From positions 4,267 through 68,266 of the forward strand of contig JAHIEG010000004.1 of assembly GCA_018901655.1 (NCBI GenBank): a stretch of 64,000 nucleotides of DNA, in the 5' to 3' direction. This document shows, piece after piece, positions 1 to 64,000 of the stretch; within the stretch, counting starts at the first letter, position 1, and each line of letters begins with the position of its first letter. Both the position numbers and the translations under genes were made by a program. A model generated the notes under the pieces. It worked only from the letters and a program-made list of their open reading frames with translations, was not told the DNA's origin and did no database searches. This stretch comes from Nanobdellota archaeon. GTDB taxonomy: Archaea > Aenigmatarchaeota > Aenigmatarchaeia > Aenigmatarchaeales > Aenigmatarchaeaceae.

Positions 1-2
1 TA

Positions 3-1433
3 GCAAGAGCAATGAAAGCGTACTTAGGATTACCAGCTAAAGAATTAAAAATTGAAGATTCAAAGTTTACAATCAATGGCGAATCAGAAGTTAGACCAAT
101 CTTCTTAGCAGCAATTGTTGAAGGTGTTGAAATGACAGATGAATTAGTTAAATCATTAATGCAGATTCAAGAAAAACTTCATGGATCAGTTGGAAGAGAT
201 AGAAAAAAAGTTGCAATCGGAGTTCATGATTTAGATACAATACAGGGTTTAGCAATTGAATATCATGATGTAGATGATATTACATTTGTACCACTTCAAG
301 AAACTAGAGAGATGAATATTAAACAAATTTTGAATGAACATCCAAAAGGAAAAACTTATGCTCACTTACTAAATGATTCTTATCCAGTGTTTACTGACAA
401 AGAAGGTGTTTTAAGTTTTCCACCAATAATTAATTCTGATCGAACTAAAGTTACATCTAAAACTAAAAATTTATTTATCGACGTAACTGGAACAGATAGA
501 AAAGCTGTTGAACAATGTCTAAATATTATACTAACTAATATTGTAGAAAGAAAAGGAGTAATCAAAACAGTTAAAGTAAATAAAGAAAAGTTTCCAAAAC
601 TTAATCCGTCTTCAATCATTATAACAAAAGAAGAAATAAATAATTTATTAGGTTTAGAATTAGATGAAACACAAATTAAAAGTTATTTAGAAAAAATGTT
701 ATACACTGTTAAAGCAAAAGGTGGAAGGATAACAGTTTCTATTCCTCCTTACCGTTCTGATATTTTACATCCAGTTGATATAATAGAAGATGTTGCAATT
801 GGTTATGGTTATGATAAGTTTGTACCAACTGTTCCTAAATTAGCAACAATAGGTAATTTAAGTGAAAAAGAAGTGTTTACAAGAAAGGTTAGAGAAACCA
901 TGATTGGTTTTGGATTTAATGAATTTTTAAATTTTGTTTTAAGCTCTAAAGAAAATAATTTTGATAATATGTTAACCGGTGGAGAAGCAGTTGAATTAGT
1001 AAATCCTGTTTCATCTGAATATTCAGTTTGTAGAACTTGGATAACACCTTCATTAGTAAAAGTATTATCACACAATTTACATAATGAGTATCCTCAAAAA
1101 ATATTTGAAGTTGGTGATATAGTATTATTTGATAATTCAAAAGAAACTAAGACTAGAACAGTTAGATGTTTAGCTGGTGCAATTTCTCATGACAATGCTA
1201 ATTTGACAGAAATTAAATCCATAGTAGAAGGTGTATTAAATGAAATTGGAATTAAATTTGATATTAAATCAATAAATCATCCATCATTTATTCCAACTCG
1301 GTGTGGAGAGATATTTGTTAATACTAAGAGTATAGGATTCTTTGGAGAATTACATCCAAGAGTTTTAGAAAAGTGGGGTCTTGAAAGATCTGTAATTAGT
1401 TTTGAAATTAACTTAGAGGGATTATATGGATAG
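3..1433 (+). CDS. pheT: phenylalanyl-tRNA synthetase beta subunit (archaeal PheT), 5' partial: frame open to window edge
   Basis: Translation has the archaeal PheT B3/4 and catalytic-like C-terminal domains (…GVHDLD…, …[11 protein letters not shown]…, …FGELHP…). The frame is open upstream of the first ATG at 12. Confidence 0.8.
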
Positions 1434-1962
1434 TTTATTCCATTTCATATTTCCAATAATTGGAGCGCTTGCTGCTAAAGTTCACATTAAACATCCAATT
1501 AGAAATATTTTACTTGTTGCTGCACTTACGGTTCTAATTGATATTGATCATTTTATTGGACTAGAAAGAGCAACGTTTCACAATGTTTTTATAACAGTTC
1601 TTTTACCAATCGCGTTTATTGTGTGGGCATTTTCTCTTAAAAAGAATTTTTACATGAAAGCTTTTTCAATACTATTATTAATATTCCTTTCAAGCCATGT
1701 AATGTTAGACGTATTTACTGAACCAGGAGTTGCATTACTCTATCCATTTAGTTCTGAATATTATTCAATAGCATTTAATGTAGCAGTTCCTCTTACAAGT
1801 CAATTTGCAAGTGAAGGTTTAATCATATCATCAATTAGTATTGGGATATTATTATTTTTCATATTAGTTATACTCCCATGTTATTTCTTAGATGAGATAA
1901 TAGTTATTATGGAAAAGAAACATGAAAGTTTTTGGAAAGCTGTTAAAGATTTAAAGCATTAA
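1426..1962 (+). CDS. membrane-bound metal-dependent hydrolase-like protein (DUF457/YdjM-like), polytopic membrane
   Basis: Hydrophobic throughout with a conserved H…D…DIDH motif pattern. Start overlaps the pheT stop. Confidence 0.4.
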   Translation: MDSLFHFIFPIIGALAAKVHIKHPIRNILLVAALTVLIDIDHFIGLERATFHNVFITVLLPIAFIVWAFSLKKNFYMKAFSILLLIFLSSHVMLDVFTEPGVALLYPFSSEYYSIAFNVAVPLTSQFASEGLIISSISIGILLFFILVILPCYFLDEIIVIMEKKHESFWKAVKDLKH

Positions 1963-2752
1963 ACCATCCATCCAAATACTCTTTCAAACCAGTTTCCTTC
2001 TTTTTCTACAAACTCTGAACCAGAAATTTGTGCAGCCAATCTTCTAAACTCTTTAGATGATTTAGAACTTGGACTATTTTTTACAACTGGTATCTTACAC
2101 GCAATAGATCTTGGAATAGCAATATCTTCTGGAATAATAGAAATAATAGGTTTTTCTAACATGTGCTGAACATTTTCTATACTCATTTCATGTTTTAATC
2201 CTCTATATCGATTGATAACAATTCCTCGTACTGGTGTTCCAAATTGTTCAGCAATTTTAACAGTTTTTAATGCATCTGTTACTGCTGGAAGTTCTGGATT
2301 TGTTACAACTATAATTTCATCAGCAACGTTTATTGCAGCTAATGCTTCTTTACCAAGTCCTGCTGCTGCATCTATGATTATAATATCTGCTCTTCCTAAA
2401 AGATTAAGCATAACAGAATAAAGTTTTTCAATTCCAGTCTCTGCCATATCATCTGTCTTTAAAGAAGCTGGAATAATTTTTAATCCTGATTCGTGTTCAT
2501 ATATTGCTTCTGTTGCATCTACATCTCCTCTAAGTACGTCGTGTAAAGTTACTGGATAAAATGGTATTCCAAGATGTAGTGATAAATTTGGTGTTGTAAC
2601 ATTTGCATCTACTATTATTACTCTTTTTCCTTGTTTTATTAGAGACAATCCCAGGTTGGTTACAGTAGTGGTTTTTTCGGCCAAAAAAACAATATTTTAT
2701 TGGATTCCGACACCGCCCTTTCCCGAAATTATGCTTAGGACTCTAGTCATTT
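1959..2752 (-). pseudogene. minD: MinD/ParA-family cell-division ATPase with interrupted reading frame: a 30-nt insertion carrying an in-frame TAA sits inside the Walker A motif
   Basis: ATG at 2752 (overlapping the TGA of the upstream gene as ATGA) encodes MTRVLSIISGKGGVG, then IQ*NIVFLAE, then KTTTVTNLG… The rest of the protein is an intact MinD. The track ORF 1959..2684 starts at a TTG inside the insertion. Confidence 0.6.
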
Positions 2753-3887
2753 TTTTCTCCTCCACATAGCTGGTTTTGTTCTACTAAACTCAATTTTTTC
2801 GATTAGTTCTTTATTTCGAAATTTAGTTAAGTGTTTATACACAGCTGTATATGTCATATCTAATTGGAACATTAAGCTATAAATGGTTTTCGGTTTATCT
2901 AATTTATCATAAACTAACCACTGCCCTCTACCATCTTTTAATTTAAATTTCTGATAACTATTTAACAAATTATTTAAGCTATTTATTTTGTCTTTTGAAG
3001 TGAATCCAATTACATCTCTATATTTCACAAAATTGTCATATCCATGAATTCCTAGAACCAGCTGTATTGTTCTTCCGTTTTTACCAATTAGTATATTTTC
3101 TTGTCTTATAGAAGTAACCTCTATTCCGAGTTCTTCTATCAGTTGTCTGAGTTGGTTCATAAACTTGTAAAACGAATCCATATAATTCTCATTTTTAGAG
3201 AGTTTGAAAAGAATTTCCTTGCTACCAACCTTAACTGTAGACTCGTCGTCAAATAGTGCTCTAATAAAACTTTTCCTAACTTCCCTATTTCCACTTCTTA
3301 TCCATTTTGGGATCTCAAATTCTGTCGTAATCTTGTTTCCTACTATCGCCCCGGCCAAATTAAGTGTATCGCCTATTATTCTACTATAGCCTCTTGTTAT
3401 AACCTTATAGAAATGTTCATGGTAATGAGCGCATCTAAATATTTGTTTTATATATTTTAAAACTTCTTCTTGTAATTCATAACTACCATTAGTATACTCA
3501 AAACAGTGTGATTTACTATTGATATGACCATCACTTAAAGCGTGCCCGACTAATGATGCTAATTCTTTAGAAAGTTTTACTGGAAACTGGTCTAGTGTAA
3601 AAAAACAACCATTTTTATTATTTAATCTTATTTTTTTTAATATTATTCTTTAAAACTTTAATATCAATTTTGAGAACTTTACATACATCAAGCCATTTAT
3701 CAAATGTTATAAATCTATTTTCTTTAAGAATTTCTCCAAAAGAAGATTTGCATAAAACTTTTGTCTGAATTTCAAACTGTCTTAAAGAACCATATTTCTC
3801 ACAAATTCTATATTTAACAAGATTTCTAAACCCCTGTGTTAATTCTAAATAATAATTAAGACCTATCAAATTTTCTAGTTTTATCAT
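2749..3887 (-). pseudogene. N-terminal XRE-like HTH fused to a double-motif LAGLIDADG domain; two reading frames joined only by a +1 shift in an A8 run (plus-strand T8 at 3631..3638)
   Basis: Frame 1 (3887..3615) gives an HTH (…LRQFEIQTKVLCKSSFGEILKENRFITFDKWL…). Frame 2 (3649..2749) gives …LASLVGHALSDGHI… (LAGLIDADG motif 1) and …IRALFDDESTV… (motif 2). Paralogous to the intact gene at 49009..50220. Confidence 0.55.
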
Positions 3888-4002
3888 TAATTATCTGTAA
3901 ACAAAGTTGGGTATAAATGTTCTTTTACTCAGAAAGTAGAGAAATCACAGTAATAACTCTTGTCATAGTAAATTATGGTATAACAAAGAATAAAAAGCTT
4001 AT

Positions 4003-4311
4003 TTACGCGAGTTTCTCTAATGCTTCTTCCCAACGTCTCCTTACATCTGGTGTAAGAATTGGCATATTGTCTCTTGGTCTCCTTGGCATACAAGATTTGG
4101 TTCTATCTATACCAAGAATTTCGTCCATAAGACCTGGATCTAATACTATTTCACGCAATTCTATCAAATAATCTATATATTTTTCAACCCCGCCCATATG
4201 TTCTCTAGGAATATTTTTATACTCTTGACAGAATTCGCTAGATGTAATTTCGCGTTTTTCATATTTTTCATAAAGTTCTTTAACTTTATTGAGAGAAGGA
4301 TATTTGTCCAT
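4003..4311 (-). CDS. hypothetical protein
   Basis: 102-aa ORF with coding-like composition and no recognisable motif. Confidence 0.35.
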   Translation of the reverse strand: MDKYPSLNKVKELYEKYEKREITSSEFCQEYKNIPREHMGGVEKYIDYLIELREIVLDPGLMDEILGIDRTKSCMPRRPRDNMPILTPDVRRRWEEALEKLA

Positions 4312-4343
4312 AATACTAATTAGTAGAAAAACTATTTATAATA

Positions 4344-4616
4344 CTACTCCAATTTCCCTTCTTGAATATATTCGTCTATTATTTCAGTTAACATGCATAC
4401 TGGAATTCTAAGACTCTGATGCAAATCTGCTATATCAGATGTTCCCTTCATTTGAAAATACATCGCAACTTCTTTCTTTGCGTCTTCATAAACTATCTCT
4501 CTTTCAATAACTTCTCCTTCAATAATCTTGCCATCCTCAATAATCATTGTTTTAACCATAATACTAATTTGAAGAAAAGGGTATTTATATCCAGCCCATC
4601 CACATTGAAATTCCAA
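4344..4616 (-). CDS. hypothetical protein (true start possibly the internal MVKTMIIEDG…)
   Basis: ORF only. Confidence 0.3.
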   Translation of the reverse strand: MEFQCGWAGYKYPFLQISIMVKTMIIEDGKIIEGEVIEREIVYEDAKKEVAMYFQMKGTSDIADLHQSLRIPVCMLTEIIDEYIQEGKLE

Positions 4617-5661
4617 GTGCGAACATTAGTAAAGCGATTAAAAGATGAGTGTACTTCCAAACGTTCTTTCTAACCTTACTCGTCTTTTCAATACTCGAAA
4701 CTCCAAAATATATCATAAATACAAGTCCGATCATTGGTAAAATAAATATCAAATTATAAACCAATAAAAGTGGTAAAGCTGTTGTCCAAACCATTTCAGA
4801 TAATATCCCTCCAGCTACAAAGTATGGACCAATTGTACAAGGAGTTAAAAAGAGTGAAACGATTAAACCTGTTACAAATGCTCCAGGCACTGATGCTGTT
4901 TTTGATATTATTGCTCTCATCTTTGGTCTCCAACCTAAAGGCACTTCTGCTAAAGGCTTATCTGGAGTAAAGAAATCTTTCAAATTAATCAGACCTAATA
5001 AGATTGCAAAGCTTGCTAAAACTTTATAGAGAATTGATGAATTAAAACTTGCTAAACCACTTAATGATTTAAATCCTAAAACTATAAGTGATCCAAAAAT
5101 AAAATACACAGAAAATACTGCTAATGCAAAAGCAAGTCCTGCCCAAAGTATCTTTTTCTTTTTATCTGGATTTCTAATCATTATTGCTGTAAGTAACATT
5201 GTAAGAACTGCTAATTCACAAGGACTGACTGCATCTGCTGCAGCAAGTGCCATTAACTTTCCTAAATGCATTTCTTCAGGCTCGTTTATACATGTTGGTG
5301 TTTGACATCCAAATTCAATTGCTTTTTCTATCTCAACATCAAGTCCGTTTATACAAGGAATATCTCCTACACAAGTATAATCTGATATAAAGACTCTAGG
5401 AACTGAACCCCATTCGTTAGTTGGAACTCCATAATCAGTTAGCATATGTTTAAACAATTCTTGTTCAACTGATGCATCGTGTTTTATTAAAGTTAAATTA
5501 GTATATTTGACAGCCCAATCTTCTAAATATGGTTCTAAATTAACACAGTGAGGACACCCTTCTAGTCCAAAGTAATGTAATTCATGAACCTCTGCTAGCG
5601 CAGGTGTAACTAGTAAAATGAAAATCAAAATTGGAATTAAGATTTTATTCATACTGTTCAT
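4585..5661 (-). CDS. secreted thioredoxin-fold domain (CPHC) fused to a CcdA/DsbD-type transmembrane thiol-disulfide electron transporter
   Basis: N-terminal signal peptide and a CPHC redox motif, followed by a polytopic domain with the two conserved Cys of CcdA (…SPCELAV…, …TPCTIGP…). Confidence 0.7.
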   Translation of the reverse strand: MNSMNKILIPILIFILLVTPALAEVHELHYFGLEGCPHCVNLEPYLEDWAVKYTNLTLIKHDASVEQELFKHMLTDYGVPTNEWGSVPRVFISDYTCVGDIPCINGLDVEIEKAIEFGCQTPTCINEPEEMHLGKLMALAAADAVSPCELAVLTMLLTAIMIRNPDKKKKILWAGLAFALAVFSVYFIFGSLIVLGFKSLSGLASFNSSILYKVLASFAILLGLINLKDFFTPDKPLAEVPLGWRPKMRAIISKTASVPGAFVTGLIVSLFLTPCTIGPYFVAGGILSEMVWTTALPLLLVYNLIFILPMIGLVFMIYFGVSSIEKTSKVRKNVWKYTHLLIALLMFALGISMWMGWI

Positions 5662-5736
5662 AGAATTATTTAACGGTGTTACATTTAAAATATGTGGATT
5701 CTGAGGAATGTTACTAAAAGGTGTGGTGGACTTAAA

Positions 5737-5934
5737 CTATTTTTTCCAAATTCTTATTTGCACCATTACTGCACAAACCAATGATATGATCAAAAAGTAC
5801 CAAGGATTGATACTATTAACCCAATTCATTAAAGTAGGCCAGATTGTTATTGCAAATAATACAAAAGCTACAACAGCAATTTTTACTAAAGCTAAATCAA
5901 GTAGTTTTAACTTTTTCATTTGTTTTTCAAACAT
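5737..5934 (-). CDS. small membrane protein (2 TM), hypothetical
   Basis: 65-aa hydrophobic ORF, ending near the tRNA 3' end. Weak. Confidence 0.25.
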   Translation of the reverse strand: MFEKQMKKLKLLDLALVKIAVVAFVLFAITIWPTLMNWVNSINPWYFLIISLVCAVMVQIRIWKK

Positions 5935-5954
5935 GTTTTCACCTCTAATTATAA

Positions 5955-6032
5955 TGGTGCCCTCGACGGGATTCGAACCCGCGACTTTCTGATTAGAAGT
6001 CAGACACTCTATCCAAGCTGAGTTACGGGGGC
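5955..6032 (-). tRNA. tRNA-Arg (anticodon UCU), CCA encoded
   Basis: Reverse complement folds as a cloverleaf: acceptor GCCCCCG/CGAGGGC (one C·A mismatch at 5:68), D-arm ACTC…GAGT, anticodon stem TCTGA/TCAGA with loop CTTCTAA, T-arm GCGGG-TTCGAAT-CCCGT, 3' ACCA. Confidence 0.85.
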
Positions 6033-6081
6033 ATAATAAATATAGTAATTTAATAGAATTTAAAAGAATAAAAGGATGGGT

Positions 6082-6753
6082 CTATTGACCCTGCTGTCCA
6101 GAACTATTACCTTCAAATCCGTTTCCTTCTGTGTTCTGTTCTTGGTTCTGGGTTTCTCCCTGATTTTGCTCTTGATTCATTTCTTGTGCACAGTCGCATG
6201 TTTCTCCTTCTAAACAATCCCCTTGACATGTTTCTACTCCTGTACAACCTCCATCACATTCTTGAAGTCTTTCTCTTATTCTTTCTCTAATCTGTGATGT
6301 TGATTCTATTGCTTGATCTATTCCTGCTCGAGCTTCTTCAGGCACTCTCGATCTAAGTCTTTGTAAAACCTGTGTTTGTGTCTGTGCTGCTTCTTGAACT
6401 TTTGCTCCAAGTTCTGTTGTTGTTTCAGTAACTTCTTCTATATTTTCAATATACTCTTGAACTTTTTCCATTCTATATTGATATCTTTCAACCAATTGAT
6501 TCGTATATTGATATTCTCCAAGTTCATCTAATTCTTCAACTTCAGCCATTCTTCTAAGAGCATAAGCATATTGTAGTTTTGCTTTAGCTTCTTGTCTAAA
6601 TGTAAATGCAAGTGCTAAACCTTCTCCCATTTTCTTAAATCCATAAGACCAATGAGTTGGAAGTGCTCCTACATCTACTCCGAAGCTATTTGCTGCAACT
6701 ACAGGTGTTGCAAATACTAAGATTCCCATAATTATTGCTAATATTTTTTTCAT
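6082..6753 (-). CDS. secreted coiled-coil protein with a Cys-rich, Gln/Glu-rich C-terminus; hypothetical
   Basis: Signal peptide MKKILAIIMGILVFATPVVA, heptad-like central region, C-terminal CDGGCTGVETCQGDCLEGETCDC. Confidence 0.5.
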   Translation of the reverse strand: MKKILAIIMGILVFATPVVAANSFGVDVGALPTHWSYGFKKMGEGLALAFTFRQEAKAKLQYAYALRRMAEVEELDELGEYQYTNQLVERYQYRMEKVQEYIENIEEVTETTTELGAKVQEAAQTQTQVLQRLRSRVPEEARAGIDQAIESTSQIRERIRERLQECDGGCTGVETCQGDCLEGETCDCAQEMNQEQNQGETQNQEQNTEGNGFEGNSSGQQGQ

Positions 6754-6833
6754 ATAATCACTAAGTATATATTTGGGAACATCATATAAATGTATATGTG
6801 GAGAGACTGTTCGATATTGGGTGAATTAGAGTT

Positions 6834-7190
6834 ATGATAAACTTAGAACCAAAAATCACAAGAAAACGATTAATCGTAGAAGGAAGGTATACGATAAAAA
6901 TCGACGAAGAAATTATCAAAAACTTCTTAATCAAGTTAACTGAAAATTTAAAAATGAAAAAAATAATAGAACCTATTATATTTACTCCAAATGAACTTAA
7001 ACACCCAATACACCATGGAATAGCTGGTTTTATTGGTTGGGCAGAATCTGGAGGATCGGTTTATACTTGGGACAAATTTAATTTTTTTACTGTTGATATA
7101 TATACTTGTAAAGGATTCTCAGTAGAAGATGCTATAGAATTTATTAAAGATTATTTTAAAACAAGTGAGTTGGAATATCAAGAAATCTAA
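6834..7190 (+). CDS. speH: pyruvoyl-dependent decarboxylase proenzyme, SpeH family (S-adenosylmethionine or arginine decarboxylase)
   Basis: …AESGGSVYTWDKF…VDIYTCKGF… aligns to the SpeH ES(H) self-cleavage and DLFTCG motifs. Size (118 aa) fits. Confidence 0.6.
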   Translation: MINLEPKITRKRLIVEGRYTIKIDEEIIKNFLIKLTENLKMKKIIEPIIFTPNELKHPIHHGIAGFIGWAESGGSVYTWDKFNFFTVDIYTCKGFSVEDAIEFIKDYFKTSELEYQEI

Positions 7191-7201
7191 ATGGTAATAC
7201 T

Positions 7202-9808
7202 ATGACAGATTTTAAAAAGATTGAAGCAAAATGGCAAAAGAAATGGATAGAGTCAAAAATATTTGAAACCAAAGATAAAGGTAAAAAAATGTATATTCTT
7301 GAAATGTACCCCTATCCTTCTGGCTATGGTCTTCACATGGGTCATGCAAGAAACTATTCTATTGGTGATTCCTTTGCACGATTTAGAAGAATGCAAGGAT
7401 TTAATGTAATTTATCCAATGGGGTGGGATTCGTTTGGACTACCAGCTGAAAACGATGCAATTGAAAAGGGTATTCATCCAAATGAAAATATAAAGAAAAA
7501 CATTATTGTAATGAAAGAGCAAGCAAAAAGATTAAGTTTAAGCTATGATTGGTCAAAAGAATTAAACACCGCAGATCCAAATTATTATAAATGGACACAG
7601 TGGTTATTTTTAAAATTACTTGAATCTGGTTTAGCATATAGAAAATATGCACTAGGCAACTGGTGTCCTGGATGTCAAACAACTTTAGCTAATGAAGATG
7701 TTAAATCCGGAAAATGCTGGAGATGTGATTCTGAAGTTATTCAAAAAGATATTCAACAGTGGTTCTTTAAAATTACAAACTATGCTGATCGTTTATTAAA
7801 CGATATAGACAATGTAGACTGGTCTGAACGATTAAAAACAACCCAAAAAAATTGGATTGGTAAAAGTAATGGAGTAGATTTAATATTCCCTATTAAAGAT
7901 TCTAAAAAAGAAATTAAAACCTTTACAACAAGACCTGATACATATTTTGGAATTACATTTTTAGCAATGGCGCCTGAACATGAAATGGTTAACGAACTAA
8001 TTGAAAATAGTTCAAATAAAAAAGAGATTGAAAATTTTATTAAAGAAACTAGAAAATTAAGTGAACTTGAAAGAACTGCTTTACTAAAGGAAAAAAAAGG
8101 TGTGTTTACTGAAAAATATGCTATTAATCCAATTACGAAGGAAGAGATTCCAATATGGCTAGGAAATTATGTTGTATCAAGTTATGGAACTGGTGTAGTT
8201 ATTGCTGTTCCTGCTCACGATCAAAGAGATTTTGAGTTTGCAAAGCAAAATAAATTAAAAATAAAGATGGTTATCCAACCTAAAGACAGCGAACTGGATG
8301 CAAATAAAATAAAAGAGGCTTTTGTCGATGAAGGTGTAATGGCTAACTCTCCAGGATTTAATGGAACATATTCTAAAAACGCGAGTAAAGAAATTACTGA
8401 TTATCTTGTTAAAATGAAATGGGCTGAAAAAACAGTTAATTATAAATTAAGAGATTGGAATATTTCAAGACAAAGATATTGGGGTGCACCAATTCCAATT
8501 ATTTACTGTGATAAGTGTGGAATTGTTCCTGTTCCAGAAAAAGAATTACCTGTTGAATTACCACTTAATGTTGAATTTGGAAAGAAAGGAAGTACGCCTC
8601 TGGCTACAGATGAAAAGTTTATTAACACCAAGTGTCCAGTCTGTAAAGGTTCAGCAAAAAGAGAAACCGATACAATGACTACGTTTGTAGATTCTGCTTG
8701 GTATTATCTTAGATATTGTTCTCCTAATGATAAAGAAATATTTAATAAAAAGCTAGTTAACTATTGGATGCCAGTTGATCAATATATTGGTGGTATTGAA
8801 CATGCTGTTGGACACCTATTGTATTCTAGGTTTATTACAAAATTTTTAAAAGATAAAAAATATTTAGATTTTGATGAGCCATTTATGAAATTATTAAACC
8901 ATGGTATGGTGAATCTTGGTGGAAGTAAAATGAGTAAATCAAAGGGAAACGTAGTTGATCCACTAATTACAATTGAAAAGTATGGTGCCGATGCATTAAG
9001 AACATATTTATTATTTATGGCCAATCCGAGCAAAGAGGTTGAATGGTCTGAATCTGAATTAGTTTCAGTTTCTAAATTCATTGAAAAAACATATACTATG
9101 CTTGATCAAATGAAAGAAGCTAAAGGAAATAAATATATAGATAGTGTAGCACAAACTAAAATACAAAAAGTTACAAAACACCTTGAAGATCTTGAACAGA
9201 ACTATGCTGTAATTGAATTAATGGATTTCGCAAATAAATTAAATCGATATCCATCTGAATATGCTTACAAAATATTTTTGAAACTATTATCACCATTTGC
9301 TCCAGCAGTAGCAGAAGAAGTTTGGGAGAAATTAGGAGAAAAGAATTTTATCTCAATTACAAAATGGCCAACTGTTGATGTTAAAAAAATAAATCCAAAA
9401 GTAGAAGCTGGTGAAGAATATATTTATGATGTAATGAATGATATTAAAGAAATAATTAAATTGTCAAAAGTTAATCCAAATAAGATTAGCATCTTTGTAA
9501 CCCCGTCTTGGAAATATGATGTCTACAATATGATTGTAGAAGGTAAAAATCTTAGAGACATAATGAAAGATGAAAAAATAAATAAGCATGGTAAGCAAGC
9601 TACAAATTATATTATGAAATTAAATAAAAAAATTCCTTTAGATGATATGATAATGACAACAACAGTTGAAACAACTGCATTAAAAGAACATAAAAAAGAA
9701 TTTGAAGAAATCTTCAACTGTAAGATTGAAATTATTTCTGCTGAAAAATCAGACGCTCCTAAAGCAAAAATTGCTGAACCAAAGAAACCTGGAATACTAA
9801 TTGAATAG
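7202..9808 (+). CDS. leuS: leucyl-tRNA synthetase (archaeal type)
   Basis: HMGH (HIGH) motif, KMSKS motif, and the CP1 editing region. 868 aa. Confidence 0.95.
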   Translation: MTDFKKIEAKWQKKWIESKIFETKDKGKKMYILEMYPYPSGYGLHMGHARNYSIGDSFARFRRMQGFNVIYPMGWDSFGLPAENDAIEKGIHPNENIKKNIIVMKEQAKRLSLSYDWSKELNTADPNYYKWTQWLFLKLLESGLAYRKYALGNWCPGCQTTLANEDVKSGKCWRCDSEVIQKDIQQWFFKITNYADRLLNDIDNVDWSERLKTTQKNWIGKSNGVDLIFPIKDSKKEIKTFTTRPDTYFGITFLAMAPEHEMVNELIENSSNKKEIENFIKETRKLSELERTALLKEKKGVFTEKYAINPITKEEIPIWLGNYVVSSYGTGVVIAVPAHDQRDFEFAKQNKLKIKMVIQPKDSELDANKIKEAFVDEGVMANSPGFNGTYSKNASKEITDYLVKMKWAEKTVNYKLRDWNISRQRYWGAPIPIIYCDKCGIVPVPEKELPVELPLNVEFGKKGSTPLATDEKFINTKCPVCKGSAKRETDTMTTFVDSAWYYLRYCSPNDKEIFNKKLVNYWMPVDQYIGGIEHAVGHLLYSRFITKFLKDKKYLDFDEPFMKLLNHGMVNLGGSKMSKSKGNVVDPLITIEKYGADALRTYLLFMANPSKEVEWSESELVSVSKFIEKTYTMLDQMKEAKGNKYIDSVAQTKIQKVTKHLEDLEQNYAVIELMDFANKLNRYPSEYAYKIFLKLLSPFAPAVAEEVWEKLGEKNFISITKWPTVDVKKINPKVEAGEEYIYDVMNDIKEIIKLSKVNPNKISIFVTPSWKYDVYNMIVEGKNLRDIMKDEKINKHGKQATNYIMKLNKKIPLDDMIMTTTVETTALKEHKKEFEEIFNCKIEIISAEKSDAPKAKIAEPKKPGILIE

Positions 9809-9875
9809 CTATTCACCGTCACCAAAGTAAATAACATATATAAGGTCTAGAAGCAAAATAATAACTGGTGATAAA

Positions 9876-10034
9876 ATGAATATGACAGAATCTATTGGAA
9901 CAATGCTTGCTGTTCTTGGTTTGTTTATAGTTCTTGCTAGCATACAAACTTTTCAAAAAGATTTTAGTAATGTACCTTTCTGGTTAGGTGTCATATTTAC
10001 AGTAGCAGGTGCTGGAATTGCCAAATCAAAATAA
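9876..10034 (+). CDS. small membrane protein (52 aa, 2 TM), hypothetical; below ORF-track cutoff
   Basis: MNMTESIGTMLAVLGLFIVLASIQTF…WLGVIFTVAGAGIAKSK. Hydrophobic, read directly from the sequence. Confidence 0.25.
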   Translation: MNMTESIGTMLAVLGLFIVLASIQTFQKDFSNVPFWLGVIFTVAGAGIAKSK

Positions 10035-10287
10035 AGTTTCGGGAGAAGCTTTCTATAGATCAAGACATAATAATTGTTTAAATCGAAGAACAATCTATTA
10101 TGCTATATTCTCTGCTATTACTGGGATTATAGCTGGATGGTCTCTAACACTGTTTAAAAGCGATATATTTTTTGCTATAGGTATGACTCTACTAATAACA
10201 TCTGTAATTTGGATGACAATTATCAATGATAAAATATCTATTTTAGAAAATGAAATATTTTTAATTGAAAAACAGTTTGCTGATTGA
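10009..10287 (+). CDS. membrane protein, hypothetical
   Basis: ORF with two TM segments. Start uncertain. Confidence 0.3.
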   Translation: MLELPNQNKVSGEAFYRSRHNNCLNRRTIYYAIFSAITGIIAGWSLTLFKSDIFFAIGMTLLITSVIWMTIINDKISILENEIFLIEKQFAD

Positions 10288-10292
10288 ATAGA

Positions 10293-10312
10293 CTTAAATC
10301 CTTTTCTGTCTA
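10293..10312 (+). promoter_or_regulatory. TATA-box promoter (CTTAAATCC) + conserved TTTTCTGTCTA element, 23 nt upstream of ATG 10322 (leaderless)
   Basis: The same composite motif recurs at 14588 and 18840. Spacing to the ATG is constant. Confidence 0.5.
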
Positions 10313-10321
10313 AGTCTATTT

Positions 10322-10789
10322 ATGGAATATGAAATATGGATCGATTTAGTAAGATATAAAGAATATACTGGTAATATTGATATTGATTTAACAAAATTTA
10401 TTTTTGGGACTGGAGAAGGTGCTGATGAATATAATTATCATCCTTCTGATAAATGGGACGACAGACTAACAACTATAGGTTTTGAACACGGATCCAATCC
10501 GTGGGCCGAAATATTAGCTAAAAATTATACTAAAGAAGAAATGAAAAAATATGAAATAGAAGAACCAGAGTGCTCAAGAATTGGTTGGAAATTTACATTA
10601 GATTCTGATGATAAAGCAAAAGAAATGGCTAATTTTCTAATTAAAAAATCTAAAGAATTTATGTTAACTGATATAGAAGAATGGTCTGGTAAGCCTAGAT
10701 CAAAAGAAGAAAAAAATATACCAGGTGCAATATATAAGATTGGCAAAGATGGTATTGAAAAATTAAAAATTACTGAATTAGAAGATTAA
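10322..10789 (+). CDS. hypothetical acidic protein
   Basis: 155-aa ORF preceded by the conserved promoter. No family assignment. Confidence 0.45.
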   Translation: MEYEIWIDLVRYKEYTGNIDIDLTKFIFGTGEGADEYNYHPSDKWDDRLTTIGFEHGSNPWAEILAKNYTKEEMKKYEIEEPECSRIGWKFTLDSDDKAKEMANFLIKKSKEFMLTDIEEWSGKPRSKEEKNIPGAIYKIGKDGIEKLKITELED

Positions 10790-11532
10790 TATTCTTCAGA
10801 CGAATCCCACATTTCATCAAACTTAACTTTATAATCTGTATTACAATTCAAAAACCAAAGACCCTTACCTTCTTTATCAACTGTAATACCATGACGTTCA
10901 TCCATAACCATTATGTAAGGCCAGGCTTTCCCCAATCTAAATGCGATTCCTATTTTCTTAAGTCCATCCATTCGATCAGAATCAATTTCATTAGAAATTA
11001 TTTTAATCTTAACTCCTCTTTTTACTGCTCTTCTTAATGCATCTAAAATTAAAATATTATCAAAAAACCTTTGAGTTGTAATCAATAGTTCTTCTTTTGA
11101 TACATCAATTAAAAACGAGGCTCTATCTTCAAAATTCTTTTCATACTGTTCATACATTTTTTCTCCAAACCATACAACGTCTGTTCTAACAATTCCTTTA
11201 TACAGTTCTTCAAGTTTATCAAACATTCCACGCTTGTCAATGTATTTTTTTGTAACATAACTAAATAATCTTGGAAACGGATTAGCTGATCTTGCTAACC
11301 AAAATACTTTATTTTTACCAGCTATACTTTCAACAACTCCTTTTTGTTGAAGAGAATAAAGATACTTATATGCATTTGTAACTGACATGTCTAATTCATT
11401 TGCAATCGTTACTGCTGTAAATTTTGCCATATCTCGATTTTCTAAATTAAGCATGGCTCTAATCATTTTAACTTCTACGTCATCAAACTCGCCAGTTTGT
11501 TTTAATATATCACAGAATTCTTGTTTACTCAT
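10786..11532 (-). CDS. HTH transcriptional regulator, TrmB-like (N-terminal wHTH + C-terminal effector domain)
   Basis: N-terminal …FTAVTIANELDMSVTNAYKYLYSLQQKGVV… wHTH. Overall length and architecture are TrmB-like. Confidence 0.45.
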   Translation of the reverse strand: MSKQEFCDILKQTGEFDDVEVKMIRAMLNLENRDMAKFTAVTIANELDMSVTNAYKYLYSLQQKGVVESIAGKNKVFWLARSANPFPRLFSYVTKKYIDKRGMFDKLEELYKGIVRTDVVWFGEKMYEQYEKNFEDRASFLIDVSKEELLITTQRFFDNILILDALRRAVKRGVKIKIISNEIDSDRMDGLKKIGIAFRLGKAWPYIMVMDERHGITVDKEGKGLWFLNCNTDYKVKFDEMWDSSEEY

Positions 11533-11574
11533 AAATTATAAATTGTCTTATAATCTTTATAATGTTATCGGTTA

Positions 11575-11922
11575 TTATATACTAGCATATAATTCGTCCT
11601 TATTTACATGATAAGTGGTTTCTCCACCAATTTCCTCAAAAGTAAGATACCCCTTTTCTAAACAAGATGCGATATATTCGGCTGGATGTTTTTTTGAACC
11701 TATTAATGTTTTAACTAATTTATCAGGTTGTTTTTCTTTTCCTATAAACGCAGCAATTACTTCATATGCTTCTTTTTCTTCAATTCCTTCTGGATAAAAA
11801 AGTTCAAATCTTCTTACAATAAGCTTTTCAATATCAGGTCCATCGCTTCTAGTCAGTTTAGCATCAAACATTCCATCTTTTTTAGTTACTTTAATATTAA
11901 ACATTTTTTCCTCAAAAGCCAT
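11575..11922 (-). CDS. hypothetical protein (start chosen at MAFEEK…; track ORF extends to 11958)
   Basis: ORF only. Confidence 0.4.
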   Translation of the reverse strand: MAFEEKMFNIKVTKKDGMFDAKLTRSDGPDIEKLIVRRFELFYPEGIEEKEAYEVIAAFIGKEKQPDKLVKTLIGSKKHPAEYIASCLEKGYLTFEEIGGETTYHVNKDELYASI

Positions 11923-11946
11923 AACAAGTATGTTAACCAATAAACA

Positions 11947-11953
11947 TTTAAAT
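11947..11953 (+). promoter_or_regulatory. TATA box (TTTAAAT), 23 nt upstream of the FKBP gene ATG
   Basis: Same spacing as the other leaderless promoters in the window. Confidence 0.4.
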
Positions 11954-11975
11954 ATCACATAACCAAATAAACACC

Positions 11976-12677
11976 ATGGAAAAGAATGATTTCGTTAGAA
12001 TAAAGTACGATGCAAAAATTAAAGAAGGAAGTATAGAATTTGATAAATCAGAAGATATGCCTTTAGTTGTAGGGGCAAATTGGGTAATGAAACCAATTGA
12101 TGATGCTTTACTTAGTATGAAAGTTTCTGAAAAAAAGACAATAGAAATATTACCAGAACAAGGATATGGCCCAAGAGATGTTAAAATGATTAAAACTATT
12201 CCTTTAGCTGAATTTAAAAAACATGGTCAAAAACCAGTTCCAGGAATGATAATGAATATGGACAATAAGGCTGGTAAAATACTTTCTGTTACAGGTGGAA
12301 GGGTTAAAGTTGATCTTAATCATCCTCTAGCTGGAAAAACTCTAATATTTAATTTAGAAATTACTGAAAAAATTGAAGGTCCTGAAAACAAGATAAGAAT
12401 GATTATTGAATGGTTTATAAAACCAAGAACAGGGCCAGATGTACAACTATTAAAAGATATTAAAATTACAATAGTTGGTAAAGAAGTTGAATTAGATTTG
12501 CCACCTTTAGTGTCTCTAAATTCAATGTATAAGAAAAAGATTTCCGAAGATGTAACAAACTTACTTGATATGGAATCTGTAAAATATGTTGAAATTTTTA
12601 AAAAGCCAACTGCTTTAGATAAAAAGAAAATTGAAGAACTAAACGCAAAATTACCAGTAACCGAAATTAATAACTAA
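11976..12677 (+). CDS. FKBP-type peptidyl-prolyl cis-trans isomerase (archaeal long FKBP/SlyD-like with IF domain)
   Basis: FKBP core motifs (…PLVVGANWVMKPIDDAL…, …EQGYGPRD…, …HPLAGKTLIFNLEI…). Confidence 0.85.
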   Translation: MEKNDFVRIKYDAKIKEGSIEFDKSEDMPLVVGANWVMKPIDDALLSMKVSEKKTIEILPEQGYGPRDVKMIKTIPLAEFKKHGQKPVPGMIMNMDNKAGKILSVTGGRVKVDLNHPLAGKTLIFNLEITEKIEGPENKIRMIIEWFIKPRTGPDVQLLKDIKITIVGKEVELDLPPLVSLNSMYKKKISEDVTNLLDMESVKYVEIFKKPTALDKKKIEELNAKLPVTEINN

Positions 12678-13351
12678 AATTCTCCAGCAATTTCTTGTTT
12701 TAATCTTTTGAAGAAATCGGACATATATTCTAATCTTTCTTTTGCAACTTGTTTTCCTTTTTCAGTATAAAGTTTATTTGAAATAAATTTAAATTTAGTT
12801 TCATATTCCATTTGCGGTGAATGTTTATGAGGATCTTTAATTCTTCCTGTTATTTTTCCTTCAACAAAATTTTCCTTAACATATTCTTCAACACTTTGTT
12901 CCGTATACATTATTTGTCCATACTGACCGTTTGAAGTAAATGATCTAGCAAGCCCTATTGCCCCAAGCACATCAATTTTATCTGCATCAAATAATATTTT
13001 AGCTTCTATTGTTTCAGCTTTAATTTCACCCCTATATCGATGTGCTGAAATACAATGTGATATTTTATCGATGTCCTCATTTGAATAATTAAAATTTAAT
13101 AAAATCTCACCAGCCATTTTCGCACCAATGGTCGCATGATCAGTATTACCAGAATTGTCAGAATCCTCCTTTATTCTTCCAATATCGTGTAATAACACTG
13201 CAGGTTTTAAAATACCTAAATCAACATCTTGCTCATGTGAGGCTAAATATAATGATATATTGTATACTCTATTGGTATGGTCCATATCATGAGTTTTACA
13301 AACAAGTATATCAGCTACAATTTCTCTTATTTTTTCAATATTATGATCCAT
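12674..13351 (-). CDS. HD-domain phosphohydrolase
   Basis: H…HD…LLHDIG…D motifs. Start placed at MDHNIEK… because the palindromic TATA GGATTTAAATCC (13373..13384) lies 24 nt upstream of it. The track's N-terminal extension to 13411 would include the promoter. Confidence 0.7.
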   Translation of the reverse strand: MDHNIEKIREIVADILVCKTHDMDHTNRVYNISLYLASHEQDVDLGILKPAVLLHDIGRIKEDSDNSGNTDHATIGAKMAGEILLNFNYSNEDIDKISHCISAHRYRGEIKAETIEAKILFDADKIDVLGAIGLARSFTSNGQYGQIMYTEQSVEEYVKENFVEGKITGRIKDPHKHSPQMEYETKFKFISNKLYTEKGKQVAKERLEYMSDFFKRLKQEIAGEF

Positions 13352-13478
13352 ATTAATCATATAGAACAAAAAGGATTTAAATCCAACATTATATTCTAAA
13401 ATATAATGCATTTGTTAAGCAGAGAAAACCTTAAATACGTTCTCACACAGAATATAAACCATAAGTTAGGGTGATTGA

Positions 13479-14555
13479 ATGATAAAAAATGATTTAAGTT
13501 TCGCAGATGCAAAAGTAGTAGATGAAGATTTAAGAAAACTTCTAGAAGCACGACAAGCTCACATAAAAGTTATTGGAGTAGGCGGTGCTGGAAATAATAC
13601 AATTTCTAGAATGATGCAAGTAGGTGTTGAAGGAATAGAAATAATCGCAGTTAATACTGATGCACAAGATTTACTTTATACTGACGCAGATAATAAAGTT
13701 TTAATTGGTAAAGAATTAACAAAGGGACTTGGCGCTGGAGCAAATCCTAAAGTTGGAGAAGAAGGTGCTAAAGAAAATAGACAAGAACTAAAAGAAGCAA
13801 TAAAAGGAGCTGATTTAGTTTTTATAACATGTGGATTAGGTGGAGGAACCGGTACAGGTGCAGCACATGTAATTGCTGAAGTGGCTAAAAAAGAAGGAGC
13901 ACTTGTTATTGGAATTGTAACTTTACCTTTCACGATGGAAGGTCAAGGACGACTTGACAATGCATTATATGGATTAGGACAATTGGAAAAAATAGCTGAT
14001 ACATTAATTGTTGTTCCAAATGACAAATTATTAGATCTGGTTCCTGACATATCAATTGTAACTGCATTTAAGGTTTCTGATGAAATTCTTGTAAACGCTG
14101 TAAAAGGTATAACAGAATTAATTACAAAGCCAGGATTGGTTAATTTAGATTTCGCAGATGTTAGAACTGTAATGGGTAAAGGTGGATTATCTATGATTGG
14201 TATTGGGGAATCTGATACTGAAAATAGAGCACTCGAAGCCGTACAAAAAGCTTTAAACAATCCATTACTAGATGTTGAAATTCAAGGAGCAACTGGAGCA
14301 TTAATAAATGTTCTTGGTGGATCTGAAATGAGTATAAAAGAATGTCAACAAATTGTTGAATCGGTTTCTAGCAAATTAGCAGATGGAGCAAAAATAATCT
14401 GGGGTGCTCAAATTGAAAAGGATCTTGGAGATAAAGTCAAAGCAATGATTATTGTTACTGGCGTTGTTTCTGGTGATCCTGGAAAAATTGGGTTTTCAAA
14501 ACAAAAACAGAGTGAGATTGAACAGATACTTGGAATTGACTTTGTTGGCGAATAA
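13479..14555 (+). CDS. ftsZ: cell division GTPase FtsZ
   Basis: GVGGAGNN and GLGGGTGTGAA tubulin signature. SD GGTGA lies 5 nt upstream. Confidence 0.95.
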   Translation: MIKNDLSFADAKVVDEDLRKLLEARQAHIKVIGVGGAGNNTISRMMQVGVEGIEIIAVNTDAQDLLYTDADNKVLIGKELTKGLGAGANPKVGEEGAKENRQELKEAIKGADLVFITCGLGGGTGTGAAHVIAEVAKKEGALVIGIVTLPFTMEGQGRLDNALYGLGQLEKIADTLIVVPNDKLLDLVPDISIVTAFKVSDEILVNAVKGITELITKPGLVNLDFADVRTVMGKGGLSMIGIGESDTENRALEAVQKALNNPLLDVEIQGATGALINVLGGSEMSIKECQQIVESVSSKLADGAKIIWGAQIEKDLGDKVKAMIIVTGVVSGDPGKIGFSKQKQSEIEQILGIDFVGE

Positions 14556-14587
14556 AAATCATATTATGTTGGAGTAAGAATAAACAT

Positions 14588-14608
14588 TTAAATACTTCTC
14601 TGTCTAAT
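14588..14608 (+). promoter_or_regulatory. TATA box + CTTCTCTGTCTAA element upstream of secE
   Basis: TTTAAATAC followed by TCTGTCTAA, nearly identical to 10301..10313. Confidence 0.45.
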
Positions 14609-14633
14609 AGAAATTAGTTTCTAAGTGATTATT

Positions 14634-15038
14634 ATGGAAGAAATGGGAAAACCAGATGAAGAACCAAAAGAAGCTCCAGAAGAGCAAGTTCAGCCTATAG
14701 AAGTTAAAGAAGAGCCTAAGCCTGAGGTAAAAGAAGGAACAATGAATAAGAGGAGCTGGTTTAAGAAAAAAAAGAAAGAAAAAGAGAAAAGAGAAACAAC
14801 AATTATCCAAGAAACAGCTAAAAAGCAAAGAAAGCCGTTTTTTAAATTTAAGAAAAGACAACCTGGAGAACCTGGTAAAATAAAGAAAACAATATCTCAA
14901 TGGAAACGTACTTTAGAAGTAGCTAGAAAACCAGGGAAAGAAGAATATTTGGCTTCTGCAAAAATAACAGGTATAGGAATAGCTTTATTAGGTTTCATTG
15001 GTTTTATTATATTCATGCTTTTCCAATTGGTGAAATGA
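14634..15038 (+). CDS. secE: preprotein translocase subunit SecE/Sec61-gamma with a Lys/Glu-rich N-terminal extension
   Basis: C-terminal …KPGKEEYLASAKITGIGIALLGFIGFIIFMLFQLV matches the SecE TM/amphipathic region. Position between ftsZ and spt5 matches the conserved archaeal gene order. The track starts at GTG 14625. Confidence 0.7.
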   Translation: MEEMGKPDEEPKEAPEEQVQPIEVKEEPKPEVKEGTMNKRSWFKKKKKEKEKRETTIIQETAKKQRKPFFKFKKRQPGEPGKIKKTISQWKRTLEVARKPGKEEYLASAKITGIGIALLGFIGFIIFMLFQLVK

Positions 15039-15039
15039 A

Positions 15040-15492
15040 ATGATTTACATATTAAGAACAACATCTGGTCGAGAAAATGCTGTAATAGGTGCATTAGAAA
15101 CAAGACTAAGTACAGGAACGAGCGGAATTAAAGCATTATTACATCCTGGTGAGCTAAAAGGCTATTTATTCGTAGAAGGAGAATTACACGATATTGAAGA
15201 AACATTAAAAAATGTTCCACATATTAGAGGCATGATTAAAAAAGCATTACCTGTTTCAGAATTACAAAAGTTCCTTGAAACCAAAAAGATTGAAATGGAA
15301 GTAAGTAGAGGAGATATTGTAGAAGTAGTAGGTGGTCCATTTAAAAATGAAAAAGGTAAAATTACAAGAGTTGATGATTCGAGAGAAGAAGTTACAATTG
15401 AACTTTTAGAAGCTGCAATACCAATTCCAATTACAGTAGGTATGGCTTCAATAAGAGTATTAGAAAAAGCAGATGGTGAAAAGAGTGAGTAA
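15040..15492 (+). CDS. spt5: transcription elongation factor Spt5 (NusG homologue): NGN + KOW
   Basis: KOW motif GDIVEVVGGPFKNEKGKITRVD. Conserved position before rpl11. Confidence 0.85.
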   Translation: MIYILRTTSGRENAVIGALETRLSTGTSGIKALLHPGELKGYLFVEGELHDIEETLKNVPHIRGMIKKALPVSELQKFLETKKIEMEVSRGDIVEVVGGPFKNEKGKITRVDDSREEVTIELLEAAIPIPITVGMASIRVLEKADGEKSE

Positions 15493-16000
15493 AACAACAA
15501 TTAAATTATTAATAAGTGGTGGAAAAGCAAGCGCAGGTCCTCCATTAGGTCCAGCTCTAGCACCTCTAAAAATGAATATTCAAGAAATAGTAAAAGCTAT
15601 TAATGATAAGACAAAGGATTTTGCAGGAATTGATGTTCCAGTTAGTGTAGTAGTAGATACTACTGATAAGAGTTACAAAATTGTAGTTGGATCTCCACCT
15701 ACATCATCTCTGATTAAAAAGGAACTTGGTCTTCAAAAATTATCAAAAGCAGCTTTTGGAACCTATACCCCAAAAGAAGGAGAACAGGTTGTTCCTTTTA
15801 TAGGTGATTTAACAATGGATCAAATTATAAAAATTGCAAAGGCAAAAGGTGATAATTTACTAACTCATAAATTCAAATCAGGTGTGAAACAAATTGCTTC
15901 TTCTTGTGTAAGCAATGGTTGTACTATTGAAGGAAAACATCCTAAAGAAATTGTTCAAGAAATTGAAGAAGGAGTTTGGGATGAAAAAATAAATGGTTAG
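15473..16000 (+). CDS. rpl11: 50S ribosomal protein L11 (uL11)
   Basis: …GGKASAGPPLGPALAPL… signature. Confidence 0.9.
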   Translation: MVKRVSKTTIKLLISGGKASAGPPLGPALAPLKMNIQEIVKAINDKTKDFAGIDVPVSVVVDTTDKSYKIVVGSPPTSSLIKKELGLQKLSKAAFGTYTPKEGEQVVPFIGDLTMDQIIKIAKAKGDNLLTHKFKSGVKQIASSCVSNGCTIEGKHPKEIVQEIEEGVWDEKING

Positions 16001-16003
16001 ATT

Positions 16004-16537
16004 ATGTCTAACATTGAAGTTGAAATAAGAAGTTTTATTACAAAAGAACAATTTGAAAATCTATTAGAATTCTTTAAAACCAATGCAACTTTAGATAAAA
16101 CAGATTATCAAGAAACATATTATTTTGATTGTGAACAAGATCTTCGAATTCAGAAAAATAATTCTGGATGTAAAGTTTGGTTAAAAGAAGGTAAAATTCA
16201 TGATGATCATAGAAAAGAAATTGAAATTAGATTAGAAGGTAAAGATTTTGAAAAACTAGAAGATTTGTTTAAATCTCTAGGACACGGAGTACAAGTTAAA
16301 TGGTTTAGAGAACGAAATCAATTTGATTGGAATGGAATTAAAGTCTGTTTAGATTATACTAAAGGATATGGCTACATAATTGAATTAGAAAAGATGGCTT
16401 CTGAAGATAATAAGCAAGAAATTTTGTTAGAACTTAAACAGCGATTAAAAGAACTAAACGTCCTAGAAACACCTAAGGAAGAATTCAAAACCAAATTTGA
16501 TTACTATACTAATAATTGGAAATCCCTAACTATGTAA
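16004..16537 (+). CDS. CYTH-domain (triphosphate tunnel metalloenzyme/CyaB-like) protein
   Basis: N-terminal EVEIR (ExExK-type) motif, about 175 aa, alternating charged beta-strand pattern typical of CYTH. Inserted between rpl11 and rpl1. Confidence 0.55.
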   Translation: MSNIEVEIRSFITKEQFENLLEFFKTNATLDKTDYQETYYFDCEQDLRIQKNNSGCKVWLKEGKIHDDHRKEIEIRLEGKDFEKLEDLFKSLGHGVQVKWFRERNQFDWNGIKVCLDYTKGYGYIIELEKMASEDNKQEILLELKQRLKELNVLETPKEEFKTKFDYYTNNWKSLTM

Positions 16538-16600
16538 ACTTTAAATACCTTTAATTTGTAATAATAATAACTGTTTCGACAGTACGCAGAGTGCGATAAC

Positions 16601-17227
16601 ATGAATCTAAAAGAAGCAATAAAAGAAGCAAGAAACACAGAACGTAAGTTTAAACAAACTTTTGATATTATAATTAATCTTAAAAATATTGATCTAAAAA
16701 GACCAGAAAATAGAATTAAGACCGATGTTAATTTACCAAAAGGATTAGGAAAACCATCTAAAATTGGTTTAATAGTTGATGCATTAGCTTCTGAAACAGT
16801 TGGTTTGGAAAATGTAATAGTAATTAAAAGGGACGAGTTAATAAAACTAGATAAAAAGAAAATTAAAAAATTATGTTCTGAAGTAAAAATGTTCTTAGCA
16901 GAAGCACCACTTATGCCTCTAGTTGGTAAACACATGGGTCAGGTATTAGCACCAAAAGGAATGATGCCAAAACCAATTCCAACTACATTAAAGGATCTAA
17001 AAGGACCAATTGCTAAGTTCACAAATGATGTTAAAATTAATGTTACAAAATCACCAACAGCACAAGCACCACTTGGTACAGTTGATATGTCTGATGAAGA
17101 TATTGAAATAAATGCTAAAGCTGTTATCAATGCTGTTTCAGCTGCTCTGCCAAGGGGTAAAGAACAAATAAAATCATTGTTGATTAAAACAACTATGGGT
17201 AAGCCTGTGAGGGTGAGCAAATGGTAG
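16601..17227 (+). CDS. rpl1: 50S ribosomal protein L1 (uL1)
   Basis: uL1 family similarity throughout. GC-richer structured leader immediately upstream (16570..16600). Confidence 0.9.
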   Translation: MNLKEAIKEARNTERKFKQTFDIIINLKNIDLKRPENRIKTDVNLPKGLGKPSKIGLIVDALASETVGLENVIVIKRDELIKLDKKKIKKLCSEVKMFLAEAPLMPLVGKHMGQVLAPKGMMPKPIPTTLKDLKGPIAKFTNDVKINVTKSPTAQAPLGTVDMSDEDIEINAKAVINAVSAALPRGKEQIKSLLIKTTMGKPVRVSKW

Positions 17228-18120
17228 GACGTGAATCTGTAAGTCAGGCTAAGATTGAACAAACATTAGATTTAACTAAAAACATTAATGAAAAAAAAAT
17301 AATCGCAATATTTGATGTTACTGGAATGCCTGCAGCTGCTTTACAAAAAATAAAGTACGAGCTTTATGGAACTGCTGACCTGAAATCTGTAAAAAAAAGT
17401 ATGTTGCTAAAAGCAGTTGATGCCTCTGAAAAAAACAGTCTTAAAGAATATGTAGTTGGTCAACCAGGAATAATATTTACTACAATGAATCCATTCAAAC
17501 TTTACAAAGTAATACAAAAAAGTAAAACAAATGTAACTGCAAAAGCTGGAGATATTGCACCAAATGATATTGAAGTTAAGGCAGGACCGACAGAATTAAT
17601 GCCTGGGCCAGCGATATCTACATTATCAAAAGCTGGTCTTCAGTCAAAAGTTGAAGGTGGAAAAATAGCAGTATTGAAAGATAAGGTTGTTGCAAAAGCT
17701 GGAGATAAAATAACAGCAGAACTAGCATCTGTATTAAGTATGTTAAAGATTGAACCAATGGAAGTTGGTCTTAATCTTAAAGCTGTATATGAAGATGGAG
17801 TTATTTACACGAGTGACATATTGTCAATAGATGAAGAGCAGGTACTAAATGATATGGTTTCAGGATATCATCGTGCAATTAATCTATCAATTGAAAGTGG
17901 ATTCATAACAAAAGAAGCAGTACCAATAATGATTACAAAAGCTTTCAATGAAGCAAGAAGTTTAGCACTTGAAGCTGGAATTGTAAGTAAAGATATTATT
18001 GGAGAAATACTTGCAAAAGCTGTTGCTGAAATGAAATCAGTTGAAGACAAAGTTGGTCCAATTAAAGTTGAAGAAACTAAAGAAGAAGTAGTTTCAGAAA
18101 ATACAGAGGTGAAAGAATAA
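17221..18120 (+). CDS. rpl10: 50S ribosomal protein L10/P0 (uL10)
   Basis: P0 family. Acidic C-terminal tail. Confidence 0.9.
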   Translation: MVGRESVSQAKIEQTLDLTKNINEKKIIAIFDVTGMPAAALQKIKYELYGTADLKSVKKSMLLKAVDASEKNSLKEYVVGQPGIIFTTMNPFKLYKVIQKSKTNVTAKAGDIAPNDIEVKAGPTELMPGPAISTLSKAGLQSKVEGGKIAVLKDKVVAKAGDKITAELASVLSMLKIEPMEVGLNLKAVYEDGVIYTSDILSIDEEQVLNDMVSGYHRAINLSIESGFITKEAVPIMITKAFNEARSLALEAGIVSKDIIGEILAKAVAEMKSVEDKVGPIKVEETKEEVVSENTEVKE

Positions 18121-18323
18121 TGGATGGCCCAAGAAAAAAAATAGACGGTAGTCGAGACAAGAGTAAAAAGGAAGAAAGGTATGTTGAGCCAGGACGTGTA
18201 AAAAGAGGATATGGGGAGGCTTTTTATACTGAAAATATAAGAACAGATGACTTATACAAAAAAGCAGATGGTGCTAGTCATACTAAAGAAGAAAATCTTA
18301 AAAAAGGTGAAAAAGATGAATGA
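18120..18323 (+). CDS. small basic hypothetical protein (67 aa)
   Basis: ORF only. Lies between rpl10 and rpl12. Confidence 0.3.
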   Translation: MDGPRKKIDGSRDKSKKEERYVEPGRVKRGYGEAFYTENIRTDDLYKKADGASHTKEENLKKGEKDE

Positions 18324-18483
18324 ATCAATAGTAAAAGGACAAGAAATTATGAAAGATTGTAAAGAAGCAATTTTTGAAATATTCAAAGATGATGATGTAC
18401 CAAAGGAGAATCTAATAGCGTGTATTAATTCTCTATTTATTTGGAGTACAAAGGAGATTTATTTTAAATCAAAAGATAGGTGA
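18316..18483 (+). CDS. small hypothetical protein (start at MNESIV…)
   Basis: ORF only. Confidence 0.3.
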   Translation: MNESIVKGQEIMKDCKEAIFEIFKDDDVPKENLIACINSLFIWSTKEIYFKSKDR

Positions 18484-18489
18484 TAAAAC

Positions 18490-18783
18490 ATGAATTACGT
18501 ATATGGAGCTTTATTACTTCACTCAGCTGGAAAACCAATTGAAGAAGCAGCATTAAAAGCAGTAATCGGTGCAACAGGAGAAGCAGCAAACGAAGCACAG
18601 ATTAAAGCTTTAGTATCAGCTTTAGATGGTGTAAATATTGAAGAAGCAATCGCAAAAGCAGCAATGCCAGTAGCAGTTGCAGGACCAGCAGTTGAAGCAA
18701 AAGCAGAAAAGAAAGAAAAAGCAGAAGATTCAGAAAAGAAAGCAGAATCAGCAGCTGAAGGATTAGGTGCACTGTTTGGATAA
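18490..18783 (+). CDS. rpl12: 50S ribosomal stalk protein L12/P1 (aL12)
   Basis: N-terminal dimerisation helix, Ala/Glu-rich hinge, C-terminal …EGLGALFG. Confidence 0.85.
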
Positions 18784-18839
18784 GGAATTTTATTGTTCCT
18801 ATGAATCCAAATGTGTAGTCTAGGCACTATTTCTAAGGG

Positions 18840-18859
18840 TTTAAATCCTTTTCGGTCTA
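18840..18859 (+). promoter_or_regulatory. TATA box (TTTAAATCC) + TTTTCGGTCTA element, 24 nt upstream of ATG 18870
   Basis: 19/20 identical to 10293..10312. Confidence 0.5.
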
Positions 18860-18869
18860 TATTATATTT

Positions 18870-19235
18870 ATGGAAGGTCTCGGTAAAAATGCAAGAGGTA
18901 GTTTAAGAGCTGCAGAAGTATTGGTAGAATATGCTAAAAATTTGAGTGAAAATGATCTTTTCGATTATAACGATCGTGATTATAGTACTAGATTAAACAA
19001 TGCTAAAAAATATCTTAATAAAGATGATATAGAAAGTCTACACCTATCATTAGCCGTGTCTAATGAGATAATAGATGAAATTAATATTCTTAAAGAAATG
19101 GATTCGCTTTTAGAAGAAGCAAACAACATAGAAGACAAAATAGAAAGGCTCAAACAAATAGGGGTAAGCCCAACCATATATTCGAAATATACTGATAAAA
19201 TTTTAGAAAAACTTGGAAAGAAGCTAAAAGAATAA
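18870..19235 (+). CDS. hypothetical protein
   Basis: 121-aa ORF with the conserved promoter. Confidence 0.45.
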   Translation: MEGLGKNARGSLRAAEVLVEYAKNLSENDLFDYNDRDYSTRLNNAKKYLNKDDIESLHLSLAVSNEIIDEINILKEMDSLLEEANNIEDKIERLKQIGVSPTIYSKYTDKILEKLGKKLKE

Positions 19236-19257
19236 TTTTATTTACCTTTAATTCTAT

Positions 19258-21684
19258 ATGATTCATATGGATAAAAAAGATTTAATGAAACAATTGCAAG
19301 CAGATTGGGAGAAGTATTGGAAAATAGACTTCCTTATCGAAAAAGGTTTTAAACGATATCAATGTAAAAAATGTAATAAATTCTTTTGGTCAATCAAAAA
19401 AGACGATACTTGTAATGATAACACGTGCAAAGAAAAAGAGTTTCTTAAAAGAAAAATGATGAATAAAAGTTATGATTATTTTGAAGCTTGGGATGCGATT
19501 AAAAAATTCTTTGAATCTAAAGGACATCATGTTTTAGAAAGATATCCAACTGTTTGTAGATGGTTCCCACTATATTTTACAATAGCTGGAATAGTTGACT
19601 TTTACAGAATGGACAAAGACAAGTTTGTATTTGAATTTCCAAAGAGCCCAGTTATACTTTTACAACCATCAATGAGATTTAATGATATAGATGAAGTAGG
19701 ACGAAGTGGAGCACACTGGACATGTCATGGACATATTGAACAAGCAGGAACTTCTTATTGGAAGGAAGAGGCAATTAAATTAGATTTTGAATTATTAACA
19801 AATGTGTTTGGAATACCAGTAGAAGAACTAAACTTTATAGAAGATGCTTGGATGGGGCCTGGCGCTTTTGGCTATTCTTTAGAATATTTTGTTCCTGGAA
19901 TTGAACTTGGTAATTGTGTATTTACTGAGTTTAAAGGAACTCCTGATAAATATGAAAGATTAGAAAAACCTGTTATAGATATGGGTGCTGGAATTGAACG
20001 TTTCTGTTGGGTTTCTCAACAAACTCCTACTTCTTATGAAGCTGTAATGGGACCTGTTATAGAAAATATGAAAAACGGAGTTAAACTTAATGACGATTCT
20101 GTTAGAGCAATTTATTCAATAGCCGATCATGCTAGAACTATTTGTTTTGCAATTACAGATGGTGCAGTTCCTTCAAATGTTGGTGGTGGATATAATCTTA
20201 GGATTCTATTAAGACGAGCTTTTGGATTTATTGAAAAGTTTAACTTTGAATTTGATTTTAAGTGGGCTTGTAGAGAAACTGCAAATTTCTTTAGTCCAAT
20301 TAATCCTGAACTAAAAAAGAATATTAAAAATATTGAACGAGTAATTGATATTGAACATACTAAATACAAAGATAGTAAAAGTAGAATGAAATCTATTTTA
20401 GGAAACATAAAAAGTGTATCTGAAGATAAAATGATTGAACTTTATGATTCACATGGAATTACTCCTGAAATGATTAAAGAAATTATTCCTAATTTAAAGG
20501 TCCCAGAAGATTTCTATATGAAAATAACTGAAAAACACGAAATGGCAAAACCAGAAGTAATTGAAAAGCCAAAATACGATTTACCAAAAACAGATACTAC
20601 TATGGTTTACAAAAAGATTTACGAATTTGATGCTAAGGTTTTGAAAGTTGATGAAGAAAAAGTTGTTCTTGATAAAACTGCATTCTACCCAACGGGCGGT
20701 GGACAAGAGTTTGACAAGGGAACAATTAGTGGTCATAAAGTTTACAATGTAATCAATTCAAACGGCGTTGCAGTTCATTATGTTGAAAAACCTAAGTTCA
20801 AAAAAGGCGACACTGTTGAATGTAAAGTAGATGAAAATGCAAGGGCACAAATTATAAAACATCATTCTGCTACACATTTAATTAATTTAAGTTGTCAGAA
20901 AGTTTTAGGTCCTCACATTTGGCAAGAAGGATCAAAGAAAGATTTAGATAAGGCACACCTAGACATTTCACATTATGATACTATAAGTGAAAAAGAAATG
21001 AAAGCTATTGAAAAAACTGCAAATGATTTCATAAAGCAAAAAATAGAAATCAGAAAAGAAGTTATGTCAAGAATGGAAGCTGAACAAAAATATGGATTTA
21101 GAATTTATCAAGGAGCACCAGTTCCTTTACCAGAATTAACAATAATTTCTATTGATGATTTAGAGCATGAAGCATGTGGTGGTTTACATTTAGACAATAC
21201 TTCTGAAATTGAAGAAGTTCATATCTTCAGGGTTGGAAAAGTACAAGATGGATTTTATAGAATAGAATTTGTTGCTGGAACTAAATTAATTAAAGAAACA
21301 AAAGAGAAGTGGAAAAAATTAAGACAAAAGGAAGAAGATGAATTAAAAAAGAAAAAAGAAAGAATTGAAAACAAGAAAAAGAAATTAAAAACAATTAAAG
21401 CAAAAATACTTTATGGAATTTATTATGTTAACACTGATGATATTAAGGAATTAGAAGTTCATGGACAAGCATCTATTAAACAAGATGAAAGTAAATGGAC
21501 TATACTTGTAGGTAATGGTTGTGTATATGGAATTAAAGGTAAAGATTCAGATTATGATATTGAAAGTATTGTAAAAACAATTGGTGAAAAACTAGGTGGT
21601 CGTGCTGGTGGACAAGGAAATGAATTTAGAGGCGGTGGACCATTAAAAGATAAAGGAAAAGAAATTGTTGAGGAGATGAAATGA
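19258..21684 (+). CDS. alaS: alanyl-tRNA synthetase (archaeal type)
   Basis: N-terminal Cys cluster …RYQCKKCNKFFWS…, editing-domain HxxxH/CGG (…HSATHL…, …EACGGLH…), C-terminal DHHA1-like GGRAGGQG. Confidence 0.95.
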   Translation: MIHMDKKDLMKQLQADWEKYWKIDFLIEKGFKRYQCKKCNKFFWSIKKDDTCNDNTCKEKEFLKRKMMNKSYDYFEAWDAIKKFFESKGHHVLERYPTVCRWFPLYFTIAGIVDFYRMDKDKFVFEFPKSPVILLQPSMRFNDIDEVGRSGAHWTCHGHIEQAGTSYWKEEAIKLDFELLTNVFGIPVEELNFIEDAWMGPGAFGYSLEYFVPGIELGNCVFTEFKGTPDKYERLEKPVIDMGAGIERFCWVSQQTPTSYEAVMGPVIENMKNGVKLNDDSVRAIYSIADHARTICFAITDGAVPSNVGGGYNLRILLRRAFGFIEKFNFEFDFKWACRETANFFSPINPELKKNIKNIERVIDIEHTKYKDSKSRMKSILGNIKSVSEDKMIELYDSHGITPEMIKEIIPNLKVPEDFYMKITEKHEMAKPEVIEKPKYDLPKTDTTMVYKKIYEFDAKVLKVDEEKVVLDKTAFYPTGGGQEFDKGTISGHKVYNVINSNGVAVHYVEKPKFKKGDTVECKVDENARAQIIKHHSATHLINLSCQKVLGPHIWQEGSKKDLDKAHLDISHYDTISEKEMKAIEKTANDFIKQKIEIRKEVMSRMEAEQKYGFRIYQGAPVPLPELTIISIDDLEHEACGGLHLDNTSEIEEVHIFRVGKVQDGFYRIEFVAGTKLIKETKEKWKKLRQKEEDELKKKKERIENKKKKLKTIKAKILYGIYYVNTDDIKELEVHGQASIKQDESKWTILVGNGCVYGIKGKDSDYDIESIVKTIGEKLGGRAGGQGNEFRGGGPLKDKGKEIVEEMK

Positions 21685-22493
21685 GAATAGAAAAAGTTTA
21701 TAATAGGGGAATTAAAAAAATTAATGAGGATGAATATCTTATTAAGAATAATCTTTTTGCTGTTTTCGATGGTGCTTCTAGTTTAGTTAAGTTTGAAGAT
21801 AAACACGGAAAAACTGGTGGTAAAATAGCCTCAAATACTGCCAAAAAAATCTTTATTAAAAATAACTTACCATTAAAACAACTTGCTATTGAAGCTAACA
21901 ATAATATTATGGGGAAAATGATTAAATATAAAATTGATATATCTGATACACGAAATTATTGGACAACATGTCTTGCAGGGATTAGAATTAAAAAAGATAA
22001 GATAGAATGTGTTCAAATTGGTGATTCTGCCATTTTAATAATTTATAAAAATGGAAAATACAAACTACCTCTTGGTTATCATGATCATGATAGAGAAACT
22101 ATGATAAAATGGAAGGAACTAGCTGACAATAAATGTAAAAATATCTTTAAGAAATTAAAGAGTCAGATAGATAAGGTAAGACGGCAAACAAATATTACAT
22201 ATGGTGCACTGAATGGCGATAAAAGAGCAATTAAATTTATTAAAACTAAAACCATTTCAAATAAGAATATTAAATCAATAGTTTTATTCACAGATGGTCT
22301 ATTGGTTCCAAACGAAAACCCAAAAAACATTGGAAAGTTTGATAAATTTATTGAAATTATAAATAAAGAAGGAATTAAAAGTCTGCTCAAATATGTTCGT
22401 AAAATAGAAAAGGATGATCCTAACTGTTGGAAATACCCAAGATTTAAACAACATGATGATGCAACGGCTATAATGATTTCTTTTGGTGATTAA
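21681..22493 (+). CDS. PP2C-like Ser/Thr protein phosphatase domain protein
   Basis: …FAVFDGASS…, …IGDSAILII…, …FTDGLL… are spaced like PP2C metal-binding motifs. Confidence 0.5.
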   Translation: MRIEKVYNRGIKKINEDEYLIKNNLFAVFDGASSLVKFEDKHGKTGGKIASNTAKKIFIKNNLPLKQLAIEANNNIMGKMIKYKIDISDTRNYWTTCLAGIRIKKDKIECVQIGDSAILIIYKNGKYKLPLGYHDHDRETMIKWKELADNKCKNIFKKLKSQIDKVRRQTNITYGALNGDKRAIKFIKTKTISNKNIKSIVLFTDGLLVPNENPKNIGKFDKFIEIINKEGIKSLLKYVRKIEKDDPNCWKYPRFKQHDDATAIMISFGD

Positions 22494-22494
22494 A

Positions 22495-23124
22495 ATGAAA
22501 ATAATAGTTTTTGGTGACAGTGTAGCTTATGGAGCATGGGATTTAGAAGGTGGGTGGGTACAAAGATTAAGAAAATTTTTAGACAAAAAGGTTTTAGATT
22601 CAAATTATGATTTTTTTTGCTTATTATACAATTGTGGAATATCTGGTGATACTACCGAAGATCTATTAAGAAGATTTGAATTTGAAACAAATATAAGAGG
22701 CGCTGGTCTTATAGTCTTTGAAATTGGTATAAACGATTCTGTTCACCTATTAAAAGAAAATAAAAATTGGGTCGACATTAAAATTTTTGAAAATAATCTA
22801 AAAAAGTTAATTAAAATATCTCAAAATTTTACAAGTAAAATTATATTTGTTTCTTTGACACCAGTAGACGAGTCAAAAGTAACACCAATACCTTGGGACA
22901 AAGATAAATATTATACAAATGAAAACATAAAGAAATATAATGATATAATAAAAAACACGTGTAAAGAAAATAACATATATTTTATCGAAACATTTGATAG
23001 CTTTATGAAAAATGATTACAAAAAGCTATTAGAAGACGGATTACATCCAAATACAAAAGGTCACGAAATGATATTTAACACTGTCAAAGATTTTTTAATA
23101 AAAAATAAAATAATTAGTGGGTAG
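22495..23124 (+). CDS. SGNH/GDSL hydrolase
   Basis: N-terminal …IIVFGDSVAYG… (GDS block) and C-terminal …DGLHPN… (DxxH block). Confidence 0.75.
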   Translation: MKIIVFGDSVAYGAWDLEGGWVQRLRKFLDKKVLDSNYDFFCLLYNCGISGDTTEDLLRRFEFETNIRGAGLIVFEIGINDSVHLLKENKNWVDIKIFENNLKKLIKISQNFTSKIIFVSLTPVDESKVTPIPWDKDKYYTNENIKKYNDIIKNTCKENNIYFIETFDSFMKNDYKKLLEDGLHPNTKGHEMIFNTVKDFLIKNKIISG

Positions 23125-23282
23125 TATGACTAAGGGAAAACAAAGTAGAAAAGATTAAAAGCGCATGCAAAATCTTCTATTCCTAAATCTAAATGATATA
23201 AAATCCAGACTGGATAAGAGCTATAGCATCAGTAGTTGCAATTATTTTAACAATACTTGGTTTCTTATATTTTAGATAATAC

Positions 23283-23621
23283 TCATTTTTTGATTGTCAT
23301 TATTAGATATGGTCTTGATCTACTAATAATTCCTGGCGAATGTCCATCATCACCACCAAATTCTCTTTCAGTTCTACCTTCTTTAGTTTCAAATTCTAAT
23401 TCATTTGCCTTTAATTTTTTATTAATTTCCTGTAGTTTTTTTATATATGCTGGAAGTATTTTACTAAAATTTTCAAGTGTCTTATTAATAGATTCCTCCT
23501 TCCCCATAGATGATGAGATAGTATATGATAAGTCTAAAGAATGTCCCATATGACTAATGTCATCAAAAACAGATGATTTTGAATCACTGTCACTGTATTT
23601 TATTTTAACTGTTCCTACCAT
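23283..23621 (-). CDS. hypothetical protein
   Basis: ORF with TATA (rc of 23642..23650) 23 nt upstream. Confidence 0.4.
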   Translation of the reverse strand: MVGTVKIKYSDSDSKSSVFDDISHMGHSLDLSYTISSSMGKEESINKTLENFSKILPAYIKKLQEINKKLKANELEFETKEGRTEREFGGDDGHSPGIISRSRPYLIMTIKK

Positions 23622-23645
23622 AATAATTATTGTACAGAAAAGGAT

Positions 23646-24104
23646 TTAAATGGATAAACACTCTTCAATTTCTTCAAAATAAAGTCCACATATTTCGTCT
23701 AAAAGCTCTGAACCATCTTGTTCTCCGTTTAGATAAACTTCTTGTCTTCCTCTAATAAGTATCATTGGCATTTCCTTTGTAAAAAACTTATCTTCAACTA
23801 AAGAATATTCATTTGGATATTGAGGAATGTAAATTCTTTCAAGCATCATTTTTTGATTAAGTGTATTAATCATATTATTTAAAATATCAATTGTATCACT
23901 CTGATCATCATAATAAACTCGGACAACAACCATGTTTTGTTTAAAAAAATACGCTTCATCTGATTCTGCTAACGGTTCATCAAATATTAGTTTTTGTGAA
24001 ACCTCTGGTGGAACAGCAGATGATAATGCAATTGCCAGCGTGCTTCCTCCAAACATTAACAAAATAAAAAGTGCAATCAACTGTTTTTTCTTTTCTTTTT
24101 TCAT
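23646..24104 (-). CDS. secreted/membrane-anchored hypothetical protein
   Basis: N-terminal signal/anchor MKKEKKKQLIALFILLMFGGSTLAIALS. Confidence 0.45.
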   Translation of the reverse strand: MKKEKKKQLIALFILLMFGGSTLAIALSSAVPPEVSQKLIFDEPLAESDEAYFFKQNMVVVRVYYDDQSDTIDILNNMINTLNQKMMLERIYIPQYPNEYSLVEDKFFTKEMPMILIRGRQEVYLNGEQDGSELLDEICGLYFEEIEECLSI

Positions 24105-24105
24105 A

Positions 24106-24429
24106 TTATCCCTTTGTAAACAAATTACAATGACAATGACCTTGATCGTTTATCTCATCCATAGACCAAATACATGGACATACTTTTGGATCGTCTTCTT
24201 CATCATTACCAGCTACTATTCTACAAGGACAATAAAACTTTCCATTAGTTTCCTTTTTTCTTATAAGCCCTTCAATAATAATATCAGCGCGTTCAGTGTT
24301 TAGTGTTATTTTTTGAAATTTTGCATATTCAACATAAATGTTAAACATTCTCTTTTTTAGTTCGTCTTTTTCAAGCCCTTCACTAAATGCCTGTTCAATC
24401 TGTTCTTGTACTTCGAATCTATCCATCAT
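24106..24429 (-). CDS. ferredoxin:thioredoxin reductase catalytic-subunit-like protein (ferredoxin:disulfide reductase family)
   Basis: CPC…CPC…HC-C pattern (…CPCRIV…, …CPCIW…, …HCHC…) is diagnostic of the FTR-C [4Fe-4S]/disulfide centre. Confidence 0.65.
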   Translation of the reverse strand: MMDRFEVQEQIEQAFSEGLEKDELKKRMFNIYVEYAKFQKITLNTERADIIIEGLIRKKETNGKFYCPCRIVAGNDEEDDPKVCPCIWSMDEINDQGHCHCNLFTKG

Positions 24430-24483
24430 ATCGCCTCTAAGTATAAACTATATAACCCTTGTACTTTAAACTATTAAATAGTT

Positions 24484-24774
24484 ATGGTAGGTGATAAAAT
24501 GAAGAAAGAATTTAGTATAGAAGAGGCAAAGGAAATTGGTGAAAAGCTTGGAGTAAAATGGGATACGTTTGACGTTGATCAATTTAGACGAGGTATGAAT
24601 GTCGAACTAGAACATGGAACAGTTGATACAAATACAAATGTAACAAATGACGATGCTTTAATGACGGGAAAAATAACTCTAGCACATCTTAATGAAATAA
24701 GAGACTATTATGATCGTTTAGAAGAAATGGAAAAAACTGCTGAAGCTTTTTGGGAAAGCAAATCTACTGAATAA
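24484..24774 (+). CDS. hypothetical protein
   Basis: ORF only. Confidence 0.4.
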   Translation: MVGDKMKKEFSIEEAKEIGEKLGVKWDTFDVDQFRRGMNVELEHGTVDTNTNVTNDDALMTGKITLAHLNEIRDYYDRLEEMEKTAEAFWESKSTE

Positions 24775-25627
24775 TTTTTTCAGCCTCAGTTTGTAATTGT
24801 TTTATTATTCTAATAGATATTCCTGTCTTTTGACTTAATATGGTTGGATCAATTTTCACCATTTCGTTTATCAAAACGATTCCTACTGTTGCCAATTTAC
24901 CCTGCGTGTTTGTATCTAATGTATGTAAAGCTGTTATTGGATATAAATTATTTTGAACCATTAATTCTCTTAAAGAGTTTCCTCTAGGATAATTCCAACT
25001 TAATAATCTAATACCTTTTGCTTCTGCATATTTAATTACGTCTTTTGAAAACATTGTATTAGTTGCCAACCAAGATTGATCAAACTTTGGACCAAGACCT
25101 TTCTTTGAAGCATCCTGAATATCTAAAAATCTTGCATAAGTATAAAGAACATCTTTTACCCCTGTATAAATTCCAGGTGAAGCGTGATATTTACATTCAA
25201 TTACATAATTTTTCATATCTGGTGTATCTATTCCTTTTGGAACTTTAATTGATTTAGAAGCAATAACATCAATCTCATGTGTTATTCCAGATCCGCCTTT
25301 TAGTATAGAATTTATTTTTGTTTTATATCCATGAGACTTCAAAACACTTGCAACAAGTTGCTCAAATGAAAACCCACTTGGACCCAATCTTAATAGAGAA
25401 CCCTTAAGATCATAACGCATTGCAACCGTTGGCATATCTCTTCTCAATAAGTGTAATGTAATATTAAGAACTTCCTGAGTTGACATCCCACCTGTTACTT
25501 TCTGCTCAACTTTTTTAGCAATCTGATCAGCTAATTGTTTAGACGCCCCTGCTCTACGACAAGTTCGTCTTATCTTATTTATATTAAACTTAACTATTTT
25601 TCCAGTTGACTTAGTTATCCAAACCAT
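24764..25627 (-). CDS. ATP-cone domain + Mrr-like restriction-endonuclease-fold (PD-(D/E)xK) domain protein
   Basis: N-terminal …KIVKFNINKIRRTCRRAG… ATP-cone. C-terminal …HEIDVIAS…VIECKYH… D/ExK motif. Confidence 0.6.
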   Translation of the reverse strand: MVWITKSTGKIVKFNINKIRRTCRRAGASKQLADQIAKKVEQKVTGGMSTQEVLNITLHLLRRDMPTVAMRYDLKGSLLRLGPSGFSFEQLVASVLKSHGYKTKINSILKGGSGITHEIDVIASKSIKVPKGIDTPDMKNYVIECKYHASPGIYTGVKDVLYTYARFLDIQDASKKGLGPKFDQSWLATNTMFSKDVIKYAEAKGIRLLSWNYPRGNSLRELMVQNNLYPITALHTLDTNTQGKLATVGIVLINEMVKIDPTILSQKTGISIRIIKQLQTEAEKIIQ

Positions 25628-25645
25628 AAAAACTATTTATGCTTT

Positions 25646-26089
25646 ATGGTATATAATAGTTATATGGGAATAACGGTTGATATACAGATTGCAAGAAATC
25701 TTTATAGAATGAGAAAAGATTCTGGCGAAGATACTGCCAAAAGATATTTAGAAGATGGTAAGAAAAATCATCCAGATTTACTAGATTTTGACCAGTATAT
25801 GATATTTCTCGAAAATTATAATGCGTTAGAAAAAATATTTGATTTTAACTATACTCCTAGGAAAACTTTCTTTGGCGACAATAAAAATAAGCTTAAAATA
25901 TTAACAGAAAAATTAGTTGCTAAAAATGTTCAAATATCTGGATTGCCTATGGAACTTATTATATCTTGTGACAAACTGGCATTTGAAAAAGCTTTAGGAA
26001 TTGATCCATTATACACAACCGTTTCAGGAAGAGAAGAAGCTCGAGAACTACAAATACAACAAGCAAAGGATGCTATTGATCATCGTTAA
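25646..26089 (+). CDS. hypothetical protein
   Basis: ORF only. Confidence 0.4.
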   Translation: MVYNSYMGITVDIQIARNLYRMRKDSGEDTAKRYLEDGKKNHPDLLDFDQYMIFLENYNALEKIFDFNYTPRKTFFGDNKNKLKILTEKLVAKNVQISGLPMELIISCDKLAFEKALGIDPLYTTVSGREEARELQIQQAKDAIDHR

Positions 26090-26126
26090 TTTTATATAAG
26101 ATTACATAAAAATATGTAAGGGCGCT

Positions 26127-26969
26127 TTGACAATAAAAATTAAACTATGTGGACTAAATCTTTCTTCAGGTATCATGAATGCTTCCGGACCACTGTGTAC
26201 ATCTCTTAATGAACTAAAAAGACTTGGTAAATCTTCTTCTGGAGCCATCGTTTTAAAATCGGCAACAATTAAACCAAGATTAGGGAACCCTGAACCCAAA
26301 ATATTTGAATTTGAAAAAAGCTTAATACAATCAATGGGATTACCAAATCCTGGATATAAAAAATTCTTAACATACATTAAAGAATTAAAGCAATACAATA
26401 AACCAATAATAGCAAGTGTTGCTGGATTTTCTATTGATGAATATTTAGAAATGTGCATAGCATATGAAAACGCTGGCGTGGATATGATTGAATTAAACCT
26501 TTCTTGCCCAAATGTAAATAAAAAATTATTATGCTATGACCCAGAAACAACCGAATTATTAATAGAAAAATTGAAAGAAAAAATTAATATACCAATTTCA
26601 GTTAAACTTGGTCCATATGTTGATATGTATCTTATGAAAGAAATGAGTAAAGCATTGAAAAAAGCAGACTGTTTAGTTCTAATAAATTCAATACCTGGTG
26701 CAACTAGAATAGATATTGAAAGTGGGAAACCAAAGATTGGAGCTAATTATGGTGGATTAAGTGGTGAATCAATAAAAGCGATTGCTCTTGGAAATGTTAA
26801 AAATTTCTATGAATTAACTAAAAAGGATATAATCGGTGCTGGTGGTATTTTCACCGGTAATGATGTTTTGGAATTTATGAAAGCTGGTGCAAAAGCTGTA
26901 CAGGTTGGAACAGCATATTTATGGGAAGGTCCAAAAATTTTTGATAGATTAAATAAAGAATTATGGTAG
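26127..26969 (+). CDS. pyrD: dihydroorotate dehydrogenase-like flavoenzyme (PyrD class 1 family)
   Basis: …NASGP…, …IASVAGFS…, …LNLSCPNV…, …GGI.TG.D…VQVGTA… TIM-barrel FMN motifs. Confidence 0.8.
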   Translation: MTIKIKLCGLNLSSGIMNASGPLCTSLNELKRLGKSSSGAIVLKSATIKPRLGNPEPKIFEFEKSLIQSMGLPNPGYKKFLTYIKELKQYNKPIIASVAGFSIDEYLEMCIAYENAGVDMIELNLSCPNVNKKLLCYDPETTELLIEKLKEKINIPISVKLGPYVDMYLMKEMSKALKKADCLVLINSIPGATRIDIESGKPKIGANYGGLSGESIKAIALGNVKNFYELTKKDIIGAGGIFTGNDVLEFMKAGAKAVQVGTAYLWEGPKIFDRLNKELW

Positions 26970-27039
26970 CCCCACGAGGATTCGAACCTCGGTCTATTGC
27001 TCCAGAGGCAATCATACTTGGCCACTATACTATGGGGCT
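26964..27039 (-). tRNA. tRNA-Gln (anticodon CUG), CCA encoded; 3' end overlaps the pyrD stop codon on the opposite strand
   Basis: Reverse complement AGCCCCA-TA-GTAT…(D loop with GG)…-ATTGC-CTCTGGA-GCAAT-…-CGAGG-TTCGAAT-CCTCG-TGGGGCT-A-CCA. Confidence 0.8.
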
Positions 27040-27073
27040 ATAAGAAAAACTAATATTTTAACATTTAAGAAGA

Positions 27074-27196
27074 TTACTTATCTTTAAAAAATTTACACTC
27101 AATATTTAAACGAACATCTGGTATTCGAAAACCATAACATTGTCCTTTCTTACCATTCATGTTTTCAATAAGTTTACAGTCTTTACATTTAGGCAT
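27074..27196 (-). CDS. small Zn-ribbon-like protein (40 aa, CxxC…C…C); below ORF-track cutoff
   Basis: MPKCKDCKLIENMNGKKGQCYGFRIPDVRLNIECKFFKDK, read from the sequence. Confidence 0.3.
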   Translation of the reverse strand: MPKCKDCKLIENMNGKKGQCYGFRIPDVRLNIECKFFKDK

Positions 27197-27245
27197 AATT
27201 ATATTTGGGTCGATAAGCATATAAACGTATAATCATTAAAAGATA

Positions 27246-27662
27246 GTGATTAACATGCCAGTATTATCAATACAATTAAAAGAAATAGTAGCAAATAAAA
27301 AGTCAGACGCAGGTGGCAATGTAGAAATTAATAACAAAGTTGGAGAATCTGACGTAAAGGAAAGAAATATGCCTAATCTTGGGCAGAAAGGACTAGCAAT
27401 TGAATTTAGATATCTAACAGAATATAAAAAAGAAGAAGAAATTGTTGCAGAAATAAAAATGACTGGAGAAGTATTGTACATTGGAGAAGACTGTAAATTA
27501 ATTCTAGATACATGGAAAAAAGATGGTGTTTTACCAGAAGATCAACATGTTCAAATAGTTAATACAATCTTTAGAAGATGCGCAATAAAAGCTTTAGTAT
27601 TAGCAGAAGATTTACAACTACCACCACCAATTGGCTTACCATTTGCTAAGAAAAACGAATAA
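27246..27662 (+). CDS. hypothetical protein
   Basis: ORF only. Confidence 0.4.
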   Translation: MINMPVLSIQLKEIVANKKSDAGGNVEINNKVGESDVKERNMPNLGQKGLAIEFRYLTEYKKEEEIVAEIKMTGEVLYIGEDCKLILDTWKKDGVLPEDQHVQIVNTIFRRCAIKALVLAEDLQLPPPIGLPFAKKNE

Positions 27663-27703
27663 GAATAACTAGCTTTTTAAGTTGGGTTGTCATATTCTAA
27701 GTA

Positions 27704-29278
27704 ATGGAAAGGTTAATTTTAATTGGTGGGCAAGCTGGATTCGGCGCTAAAAGAACTTCTGAAATAATTGGAAAAATATTTACACAAATGGGTTATTATG
27801 TTTTCAATTATAGAGACTATCCTTCCCTAATTAGGGGTGGACACAATTTTAATGTTTTAAAAATTTCTAATAAACCTGTTTATTCGCACGATGAAAAATA
27901 TGATGTAATTATTGCATTTGATCAGAATACGATCAATAAACATAAAAAAAATCTTGAAACAAATGGTTACATTATTGGCGACAAAACTTTAAAATCAAAT
28001 AAAATACTTCATGTTGATACTCAAAAAATAATTAAAGACTACCACAAAGCAGTTTATGCTAACAACGTCTTAATTGGTGCATTAATGAAATCATTTGGTC
28101 TTAGTCTTAAAGAAACATATTCGTTTTTTGATAAAACTTTTAAAAATTCTAAAGAATTAAAAGAAATAATTAAATTTGGTTACGATAATACAAAAATTAA
28201 AAACAAAATATTCGCTGGTAGTAAAAATAAAAAATATTTCTTAACCGGAAACGATGCAATCTCTACTGGAGCAATAGCAACAGGACTAGATATTTACATG
28301 GCATATCCAATGACTCCGGCAACTGCTGTTTTACACAATCTTGCTGAAAAACAAAAACAACACAATATACTTTCAATTCAGATAGAAGATGAAATAGCTG
28401 TAGCTAATGCTGCAATTGGTGCAAGTTATACTGGAGCAAATGTTATGATTGGAACTTCTGGTGGTGGATTTGCTCTAATGGCAGAAACCATGAGTTTACA
28501 AGGAATAACAGAACTTCCTTTAACAATTTATTTATCACAAAGAACAGGGCCCGGAGAAGGTTTACCAACTTACACGGAACAATCTGATTTAAAATTTGCA
28601 TTAAATGCTGGAAATGGAGAATTCCCAAGAATAATTATAGCACCAGGAGATGCAAATGAATGCTCTTATAGAACAGCAGAAGCAATTTATCTTTCAAACA
28701 AATTTAAAATCTTATCAATATTACTTGGAGATAAACATATTTCCGAAAGCAATTATACTCATGATAAAATTTCAAATATAATTAAAACAATCGAGCGCAG
28801 GAAAAATATTCCAGGACTTGGTAAAAGTGTATTAACAAATAGTTATGAACATGATAAGTTTGGACACACAATTGAAGATGCAAAAATTACTAAATTAATG
28901 AAAGAAGAAAGAATGAAAAAACTTAAACTCGCAGAAAAAGAAATCAGCAAACTAAACCCTGTTTCAGTTTATGGAAAAGGAAATAAAACAATCGTTGGGT
29001 GGGGATCAACTAAAGGTGCAATGGTAGATGCAATAAAGGAAATGAAAGGTTATAAATTTTTACAAATATCTTATATCTCTCCATTCCCGATAAAAAAGGT
29101 TGAAAGTGTTTTAAAAAAATCTAAGAAAATAATTCTTATAGAAAACAATCAAACTGGTCAGTTAGGTGATATAATTAGAGAACAAACCGGTATTGAAATT
29201 AAAAACAAATTATTAAAATATGATGGTAGACCATTCACAAAAAATGAAATAATTAAAGGTGTTAAAAAATGGAAATAA
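27704..29278 (+). CDS. korA: 2-oxoacid:ferredoxin oxidoreductase, alpha subunit (two-subunit OFOR)
   Basis: Domain I/II/III of the alpha/gamma-fused OFOR subunit. Immediately followed by the TPP-binding beta subunit. Confidence 0.85.
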   Translation: MERLILIGGQAGFGAKRTSEIIGKIFTQMGYYVFNYRDYPSLIRGGHNFNVLKISNKPVYSHDEKYDVIIAFDQNTINKHKKNLETNGYIIGDKTLKSNKILHVDTQKIIKDYHKAVYANNVLIGALMKSFGLSLKETYSFFDKTFKNSKELKEIIKFGYDNTKIKNKIFAGSKNKKYFLTGNDAISTGAIATGLDIYMAYPMTPATAVLHNLAEKQKQHNILSIQIEDEIAVANAAIGASYTGANVMIGTSGGGFALMAETMSLQGITELPLTIYLSQRTGPGEGLPTYTEQSDLKFALNAGNGEFPRIIIAPGDANECSYRTAEAIYLSNKFKILSILLGDKHISESNYTHDKISNIIKTIERRKNIPGLGKSVLTNSYEHDKFGHTIEDAKITKLMKEERMKKLKLAEKEISKLNPVSVYGKGNKTIVGWGSTKGAMVDAIKEMKGYKFLQISYISPFPIKKVESVLKKSKKIILIENNQTGQLGDIIREQTGIEIKNKLLKYDGRPFTKNEIIKGVKKWK

Positions 29279-30120
29279 AAAACTTTGATACAAAAAAAAC
29301 CAATACTTGGTGTCCAGGATGTTTTAATTTTGCTATTCTTAATTCTATGAAGGAAACCCTAACAAACTTAGTTAATCAAAAGAAAATTAAAAAAGAAAAT
29401 ATTGTTTCTGTTTGTGGAGTAAGTTGCGCAGGAAAAATATTTGACTACATTAATGTAAACGGTTTCTTAAGTTTACATGGAAGAGTAATTGCTTCTGCAA
29501 TTGGGATTAATATCGGTAATCCTAATTTAAAAATAATTGGATTTTCAGGTGATGGTGAAACATATTCTGAAGGTTTAAATCATCTAGCACAAGCAGCAAG
29601 AAAAAATATTGATATGACTATGATAGTACATGATAATCAAGCATTTGCATTAACAACAGGACAACAAACCCCAACAACAGAAATAGGATACAGAGGGAAA
29701 TCTAATCCTAGTGGTACGTTTGACAAACCATTAAATCCAATAAGTTTTGCTCTAATATGTGGTGCTACATTTGTAGCAAGAACAACAGCAACTAACCCAA
29801 AACATATGAACAAGGTTTTTGAAGAAGCAATTAAACATAAAGGTTTTGCGTTTGTAGAAGTTTTACAACCATGTATAACGTTTCATAATAATATGGACTA
29901 CTTTAGAAAAAACATTTATGAAATAAAATTAAATGACTTTGACGGAGCAATGAAGCTTGCACTTGAATGGGATTACAATTTAAATGGAGCTAAAATACCA
30001 ATTGGTATATTTTACAAAGAGAGTAGAAAAACTTTTGTTGAACAATTACCAAACAAAGGTCCTTTCTATAATATTAAAAGAAGTACAAAAATTAATAATC
30101 TGATTAACGAGTTTAAATAA
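29269..30120 (+). CDS. korB: 2-oxoacid:ferredoxin oxidoreductase, beta subunit (TPP-binding)
   Basis: TPP motif …FSGDGETYSEGLNHL… and conserved Cys (…CPGC…). Confidence 0.85.
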   Translation: MEIKNFDTKKTNTWCPGCFNFAILNSMKETLTNLVNQKKIKKENIVSVCGVSCAGKIFDYINVNGFLSLHGRVIASAIGINIGNPNLKIIGFSGDGETYSEGLNHLAQAARKNIDMTMIVHDNQAFALTTGQQTPTTEIGYRGKSNPSGTFDKPLNPISFALICGATFVARTTATNPKHMNKVFEEAIKHKGFAFVEVLQPCITFHNNMDYFRKNIYEIKLNDFDGAMKLALEWDYNLNGAKIPIGIFYKESRKTFVEQLPNKGPFYNIKRSTKINNLINEFK

Positions 30121-30141
30121 ATTAGTTTTCTAATTTTTAAT

Positions 30142-30720
30142 ATGCGAATAGGAATAGACGTTGATCAGGTTTTACTTGATATTCTACCACCACTGTTAGA
30201 ATATCATAATGAAAGATATGGAACAAATAGTAGTGTTTCTGAACTAGCATCACGTAATTTGGCGCAAGTATGGAATTGTGATCAAAAGGAAACATTAAAA
30301 AGAATTCACGATTTTTATAATACAAAATATTTCAATAAAGTCGTCCCTATTACAGGAGCAGTTAAATCTGCTCAACAATTAGCTAAAAATTATGAATTAT
30401 ATACTGTAACTTCTAGAACAATAAAACATGCAGACAAAACAGTTAAACAAATCGAAAAACATTTCCCCAATATTTTTGATATGATACTATTTGATAATGA
30501 ATATAATAATGACACCATTGATATTCGTAAAAAGATTGAAGTTTGCCAAGATTATAATCTTAAAATTCTAGTTGATGATCATGCTAAAAACCTTAGAGAT
30601 ATTCCTTCTAATATGACTGGTATTTTATTTGATAGGCCCTGGAATCAAAAAGAAACTCCTAAGGATGTAATTCGTGCTTATGATTGGAAAGGTGTTATCG
30701 AACTAATAGAAAAAATATAA
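30142..30720 (+). CDS. HAD-superfamily 5'(3')-deoxyribonucleotidase-like phosphatase
   Basis: N-terminal …IGIDVDQVL… (DxD HAD motif I) and C-terminal …VDDH… motif. Confidence 0.6.
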   Translation: MRIGIDVDQVLLDILPPLLEYHNERYGTNSSVSELASRNLAQVWNCDQKETLKRIHDFYNTKYFNKVVPITGAVKSAQQLAKNYELYTVTSRTIKHADKTVKQIEKHFPNIFDMILFDNEYNNDTIDIRKKIEVCQDYNLKILVDDHAKNLRDIPSNMTGILFDRPWNQKETPKDVIRAYDWKGVIELIEKI

Positions 30721-30991
30721 TCGTTTATTCTTAGTGATCTTCACGCGCTATTGACTTTTCTCCTGAACTCTCACATTTTAGGGTGGGTCATTTTTTGTTT
30801 TGTCTAAAATCTTATATTCTATAAGATATACTTTATATAATATATATAGAAATATACCCATTAAGACATATACCATACGTCATAACTATTTAATCATATG
30901 TTATGAAATATATCTTTTATAACATATATTCTATAACACGCTTTTTACAACCATTACATTTTTACTATTTCATAGGCACTAATAACTACTA

Positions 30992-31330
30992 TTATTTTAC
31001 ATGACTATGAAAGTCTTGCACAGTTTTTGTCATAAACCCTAAAAATCGATCAGGCGAAAGATAATAATGGGTTTTATACTTCTTTTTACCACCGTCTTCA
31101 TAAACTCTTTTCTCCTGTATCAACTGTACTTTCTTAAGTGGATTAACAACGAAATAAAACGTACGTTTAGGCTTCTGGTACTCAGTAAACCCTATATCAA
31201 GTGCTTTACACAGCTCTTGATAGTCCATAGATTGTTCGGTTTTAAGGATCTCTATAACTTTTTGAGCCATATCTCTAATATGCTTATTACGTCCAGATTT
31301 TCCATACAACCAAGTTAATAAATCATTCAT
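30992..31330 (-). CDS. hypothetical protein (islet gene)
   Basis: ORF. Upstream region carries two CAAGTGTC repeats. Confidence 0.4.
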   Translation of the reverse strand: MNDLLTWLYGKSGRNKHIRDMAQKVIEILKTEQSMDYQELCKALDIGFTEYQKPKRTFYFVVNPLKKVQLIQEKRVYEDGGKKKYKTHYYLSPDRFLGFMTKTVQDFHSHVK

Positions 31331-31508
31331 TTTATCACCAAATATATTAGATTAACATCAAGTGTCCTTACTATAAAATTAGACCAAACTTGTATTTATA
31401 GATATGTCTATGGAACACATATCTGTGCAAATTAGCTTGATTATACGATATTGAAGATACTTAACTATTAGATATTAACAACAAGTGTCTTAATATTTTT
31501 CTAAAAAA

Positions 31509-31877
31509 TTATTTTGAAGTTTTAATAATTTTATTGATCTTGGCTGAAACTGCTTCCCTACTCGGTACTCTAACTTTATCAAATTTTCTTTGTAATCCTT
31601 CAAAATCGTGTGCAATATCAGTACCCAAATCTGTTAATTTTACTATCTTTATCCTGCCTTTTTTATCAAAACTTACTAAACCAAGATTCTTAAAATTGTC
31701 TAATACTTTAACTGTATGAGAATATGTACAATCAACAGATTTTGCAACTTGTGTTGCATATCTTACAGAATCTTTTTTTAAAGAAATAAGCATTTTAACT
31801 GGCTTTGAATGCAAAAATAATACATCAAGTTGATTTTGGTCTTCTTTTTTTATTACCATACTATTAGCCCCTAACAC
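31509..31877 (-). CDS. winged-helix transcriptional regulator (MarR/ArsR-like)
   Basis: …YATQVAKSVDCTYSHTVKVLDNFKNLGLVSFDKKGRIKIVKLTDLG… HTH + wing. Confidence 0.55.
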   Translation of the reverse strand: MLGANSMVIKKEDQNQLDVLFLHSKPVKMLISLKKDSVRYATQVAKSVDCTYSHTVKVLDNFKNLGLVSFDKKGRIKIVKLTDLGTDIAHDFEGLQRKFDKVRVPSREAVSAKINKIIKTSK

Positions 31878-31888
31878 TAATTTGTTTT

Positions 31889-31906
31889 AACACTTATTTA
31901 AGTGTT
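31889..31906. promoter_or_regulatory. perfect 8+8 inverted repeat AACACTTA-TT-TAAGTGTT overlapping the promoter of the wHTH gene (candidate auto-operator)
   Basis: Seen directly. Half-site AAGTGT also occurs at 31358..31367 and 31481..31490 (ATTAACA-N-CAAGTGTC direct repeats). Confidence 0.45.
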
Positions 31907-32064
31907 TTCTATATACACAATTATAACTAATATAACATATATGTTTTAATATATTTATAGTTTTATATGTTATAGTATATGTGCTTTTTATTATAATGTT
32001 TATAATAGATACTTTATAATATATATTATTTAGGATATCCTTTTAAAGTTGATAGATTAAACTC

Positions 32065-32868
32065 TCACATTTGGTATTTTGAAAAATATGTTATAATACT
32101 GTTCCAAATTTTTCTTGCATCGTCAATATTTGTCGACTTAAATGTGCCTTCACCCATAATGACCAGATAGACAATATATCTCCACCTTGGTTCAATCAGT
32201 TCTATTTTTGTTCTTCTACCACATTTGATTTTCTTTATTATATTAATTTTTTCCAAAACTCCTAAAGAAGAATACAGGTCTAACTTATTCGAAAGTTTGT
32301 AACCTTCATTTTCTATAAAATCTGAAACTGTTTCATACTTACCGACTGTCAATAAACTTAGAAAGTGGTACAGGGTTGAAGGGAATGTACTCCTTTCCTT
32401 TATCCAGTATTTATTGAACATATCATCTAAAATTTCAAAAAATATTTCCTCTTTACTATACTTACGTTCTAGAAAACCATTTAATTTGTTCATATGTTCA
32501 AATGGTAAAAATAAATCAAATATAATATTTCCATATATTACATTCGTTGCTGAATATCTCCCAGATGCCCTTTTAATTATTAAAATATTTCTCCAATTGT
32601 CTTTAGGATATATTTTTTGTAATAGTTGGTTTCTAAACGTTGCTTGGGATAGCATGTTCCTAACATATGTTGGATCCTTTTGTTTGTTACCCAAATCATC
32701 TATCCACTTTATTTCTAACATAATATTATTATATAAAAGAAAGTCTGGTTTAAACTTCCCTATAACCTGAACACTTGTTTTATAATTTATTTTGTTGATT
32801 TTTAGATATTTTTCAACCTCCATTTCTAATGCTCTGTAAGGTTTTTCTTTTATAGTATTCATAAACAT
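32065..32868 (-). CDS. PD-(D/E)xK nuclease-fold (DUF559/Vsr-like) N-terminal domain + C-terminal winged helix; hypothetical
   Basis: …KFKPDFLLYNNIMLEIKW… (D…ExK), then a C-terminal HTH-like segment. Confidence 0.45.
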   Translation of the reverse strand: MFMNTIKEKPYRALEMEVEKYLKINKINYKTSVQVIGKFKPDFLLYNNIMLEIKWIDDLGNKQKDPTYVRNMLSQATFRNQLLQKIYPKDNWRNILIIKRASGRYSATNVIYGNIIFDLFLPFEHMNKLNGFLERKYSKEEIFFEILDDMFNKYWIKERSTFPSTLYHFLSLLTVGKYETVSDFIENEGYKLSNKLDLYSSLGVLEKINIIKKIKCGRRTKIELIEPRWRYIVYLVIMGEGTFKSTNIDDARKIWNSIITYFSKYQM

Positions 32869-32963
32869 ATTATGATGTATATGTTTAAATGTTTAATTTT
32901 ATGATATATGTTGTACAAATGTGAAGGTTAAAAGTTTTTCATTATAATTATAATTGTGAGAAT

Positions 32964-33327
32964 ATGATAAATTGGAAAGATTGCCCCTACAGGGGTAAGG
33001 GGTTTTCAGATGAAAATGTATGTATAATAGATCCAGAACACTTTACAATAGATGATTTAAAATTCGATAAAATAGAAGCTGATACATTAAAAAAAAAGGT
33101 CTGGAATAGAAAAATCTTGGAGAATCTATCGAAATAATATCAAACGTATCTACAATGAGTGCCCCCATTTATCTAAAAGTGCTATATATAATAAAGAAGA
33201 AAGAATAGCTTGGTTTTTAGATAGTATAAAAATATATGAAAATGTTCAAAAGGTCATCCCAAATGAGAGCATCGTAGAATTAGGTATGAGGTGCCCGTGT
33301 CTATATCCAAATAAATATCAGGAATAG
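32964..33327 (+). pseudogene. Cys-containing small ORF broken by a +1 frameshift in an A8 run (33090..33097)
   Basis: Frame A is MINWKDCPYRGKGFSDENVC…DTLKKK. Frame C continues …SGIEKSWRIYRNNIKRIYNECPHLSK…RCPCLYPNKYQE*. Removing one A fuses them (about 120 aa). Confidence 0.35.
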
Positions 33328-33339
33328 TATATTCTTACT

Positions 33340-33543
33340 ATGGATTTACCATTAGCTCCTATTGAAAAAATGCTAAAAAGAACTCATATGAGAGTTTCTG
33401 ATGACGCAATCAAAGAATTTACAAAACTTTTAGAAGAAACAATAGCAGATATAGCAGCTGAAGCAGCAACCAGCGCAAAATCCCATAAAAGAAAGACGAT
33501 ACAAAGATCTGATATTCTTGACGCTAAACGGAAACTACTCTAA
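33340..33543 (+). CDS. archaeal histone (HMf family, histone fold)
   Basis: 67 aa: …LPLAPIEKMLKRTHMRVSDDAIKEF…AEAATSAKSHKRKTIQRSDILDA…. Confidence 0.9.
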   Translation: MDLPLAPIEKMLKRTHMRVSDDAIKEFTKLLEETIADIAAEAATSAKSHKRKTIQRSDILDAKRKLL

Positions 33544-33614
33544 GGGGTAAACAATTTATAAAGATTGGGTTACATTATAATATTACATTGTTACGACATG
33601 TACTGGTGGAATGA

Positions 33615-34592
33615 ATGGATGCTGACATAATAATAAAAAAAATAATAGAAAATACTGGAAAGTGTTTTGAAGAAGTTAATAGAACAATTCTAAATAAACA
33701 ACAAGAATTATCAAATTTAGTTTCTAAAGATGGTGCTGCATATATCGTTGCAAAAGAAATGGGATTGGATCTCTTTGAAAAAACTCAGAGAAGATTAGAA
33801 ATTAAAAATGTTGTTTCGGGAATTAAAAACCTCAATCTAAATGCAAGAATATTTCGAATTTTCCCACCTAAAGAATTTGAATATAAAGGAAAGAAATGTA
33901 AGGTTGCTAATGTTATACTTTCTGATGAAAGTGGAACAATAAGGATGTCTTTATGGGATACTCAATTAGATTTACTAGAAAAAAATAAACTAAAGGTTGG
34001 TCAGGCAGTTGAAATTTTTGGTGCATATACTAGAGACAATAGCGGTATTCCAGAAATTAGGCTTAGTAGACGTGGTGGAATAAATATTCTAGAAGATTCT
34101 GATATTCCGTTTGGAACAAAAGAAGAAATGGTTAGAACGGACATTTGTAATATACAAGAAGGTAAAAAATATGAAGTTCGTGCTGCTTTAGTTCAAATAT
34201 TTAATACTGGGCTTATATATGAAATGTGTCCAACCTGTAAAAAACGTGTTAAAAAGGAAGGAAGTGAATTTGTCTGTGAAACAGATGGGAAGGTTAAACC
34301 AGAATATCTAATTGTATTAAACGGTGTAATCGATGATGGTACTGGAAATGTTAGAACTGTATTGTTTAGAGATGATGCGGTTAAAGTTCTTGGAGTAGAT
34401 TTAGAAAAAATAATTGAAATTGGGCCTAGCCTGTTAAGTGAAGTAAAAACACTTGGTAAAGAATTTATATTTGAAGGATCTCTTAAAAAAAATAAAATGT
34501 TCAATAAAAGTGAATTCGTAATAAGTGGAATTAAAGACGTAAATGTAAAAGAAGAAGCTAATACGATAATAAACAGTCTTAGTAAAAAATAA
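33615..34592 (+). CDS. rpa: replication protein A (RPA/SSB) with OB folds and a Zn ribbon
   Basis: OB-fold blocks and a CPTCKKRV…CETDGK zinc ribbon. Lies next to radA. Confidence 0.75.
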   Translation: MDADIIIKKIIENTGKCFEEVNRTILNKQQELSNLVSKDGAAYIVAKEMGLDLFEKTQRRLEIKNVVSGIKNLNLNARIFRIFPPKEFEYKGKKCKVANVILSDESGTIRMSLWDTQLDLLEKNKLKVGQAVEIFGAYTRDNSGIPEIRLSRRGGINILEDSDIPFGTKEEMVRTDICNIQEGKKYEVRAALVQIFNTGLIYEMCPTCKKRVKKEGSEFVCETDGKVKPEYLIVLNGVIDDGTGNVRTVLFRDDAVKVLGVDLEKIIEIGPSLLSEVKTLGKEFIFEGSLKKNKMFNKSEFVISGIKDVNVKEEANTIINSLSKK

Positions 34593-34644
34593 TATTGTTA
34601 ACTTGGTTTAACTATTAAAATCACATAAAAATGAGGTGAAAAAA

Positions 34645-35742
34645 ATGGGGAGAAAAAAAAGAGAAGAAATTATAGAAACGGATGAAACAAACGAAGAAGT
34701 ATCAGAAGAACCGTTTGAAGAGTCAGATGAACCTGTTGAAATAGAAGAAGCTATAATAAACGAATCTATTCTTCTAAAAAGTTCAGGTACAAAAATTAAA
34801 GACATTAGTGAAATTCCAGGTGTTGGCGGCGCAATTGCAAAAAAAATAAAAGACGCTGGATTTGTTGATATGATGTCATTGGCAGCAGCATCGCCTGCTG
34901 AGCTAGCAAATGCAGCTACTGTTGGAGAAGCAACTGCAATAAAAATAATTGCAGCAGCTAGAGAAACTTTAGATATTGGATATGAAACAGCAGACAAGAT
35001 TATGATAAAAAGAGCTGCAATGGAAAAAATAACAACTGGTTCTAAAAACTTAGATGATCTTCTAGGTGGTGGAATTGAAACAATGGGAATAACAGAAGCA
35101 TATGGTCAATTTGCATCTGGTAAATCTCAATTAGCATTTCAACTCGCAGTCAATGTACAACTACCAAAGGAAAAAGGTGGATTAGAAGCTAAGTGTTTAT
35201 TTATCGACACTGAAGGAACATTTAGACCAGAAAGAATATCACAAATGGCAATAGGACTTGGATTAGATCCAGATAAAGTTTTGAAAAACATTGTCGTTGC
35301 AAGAGCTTACAACTCTAGTCATCAAATAATTCTAGCTGAAAAAGCAGGAGAAATTATTAGAGAAAATAATATCAAACTAATGATAGTTGATTCTATAACA
35401 GCAACATTTAGAGGAGATTTTACTGGAAGAGGAACATTAGCAGCAAGGCAACAATCATTGAATAGACACTTACACACCTTACAAAGATTAGCTGATGTAT
35501 ACAACATTGCAATCTATTATACAAATCAGGTAATGTCAAATCCAGGAATATTGTTTGGTGATCCAACAAGACCAATAGGTGGACACATTATTGGACACTT
35601 TGCAGACACAAGATTGTATTTGAGAAAGTCTAAAGATCAGATCAGAATTGCTAAATGTAAAGATTCACCAAATCTACCTGAGGCGGAAGCAGTATTTTTA
35701 GTTACACCAGAAGGTCTTACTGATCCTAAAGATAAAAAGTAG
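34645..35742 (+). CDS. radA: DNA repair and recombination protein RadA with an acidic N-terminal extension
   Basis: HhH (…IPGVGGAIAKKIKDAGF…), Walker A GQFASGKSQ, Walker B …LMIVDSITA…. SD GAGGTGA lies 5 nt upstream of ATG 34645. The track starts at GTG 34636. Confidence 0.9.
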   Translation: MGRKKREEIIETDETNEEVSEEPFEESDEPVEIEEAIINESILLKSSGTKIKDISEIPGVGGAIAKKIKDAGFVDMMSLAAASPAELANAATVGEATAIKIIAAARETLDIGYETADKIMIKRAAMEKITTGSKNLDDLLGGGIETMGITEAYGQFASGKSQLAFQLAVNVQLPKEKGGLEAKCLFIDTEGTFRPERISQMAIGLGLDPDKVLKNIVVARAYNSSHQIILAEKAGEIIRENNIKLMIVDSITATFRGDFTGRGTLAARQQSLNRHLHTLQRLADVYNIAIYYTNQVMSNPGILFGDPTRPIGGHIIGHFADTRLYLRKSKDQIRIAKCKDSPNLPEAEAVFLVTPEGLTDPKDKK

Positions 35743-35775
35743 CTAAAGCTAGTTTGAAAACTAAAAATAATTAGT

Positions 35776-36036
35776 TTAAACTATATCTTTTTCAGCAATG
35801 ATTACAAAGTCGCCAACAGATCTTACTGCTGAAAATGGTATTAGTAATCTTCCTTTATCGTCTTCAGATAATTGTAATTCTGATGCTTGTTTTGTTGGTT
35901 CTGCTAAAACAATATTCATAAGTTCTCCTGATTCTGTAATGAAAACTATATCACCGACTACTCCAAACTTTCTTCCAGATTCTTCTGATACAATAACTTT
36001 ACCAATCATCTGTTTTGCTCTTGCTTTTGTCTCCAT
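35776..36036 (-). CDS. PRC-barrel domain protein
   Basis: …GKVIVSEESGRKFGVVGDIVF…, a typical PRC-barrel. Confidence 0.6.
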   Translation of the reverse strand: METKARAKQMIGKVIVSEESGRKFGVVGDIVFITESGELMNIVLAEPTKQASELQLSEDDKGRLLIPFSAVRSVGDFVIIAEKDIV

Positions 36037-36088
36037 AAGTTCACCTCTTAATAATAATTTAATAACAGCTTTACTATATAAATTTATG

Positions 36089-36649
36089 TTATTTGTTTAA
36101 CTTCTTTACCATTTTTATGATTTTAACTTCAAGCTGCTTTTTAGTACCATTATTATCAATTTTGTATTTAGCTTGTCTAATTAGTCTTTCAAGTCCTCTA
36201 TGTTTTTCCGATATATCCCTATTTTTAATATATTCTTTAGTCTCGTCTTTACCAAATCTTCCTCTTTCTAATTCTCTTTTTAACCTTGTTTTAAAATTAC
36301 ACTTAATTGTAATAACAGAAACCTTATGATCTAGTAAATCTTCTAAAACTTGTAATTGGTCTATGTCTCTAAAACCCTCAACAATTATTAATTTCTTTCT
36401 AGATCTAACGATTTTTTCAAATACTTTTTGAACTAAAACAGCTTCTCGTCCGTACTGATGAAACCAATGAGCAACTGCTGCATCTGCTGTAGGAGAATAT
36501 TTTAATCCTTGTCTTTCAATCTCCTCTCTAATTATATCCCCAGAATGGATAGTTTTTGCTCCAAGTTTTTTCTTAACAAAATCAACTGCATAAGTTTTAC
36601 CAGATCCTGGAAGACCTACAATTAAAATAATTCTTTTGCCTTTTGTCAT
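36089..36649 (-). CDS. P-loop nucleotide/nucleoside kinase family protein (adenylate-kinase-like fold)
   Basis: …IILIVGLPGSGKTY… Walker A, about 186 aa. Confidence 0.55.
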   Translation of the reverse strand: MTKGKRIILIVGLPGSGKTYAVDFVKKKLGAKTIHSGDIIREEIERQGLKYSPTADAAVAHWFHQYGREAVLVQKVFEKIVRSRKKLIIVEGFRDIDQLQVLEDLLDHKVSVITIKCNFKTRLKRELERGRFGKDETKEYIKNRDISEKHRGLERLIRQAKYKIDNNGTKKQLEVKIIKMVKKLNK

Positions 36650-36684
36650 AATAGAATTAGACAGGTGTCATTAATAATATTATT

Positions 36685-37032
36685 TTATTCTGGAAAGCCT
36701 TCATAAAATTTTCTTGAACTATCTGGTTTCATTTTCTGTGCTACCATTAAAAACCCATATGTCTCTGCTGCTGGTGATGCAGCATCAATTCTTCTTCCAA
36801 CCATAATTTCTATTGCTGACCACATATCATTTATTCCATCAAAATATAATGCAGCTTCTACCCTTTGCTCTCTTGTTAAATTATCCAAATCAACTTCAAC
36901 AGATGTATCTTTTGAATATGTTTCGAGTAACATTGATACATATCCATCAATTGTTTTTGGATCATTTATTTCTTCAACCATATTATTATTTACTACCCAA
37001 AGGTATTTAAATAGATAACTATGCTTCAACAA
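36685..37032 (-). CDS. hypothetical protein
   Basis: ORF only. Confidence 0.35.
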   Translation of the reverse strand: MLKHSYLFKYLWVVNNNMVEEINDPKTIDGYVSMLLETYSKDTSVEVDLDNLTREQRVEAALYFDGINDMWSAIEIMVGRRIDAASPAAETYGFLMVAQKMKPDSSRKFYEGFPE

Positions 37033-38107
37033 ACATTGTTTTTACTTTAGGTGTTAAAGAATACATAAATGTCTTTCCTCTTGATTCTCTTTGAACAAAC
37101 CCGTCTAACATTAGTCGATGAAGAATATTATTAGTTGATCTAATTGCGTGTCCTTTTGTCTTATAGGACTTAAAATCAAGCTTTTCTATAATCAGAGACG
37201 GTGTAACCCAATTTTCATTAGATAAAAGTTCAACTATTTTTCTCTGTTTGTATGGAAGACTCTTAATTTGATCCATTGATGGTGGTTTAGGTGAAAAATA
37301 AACAACTGGTTCATCAACTCTCACATTTTGCGGTGTGAATTCCCTTAATCCATCAACATCTGATGCATCTATTACTTTTTTATCAACTCGACTAATTAAT
37401 TTATCACAGTGTTTTAAAACTTCTCTTGGAAATCCACCTGTTCGATGATAAATCTTATCAATTGCATCTTCTGTAAACGGAATCGTGCCTGAACCTCCTA
37501 CAGATTCAATTCTCTTTCTTATCAAATCTCGAGTATCGTCTCTTGTAAGTGATGTTAAGGTTATTCTATTAGTTATTCTTTGATCTAAGGTTTCAAGTTT
37601 CTCTTTTAACATTTCTTCAAGAACTGGTAATCCAGCCATTGTTAGACTAACATTATCTATTTGATCAACTGTTACTCTTAACCATTCTAAAACATCTTTA
37701 TTAGTTTCGTGTGCTTCATCAAGTAAAAATACCAAATGGTTGCCTTTTAGCTTATTATTTATATATTTTGGTAAATTATGTAGATTTGGTTTCTTTTTTA
37801 ATATTTTTTCCCAAAACGTTAATGGAAAAGCATCTAATGCTATGTCTACAAACATATCTGGATTTTGAGGCGGCTTACTTACATAGAACACATTTTCTCT
37901 AATATTATATTCAAGCCACTTTAACATAGAAGTCTTTCCAGAACCTGTATTTCCAGTCAAAAGAGCTACTTTATGCTTATTTTCTATATGATTCATCATA
38001 GCTTTTACTTGTTCCTCATACCCAGTAAATAACTTAGGATCTATTGTAAGTACAAAAGGATTCGATTTCCAATTCCATTTAGTTAAATTGTCTTGCATCT
38101 TAATCAA
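37019..38107 (-). CDS. AAA+ ATPase with C-terminal winged helix, Orc1/Cdc6-like (possible second initiator paralogue or Arch_ATPase family)
   Basis: Walker A GNTGSGKTS, Walker B LVFLLDEAHE, C-terminal wHTH …RKIVELLSNENWVTPSLIIEKL…. Its start abuts the repeat array. Confidence 0.55.
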   Translation of the reverse strand: MIKMQDNLTKWNWKSNPFVLTIDPKLFTGYEEQVKAMMNHIENKHKVALLTGNTGSGKTSMLKWLEYNIRENVFYVSKPPQNPDMFVDIALDAFPLTFWEKILKKKPNLHNLPKYINNKLKGNHLVFLLDEAHETNKDVLEWLRVTVDQIDNVSLTMAGLPVLEEMLKEKLETLDQRITNRITLTSLTRDDTRDLIRKRIESVGGSGTIPFTEDAIDKIYHRTGGFPREVLKHCDKLISRVDKKVIDASDVDGLREFTPQNVRVDEPVVYFSPKPPSMDQIKSLPYKQRKIVELLSNENWVTPSLIIEKLDFKSYKTKGHAIRSTNNILHRLMLDGFVQRESRGKTFMYSLTPKVKTMFVEA

Positions 38108-38142
38108 TTATATATTTATTTTCAGATATTTAAAGCTTTTTA

Positions 38143-38420
38143 GTTCACGTGAAGTTCATGTGAACATTTCGTGAAGGTTTCACGTGAAGTTGCTTTGTTT
38201 TTGTTAAAAAATCATATAATTTTGATTAAAAATGAAATGTGTGTTTTCGGCGTGAAGTTCATGTGAAGTTCACGTTACCTTCACGTGAAGGTCTAAATGT
38301 TCACGTGAACATTTATCAGAATGTTGAAATTACAATGCCCAATAAGTCGGTTTTGAGAGATATTCACGTGAAGTTCACGCGTGAAGATGTGAAGGTTTCG
38401 TGAAGAACAAAGTGAAGGTT
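38143..38420. repeat. array of about 12 copies of the palindromic motif (T)TCACGTGAAG(G/T)T in direct and inverted orientation (ORB-like), with an A/T-rich stretch; candidate replication origin or initiator binding platform
   Basis: Seen directly: GTTCACGTGAAGTTCATGTGAAC, TTTCACGTGAAG, a perfect 20-nt palindrome AAATGTTCACGTGAACATTT (38297..38316), ATTCACGTGAAGTTCACGCGTGAAG, and others. A/T-rich 38193..38245. Confidence 0.6.
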
Positions 38421-38491
38421 TAATGAATAAATGCAATTAAAATACCTTAAAAATAGTCTCTCATGATACTATAGATTAACCATATGTTTAT

Positions 38492-39229
38492 CTATAATAC
38501 ATCTTCAAACCCGTGTTCAATAGTAGATATACGCACTTTTATAGTTGGCAACAGCTTCTTAGCAGTCTGGCCAAGCTTTCGCATTATCTCCACGCTTGGA
38601 CTCTTCATATCTCCATAACTAGGATCAAGTGTATTTGCTGGTCTAAATTGTTGTAAACTATACATCTCAAATCCGCCAGATTTAACAATATCACACATTT
38701 GAACCATGTCCTCTTCAGAATCATTAATCCCTGGAACTATGGTTGTTCTAGCTTCTTTAGAAACATCACTTGATTTTAAAATAACCATTGATCTCTGTAC
38801 ATTTTTTACGATCTCAGAAAAATTAGATGTACCAATAGCTAATCCATACTTATCATATGGCGCTTTAACATCAATTGCAACAAAGTCTAACATTCCTATC
38901 ACTTTTTCAAGAACGTTTGGAAATGATGCGTTTGTATCTAATTTTAACTTCTTTACTCCTTTTAATTTTATAATCAATTCAACCGTATCGGCCTGCATTA
39001 AAGGTTCTCCACCTGTTATAACTACGCCTTCTATTAAAAAATTATTATTAATCTCTTCTACTATCTCATCTACTTCTGCTTTTTTACAAACCATTGGATC
39101 GTTTAATACTACCTCTCTATTATGACAAAATGGACATCTAAAATCACAACCACAGAGATATATTACAGCACTTATCTTACCTGGATAATCTATTGTAGAA
39201 TTATCAACTATTCCTGCAAGGTCTAGCAT
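38492..39229 (-). CDS. nrdG: anaerobic ribonucleotide reductase activating protein (radical SAM, NrdG-like)
   Basis: CxxxCxxC (…CGCDFRCPFC…), …GGEPL…, about 245 aa. Last gene of the nrdD operon. Confidence 0.75.
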   Translation of the reverse strand: MLDLAGIVDNSTIDYPGKISAVIYLCGCDFRCPFCHNREVVLNDPMVCKKAEVDEIVEEINNNFLIEGVVITGGEPLMQADTVELIIKLKGVKKLKLDTNASFPNVLEKVIGMLDFVAIDVKAPYDKYGLAIGTSNFSEIVKNVQRSMVILKSSDVSKEARTTIVPGINDSEEDMVQMCDIVKSGGFEMYSLQQFRPANTLDPSYGDMKSPSVEIMRKLGQTAKKLLPTIKVRISTIEHGFEDVL

Positions 39230-39230
39230 A

Positions 39231-39590
39231 TTATCTACCTAATGCTTTTAGAAGTTCTTCTTTAGTAGGAATCTGACTAATAAATCTAGGAACACCATCT
39301 ATTATTATCGAAGGTGTTGAAGCTATTTGATAAGTTAATGCTTCTAATGATATGTCTTCTCCAACAACTGCAGCTGGACTATTTTCTGGAGTTATCTGTT
39401 CAACATAATTAACTATTGTATATTTTTCTCCCTCAAGTACAATTGATCCTGGGCTTAAGTCTGTTCCATCTACTAACTTCTCTACAAATTGCTTTCCTTC
39501 TATCCAACCTAATTCTTTACAAACTTCTCTTACTACTTTTCTTGCAGCTGGACATTTTGGACACATAACTGATGTATATAATATTAACAT
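39231..39590 (-). CDS. thioredoxin/glutaredoxin-like redoxin (CPKC active site)
   Basis: …YTSVMCPKCPAARKV… near the N-terminus, thioredoxin-fold length. Confidence 0.7.
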   Translation of the reverse strand: MLILYTSVMCPKCPAARKVVREVCKELGWIEGKQFVEKLVDGTDLSPGSIVLEGEKYTIVNYVEQITPENSPAAVVGEDISLEALTYQIASTPSIIIDGVPRFISQIPTKEELLKALGR

Positions 39591-39594
39591 TTTA

Positions 39595-39792
39595 TCACTT
39601 TATTGTTACTGCTATCGGTTCTGATACTTCTTTCTTATCTTCTGGTTCAGCATGAACTCCATATCTTCTTCTATCTTTTAATTCTTGAAGTTTGGCAGCA
39701 TTCCAACCACTTACATTTTGATAGTATCCTGTTATTCTAGACCATACTTGCACATTTTTACTTTTACACTTTGAACATTCACATTCTATCAT
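39595..39792 (-). CDS. nrdD: class III RNR glycyl-radical domain encoded as a stand-alone 65-aa ORF (NrdD C-terminal fragment: half Zn-ribbon + RxxGY glycyl radical motif)
   Basis: MIECECSKC…WSRITGYYQNVSGWNAAKLQELKDRRRY matches the NrdD C-terminus (…RVxGY…WN.GK..E…R). Own SD GAGGTGA 5 nt upstream. All three frames are closed between it and nrdD-large. Confidence 0.7.
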   Translation of the reverse strand: MIECECSKCKSKNVQVWSRITGYYQNVSGWNAAKLQELKDRRRYGVHAEPEDKKEVSEPIAVTIK

Positions 39793-39806
39793 ATTTTCAC
39801 CTCATT

Positions 39807-42800
39807 TTAAGCCCCACCTACAAAACCACAATCATCACACACTGCCAAGTCTTTTGTAAACGCAAAGTATTGTATTGCTGTTTTTGTTGCAATGTTTTTA
39901 GTTAATTGGGTTATTGCATCTGGGTCTGGATTAGCATCAGCAAGCCATATATGACTCATTGCTCCTCCATCTGTTAAAGGATGAAAGGATCCTTCTATTT
40001 GTAATCTTTTGAATAGTGGCACATTTGCATCTGGCCTTACGTGAAATGAATTGGTATAATATATTGATTTTGTATCTGAATTTCCTTGATAAATTACTTT
40101 ATTTGGATATCGTCTTTTATCTATCATTGCTAAACGACCACCCGTTGATTCAGCTGGAGTTCTTGCCAAAGCAAAATTTAATCCTGTTTCTTCTCTAAGT
40201 GCTGCTATCTTAGTTTTTAAATATTTCATTATTTTTAATCCAAACATCCAAGCTGACTGACTTTCATGTAATTCAGAACCTGTATAATATTTTACCATTT
40301 CATTAAATCCAATATGACCAATTGTATAACTCTGTTTTAAAGGTTCTAAGTATCTATCACCTTTTTCATTTACTATTTGACTCATGAAAGGTAACATTCC
40401 ATTTTGTAAATTCTTTTCTATTAAATCTTTTCTAAGAATCATAATTCTTTTAATCAATTCTAATCTCTCATCAATTATTTCATATATTCTGCTTTCTTCT
40501 TTATCAGACTCATATGCAATTTGTGGTAAGTTTAAAGTTACTACTTGTAATGATCCTCCTCTGACAGTTCCGTTTAACATGTCATCTGCATCTGATGATT
40601 TATCTAATGGCATAAGATAGGCACAACAGTTCGATGAAAATATTCCATCTGATGTTAAAAAATTATGATACTTTTCAACATTAATTAAATCATATACGTA
40701 TCGGCTTTTTACTTCTTCTATTTTCTTTACTTCAAATAAGTGTAAATCGCTTCTTATGAATTTTGAATATAATTCATCGTTCATTTCGAGTCTTTTTTCT
40801 GTTACTCTTTTACCAATTTGACACCTGTTCCAATGTCCTGTTTTTAAATTTTCTCTTTTAATATCAAATGGATTAACTGGGACCCTTTCATAAGAATCAA
40901 ATGATTTACCTAATATTGTAGGAACGTTATCAGAAAATGGCACTGATTCCAGAAATGAGCTCTTTCTTAAATTACTTGTTAATCTTAACGAATGAGAATT
41001 TTCTCCATGATATTTATCAAATGGAACCCCTATTCTCAAACCAAGTACAAAAATATCATCAATTAAGTCTCTATTACACAAATGTAAATCTATCTTATCT
41101 GAATTTGAACCGTCTCCTCTAAACATTCCAAGCATGAAATCCTTTATAATATACCAAGGAGAAGTCATGAGTATTTTTGGTACTCTTTTGGTTTTAGCAT
41201 CATAATTTGTTCCAATATTATCAAATAGTTCAACAAGTTCTTTGCTATAAACATAAACTGTGTTTGTATTATTCTTTTCTGAAATATCAAACTTAGCTTC
41301 TAAACCAAATTTTTCCTTAAGTATTTTAGCTGTATCGTCAATGTATTCTTTTTCTTTAATATTGAATGAGAATGATATCTTGTTATATCTTGTTTTCTTA
41401 TTTGCTATGTGCATATATCCTTCACTTGCAAAATATCCAAGAAGTCTTGCAAATTTAGCATCTATTTCTATTTTTTTATTATTAAAATCAACAAATCGAT
41501 CAAATTCAAACTCAAGTGGTAAATTCTTAGCACCAATTAAATAGTCTCCTTTCTTGACATCTTCCATTCTTATTTCACTTATCTTATTATTCCTCACAAC
41601 TGGTATTTTGTGTTTTTCTGTTCCTGAAAAAGTCCTATTTCCATCAAGAATTAATTTGAAAATCTTTTCTTTTGTTTCGTGTTTCATTACTTTTTCTATT
41701 TTTGTTTTCTTTATTTCAAGCGTATTTGTATCGAATGATATTGCATAATCATTACATTTTGATAGCTTAACTTTTCCTTCAATGCCGCTTCCTTTCTCGA
41801 CTATAGATTTTTTCATTATAGATTCAACATATTCTCCTATTTCGATATTTATGAGTCTATCATCTCTTAAAATCAATATCTTCTCTTCACCTGGTATTGA
41901 TTGATAACATGAAAATTCAGGCATATATGGCTGTTTAATTATGTAATATGGTGTTCCAAACTTTGCTGCAAGACTAGAAACTTTATACGTCTCTTCATTG
42001 TATCTTCCAGCTGCTAAATCTTTTGGATCCATTTGTACTTCAAACTTAGGAAAGTTAAATGGTTTTCCTTGCCAATCTCCTTTATCAAACACGTCTAAAA
42101 ATGCATTAAATAGTTTTCTTGTCTCATCTTCATAGTCTCCATAAGTTCCTGTTGCTCCACTTTTTCTTAATCCAATTATTGGAATGTCTTTTAACATATT
42201 TGGAACATGCATATCTAAATCGATTGAAGAAAATACAACCTGTCCTCCTCGCGCAACATACATTTGACTATTATGCAAAGCTATACCACTGATTGAAATA
42301 AAGTTCTGTGTTTCTTCTATCTCTAAATCATAAACATAAATTTCTTTATCTAATTTTTTAATACTTGTTATTTTTTCCAAGAATAGGTCATGGTTTAGAG
42401 GATTACAAGGAATGTTAGAAACATTCGTCATTGTTCCATTAAATGGTGCTAACATATAATCTGGCGTCTGTGGTACTCCTTTATTTTTTATTATATTTTC
42501 CAGTTTCAATGCCTTTTCATTCACAAATCCTATCTGATCCAAAAATTTCTTTGCAGAACTAATATCACATATATATAATAAATTAGAATCTTCATTTGCT
42601 TTTGTCTTTACTCCTTTGATAATAATCTCTTCTCCAGCTTTTCTAAATATCTTAGATTTAAATACAAGACCAAATCTTAAAAATGCAAATCTTAACTGTT
42701 CTAAAAGCTTTTTACTCGATGTTGTCATACCTACCATTCTTGAATCTGAAACATAACCGTCACTATTTACATAAGACTTTAAAAATTGTGACAATTTTTC

Positions 42801-44759
42801 TTTAGGTAAAGCTAATAGCCATGATGGTATTTTCTTATCTATAGCGTGTTCCCCCAGACCAAGAATGTCTCTAAATAACAAAGCCGCCAGCTTACCACCA
42901 AATCTTAAATTATACTCCTCTGCTTCATATGGATCAACTGACCCAAACACATGTTTTACACAAAATATGGCATCTTTTTTTATTAATTCGTTGTGGTCTA
43001 TACCAAGTCCTATTCCCATATTTTCATCAGAGGAATTAGTATAGCCTTCTGCAACATAGTATCCTATAAGTCTCAACAGTTCATCTGAAATACTTAATTT
43101 CAATGGCAAATAATATTTCTTTTTTGAAAATGTAGAAGATGTAACAAGTATATTTGATAAGACGCTTTTAGGCACATTATGTTTATCTACAATCTCTGTT
43201 AATTTTTTAAAACTTATTGTTCTTTTGCCTTCTAAAGCCTGTTTAACAAACCAACTATCTCCGATTTCTTTAGATGCTGAACCTAAAAAATCTATTAGTG
43301 GTTTGATGTTTGTAATTCTTAGCTTATGATAATCTCTTTTCTTTAATTCTTCATAAATATCTATAAATTCCTTGTCTATAGAAAAATCAATGTTTTTTAT
43401 TCCAACTATAAAATCATCATGCTTTAACTTAGACGTTTTTACTGGAACGATTTTTTCGCCATTAAATGTAAAAACAGAATGATGCCCCGTTAAACTAATC
43501 TTTTTGCCAAAGTTTGTTCTTATTTCATATAAATCAGATGCTTTATGTCTAGACACTCCTGTTATCTGCATCTGTTTAATGGTTCCGTTTTCATCAAAAC
43601 TAAGTGTTTTATATTTCCTATTTTTTGTTTTGACAATTTCGCTTTTACTGTATCTGTGAACATCATTACTATTATCCACTATATTATCAACAAAATCTTT
43701 TATCTTAAAAATTCTAAATTCGTTTTCTTCGTCTATTACTGGTATCTCTTCTTCTCCATCAATGCTCATTTCATAAATAAACATTTGAGCTAGTTGTTTC
43801 ATCTGCTTTTCAGATAATCCAGAAACAGCTGGTGCCATAAAAGTATTAAAGAATGAAAACCCCTGTCCTCCTGCACAATTAGTCTGTGATGCTGCTAAAA
43901 TTTTTGCAGCGTGTAAAAAAGCAACTTCTGCGTTTTTTGCTGGACCAGCTATTGATGTATGCCTTCCTGTTCCATCTGGTTTAAAACCGTGTTTTAGGAA
44001 AAATCTAACATCATGACTAAAACAAAATGGTCGACTAAAGAAATAATCCATATCGTGAATATGAATGCTTCCATTCATGTGTGCATTTGCCATTTCTTTA
44101 GGAAGGATTTTAGTTAATGTGTATTCTTTACTTACTCGGTCAGCCATTATTTTATGAATTGTTTCTGGATTATACTGTAGGTTTGCATTTTCTTTTGATC
44201 CTCTATTTATTATTTGAGTTACATCATAAACTGGCATTCCAATTCTTGTATATAGTGCTCTTTCTTTTTCATAACCACTTTCTAAAAGTTTAACATTTAC
44301 TATTTCTCTTATTAGTGGTGCAGAAACATGTTCAATATTCATTGCTTTAATAAATTTTTCTGTCTCAAATGCAATCCGATCTGCATCTATAGGATTAAGT
44401 TCTGTTTCTCTAACAATTGATTCTGCGATTTTAACTCTATCAAATCTTTCAAAGGTCTGCATAGAAGTGCTTACATATATTTCTCCTGCTTTGAATCTTC
44501 TTGATGCAGGCGAATCATATTTTTGTAATAAAGCATAAATTAAAGGTCTAATATCTGACATCTTTACTCTTGAATCAGCGTAGTTATCAATTTCATTTGA
44601 TATTTTTCTTGCTATCTCTTCAGAAGTTCCTGCTCTTAGACATGATGAAAATGTTCTATCTTTAGAATAACGTTCAGTTTTTGCTAACCAGAATAGTACG
44701 TTACCCTTATCTTTGGTATAAAAATCTTCAATTACTTTAGGAGATATCTTACTAGACAT
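39807..44759 (-). CDS. nrdD: anaerobic (class III) ribonucleoside-triphosphate reductase, large part, containing two inteins; ends inside the Zn-ribbon (…CDDCGFVGGA*)
   Basis: Exteins (aa 1-331, 831-950, 1378-1650) carry NrdD motifs (N-terminal ATP-cone-like region, …NCAGGQGFSFF…). Two insertions have intein Hint/LAGLIDADG blocks. Confidence 0.9.
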   Translation of the reverse strand: MSSKISPKVIEDFYTKDKGNVLFWLAKTERYSKDRTFSSCLRAGTSEEIARKISNEIDNYADSRVKMSDIRPLIYALLQKYDSPASRRFKAGEIYVSTSMQTFERFDRVKIAESIVRETELNPIDADRIAFETEKFIKAMNIEHVSAPLIREIVNVKLLESGYEKERALYTRIGMPVYDVTQIINRGSKENANLQYNPETIHKIMADRVSKEYTLTKILPKEMANAHMNGSIHIHDMDYFFSRPFCFSHDVRFFLKHGFKPDGTGRHTSIAGPAKNAEVAFLHAAKILAASQTNCAGGQGFSFFNTFMAPAVSGLSEKQMKQLAQMFIYEMSIDGEEEIPVIDEENEFRIFKIKDFVDNIVDNSNDVHRYSKSEIVKTKNRKYKTLSFDENGTIKQMQITGVSRHKASDLYEIRTNFGKKISLTGHHSVFTFNGEKIVPVKTSKLKHDDFIVGIKNIDFSIDKEFIDIYEELKKRDYHKLRITNIKPLIDFLGSASKEIGDSWFVKQALEGKRTISFKKLTEIVDKHNVPKSVLSNILVTSSTFSKKKYYLPLKLSISDELLRLIGYYVAEGYTNSSDENMGIGLGIDHNELIKKDAIFCVKHVFGSVDPYEAEEYNLRFGGKLAALLFRDILGLGEHAIDKKIPSWLLALPKEKLSQFLKSYVNSDGYVSDSRMVGMTTSSKKLLEQLRFAFLRFGLVFKSKIFRKAGEEIIIKGVKTKANEDSNLLYICDISSAKKFLDQIGFVNEKALKLENIIKNKGVPQTPDYMLAPFNGTMTNVSNIPCNPLNHDLFLEKITSIKKLDKEIYVYDLEIEETQNFISISGIALHNSQMYVARGGQVVFSSIDLDMHVPNMLKDIPIIGLRKSGATGTYGDYEDETRKLFNAFLDVFDKGDWQGKPFNFPKFEVQMDPKDLAAGRYNEETYKVSSLAAKFGTPYYIIKQPYMPEFSCYQSIPGEEKILILRDDRLINIEIGEYVESIMKKSIVEKGSGIEGKVKLSKCNDYAISFDTNTLEIKKTKIEKVMKHETKEKIFKLILDGNRTFSGTEKHKIPVVRNNKISEIRMEDVKKGDYLIGAKNLPLEFEFDRFVDFNNKKIEIDAKFARLLGYFASEGYMHIANKKTRYNKISFSFNIKEKEYIDDTAKILKEKFGLEAKFDISEKNNTNTVYVYSKELVELFDNIGTNYDAKTKRVPKILMTSPWYIIKDFMLGMFRGDGSNSDKIDLHLCNRDLIDDIFVLGLRIGVPFDKYHGENSHSLRLTSNLRKSSFLESVPFSDNVPTILGKSFDSYERVPVNPFDIKRENLKTGHWNRCQIGKRVTEKRLEMNDELYSKFIRSDLHLFEVKKIEEVKSRYVYDLINVEKYHNFLTSDGIFSSNCCAYLMPLDKSSDADDMLNGTVRGGSLQVVTLNLPQIAYESDKEESRIYEIIDERLELIKRIMILRKDLIEKNLQNGMLPFMSQIVNEKGDRYLEPLKQSYTIGHIGFNEMVKYYTGSELHESQSAWMFGLKIMKYLKTKIAALREETGLNFALARTPAESTGGRLAMIDKRRYPNKVIYQGNSDTKSIYYTNSFHVRPDANVPLFKRLQIEGSFHPLTDGGAMSHIWLADANPDPDAITQLTKNIATKTAIQYFAFTKDLAVCDDCGFVGGA
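40629..41909 (-). mobile_element. intein 2 in NrdD (about 427 aa) with LAGLIDADG homing-endonuclease domain
   Basis: Begins CYQSIPGEEKILI, LAGLIDADG motifs …FARLLGYFASEGY… and …FMLGMFRGDGS…, ends …VYDLINVEKYHNFLTSDGIFSSN followed by C. Confidence 0.8.
42270..43766 (-). mobile_element. intein 1 in NrdD (about 499 aa) with LAGLIDADG homing-endonuclease domain
   Basis: Begins SIDGEEEIPV (block A-like), LAGLIDADG-type motifs …LLRLIGYYVAEGY… and …LKSYVNSDGYV…, ends …VYDLEIEETQNFISISGIALHN followed by S. Confidence 0.8.
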
Positions 44760-44948
44760 TTCTACGCCTCTTTTTTGTTTTTCGGAACTGATTGTATCAG
44801 GTATTGATACAGTAACTAATTGGTTAACTAGATTAAGTAAAAGATATTTCTCATTAAGCTATTTAAAGTCTTCTATGCTCTAGAACAGAAATTACCCATT
44901 AGTAATGAATGTATTTAATTGAATGTAAATTTATACAAAAAGGTTAAT

Positions 44949-45353
44949 TTAAACACCTAATGGTAAAAGTATACTGTCACTGATAAAAGGTTCTCGCTTA
45001 GCTATTGAACCATCTGAAAGTTTAATGCCTCTTACATAATCACATACATTATAATACTCGGCATATACCGGATGAGTTGATTTTTTTTGAATACATTGAC
45101 CTTCACATTTTCTTTGTTCATCGGTAGCTAATGTCTTAACTTTGTTAAGATTTGCATCCCTACCTAAATAAGACTCCTTTTCACTATAAAATTTTTTATC
45201 AAGATATCCTCTTTGTTTTATTTTATTTTCATATTCTTTAGAACAAATAATACATTCTATGAAAACGCTTGGATCATGAGGACCAAATACAGATATAGAA
45301 TCTTCATCGTCATCATCAAAATCTCCATTATAATCCAACCCGTGTAATAACAT
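44949..45353 (-). CDS. hypothetical Cys-containing protein
   Basis: ORF with TATA 23 nt upstream (rc of 45376..45382). Confidence 0.4.
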   Translation of the reverse strand: MLLHGLDYNGDFDDDDEDSISVFGPHDPSVFIECIICSKEYENKIKQRGYLDKKFYSEKESYLGRDANLNKVKTLATDEQRKCEGQCIQKKSTHPVYAEYYNVCDYVRGIKLSDGSIAKREPFISDSILLPLGV

Positions 45354-45436
45354 AAATATATTACTATAGAAAAGGATTTAAACCACTACTAACTTGGGTA
45401 ACTAAGTCTCAAAACGAACCTATTACAACTCTAAAT

Positions 45437-45790
45437 ATGGATAACTCTCTAATACTTAAGATTTCTATTACAATTGCTATAATTGGTATCATTGGGCTCT
45501 ATGCCTTTACTTCTATATCTGTCAATCAGATGGAAGTTTCTAAAATCGTGGATTTTATGGGAGAACGAGTTACTGTTGAAGGAACAGTTGATAAGTATTA
45601 TACTAGTAAAGATGGTCATGTGTTTTTTGACATATATGATTTTTCTGGATCAGTTGATGTAGTTGCTTTTCGTAACTCTAACATAGAAGAAGCTTATACA
45701 ATTAAAGATGGCGATAAGATTAAAGTTACTGGAAAAGTTCAAGAGTATAAAGGTGGTTTAGAAATTATTGTTTCTAAGATTGATTCTTAG
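45437..45790 (+). CDS. membrane-anchored OB-fold (tRNA_anti-like) nucleic-acid-binding domain protein
   Basis: N-terminal TM segment, then …GERVTVEGTV…GDKIKVTGKVQEYKGGLEI… OB-fold pattern. Confidence 0.5.
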   Translation: MDNSLILKISITIAIIGIIGLYAFTSISVNQMEVSKIVDFMGERVTVEGTVDKYYTSKDGHVFFDIYDFSGSVDVVAFRNSNIEEAYTIKDGDKIKVTGKVQEYKGGLEIIVSKIDS

Positions 45791-45806
45791 TGGATTATCA
45801 TTAAAG

Positions 45807-46136
45807 TCATCTATGTATATTCTTCCTCATCTTGTGTTTATCTAAGGCCTTTTTAACAACATTACTAACAATTTCATGTCTACTCATATCTACATATATT
45901 GGATTTAATTTACAAAATTTAAGCCTAACGCCAACAGATTCTATCAAATCTGTAATTTGTATATAATCTAAAAGGTACTCTTCTACTATTCTATTAACCG
46001 TATTCGCATTTAATTTTCGATTATATTCTGCTTCAATCATTCTTTGTATTCCGCGTATATGAAGCTGCCCGTGTCTTTGTAGAACTTCAAGTATTAATAA
46101 CATGTTTTCTTTAGTTTTTTGTTGTATTTGTCTCAT
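45807..46136 (-). CDS. hypothetical protein, possible winged-helix
   Basis: ORF only. Confidence 0.35.
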   Translation of the reverse strand: MRQIQQKTKENMLLILEVLQRHGQLHIRGIQRMIEAEYNRKLNANTVNRIVEEYLLDYIQITDLIESVGVRLKFCKLNPIYVDMSRHEIVSNVVKKALDKHKMRKNIHR

Positions 46137-46271
46137 AATGTAACACGTGATATATATAGCATTTTATAATTTATATCCTTATCAATACTGGTCTTTTAGT
46201 TGTTAATATTAGAAACTAAGCTCTTTTAAGCCTTTATTCAAACCCCATTTTACTACTATATTTTACTGTTC

Positions 46272-46889
46272 TCACAATTGTGTTGGTATAACAGGGTTAT
46301 GACACAGTTTGTCATAAAACTCATCATCATATTTCTCTTCATATTTATCATAATAGTCAGAAAGCAATTTGGCTATACCTTTTACTGCTGAAACACTTTT
46401 ATGATTTATATTAAACTGTTGTTTTTCACCAATTTCTCTAACAAATTCTTTATAGTCCAACAAAGACACAATACAAATATTATTTTTATTCCATCTAATT
46501 CCTCTTGCAAGCACTTCATTGCTCCCAACCTTAATTGGGAATATTATAGATGTTGTAACATTATTTGTTTCTAGAGAAAGATAGTTTTTATTAGAATCCA
46601 ATCCTTTCAAATACTGGTCTTTTACTGAATCTATATCGATATCAGCTACTTTGCCATTTAAATATTTATGAATTAAGACATTTCCAGAAAACGGATAAGT
46701 TGCTAAAAAGCCAACATTTCTTATTTCACTATCATTTTGATCTAATGTTCCAAAAATAAAATTTCTTGAATTAGTTGAATAAATTTCAGTTCTTATTTCT
46801 TCTATATTAGCCTCTTTTGAATCAAATTCATATAATTCATTTATAATTTTTTCTGACGCTTCTGGATTATAATGAAATTCTTTTATCAT
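46272..46889 (-). CDS. hypothetical protein
   Basis: ORF with TATA 23 nt upstream (rc of 46912..46918). Confidence 0.4.
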   Translation of the reverse strand: MIKEFHYNPEASEKIINELYEFDSKEANIEEIRTEIYSTNSRNFIFGTLDQNDSEIRNVGFLATYPFSGNVLIHKYLNGKVADIDIDSVKDQYLKGLDSNKNYLSLETNNVTTSIIFPIKVGSNEVLARGIRWNKNNICIVSLLDYKEFVREIGEKQQFNINHKSVSAVKGIAKLLSDYYDKYEEKYDDEFYDKLCHNPVIPTQL

Positions 46890-46940
46890 AATAAAATTAG
46901 AATAGTAAAGGATTTAAGTCTTATTTATCTAATTCTTCAT

Positions 46941-47348
46941 ATGATTGGCACTGTTGATTTTCAAAGAGATGTAACAGTTTATTTAACTCCAGAAGAAATT
47001 TCTAAAATATCATCTGAGGTAATTGAAGGTGTACTGATTAGAATAAGCAACAAGAAACAACAAGGACAAGTATTTGTTTCTGTAAACGATGAACGAAAAA
47101 GTGAAAATGGTTATGGTGTTGGCATTGTAGACAGACTATGGGAAGAATGTCCAATTGCTGAGCTGTTTGTTGGAGACTATGCATACCAAAGACTTAAGGA
47201 ACGTGGAGGATATGGAACCCGATACGGTCAGATTGGTAGTAAAATAGACATAAACGATTTATCTAAAATCGGCAGATTGGAAGCCAGTGGGGTAAAACAA
47301 CTTGAATGGTATGTAGAAAATAAGGATAAACTTTCAGATAAATTTTAA
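46941..47348 (+). CDS. hypothetical protein (start at MIGTVD…)
   Basis: ORF only. Confidence 0.35.
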   Translation: MIGTVDFQRDVTVYLTPEEISKISSEVIEGVLIRISNKKQQGQVFVSVNDERKSENGYGVGIVDRLWEECPIAELFVGDYAYQRLKERGGYGTRYGQIGSKIDINDLSKIGRLEASGVKQLEWYVENKDKLSDKF

Positions 47349-47351
47349 TAA

Positions 47352-49034
47352 TTATCTTAACTTAACAGCAACTCCTTTCTTAAAATCTTTAATTTCTTTT
47401 TTGTTTAACAACGCCATTCCTGTTATAATTGGTTTACTATCTGAAACTATCAATACTTCTTCTCCTGGATAAATATCATCTGTTCGTTCAACAAACTTAG
47501 TAAATAATGATCTTCCACTTTTTACATGCTCAAGTATCTCTGATGGTACTTCAACTGTTTTCATCTTAATATATTTTGATCCTTCTAAGGTTGGTATAAA
47601 GAATCCATCATGTGGTCTTATTGTTCCAAGTAATTTTTTGTTTTTCCAAACTCTTCTAATCCGTCCTGTCTTTCTTGAAACTTCTGTGCTAAAACTTGTT
47701 TTAAACTTTGAACTAAATTGATATTCAATTGTTTTATTTACAATATCACTATTACTTGCTTTACCAATTGGTTCAACCTGATCTGGAACTATTGATTGTC
47801 CAAATGGATAAACTCCTTTTAATTCGATTGGTACTTTTCCAAACGGTTTCTTAACAAAATATTTTTTAGATTTAACTCCTTTAACCATTTTCTTAGCTCT
47901 TAGAACTTCTGGTCTATATTTCGATTCTTCGCCACACCATCGCAATGCGGATTTCTTCGAGATTGGTTCGTTCCCCAACAAATATTTTCTATATTTTTTG
48001 AGAACAAATTGTAACGCCTCAAGCAATGCCGGATGTGCTCTTGCTCTTTGTTGTACTAACTCCCACAAACTATTATCTCTGATTGCTTGGCGTATGGATC
48101 TTAATTCCGCGAATGTAACATAAAGATTGTGTCTTGCCAATTCTTTTACTTTTGCTGAATTTTCTAATTCTATTAATTCTTTAACCGTGTATTTTGTGCA
48201 TATCGGACATGAACATGGCAACTCTATTAATTCTTCTAATCTATGCGTTCCGTAATTTGTCATATATCTATTATCATATGCGTATAATGCGTAGGCAGCT
48301 GAATCAAAAATATCAGAACCTATGGCAACAGCCAAACTCATAAAACTAGGCAGACCCAAGCCAAATGCGTGGAGCGGCTTATTTGAAGGTATGTTCATTT
48401 TCGCTGTTATAATCTGCTGGCATACTGTTTTAAAATCATATCTTATCATCTTCGGCACAATCGAACCAATAGCATATGCATCAAAATCTAATTTGCCAAC
48501 GGATTTTGCACATTTTTTAACAAGATCAAGGTGTTCTCCGCCTTGTATCGGAGCCATCCATGATATTTTTGAATTCTCTGTTAATAATTTGCATTCTTTC
48601 GCTCTTTTAATTGTTTCGAGCACTGTTTTTTTCGCGTCATCATATTTTAAATCTCCAGATGTAACATCTAAAAAGGTTCCAATGTCTGGTTTTATTTTCT
48701 CTTGAAATTCAATTATCTCTTTATTTGTTAAATTAATAGACGACCCGAACATTGTTTGATATGCCCCACTGTCTGTCATTATCATACCGTCAAAATTCAA
48801 GAAATCATGAAGTCCTCGTTTCGAAATATCTTCCATTAACCTTGATCTTTTAATCAGATACGCATTTGTAATTATTAGTTTCGCCCCAAATTCTTTTTTT
48901 AATTCGGCTGGCGTTATTATCATTTTCCCAGGATTTATTACTACAGCCAGTTCTGGGAGCACTATGTTCCGATCACCCAAAGTTAGTTTAGATATTCGAC
49001 CTGAACAATCACGAGAGAGAAGTTCTAACATCAT
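47352..49034 (-). CDS. tgtA: archaeosine tRNA-guanine transglycosylase (ArcTGT) with C-terminal PUA domain
   Basis: TGT catalytic barrel, Zn site …CSCPICTKY…, C-terminal PUA-like segment. 560 aa. Confidence 0.9.
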   Translation of the reverse strand: MMLELLSRDCSGRISKLTLGDRNIVLPELAVVINPGKMIITPAELKKEFGAKLIITNAYLIKRSRLMEDISKRGLHDFLNFDGMIMTDSGAYQTMFGSSINLTNKEIIEFQEKIKPDIGTFLDVTSGDLKYDDAKKTVLETIKRAKECKLLTENSKISWMAPIQGGEHLDLVKKCAKSVGKLDFDAYAIGSIVPKMIRYDFKTVCQQIITAKMNIPSNKPLHAFGLGLPSFMSLAVAIGSDIFDSAAYALYAYDNRYMTNYGTHRLEELIELPCSCPICTKYTVKELIELENSAKVKELARHNLYVTFAELRSIRQAIRDNSLWELVQQRARAHPALLEALQFVLKKYRKYLLGNEPISKKSALRWCGEESKYRPEVLRAKKMVKGVKSKKYFVKKPFGKVPIELKGVYPFGQSIVPDQVEPIGKASNSDIVNKTIEYQFSSKFKTSFSTEVSRKTGRIRRVWKNKKLLGTIRPHDGFFIPTLEGSKYIKMKTVEVPSEILEHVKSGRSLFTKFVERTDDIYPGEEVLIVSDSKPIITGMALLNKKEIKDFKKGVAVKLR

Positions 49035-50220
49035 TTAACCTCCATACAGATTTTTTATTACTTCCAATCCTTTCTATTGTGCCCATTCTTTGTAGATTAT
49101 TAAGATGTTTCCGCATAGTTATTTGTGACCTATCAAATCTTATCGAAAGATCTTTACTTTTAAGAACATCTTTGTTATCAAACTCCTTTAATATTATCTG
49201 TTGAATTTCTCCTTTTTTATATTGTTTATTAAACTTACGAGAAACTAGTGCCACTATCCTTTCTTTTTTGAGCATATGAATGAAACTTACCTTTTCTTTA
49301 AATGTCTTGATTTGATATTGTCCCGTAATTCCGAAACCTAGACATATCCTATCTCTTTCTTTTCTAGATCTCATTTTTCTAACCGCATCGGGACTTACAC
49401 CCAAACCTATCAACATTTTTCTTGTATGTTCCAGAAACTCATTCAGATTTTCTGCTATTTGTGTCTTTTTATCAAAACATATTCTTATGTTATTATGTTT
49501 GTAACATACTGTTCCTTCATCATCAAATAACGCCTGTAAGAATGCTGACTTAATTTCATTTGATCCGTTCAGAATCCAATCTGGTATAAAATATTGTTTC
49601 TCTGTCTTCTTACCATCTGGTGCTCCGCATAAAATTAATAATTTACCGATAACATTCGAAAATGTTATCATAGTTTTTACTTTATTTGTAACGGTTATAA
49701 CTTCTGTTCCAGTGTTTAGATTTTTTCCGAAGACTTTGACGACATCTTTCCTAACACTTTCAACCAACTCCTTTCTTGTATTTGAATATTGAAACTGATT
49801 TGCTCTTTTACTGATATGTCCATCGCCCATCGCATGAGCAACAAGTCTAGCCAAAGCAGCTGATGATACTACTGGCAATTTAACAGGAATCAGTTGATGA
49901 TGCTTACCGCGCATATATTTTATATTTTTCTCAATATCAGAATATGGTATTTCTGATAGCTTTGATATGTTTCTAATCATATGCGAACTAGCTAAAGCCT
50001 CTTCTCTTATTCCTTTTCTGTTTCGAAAGCCATTTTTTATTTCTATCACATGAGAATCGTGCATATTAAATATCTTGGCCAGTTTTTTCCACTCTCCTCC
50101 AGCGTTATATCTTGCTCTGTCAAATAGTTTTTTTCTGAATTCGTCGTTGATGCCGATAAAAATACTGTTTGGTAAATTATCTAATGATATTAAATTCGTG
50201 CGATCCGTCATATAAATCAC
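49009..50220 (-). CDS. free-standing HTH + double-LAGLIDADG + C-terminal winged-helix protein (intact paralogue of 2749..3887)
   Basis: N-terminal …GEWKKLAKIFNMHDSHVIEIKNGFR… HTH, …LARLVAHAMGDGHIS… (motif 1), …LQALFDDEGTV… (motif 2), C-terminal …HLNNLQRMGTIERIGSNKKSVWRL…. Confidence 0.65.
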   Translation of the reverse strand: MIYMTDRTNLISLDNLPNSIFIGINDEFRKKLFDRARYNAGGEWKKLAKIFNMHDSHVIEIKNGFRNRKGIREEALASSHMIRNISKLSEIPYSDIEKNIKYMRGKHHQLIPVKLPVVSSAALARLVAHAMGDGHISKRANQFQYSNTRKELVESVRKDVVKVFGKNLNTGTEVITVTNKVKTMITFSNVIGKLLILCGAPDGKKTEKQYFIPDWILNGSNEIKSAFLQALFDDEGTVCYKHNNIRICFDKKTQIAENLNEFLEHTRKMLIGLGVSPDAVRKMRSRKERDRICLGFGITGQYQIKTFKEKVSFIHMLKKERIVALVSRKFNKQYKKGEIQQIILKEFDNKDVLKSKDLSIRFDRSQITMRKHLNNLQRMGTIERIGSNKKSVWRLNDVRTSLS

Positions 50221-50542
50221 TTATAGTAATAAGGTTGATTTTATTTAAATGCTAAGCTATCTCTATAGATAGAGTTATGGTCTGTATAGATTCTACTGTA
50301 TCATGTATGAATGAATCTGGGTTTATCATTGTTCTCACTTGAACTGTTCAACGTTTACTCACGCTGATTAGAAGTGCAACTCGGTTGCTTAATATAAATT
50401 TAAAATGGTAGTTAATTACAAGATTTACAAGCTTTATAATATAGAAAAATATAATTATTATCAGTGTTCAGGAGGATAATCCAGGTATTGGGGAATTAAG
50501 TCTTATGACTTGAAACTCAGCTTTGTTTCGGCAAAGTGATAT

Positions 50543-50758
50543 TTGGGCCTTAAACTGAACACCATGTTTAAGAGATATGTTATCATGATAAACAAACTTT
50601 CAAAAAAACAATTTTGGTTTTTGCACTTTTTAGTATTTTTATCCTTGTTAGCATTATGGGGATATATCGAAACCAGTAATAAGTATTTAATTTTATTATC
50701 AGCATTATCTTTCTACGGTGCTTTATGCGAGGCATTTAAAGCGTTGTTAAGAAAATAA
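50543..50758 (+). CDS. small membrane protein (2 TM), hypothetical
   Basis: 71-aa hydrophobic ORF. Confidence 0.35.
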   Translation: MGLKLNTMFKRYVIMINKLSKKQFWFLHFLVFLSLLALWGYIETSNKYLILLSALSFYGALCEAFKALLRK

Positions 50759-50821
50759 AAATTTAGAGCGTTAGTTATTTTAGTTAGTTTTATACCTAAC
50801 ATAATAAGCAGATTTATAAAT

Positions 50822-50831
50822 GGGGGGGGGG
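50822..50831. repeat. G10 homopolymer tract immediately upstream (about 10 nt) of the lipoprotein gene start
   Basis: Seen directly: TGGGGGGGGGGAATTATAATTATG. Extreme outlier in an approximately 30% GC sequence. Confidence 0.9.
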
Positions 50832-50841
50832 AATTATAATT

Positions 50842-51717
50842 ATGAAAAAGGTAATGCTAATCGCTTTGTTAACGATAGCAATAATTTCTGTTAGTGGTTG
50901 TATTCAAGGAGATACTGATACGAAAACAGGAGGGGCACCTGCAATAGCGATTACCTATAATATGTATGGTGAAATTTTGAGTTATTCTATTCAAGGAAAT
51001 ACAATAGATCTTACAGTCCAAGCTTCTATAATAGATTATGAATTAGAAGATAAGACAGTTGATATAACAGCAGAAATTGGTGGAACCATAGCGACAAATA
51101 AAATAGAGAATAATAAAAATTTGGCGTTGTACTTTGTGAAGGGTAAAGAAGAGGATGCGTGGGTACTTTCTGAAATTATAGAGGATTTAGCAAAATATAA
51201 AGAACGTGGATTGACTTATCATAAAAATGATCTGAAAATAAACCAGCTTACAAATGTTGAAACCTATGAAAACGCAACTGCACAACAAATAATATCATCA
51301 GTCATTAATAATATTGGAGAAGAAACAGAATTGGCAATTGAACTCCAGAATTATCAAGACAATGATATTACATACAGAATACTTAATGCTGATATAAGAA
51401 GCGAATTTGCTAATGATGTTGTTGAAGCATGTCAAATAAGTTTTGATGATACTGAAAATATAATAGTAGGAAGAGAAAGCAGTTTGATTCCATACACAAC
51501 AGAAATACTTAGATTCAATGTTTTATGTGATGATACAGTTGAAAAAGAAAACACACGAGAATCTTGTGATATTAATGGAGAAAACTGTCAAACAATAACT
51601 ACTCCAAATAAATTTATTCTGTGGGGCCAAATTGAATTTACAGACGAACTTGGTTTATTGAATAAACATATTATACCAGAACAAAGGGTTCTTAAACAAC
51701 ATATAGATATAGAATAA
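50842..51717 (+). CDS. putative lipoprotein/surface protein (signal peptide + lipobox-like VSGC)
   Basis: MKKVMLIALLTIAIISVSGC…, remainder hydrophilic. Confidence 0.55.
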   Translation: MKKVMLIALLTIAIISVSGCIQGDTDTKTGGAPAIAITYNMYGEILSYSIQGNTIDLTVQASIIDYELEDKTVDITAEIGGTIATNKIENNKNLALYFVKGKEEDAWVLSEIIEDLAKYKERGLTYHKNDLKINQLTNVETYENATAQQIISSVINNIGEETELAIELQNYQDNDITYRILNADIRSEFANDVVEACQISFDDTENIIVGRESSLIPYTTEILRFNVLCDDTVEKENTRESCDINGENCQTITTPNKFILWGQIEFTDELGLLNKHIIPEQRVLKQHIDIE

Positions 51718-51918
51718 GTGATTTATTTCTCCAACATTTTTCTAATCCTCTCTCCAATTTCAGGAGCATACTTATAGAAAGCAGGCCTGAAATGTGGCAT
51801 TATTGTAGGAGTTCTGATAGTATGTTTTCCTATAGTAAATTTACAGATTCTCCCATTTGCATCTCTATCAATTAGTTCTAACATAACAATTTATACGAAC
51901 AGGAGATTATAATAAGTT

Positions 51919-52461
51919 ATGTCTGAAGTATATCCTCCGTCAGAAGACTCATATCTAATAGCTAAACATATTCCGCGGGATTTGAAAGGTAAAAAGGTTT
52001 TAGACATAGGAACTGGTTCTGGATTACTTGCTATTACAGCTGCTATTAATGGCGGTGAAGTTCTTGCTATTGATGTTAATGAATTTGCTCTAAAAGCTAC
52101 TCAAAGAAGTGCTGATCAATTTGGAGTTAAGGTTGAAACAAGAATTAGTGATTTATTTGTTAATGTAAAAGGAAAATTTGATTTAATTTTATTTAATCCG
52201 CCATATGTTCCAACTGATGAGAATGATAAATACCTTTCTACAGAAATGCAACTTGCAACTACTTCTGGAAGCGATGGGACTGATTTAATTAATCATTTCC
52301 TAAAAGAATTCAAATCTCACTTAAACACTAGTGGTAAAGTTCTGATGATTATATCATCTACAAATAAAATTAAGGACAATTTAGAAAATAAAGGATGGAA
52401 AGAAGTTGATAACGCCGCATTCTTTTTTGAAAGAATTTATTTAATGGAATGTTTTAAATAG
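51919..52461 (+). CDS. HemK/Mtq2-family methyltransferase (NPPY motif; probable release-factor glutamine N5-methyltransferase)
   Basis: SAM motif …VLDIGTGSGLLAI… and …LILFNPPYVP…. Confidence 0.7.
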   Translation: MSEVYPPSEDSYLIAKHIPRDLKGKKVLDIGTGSGLLAITAAINGGEVLAIDVNEFALKATQRSADQFGVKVETRISDLFVNVKGKFDLILFNPPYVPTDENDKYLSTEMQLATTSGSDGTDLINHFLKEFKSHLNTSGKVLMIISSTNKIKDNLENKGWKEVDNAAFFFERIYLMECFK

Positions 52462-52608
52462 TTTTCTATACTACTATTATTATGCCTAAAAGAAAAAGAA
52501 CAGAACGAGACGCAATTGAAATACTAGTTGAAGAAGGTCGTTATCGACCATCATATCAAAACGACATAATGCTTGAAGTAGAAATAAATAAAATCAGAAA
52601 TAAATATT

Positions 52609-52854
52609 CTAAAGACTAAAATACCAAACAACTGAAACTACAATATGTAACACTCCTGTTAAAATTGTTAACCATGCTAAAGGCTTATGGTTCTGACAAA
52701 GTTTTTTATTCTTATCACATTCTTTACCTTTACATTTATGAAAATTTTCACATCTACTTGCCCATGGCATAGAATAACAAGTAGCGAAATTTAGTACAAA
52801 AAACAGTCCGCCAATTATTCCTGTCATCCACACTAGTTCAACAGATATAATCAT
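52609..52854 (-). CDS. small membrane protein, hypothetical
   Basis: Hydrophobic ORF with several Cys. Confidence 0.4.
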   Translation of the reverse strand: MIISVELVWMTGIIGGLFFVLNFATCYSMPWASRCENFHKCKGKECDKNKKLCQNHKPLAWLTILTGVLHIVVSVVWYFSL

Positions 52855-53180
52855 TTCTTTCTACCTTTCTTAGTTCCTAATATTGATAATAATGCATAAC
52901 CGATCATAATATCACTTAACATTATTGCATTGTCTGCCATTGTTCCCACGACACTATATTGTAAATGAGCAATGACTCCACCTAGGCCAATCAGTGTGTT
53001 TAACCAAAATCCATATATTCTTGTCTTATCACTTAGATACAAAGCTGTTATTACAAATGCATCAAACAACGCAAGTGGTAAAAGCCATGTTATATCTGGA
53101 TGAACTTTTAGATGTAGCAATACTGCTGACATTGGTAGTAAGAACAATGCTAGTACCAATGAAATCTGAGTTTTGTTCAT
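52851..53180 (-). CDS. membrane protein (3 TM), hypothetical
   Basis: Hydrophobic ORF co-oriented with 52609..52854. Confidence 0.45.
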   Translation of the reverse strand: MNKTQISLVLALFLLPMSAVLLHLKVHPDITWLLPLALFDAFVITALYLSDKTRIYGFWLNTLIGLGGVIAHLQYSVVGTMADNAIMLSDIMIGYALLSILGTKKGRKK

Positions 53181-53207
53181 AATGTATTTATATATCTTGT
53201 ATATAAA

Positions 53208-54482
53208 ATGCTTTCTATGACTGAAAAAACATTATACTTAAACTCTGGTAAGTGTAGTCATGCTAAATGTGTATTTTGTGGATGGGGTACATATGAGTAT
53301 CCAAAATTAAGTTTTAATGAGTTAAAAGAATGGTTTGACACGAGGGTGGATGAAGTTGAAACTCTTAAAATATTTAATTCTGGTTCTTTTTTAGATAATA
53401 ATCAGGTTGATCCGAAGTTTAGAAAATGGTTAATCAAAAGATGTGAAGAACTTGAAATTAAAAACTTAGTTATTGAGTCAAGGCCAGAGTTTGTTACTCA
53501 AGAAAGTTTAAACGAAATGAAATCAAATAAAGTCCATATTACGGTTGCAATTGGTTTAGAAGTTGCTGATAATGAAGTTCTTAAAAATGTTAATAAGGGG
53601 TTTACAGTTGAAGATTATTTAAACGCAGCTAAAATTCTTAAGAAAAATAATTTTGGATTAAGAAGTTATGTTTTAGTAAATATTCCTTTTGAAACAGATG
53701 AGAGTTTAGAAAAAAGTATTAAAATTGCTAAAGAAAATTCTGATTCAGTTGTTATTATAAATTGGTTCCCACATGGATATTCTCCAGCATTTAATCTGTG
53801 GCTCGAAGGAAAACATAAACCACTTGATAAAACCGAGTTTGAAGAAAAGACTAAAACCTTTACTAATGTTGAAAAAGACTTTGATAACTTTGTGTTTAAA
53901 CCACTTTGGCCAAAAAATAAACAACGATGGATTAATGGTGCAACTGAAAAAGAATTAAAACATCCTTATTATGAAATCTGGCAAGACTTTATTGTACGAT
54001 TCTATAAAAATAAAAGAAAAAATGTTTTATTCGTTCCTTGTGCATTTAGAAAACCATATACTAGATCAAAATTACATAAAGCAATTAGAAGAGCACTTTT
54101 TAAAATTCCAAATTCACGAGAACTTCACTTAATTGTCATAAGTTCACCTGGAGTTATTCCATATGAGTTTGCTGACAAATATCCATTCAATAAATATGAT
54201 TGGAAAGAATGGGAAGAAACGCCTGAGATAAAACAAATGTATATTGAAGTAAATCAGAAACGTATTGAAAACTATTTACAAACTCACAAATATGAAAAAT
54301 ATTTTTGTTATCTAAGACCTGATTCTGAAAGTTACAAAGCACTACATAATGCATGTGATATGCTTGGAATAAAAATTATTGATTGTATTTCAGACGAAAC
54401 ATTTGAGAAAATTAAAGATGAAAAGAATGCTTTATCTCTTGATGAACCGCTTGAAGATTTGAAAAAGAATTTAGTTTTCTAA
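53208..54482 (+). CDS. radical-SAM-like protein with non-canonical CX4CX2C cluster motif (Elp3/TIGR01210-like N-terminal domain) + uncharacterised C-terminal domain
   Basis: …NSGKCSHAKCVFCGWG… near the N-terminus. No GNAT domain. C-terminal 170 aa unassigned. Confidence 0.45.
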   Translation: MLSMTEKTLYLNSGKCSHAKCVFCGWGTYEYPKLSFNELKEWFDTRVDEVETLKIFNSGSFLDNNQVDPKFRKWLIKRCEELEIKNLVIESRPEFVTQESLNEMKSNKVHITVAIGLEVADNEVLKNVNKGFTVEDYLNAAKILKKNNFGLRSYVLVNIPFETDESLEKSIKIAKENSDSVVIINWFPHGYSPAFNLWLEGKHKPLDKTEFEEKTKTFTNVEKDFDNFVFKPLWPKNKQRWINGATEKELKHPYYEIWQDFIVRFYKNKRKNVLFVPCAFRKPYTRSKLHKAIRRALFKIPNSRELHLIVISSPGVIPYEFADKYPFNKYDWKEWEETPEIKQMYIEVNQKRIENYLQTHKYEKYFCYLRPDSESYKALHNACDMLGIKIIDCISDETFEKIKDEKNALSLDEPLEDLKKNLVF

Positions 54483-55552
54483 ATTAGCCATTTGTTTTTG
54501 AAAATTAGTTTCCTGTCAAGATAAATCCTTCCGCCTTTGCTCATGTCCTTGACTATATCCCAATGAAGCGCGCTTTTATTCGGAGCACCGCACTCCTTAT
54601 ATGCCATACCAAACGCGAAATGCGTTGTATTAAGAATTTTTTCATCAAATAATAAGTTCTTTGTAAACTTAGTTACCTTTGGGTTCATACCAAGTCCGAT
54701 CTCTCCAAGATATCTTGAACCTGCATCTATATCTAACATCTTGTTTAAGAACTTCTCATTTTTAGAAGCGGTAGCTTTAATACACTTACCGTTTTTAAAT
54801 TCACAATAAATATTATTTACTTCTACACCGTTTTTGATTGCTGGAAAGTCAAACGTAATATAACCATTAACTGAATTTTTAACAGGTGCACCAAATACTT
54901 CTCCACCTGGCATGTTTTCATGTCCTGAATCTAATACAAAGCTTTTTGGAAATATTTTCATTTTCAAATCTGTTCCTACTCCAATAAAATGTAATTCTTT
55001 ACCTGTATTTAATTTATTTTTAATCACTGTCCAACGTTTTGAAAGTTTTTTATAATCAATAAAACAAGCGTTATACAAAAAGTCTTCATACTCTTCTATA
55101 CTCATCTCTGCATCTTGTGCTAAAGCTTGAGTTGGAAAATCTAAAGTCACTCTGTGTATCTTTGGTTTTGCATTAACTACATAATCTGATATCTTATTTG
55201 TTACCTTACTACGAATTGCTATTCTATTTGGATCAACATTTGAAAACTCTCTTGTATTCATATCAGCTCCGATTCCAATGTATTTTTGTGTTTGTTTAAG
55301 CTCATTAAAATAAAGTTTTGGAAATTTCTTTAACTGTTCAACTGACGCGTTTTTATAATAAAAATATGAAAGTCCCGGTATACCAAGATTAACTACTGGA
55401 TATGCTCCTTTTTTTAGAATTAATTTATACACTTCTTTAACCAATTCTTGAGCTGGAGTTGAAGATGAAATAATAACCCTTTCTCCTTTTTTTACAAAGA
55501 CAGAATAGTCAACGATTACTTTTGCTAACTTTGTTATTTTTGTATCAACCAT
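54479..55552 (-). CDS. aminopeptidase, M29 (AmpS/aminopeptidase T) family
   Basis: N-terminus …LAKVIVDYSVFVKKGERVIISSSTPAQELVKEVYKLILKKGAYP… matches M29. Confidence 0.6.
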   Translation of the reverse strand: MVDTKITKLAKVIVDYSVFVKKGERVIISSSTPAQELVKEVYKLILKKGAYPVVNLGIPGLSYFYYKNASVEQLKKFPKLYFNELKQTQKYIGIGADMNTREFSNVDPNRIAIRSKVTNKISDYVVNAKPKIHRVTLDFPTQALAQDAEMSIEEYEDFLYNACFIDYKKLSKRWTVIKNKLNTGKELHFIGVGTDLKMKIFPKSFVLDSGHENMPGGEVFGAPVKNSVNGYITFDFPAIKNGVEVNNIYCEFKNGKCIKATASKNEKFLNKMLDIDAGSRYLGEIGLGMNPKVTKFTKNLLFDEKILNTTHFAFGMAYKECGAPNKSALHWDIVKDMSKGGRIYLDRKLIFKNKWLI

Positions 55553-55556
55553 ATAA

Positions 55557-56204
55557 TCACTTAATCGCCTTAGTTAAATTAACTATTCCTTTCCTCTTTA
55601 ATAAATACATATCCTCAAATCGTATTCCGAAGTTAGTAGAATGGATTCCTGGTTCTAATGTAAAAATATCACCAACTTTAAATCTATGTTTGGATTTTGG
55701 AGTTATCTTTGGACTTTGATGTATTCTCTTTCCAACTCCATGTCCTAAAGCATATGGAAATCTTATCTTTGTTTTAGACTTAATAAAGGCTCTAGCAACT
55801 TTGTCTACTTCTTTACATTTAACACCTGGTCTAACTTGATTCTCTGCTAAACTTTTTGCATTTTTAATTATCTTCATTAATTTCTTTTGACGCGAAGTTG
55901 GTTTAATACAAATTGTTCTTGTAACATCTGATCTTGAATTTCCTATAACTATTCCCATGTCAACAATAACCAACTCTGTTTTCTTAACTCTCCGATATGT
56001 TGGTTTAGGATGAACTCTTGATGAGTTTTTACCAGAAGAAACTATTGTTGGAAATGCTAAACCCTTAGCTCCTAATTTCATTGCATATTTTTTTATTTCA
56101 GTTGCTATTTGTTTTTCCGTTAACTCGTTAGAAATTAATTTACGCGCGAGTTTAAAACAAGATTTTGTAATCTTAATGCTTCTATCTAAGTCTTTCATAA
56201 ACAA
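55557..56204 (-). CDS. M24-family metallopeptidase (pita-bread fold; short MetAP/Xaa-Pro aminopeptidase-like)
   Basis: …FPTIVSSGKNSSRVHPKP…, …VIVDMGIV…, …HGVGKRIHQSP…, …FTLEPGIH…GIRFEDMYLL…. Confidence 0.55.
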   Translation of the reverse strand: MFMKDLDRSIKITKSCFKLARKLISNELTEKQIATEIKKYAMKLGAKGLAFPTIVSSGKNSSRVHPKPTYRRVKKTELVIVDMGIVIGNSRSDVTRTICIKPTSRQKKLMKIIKNAKSLAENQVRPGVKCKEVDKVARAFIKSKTKIRFPYALGHGVGKRIHQSPKITPKSKHRFKVGDIFTLEPGIHSTNFGIRFEDMYLLKRKGIVNLTKAIK

Positions 56205-56228
56205 TAGTGGGAAAGAGAAAATAAAAAG

Positions 56229-57434
56229 CTACTCTAGGTCTTCTAGAGTAATTACTTTAAGTCCTCTAGGAATTCTCATTCGTTCCATTGAAGTACCAAC
56301 TACGGTTTTAATTCCATTTCTTGCCGAAAGATCAGCAATCTTTTGGTCAACTGGTCCATCTAAAACCAAAGTCTCTGCTTTTGATTCTCTAATTGTATTG
56401 TAAATCTCTTTGATTGGTACTTTTCCAATTGCTTCCAATTTCTTTCCAAAATAATATGCTCCCTTAGAACCTGAAAGTTGATTCATTGCTTCTTTGAAAA
56501 CTTGTTTTTGATCTGTCTCAACCCTCATCTTTCTTCGAACATATGGTTTTGATTCATAAGTTTTATTTTCTGTTCGTTCAAATGATTTATTTTCATCTCG
56601 ATCAAAAGACTTTTTTTCAAACTTATCTTCTTTACCATATGGTTGTTTTTCTCTAAGTGCTTTGAATAGTTCTTTCTTAGACAGATCTTCTACTTCTTTA
56701 CCTTCAGGTGCTCTTGCTACGAAATCTACTGAACCAACTGCTGCTAGTTCTTTCAAAATCATATCACCACCTCGATCTCCATCTAAAAACACTGTTGTTT
56801 CTTTTATTTTAGAAAGAGATGCTACAATTGGTGGTACTGAAGTTCCTTGAACAGCAATAGCATTTCTAATTCCATTTTTTAATAGTTTTAAAACATCTGC
56901 TCTTCCTTCAACTACTATTATTGAATCAGAGTCTCCTACATCTGGCCCAGCTGGTAGTCCTTGAAATTCGACGATTTCTCCACTTCGAACTGCGCTTTTA
57001 ATTTGTTCAGAAAGTTCATCAATTTCTGCATCTCCGTCTCCCATTGTTTCTAAAAGTTGCTGAGCTCGATCAACTACATATTTTCTTTTACCAATTCTAG
57101 AATCATCTATTTTTTCAACTTGTAGTTTTGTATTACAAGGTCCTATTCTTTCAATCGTCTCCATCGTTGCAGCCAATAAGGCTGTTTCAGAAGAGTCCAG
57201 TGAAGATGGAATTGTAATTACTCCACTTGTTTTACCCTTCTCTGTTCTTAGATTAACATCAATTCTTCCTACTCTTCCAGTTTTTTGAAGTTCTCTTAAA
57301 TCCATATCTGCTCCAAGTAAACCTTCAGTTTGACCAAATACTGCTCCAATTACATCTGGCTTTTCTACTGTACCATCAGCTTGAAAATTAATATAAATGA
57401 TATACTTTGACGCTGACTGCGCTAATTTTCCCAT
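56229..57434 (-). CDS. dnaG: archaeal DnaG-type primase (Toprim)
   Basis: …IIVVEGRADVLKL… and …FLDGDRGGDMI… Toprim motifs. 401 aa. Confidence 0.85.
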   Translation of the reverse strand: MGKLAQSASKYIIYINFQADGTVEKPDVIGAVFGQTEGLLGADMDLRELQKTGRVGRIDVNLRTEKGKTSGVITIPSSLDSSETALLAATMETIERIGPCNTKLQVEKIDDSRIGKRKYVVDRAQQLLETMGDGDAEIDELSEQIKSAVRSGEIVEFQGLPAGPDVGDSDSIIVVEGRADVLKLLKNGIRNAIAVQGTSVPPIVASLSKIKETTVFLDGDRGGDMILKELAAVGSVDFVARAPEGKEVEDLSKKELFKALREKQPYGKEDKFEKKSFDRDENKSFERTENKTYESKPYVRRKMRVETDQKQVFKEAMNQLSGSKGAYYFGKKLEAIGKVPIKEIYNTIRESKAETLVLDGPVDQKIADLSARNGIKTVVGTSMERMRIPRGLKVITLEDLE

Positions 57435-57592
57435 TTAATCACCTTGTTTATTAGTTAATTGAAAGAAATAGTTCGTACCTATGTACTACATACTATATGT
57501 GGCCTCAACGCCGGAATCATGATAGTTATTCTTTCAATCCTATTTAGTAGTGGTTTTTGAAGGTATTTAAGCTTTTTATTCTAAACTAGATT

Positions 57593-57904
57593 ATGGCTAT
57601 AGAAGATATACCAAAAGAAATTGTTGTTTTAGCATACTTTGATGCAAATGGTTCTCGCAAAATAAGTACTAAAAATATAAAAGAAGATCTGGGTCGATCT
57701 TATGTCAATGCATTTGGAAGACTGTCTTATAAATTTGGATGTGAAATTAATGCTGTTGGTAAGGCATTTAGGAGTCGTGGATACATATATTCTATAAATG
57801 ATAAAGGAAGGGCAGATCTTGAATCATGGATAGAAAGTCATAAAGACATTGCAAGTGAATTGAATGGAATTTATATTGCAAAATTTATTGAAACAAACAT
57901 ATAA
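57593..57904 (+). CDS. small winged-helix-like hypothetical protein (paralogue of 57937..58230)
   Basis: …IYSINDKGRADLESWIESHKD… parallels …IYSITNEGIHNLNKWEEEHKED… in the neighbouring gene. Confidence 0.35.
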   Translation: MAIEDIPKEIVVLAYFDANGSRKISTKNIKEDLGRSYVNAFGRLSYKFGCEINAVGKAFRSRGYIYSINDKGRADLESWIESHKDIASELNGIYIAKFIETNI

Positions 57905-57936
57905 TACTAATTTAAAATTCCCAACCAATAATATTT

Positions 57937-58230
57937 ATGAATAACCCACTTGATAAATATATGACTAGCATAGTGCTTTTAGAATATCTAACAATGAAAA
58001 AAGAAGCCTGTAATAAACACATTAGCACCGTGCTTGGTAAAAAATATAGCAGGATAATTTATAAATTAAAAAATTCAAATGAAATAACTGGTTATCCTGA
58101 ATTTGGTGGTGGACCTAAAATATATTCAATAACAAATGAGGGGATACATAATTTGAATAAGTGGGAAGAAGAACATAAAGAAGATTCTATATTTCTAAAA
58201 TCTTTACTTTCGAAGATTTCCCACGAATAA
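57937..58230 (+). CDS. small winged-helix-like hypothetical protein (tandem paralogue)
   Basis: See the previous entry. Confidence 0.35.
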   Translation: MNNPLDKYMTSIVLLEYLTMKKEACNKHISTVLGKKYSRIIYKLKNSNEITGYPEFGGGPKIYSITNEGIHNLNKWEEEHKEDSIFLKSLLSKISHE

Positions 58231-58390
58231 TCTTACAAAACCCATAGCGCTTTTTCATTTCTTTAATCAATTCAAGATTAGCTTTATTATCTTTAGCTGG
58301 ACTTTTGAGAGATATTTCCCAAACCGCACCTTCTTTGATTTTGAACTCATTAGAATTTGTTTTAATCTTAGCCTTGATTATCATATCCAC
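58187..58390 (-). CDS. DUF167/YggU-family small protein
   Basis: …KIKEGAVWEISLKSPAKDNKANLELIKEMKK…KIIRGKSSKVKILEI matches the UPF0235 pattern (…G.AN..L…G..sr.K.v). Confidence 0.5.
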   Translation of the reverse strand: MDMIIKAKIKTNSNEFKIKEGAVWEISLKSPAKDNKANLELIKEMKKRYGFCKIIRGKSSKVKILEI

Positions 58391-58410
58391 ATTTAAGCTT
58401 TCCGGTATAT

Positions 58411-58737
58411 ATGTTTATTATGAAAGATTTTATGTATTTTGGAAATTATAATCTAGATAATTTAGAAGAAAGAGGTTATATACCGATTGGTAAGCCTGGA
58501 CTAATAACCGGTGAGATATTGCTGGTGGAAGAGCATGAAGATTTGATGAGAACAGCAATTAAACAATCTAATGGTGATGATTTTGAGTGTGATGGTGTTT
58601 CTATCTATGTTAGACACGATACAAGGGATAATATTAATGACCGGGCTAACCATGTAAAAATTGCATTTATTGAGCACTATAAGGATATTCAAAAGATACC
58701 GATACTAACAATTGTACAGCCACTAAAGAAAATATAA
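58411..58737 (+). CDS. hypothetical protein
   Basis: ORF only. Confidence 0.35.
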   Translation: MFIMKDFMYFGNYNLDNLEERGYIPIGKPGLITGEILLVEEHEDLMRTAIKQSNGDDFECDGVSIYVRHDTRDNINDRANHVKIAFIEHYKDIQKIPILTIVQPLKKI

Positions 58738-58738
58738 A

Positions 58739-59284
58739 TTATAATTCAGCAGCTTCTTCTCTACATTCTGGACACGCCCATCTAGAATTAACACTCATTA
58801 AATCATCTGAATAGTTTCCACACAAATCACAATCACCGTCAGTGTTTTCTTCAAAGCTAGCTGGTGCTTCCATTAATAATCTTTCTCTAAGAATCTCAAT
58901 AGCTGCAGGGCATATTCTTGCCACTTCTCTATCAGAAATTATTCCTACCAACTTTCCTCCTTCTACAACTGGTAATCTTTCAAAACCATATTTGCTCATT
59001 TTCCTTGCCGCGTCTCCAAGATCCTCTTCTCCAGTAGCCATTACAAGATTTTTACTCATTATTTCACTCAATTTAATATCCTTACCTGTTAACCCTTTAG
59101 AAACTATTTTATTTACCATATCTTCTCTAGTTACAATTCCTACAATCTTACTTCCTTCACATATAACTAAACAGCCTACGTCTTTCTTTCTCATTGTATC
59201 TGCTCCTTCAACTACCGTTTGATCTGGTCTAGCTGTAACTACCTCGGTTACCATTGCGTCTTTGACTAAGATGTCTGTTACCAT
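58739..59284 (-). CDS. CBS-domain pair protein with C-terminal Zn ribbon
   Basis: Two CBS repeats (…VTARPDQTVVEGADTMRKKDVGCLVI…, …VMATGEEDLGDAARKMSKYGFERLPVV…) and C-terminal CDLCG…CPEC. Confidence 0.75.
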   Translation of the reverse strand: MVTDILVKDAMVTEVVTARPDQTVVEGADTMRKKDVGCLVICEGSKIVGIVTREDMVNKIVSKGLTGKDIKLSEIMSKNLVMATGEEDLGDAARKMSKYGFERLPVVEGGKLVGIISDREVARICPAAIEILRERLLMEAPASFEENTDGDCDLCGNYSDDLMSVNSRWACPECREEAAEL

Positions 59285-59323
59285 ATTTAGTATAAACCTT
59301 GTTAAGAATTTAAAGATTTGTAT

Positions 59324-59668
59324 CTACCCAACAATAGATTCTAAACATAAAATTGTTTCGTCTAATACTGCGTTCATCATATCTACTTCATCTTTACATA
59401 TTTGTTTACCTGTAAGTGAAGACGGACGATAATTAATAGCTGTATCGATCTTATCTGATAGCTCTTTATCATCAATTTTAATAAAATACTTCATAAGTTC
59501 AAGATTACTAGAAACAACACTAAACCAATTACCACGATATTTATATTTACAGGCTTCTTCTCGATCCATTGTTCTAATATCTTGTTCTGGTTGTTCATCT
59601 GTATAGTCGTGTCTCTGATGACGAAGTAAAACCCAATATTTTCCTATCAATTCATTGCTCATAATCAT
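59324..59668 (-). CDS. hypothetical protein
   Basis: ORF only. Confidence 0.35.
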   Translation of the reverse strand: MIMSNELIGKYWVLLRHQRHDYTDEQPEQDIRTMDREEACKYKYRGNWFSVVSSNLELMKYFIKIDDKELSDKIDTAINYRPSSLTGKQICKDEVDMMNAVLDETILCLESIVG

Positions 59669-59740
59669 AGTTACTATTCAATAGTTATAAATACAACATC
59701 TAATATTGTTTTATATTCTATCTACGTCAATAAGTATAGT

Positions 59741-60457
59741 ATGGAAGATGATATTGCTAAAGAATCATTGTCTAAGAAGATAGCTGGTGAAATTGTTCTA
59801 AGTGAAGAACCTGGAAAAACAATACAAAAGTGGAGAAATATATTCAAAATACCTCAAAGGACTTTAGCTAATGAACTTGGTATGATGCCTTCTGTTATAT
59901 CTGATTATGAAAATGGTAGACGACAAAGCCCAGGAATTAAGATTATCAGAAAAATTGTAACTTCTATGATTAATTTAGATGAAAAGGCTGGTGGTAAAGT
60001 GATTAGAGAGTTTTCAAACATGCCTTCAAATAACAACGTTAATGACGCTCTAATAGATAGTAAGGAATTTAGTAAGGGTATTATTATTAAAGATTTTTGT
60101 AAGAAAATCAAGGCAGAGTTGGTAGTAAGACGGGATATGGAAAACGACAAGATTTATGGTTATAGTATAATCGACGCTCTAAAAGCTATAGTAGAATTAT
60201 CGCCAAGTGAGATGGTTAGACTTCATGGATTAACTAGCAAGAAAGCTCTAATATTTTCAGGTGCTAATACTGGACGAAGTTCTATGATCGCTCTAAAAAT
60301 AGGTAATGTTAGACCTGGTCTAGTCGTTCTTCAGACAAAAGAAAAAGATATCGACGTTCTTGCAAGACGGATCGCTCATATTGAAGGTATTCCGGTAGCT
60401 GTTCTTGATATTAAAACTTCTGAACTCAAATCAGCTATTAAGAAGGTATTTAAATGA
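59741..60457 (+). CDS. XRE-type HTH transcriptional regulator with C-terminal domain (archaeal COG1395-like)
   Basis: …QKWRNIFKIPQRTLANELGMMPSVISDYENGRR… HTH. Confidence 0.55.
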   Translation: MEDDIAKESLSKKIAGEIVLSEEPGKTIQKWRNIFKIPQRTLANELGMMPSVISDYENGRRQSPGIKIIRKIVTSMINLDEKAGGKVIREFSNMPSNNNVNDALIDSKEFSKGIIIKDFCKKIKAELVVRRDMENDKIYGYSIIDALKAIVELSPSEMVRLHGLTSKKALIFSGANTGRSSMIALKIGNVRPGLVVLQTKEKDIDVLARRIAHIEGIPVAVLDIKTSELKSAIKKVFK

Positions 60458-60639
60458 GTCCTTTTGTAAAAGGTTCAAAAGAAGGTCAAAAATTTATTAA
60501 TGATGTTATTAAAATTACAGAAAAATTATCTAAAAGGGACGAATATTCTCTAGAAAAAGGTACGTGTTGTTGTCCACAAAAAAATTATTATTTTAATATC
60601 TGATTAAGACCCACACCCCATCGTTTCCTAACGAACTGC

Positions 60640-60900
60640 TCTATATAATAATATATATAAACATTATTATATTATAATAACAGTGTTATATTTTTCATTT
60701 AAAATCGTTGTTATTTTTCTCTAGTTTTAGAAATGTTCCAAAGGAAACAGTGGTGGTAGCGACGATATTACCCCGTTATACCCCTATATTGCATATAAAA
60801 ATGAAGGAACGTGAAGTTCCATAGGCAGCAAAGGGGTAACGTGAAGATAGGTATAAATATGTTCACGGGACAAATCTACATAAGAAGTAGAGGTTATAAC
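60640..60900. promoter_or_regulatory. A/T-rich stretch + three CGTGAAG/CGTGAAC elements + GGAAACAGTGG ORB-like element immediately upstream of orc1/cdc6: candidate origin of replication
   Basis: Seen: A/T-rich 60640..60720; GAACGTGAAGTTCCA (60806..60820), TAACGTGAAGATAGG (60838..60852), ATGTTCACGGGAC (60859..60871, inverted); GTTCCAAAGGAAACAGTGGTGG (60734..60755). Confidence 0.5.
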
Positions 60901-62088
60901 ATGACACTAGAGAATATATTTGACAAATACATGAACAATAATAATATATTCACCAATAGGTCTGTGCTGTCAATTTCATTCACCCCAGAATCTATTCCCC
61001 ACCGGGAGGCACAGATGAACGAACTTGGTCGGATCCTTGCCCCGTCACTTAGGGGCGAGAAACCAAGTAATGTTTTTGTTTATGGTCGAACTGGAACAGG
61101 TAAATCTGTTGTTACTAGACTTGTAGGAGCAGAACTCGAAAAAAGATCAAAAGAGAATGGACATTCTGTAAAAGTAGTTTATTTGAATTGTAAGATGAAA
61201 ACAGCTGATACGGAATATAGATTACTGGCTAGCTTATCTAATGAATTTGGAGTTCATGTTCCGTTTACTGGACTTCCAACAGACCAAGTTTATAAAATTT
61301 TCTTTAATTGTATTGATTCAGTTAAACAAAATGTGATTATAATTATCGATGAAATAGATGCTCTTATTCAGAAAAATGGAGATGAAATTCTTTATAATTT
61401 AACAAGAATTAATCAGGATCTAAAAAATTCCACCCTTTCGATTATAGGAATTACTAATGATTTAGGATTTATTAATAATTTAGATCCAAGAATTAAGTCA
61501 TCTCTTGGTGAAGAAGAGCTTATTTTTCCACCATATGACGCTGTCCAACTTCAAGATATTCTTAGAAATAGAGCAGAACAAGCATTTGTTGTAAAATCAT
61601 TAGATGTGGGGGTTATTGAAAAATGTGCTGCTTTAGCAGCTCAAGAACACGGAGATGCACGAAGGGCTTTAGACCTGTTAAGAGTATCTGGAGAACTAGC
61701 TGAACGAACAGGTTCAATAGTAGTAAACATATCTCATGTTGATCAGGCAGAGGATAAAATAGATATTGATCGAACAGTTGAATTAATGAGAGCACAACCA
61801 AAACAATCTCAGGCTGTTTTGTGGTCAATTGTTAAAAACGATAAAAAAAACAATATAGAAACTGGAGATATAATTGATGTTTATCATGAGGTTTGTAGAG
61901 AGAACTGTCTTAAACCTTTAACACAAAGAAGGGTTTCTGATTTAATATCAGAATTAGACATGTTTCAGGTAATTAATACTAAAGTTATTTCAAAAGGGAG
62001 ATATGGAAGAACAAGAGTTGTTTCTCTAAACGTCTCTGATAATATTCATACAAAATTAACAAATATGTTACAACAGAATTTCTTGTGA
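60901..62088 (+). CDS. cdc6: Orc1/Cdc6 replication initiator
   Basis: Walker A GRTGTGKS, Walker B IIIIDEID, C-terminal wHTH. Start placed at ATG 60901 (MTLENIFDKYM…). The track's GTG start at 60811 lies inside the repeat region. Confidence 0.9.
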   Translation: MTLENIFDKYMNNNNIFTNRSVLSISFTPESIPHREAQMNELGRILAPSLRGEKPSNVFVYGRTGTGKSVVTRLVGAELEKRSKENGHSVKVVYLNCKMKTADTEYRLLASLSNEFGVHVPFTGLPTDQVYKIFFNCIDSVKQNVIIIIDEIDALIQKNGDEILYNLTRINQDLKNSTLSIIGITNDLGFINNLDPRIKSSLGEEELIFPPYDAVQLQDILRNRAEQAFVVKSLDVGVIEKCAALAAQEHGDARRALDLLRVSGELAERTGSIVVNISHVDQAEDKIDIDRTVELMRAQPKQSQAVLWSIVKNDKKNNIETGDIIDVYHEVCRENCLKPLTQRRVSDLISELDMFQVINTKVISKGRYGRTRVVSLNVSDNIHTKLTNMLQQNFL

Positions 62089-62092
62089 TTTT

Positions 62093-63040
62093 ATGGAAAT
62101 AGTAAAAGATTTAATGAAAATGGGAATATTGGTGGATCAGGAAGCTATTGATGCACTGAATAATCTTAAAGATACTGAACTTACTGTGGTTGTTGAAAAA
62201 ACAAAAATAGAAAGACCACTTGTATTAACTCCTGAGTTGGTTTCAATGTATTTGAAATCTACTAAATATGAAATTATTAAACAATTTGAGAGCAAGGAAG
62301 CTTATACAATTCAGGACATAGTTGAACAGTTAAATAAAAGATATGATTTTATTCAAGGCCTGTTAATGAGAAAAGTAGAACTGTCAAACATAGTTTCAAT
62401 AAATAAGTGTGAAAGTGGAAAACTTACTGTAATAGGACTGGTTAAGAAAAAAGAAGATAGTGGAACAAATGATATTCTTGAATTAGAAGACAAGACCGGA
62501 ACACTAAAAGCAGTTATTTCAAAAGATCTTGGTAAAGATATTAAAATTGATGATGTAATCGCGGTTTATGGAAACTATAATAATAAACTTTTGTTTGGAG
62601 AAACATTAAGATATCCAGATGTTCCACTTAGAAAAGCAGGGTGTTCTGAGAAAGAAACAAGGGTTAGTTTTATAATAAACTATGATTTTCAAAAACAAAT
62701 GGATATTGACTCAGAATATATCATAATTAGTAATTGTGATGGTTTAGACGGGGTTAAACAAAGATACCCAAGATCAAAAGTGTTTGTTATTGGAACAGAT
62801 ATTAGGTCTCCTTGTTTAATCAATATTGATGGCGTTGTGTTTATGATAATTTTAGATATTGATCCACTAAAAGCGCTAAAGAGAAGATATGTTTCGATTG
62901 ATAAAACAGATTTTTTGGTAAATACAGTACCAGATATAATTTTAACAAATAGGGAAATTGAAACGAACTATAAATCAATAAGTGTTATTAGTAAATCTGT
63001 TGAAATAAATTTAAAAACTAGAGAAATTAATATAATTTAA
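62093..63040 (+). CDS. DNA polymerase II small subunit (DP1)-like protein: N-terminal helical domain + OB fold, but short (315 aa) with no recognisable phosphoesterase motifs
   Basis: N-terminus MEIVKDLMKMGILVDQEAIDAL… and OB block …GKLTVIGLVKKKEDSGTNDILELEDKTGTLKAVIS… resemble DP1. No GDxxD/GNHD/GNHE motifs. Confidence 0.45.
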   Translation: MEIVKDLMKMGILVDQEAIDALNNLKDTELTVVVEKTKIERPLVLTPELVSMYLKSTKYEIIKQFESKEAYTIQDIVEQLNKRYDFIQGLLMRKVELSNIVSINKCESGKLTVIGLVKKKEDSGTNDILELEDKTGTLKAVISKDLGKDIKIDDVIAVYGNYNNKLLFGETLRYPDVPLRKAGCSEKETRVSFIINYDFQKQMDIDSEYIIISNCDGLDGVKQRYPRSKVFVIGTDIRSPCLINIDGVVFMIILDIDPLKALKRRYVSIDKTDFLVNTVPDIILTNREIETNYKSISVISKSVEINLKTREINII

Positions 63041-63345
63041 TAGTTCCATGGTAGCCTTTCTTTGAATTTACTTATATCTTCAGTTGATCCTTTTATTTCA
63101 TATTCAAAACCAGGAAGTACACTATCTTCTGATTTTCCAATTACTTCTACAGGAAAGTGCCGATTCACATATCCTATACTATATTTTTTTATCCAAGAAC
63201 CTTTTGGGATTTTAATTGTTTCTGTTATATAATCTACCTCATGTGTATTTTCATCATAACTTATATTTACCTCTACGTTTGTGTTAGAATCAACTTCTGT
63301 TGTGATAACATTTGAATCTTCAATCATGTAGATTTTATTATTCAA
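63037..63345 (-). CDS. hypothetical protein
   Basis: ORF only. Confidence 0.35.
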   Translation of the reverse strand: MNNKIYMIEDSNVITTEVDSNTNVEVNISYDENTHEVDYITETIKIPKGSWIKKYSIGYVNRHFPVEVIGKSEDSVLPGFEYEIKGSTEDISKFKERLPWNY

Positions 63346-63453
63346 TAAAAAGATATATAAATGTAATTAGCCCTTCGTCAATCGATGTATTTAACATTAG
63401 TAATACCTTTAACTCTTTAAATAATTTCAGGTGTAATATGATACAGTGATTAT

Positions 63454-64000
63454 ATGAAGTTACAGATTCTCGATTGCGATCATATTCTTGTAAACGGAAA
63501 TCCAGTAATAAGACTATTTTGTAAAGATGAAAAGGGCGAGTCTTTTTGTGTATTCAAAGAAGGATTTTTACCATACTTTTATTTACACGTTTCAAAAGAA
63601 TTCTCAAATGAAGATGTAAAATATGAGATTGAAAAACAAGGATTAAAATTTGAAGAAGAAGAAAAATTTACTCCAGTAGGTTATCAGGAAAAAGAGAAGA
63701 AAGTACTAAAGATAATTGGAAGAGATCCTGCTAAGATGTCAGAAATTAGAGAGTGGGTAAGTAAATTTGGAACATTGTATGAAGCAGATGTTTTATTCAA
63801 ATATAGATTTATGGTTGATCATGGTTTGAGAGGAATGGGTTGGATAGAAGTTGAAGGAAATCCAGTAAGAACAAATACAGTTAAGTGTAAATCGATTGAT
63901 GCAAAAACAATTACCCCGATTGAAGTTTTACAAAATGCGCCGTTAAGATATATGGCGTTTGATCTTGAAGCAATTGCTGCAGATCGTGGATTGCCAATTT
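63454..64000 (+). CDS. polB: family B DNA polymerase, N-terminal part (3' partial at window edge)
   Basis: N-terminal domain and Exo I motif …YMAFDLE…. Frame open to position 64000. Confidence 0.9.
   Translation, partial: MKLQILDCDHILVNGNPVIRLFCKDEKGESFCVFKEGFLPYFYLHVSKEFSNEDVKYEIEKQGLKFEEEEKFTPVGYQEKEKKVLKIIGRDPAKMSEIREWVSKFGTLYEADVLFKYRFMVDHGLRGMGWIEVEGNPVRTNTVKCKSIDAKTITPIEVLQNAPLRYMAFDLEAIAADRGLPI

Follow-up and report, generated by a model that had tools for sequence, protein, structure and literature searches.

Eukaryotic replicative polymerases are family-B enzymes whose C-terminal zinc module holds an inactivated B-subunit related to DP1. Two such B-subunits, Dpb2 and that of Pol alpha, couple the polymerase to the initiation or helicase machinery. 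It has long been asked how this chimera of PolB and B-subunit originated from the PolD and PolB of archaea. In PolD itself, cryo-EM showed that the Zn-III loop of DP2 (KxRRxP, with R1131 and R1132) inserts into an electronegative groove between the OB fold and the phosphoesterase (PDE) domain of DP1, and that helices adjoining Zn-III contact loops of the PDE domain (PMC6355029). A 20-aa Zn-III peptide bound DP1 with nanomolar affinity (PMC6355029).

PolB group B6 in Aenigmarchaeota was described by Kazlauskas et al. (2020, NAR; PMC7544198). According to the available text of that work, the B6-aenigma1 PolB carries one DP2-like zinc motif, most similar to Zn-III, the accompanying DP1 is inactive, and most Aenigmarchaeota are without DP2. 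An inactive DP1 group, 'Aenigma_GB_GCA_002789635-like', co-occurs with B6 PolBs, and the authors proposed that the inactive DP1 is retained as a second subunit (PMC7544198). In the available text of a later study (Nat Ecol Evol 2025; PMC12680538), DP1 without DP2 is confined, among archaeal lineages, to Aenigmatarchaeota and Baldrarchaeia. The Aenigmatarchaeota PolB is described there as bearing a shorter, 'degenerate' DP2 C-terminal domain (CTD), the two-zinc 'B6-aenigma2' sequences are attributed to Baldrarchaeial contamination, and DP1 is reported to bind CTD-bearing PolB in both lineages, on the basis of yeast two-hybrid assays and AF3 models (PMC12680538).

The short DP1 gene and its genomic setting

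We analyzed a stretch of 64 kb (hereafter the window), in which an ORF encoding a 315-aa protein lies between a cdc6/orc1 gene and the 5' part of a family-B DNA polymerase gene (Table 1). As the first-pass annotation had it, the ORF follows cdc6 after a gap of 4 nt: the cdc6 stop codon TGA occupies 62086-62088 and the gap reads 'tttt'. The start of cdc6/orc1 is placed at 60859 by gene callers (409 aa), the mechanical ORF begins at a GTG at 60811, and orthologues align from about 60895. The absence of a following DP2 gene, as noted at that stage, and the presence of a polB about 400 nt downstream also held. No DP2 gene was found in the 64-kb window, where the sole ORF longer than 900 aa encodes an intein-containing NrdD (anaerobic ribonucleotide reductase), and polB starts 413 nt after the short gene. 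The 315-aa protein is identical to MBU3904784.1, deposited as 'hypothetical protein KJ906_01380 [Nanoarchaeota archaeon]' on a 69-kb contig of a metagenome-assembled genome (MAG), an annotation that can now be improved.

Table 1. Features of the cdc6-DP1-polB locus, in positions of the window.
Feature	Position	Strand	Basis or remark
cdc6/orc1 initiator gene	60859..62088	+	Pfam Cdc6_C 1.7e-25, Cdc6_lid 6e-24, AAA; gene call
Short DP1-like gene without catalytic motifs	62093..63040	+	ATG, 315 aa plus stop; NCBI MBU3904784.1
N-terminal four-helix domain (aa 1-57), equivalent of the DP1 N-terminal domain	62093..62263	+	NF003118 alignment, AF2 helices
Long linker helix and OB fold (aa 73-173)	62309..62611	+	P. 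abyssi DP1 profile match, PF01336
PDVPLR hinge (aa 175-180), junction of OB fold and phosphoesterase remnant	62615..62632	+	Joint alignment columns 279-284
Reduced phosphoesterase-domain remnant (aa 186-315), beta-rich core	62648..63037	+	Motif table, hhalign, AF2, Foldseek
Opposite-strand ORF, 102 aa	63037..63345	opposite	Fills most of the spacer between short DP1 and polB
Family-B DNA polymerase gene, 5' part	63454..64000	+	182 codons; runs past the window end

The opposite-strand ORF in the spacer, which the first-pass annotation did not mention, was considered as a further component of the system and rejected, because it matched no family in Pfam or NCBIfam and showed no similarity to the ORFs that occupy the same spacer in two related loci (L014 and L015); it is not conserved in relatives. 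With 413 nt and this ORF between the two genes, co-transcription of short DP1 and polB is not assured. A TTTAAATA box at 63416-63423, upstream of polB, is a candidate promoter and could provide polB with transcription of its own. The G+C content of the window is about 30%. Upstream of cdc6, three TACCCC/GGGGTA elements were noted (at 60769, 60779 and 60833); the hexamer shows no conservation across the corresponding cdc6-upstream spacers of relatives, and we make no claim of an origin motif. The AT-rich spacer beside cdc6-DP1-polB may be the origin.

The genomic environment of the short gene was compared with that of its relatives. The order consists of a CBS-domain gene on the minus strand, a 238-aa HTH_3 gene on the plus strand, a spacer, cdc6, short DP1 and polB. 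The full order recurs in the window, in L003/L004/L007, L005/L011, L006, L008, L009 and L014, and the DP1-polB part of it is present in L010. The distance between the last two genes varies: in L003 the DP1 stop and the polB start overlap by 4 nt, and in L005 polB follows at a distance of 2.7 kb. Less reduced forms of the protein (P0026, P0028 and P0035) are likewise encoded directly upstream of a PolB of 901-908 aa, with cdc6 in front of DP1 for P0026 and P0028. A scan of GTDB genomes with the family alignment and a single peptide pattern recovered at least five loci; the window's own MAG was not among the representatives. Relatives carry Aenigmatarchaeota labels on the DP1 side (P0012, L008 and L010) as well as on the PolB side (P0203 and P0205).

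Members of the short family are 35-72% identical, with a mean column identity of 58%; 33 columns are invariant, and they occur in each of the three modules of the protein, the phosphoesterase remnant included. An exhaustive profile search of 1.84 billion representative proteins returned 56 clusters at E<=1e-30, and the best 150 matches are mostly proteins of 280-400 aa that match end to end. Judged by this conservation, the short DP1 gene is maintained and not decaying; a pseudogene reading was rejected on the conservation and the size of the family.

Homology to DP1 and loss of the phosphoesterase active site

The first-pass annotation had recognized N-terminal helices and an OB fold resembling DP1, and had left open that the gene encodes a misassigned OB-fold protein. 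Family searches sided with DP1. The NCBIfam model of the PolD small subunit (NF003118) matches aa 2-194 with E=4.4e-18, at 65.5 bits against a family cut-off of 445, a score far below that of the curated family. Pfam sees the OB fold alone (PF01336, aa 112-161, sub-threshold), and none of the phosphoesterase families PF04042, PF00149 and PF12850 matches the 315-aa protein in Pfam (none at E<=1 for PF04042). Among 5.8 billion proteins, phmmer retrieved three tiers of homologs: a tight family of 298-330 aa (35-72% identity); proteins of 336-394 aa (E=1e-16 to 1e-9), some of which carry Metallophos_2 or DNA_pol_E_B domains; and canonical DP1s of 500-550 aa with PF04042 plus PF00149, from E=1e-13.

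A profile built from 22 members of the short family was compared with the PDB. It matched P. abyssi DP1 over aa 70-195 (E=4.7e-16) and T. kodakarensis DP1 at about 5e-16, with a weak match to the N-terminal domain of P. horikoshii DP1 (2kxe, E=0.035). Matches to other OB-fold proteins were far poorer (RPA2, E=0.0088; SOSS-B1, E=0.38), and the possibility of a misassigned OB-fold or RPA-like protein was rejected on this comparison. In the alignments, the SINK and LEDxTG motifs are invariant and common to the short family and canonical DP1, and the PDVPLR hinge is conserved from one to the other.

Structure prediction led to the same assignment. An AlphaFold2 (AF2) model based on a 45-sequence alignment has a mean pLDDT of 91.7 and a pTM of 0.82. 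In it, four N-terminal helices (2-9, 16-23, 27-40 and 47-54) are followed by a long helix and an OB barrel, and the C-terminal domain is rich in beta strands, which have pLDDT values above 90. The best Foldseek match of this model in the PDB is P. abyssi DP1 (E=4e-16, TM 0.60-0.64), in an alignment that covers the OB and PDE domains of DP1. The B-subunits of human Pol epsilon, delta and alpha and of yeast Pol zeta and delta come next (E=7e-11 to 1e-6), with 7pfo_A, 6tny_B, 3e0j, 4y97 and 5vbn at E=7e-11 to 1e-8 and TM of about 0.5-0.56; the OB folds of lysyl-tRNA synthetases rank below both groups. The 315-aa protein is thus a real DP1 homolog with all three modules.

The third of these modules is strongly reduced. 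After the PDVPLR hinge, 141 aa remain, compared with about 285-305 aa in canonical DP1, close to the roughly 145 aa first given for this region. The absence of metal-binding motifs, also claimed at that stage, was examined in a joint alignment of canonical DP1s and 23 members of the short family. The canonical proteins in this alignment display five motifs (FISD-I-H, GD, GNHD/GQHD, YHG and G(D/H)xH), all of which are substituted or deleted in 23 of the 23 short-family members. Motif I (DxH) has become N-(H/Y)-(D/N), and N-Y-D in the window protein; deletions remove motifs II, III and V; the histidine of motif IV is replaced by an aliphatic or other residue (leucine in the window protein), and that of the conserved KRHL by tyrosine or phenylalanine. 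No histidine is present in any of the 315 positions of the window protein. On the evidence of these motifs, the short DP1 is no longer the proofreading exonuclease of PolD.

What remains of the domain is still recognizable. In an hhalign comparison with canonical DP1, the C-terminal 78 aa on their own align to the distal PDE domain (probability 92%, E=7e-7), and the landmarks NP..I, KR(H/Y), (V/I)PDI, NYK and NLKTRE are common to the two; the C-terminal region can therefore be regarded as a trimmed PDE core and not as an unrelated domain. Intermediate states are found among the proteins of 336-394 aa, which keep part of the motifs (I, II, IV and V in P0036; I and V in P0026). The homologs thus form a graded series, from the active DP1 of 550 aa, through proteins of 336-394 aa with partial motifs and proteins of 315-330 aa with none, to forms of about 300 aa with an additional deletion.

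The partner PolB and its C-terminal tail

The polB gene is cut short in every contig recovered for this genome: at codon 182 in the window, at codon 437 in an ENA contig (L001) and in the 69-kb NCBI contig, and at codon 308 in a Logan contig. No intein was seen at the break point in the available sequence, and in a homolog search with the 437-aa fragment the sole 100% match was the identical partial NCBI protein KJ906_01390. The part encoded in the window matches DNA_pol_B_exo1, with Exo I (FDLE) at 63958-63969, and all three exonuclease motifs, Exo I, II and III (FDLE, NLENFD and YCKVD), are intact in the fragment available for this genome. Proofreading need not, therefore, come from DP1.

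Over its available part, the window PolB is 62-63% identical to the 890-aa PolB of L003, which bears the CTD. Nine complete partner PolBs from orthologous or related loci were examined; they are 878-908 aa long and extend past the usual end of archaeal PolBs. In all nine, the extension consists of a PIP-like motif (Qxx(L/M)xx followed by two hydrophobic residues), a linker of 15-40 aa, a CxxC-x13-CxxC zinc ribbon and a tail of about 20 aa, with a (F/Y)RR(P/V/I)xL loop in the ribbon. A profile of this tail matched the Zn-III of T. kodakarensis DP2 (6knb_B 1127-1165, E=1.5e-7) and residues 1119-1157 of P. abyssi DP2 (E=1e-6), almost motif for motif (C.KC..(K)FRRPPL.GKCP.C.G). The PolB of this genome presumably ends in the same zinc ribbon, as its orthologs, at 50-63% identity, would suggest.

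In DP2 and in eukaryotic CTDs, Zn-III comes with a helical bundle. The PolB tail has no such bundle, so that the interface with a DP1 would be smaller than in any solved complex. Helices are gone from the tail of PolB and PDE loops are gone from the short DP1, with the acidic invariant residues of LEDxTG, DD and PD kept; these residues would be expected to line the docking groove, whose invariant acidic lining would comprise E132, D133, D153, D154, D176 and D281. In each of the three reduced grades, a PolB lies beside the DP1 gene, its tail being one RR-loop zinc ribbon. We considered whether the two losses go together, the helical bundle of the CTD tracking the loops of the PDE domain, and rejected this idea, because the 336-394-aa forms of DP1 already pair with equally short PolB tails. 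The two reductions are therefore not strictly correlated.

Proposed role and comparison with known polymerases

We propose, with a probability of about 80%, that the short protein is an inactivated and miniaturized DP1 acting as a non-catalytic B-subunit of the adjacent PolB, to which it would be joined through a Zn-III tail. The first-pass annotation had put forward a degenerate DP1 serving as an accessory subunit of PolB, and this suggestion gains support from homology, motif loss, gene order, the Zn-III tail of PolB and the literature. Evidence from the present locus and its relatives consists of the DP1 homology, the loss of catalytic motifs, the conservation of both the protein and the gene order, and the tails of orthologous PolBs with their homology to Zn-III. 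Under this proposal, the subunit would consist of N-terminal helices, an OB fold and what is left of the phosphoesterase domain, a beta core of about 130-140 aa. Its partner PolB would end in the PIP-like motif and, after a short linker, in one CxxC-x13-CxxC ribbon derived from DP2 Zn-III, with its (F/Y)RRPxL loop. The same docking of the loop as in PolD would tether the short DP1 to PolB, probably in the OB/PDE groove, and the result would be a two-subunit replicase in place of PolD, in which the intact exonuclease domain of PolB would supply proofreading. A core role in replication would fit the position of the gene directly behind cdc6 and beside a likely origin.

Another explanation is that a DP1-derived OB-fold protein has been re-purposed for binding single-stranded DNA, or as an initiation factor working with Cdc6/Orc1 or with MCM/GINS, and is not a subunit of PolB at all. 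The gene is indeed closer to cdc6 (4 nt) than to polB (413 nt) in the window, with polB 2.7 kb off in L005; the N-terminal helical domain that it retains is a partner-binding module in DP1 and in eukaryotic B-subunits; and there is the weak profile match to RPA2 (E=0.009). We nevertheless consider this explanation improbable, as the match to DP1 spans the whole length of the protein, beyond the OB fold, and the partner PolB has a dedicated DP1-docking element. The two roles are, moreover, compatible, since eukaryotic B-subunits fulfil both. A reading in which the protein still pairs with a DP2 encoded at another site in the genome, as a PolD small subunit that has simply lost its exonuclease, is very unlikely. 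The protein is a DP1 homolog, and the inspection for DP2 covered 64 kb of the genome, but the available text of two studies reports Aenigmatarchaeota with DP1 and without DP2 (PMC7544198, PMC12680538). In every locus examined it is polB, and not a DP2 gene, that is linked to the short gene; the partner PolBs have gained the DP1-binding element of DP2; and the short DP1 has lost the PDE loops with which DP1 touches the helical bundle of DP2.

Hardly any credence can be given to the view that the gene is a decaying, functionless relic, left behind after PolB replaced PolD. The series from 550 aa through 336-394 aa to 298-330 aa does resemble progressive erosion. Against this stand intact ORFs in dozens of divergent genomes, a large family that is strongly conserved down to the remnant domain (with its 33 invariant columns), a confident and compact predicted fold (pLDDT 92), and a conserved position that reaches an overlap with polB in L003. 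A yeast two-hybrid interaction has also been reported for the lineage in the available text of the 2025 study (PMC12680538).

Taken together with its orthologs, the locus matches the published Aenigmatarchaeota system feature by feature; the accessory-subunit hypothesis is supported but not new. The published pair of DP1 and B6-aenigma1 PolB is alike in having a DP1 without an active site and no DP2 nearby, and its PolB has a single Zn-III-like motif, as do the PolBs of the orthologous loci and presumably that of the window. The genome is probably of a DPANN/Aenigmatarchaeota type: the nearest relatives of both genes in the window are labelled Aenigmatarchaeota, and the source MAG is labelled 'Nanoarchaeota archaeon' at NCBI. 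The equation of the two genes with the published DP1 and PolB groups is one of matching descriptions, and not of the reference sequences (GCA_002789635 DP1 and OIN85950). In their available text, the published accounts call the subunit 'inactive' and describe neither a PDE domain cut down to about 125-140 aa nor a cdc6-DP1-polB order. As far as that text goes, this truncation and the graded series of reduction may be additions to it, as may the internal PIP-like motif that precedes the ribbon and the fixed cdc6-DP1-polB order; they are refinements and not a new kind of system. It is conceivable, if rather doubtful, that the family of 298-330 aa contains the smallest functional polymerase B-subunit known and represents a grade of reduction beyond those described. 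If this were true, the minimal interface of polymerase and B-subunit would need no helical bundle and would consist of the Zn-III loop seated in the OB/PDE groove. In this reading, the fixed position behind cdc6 at the putative origin and the retained N-terminal partner-binding domain also hint that the subunit may couple the polymerase to the initiation or helicase machinery, by analogy with Dpb2 and the B-subunit of Pol alpha.

With canonical DP1 (P. abyssi 5IHE, 6HMS and 6T8H; PRK04036) the short DP1 has in common the N-terminal helices, the OB fold, the PDVP hinge, the distal PDE strands and the C-terminal NLKTRE, but it is about 200-300 aa smaller, lacks the five metallophosphoesterase motifs and has PolB instead of DP2 as its neighbor. 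The Baldrarchaeia, with PolB3-DP2CTD and DP1, offer a parallel case in which DP2 was lost, DP1 was kept and PolB acquired a DP1-binding CTD derived from DP2, according to the available text of the 2025 study (Nat Ecol Evol; PMC12680538). The Baldrarchaeial CTD is described there as full length, with both zinc module and helical bundle, whereas the CTD found here is of the short, 'degenerate' Aenigmatarchaeota type. The eukaryotic B-subunits (p70, p50/Pol31 and p59/Dpb2) are alike in consisting of an OB fold and an inactive PDE domain derived from DP1, and in having a family-B partner with a C-terminal zinc module. The PDE domain of the short DP1 is, however, far more reduced than theirs and has no match to PF04042, the tail of its PolB is one zinc ribbon without the helical bundle or the CysA motif of eukaryotic CTDs, and its lineage is archaeal, with no demonstrated ancestry to the eukaryotic proteins. 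Genomes of the Aenigmatarchaeota type contain a natural archaeal version of the eukaryotic solution of PolB and B-subunit, of which this locus is a clean example. The locus also illustrates how far a B-subunit can shrink and yet stay conserved, which would be useful for defining the minimal interface.

Genes and non-coding sequence upstream of cdc6

Analysis of the gene environment showed that the DnaG-type Toprim gene (see table) is conserved at a distance of a few kb upstream of cdc6-DP1-polB in the ENA contig of this genome (L001) and in the related loci L003, L006 and L014, so that several replication genes are grouped at this locus. Directly ahead of cdc6, the HTH_3 and CBS-domain genes were also conserved in those related loci that reach this far, and their products share 58-64% and 52-59% identity, respectively, with those of relatives. 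The AT-rich spacer that separates the HTH gene from cdc6 carries three TACCCC/GGGGTA elements a short way upstream of cdc6 (positions 60769, 60779 and 60833). This spacer could be an origin or ORB-like site, but the hexamer was not conserved in the equivalent HTH-cdc6 spacer of relatives.

Coordinates of the features described in this part (window positions)
Feature	Position	Strand	Remarks
Anaerobic ribonucleotide reductase (NrdD), 1650 aa	39807..44759	-	Pfam assignment
Archaeosine tRNA-guanine transglycosylase gene	47352..49034		
ORF, 403 aa	49009..50220	-	LAGLIDADG_3 domain as sole match
DnaG-type Toprim protein, 401 aa	56229..57434	-	Few kb upstream of cdc6-DP1-polB
CBS-domain protein, 181 aa	58739..59284	-	Upstream of cdc6; C-terminal Cys cluster
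HTH_3 (XRE-type) protein, 238 aa	59741..60457	+	Immediately upstream of cdc6
AT-rich spacer	60458..60858		Between HTH gene and cdc6; several inverted repeats
ORF, 102 aa (96 aa as called in L001)	63037..63345	-	Fills the DP1-polB spacer
TTTAAATA sequence	63416..63423		About 31 nt upstream of polB ATG; read from sequence

Homing-endonuclease and intein elements in the window

Pfam detects intein splicing domains as well as a LAGLIDADG homing endonuclease that interrupt NrdD. The first 26 nt of the archaeosine tRNA-guanine transglycosylase gene are shared with the 403-aa ORF, which may encode a stand-alone homing endonuclease or be a gene split by an intein.

The DP1-polB junction and contig ends within polB

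The opposite-strand ORF located between the short DP1-like gene (DP1) and polB overlaps the DP1 stop by 4 nt, and a family search with its product returned no match. The spacers of L014 and of a further locus, L015, contain ORFs unrelated to this one, the spacer is absent in L003, and it measures only 15-50 nt in L006, L008 and L010. The TTTAAATA sequence is a candidate archaeal TATA box, which in this genome could give polB a separate promoter.

All contigs recovered for this genome end within polB (window 63454..64000; L001 11362..12672; Logan contig L002 3628..4551). The Logan contig stops at codon 308; in the ENA contig, as in the 69-kb contig from NCBI, the break lies at codon 437, directly ahead of motif A. 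The NCBI entry for this PolB is labelled "partial". The recurrence of breaks inside this gene in all contigs points to the presence in polB of an intein, a repeat or heterogeneity between strains.

A PIP-box-like motif in the partner PolBs

The PolBs encoded beside the short DP1 in related loci share an invariant PIP-box-like motif, Q..L.D followed by two hydrophobic residues, located between the thumb and the C-terminal zinc ribbon (L003 13360..13659 and equivalents). Given this location, the PCNA-binding motif predicted from sequence in these polymerases would be internal, not C-terminal.
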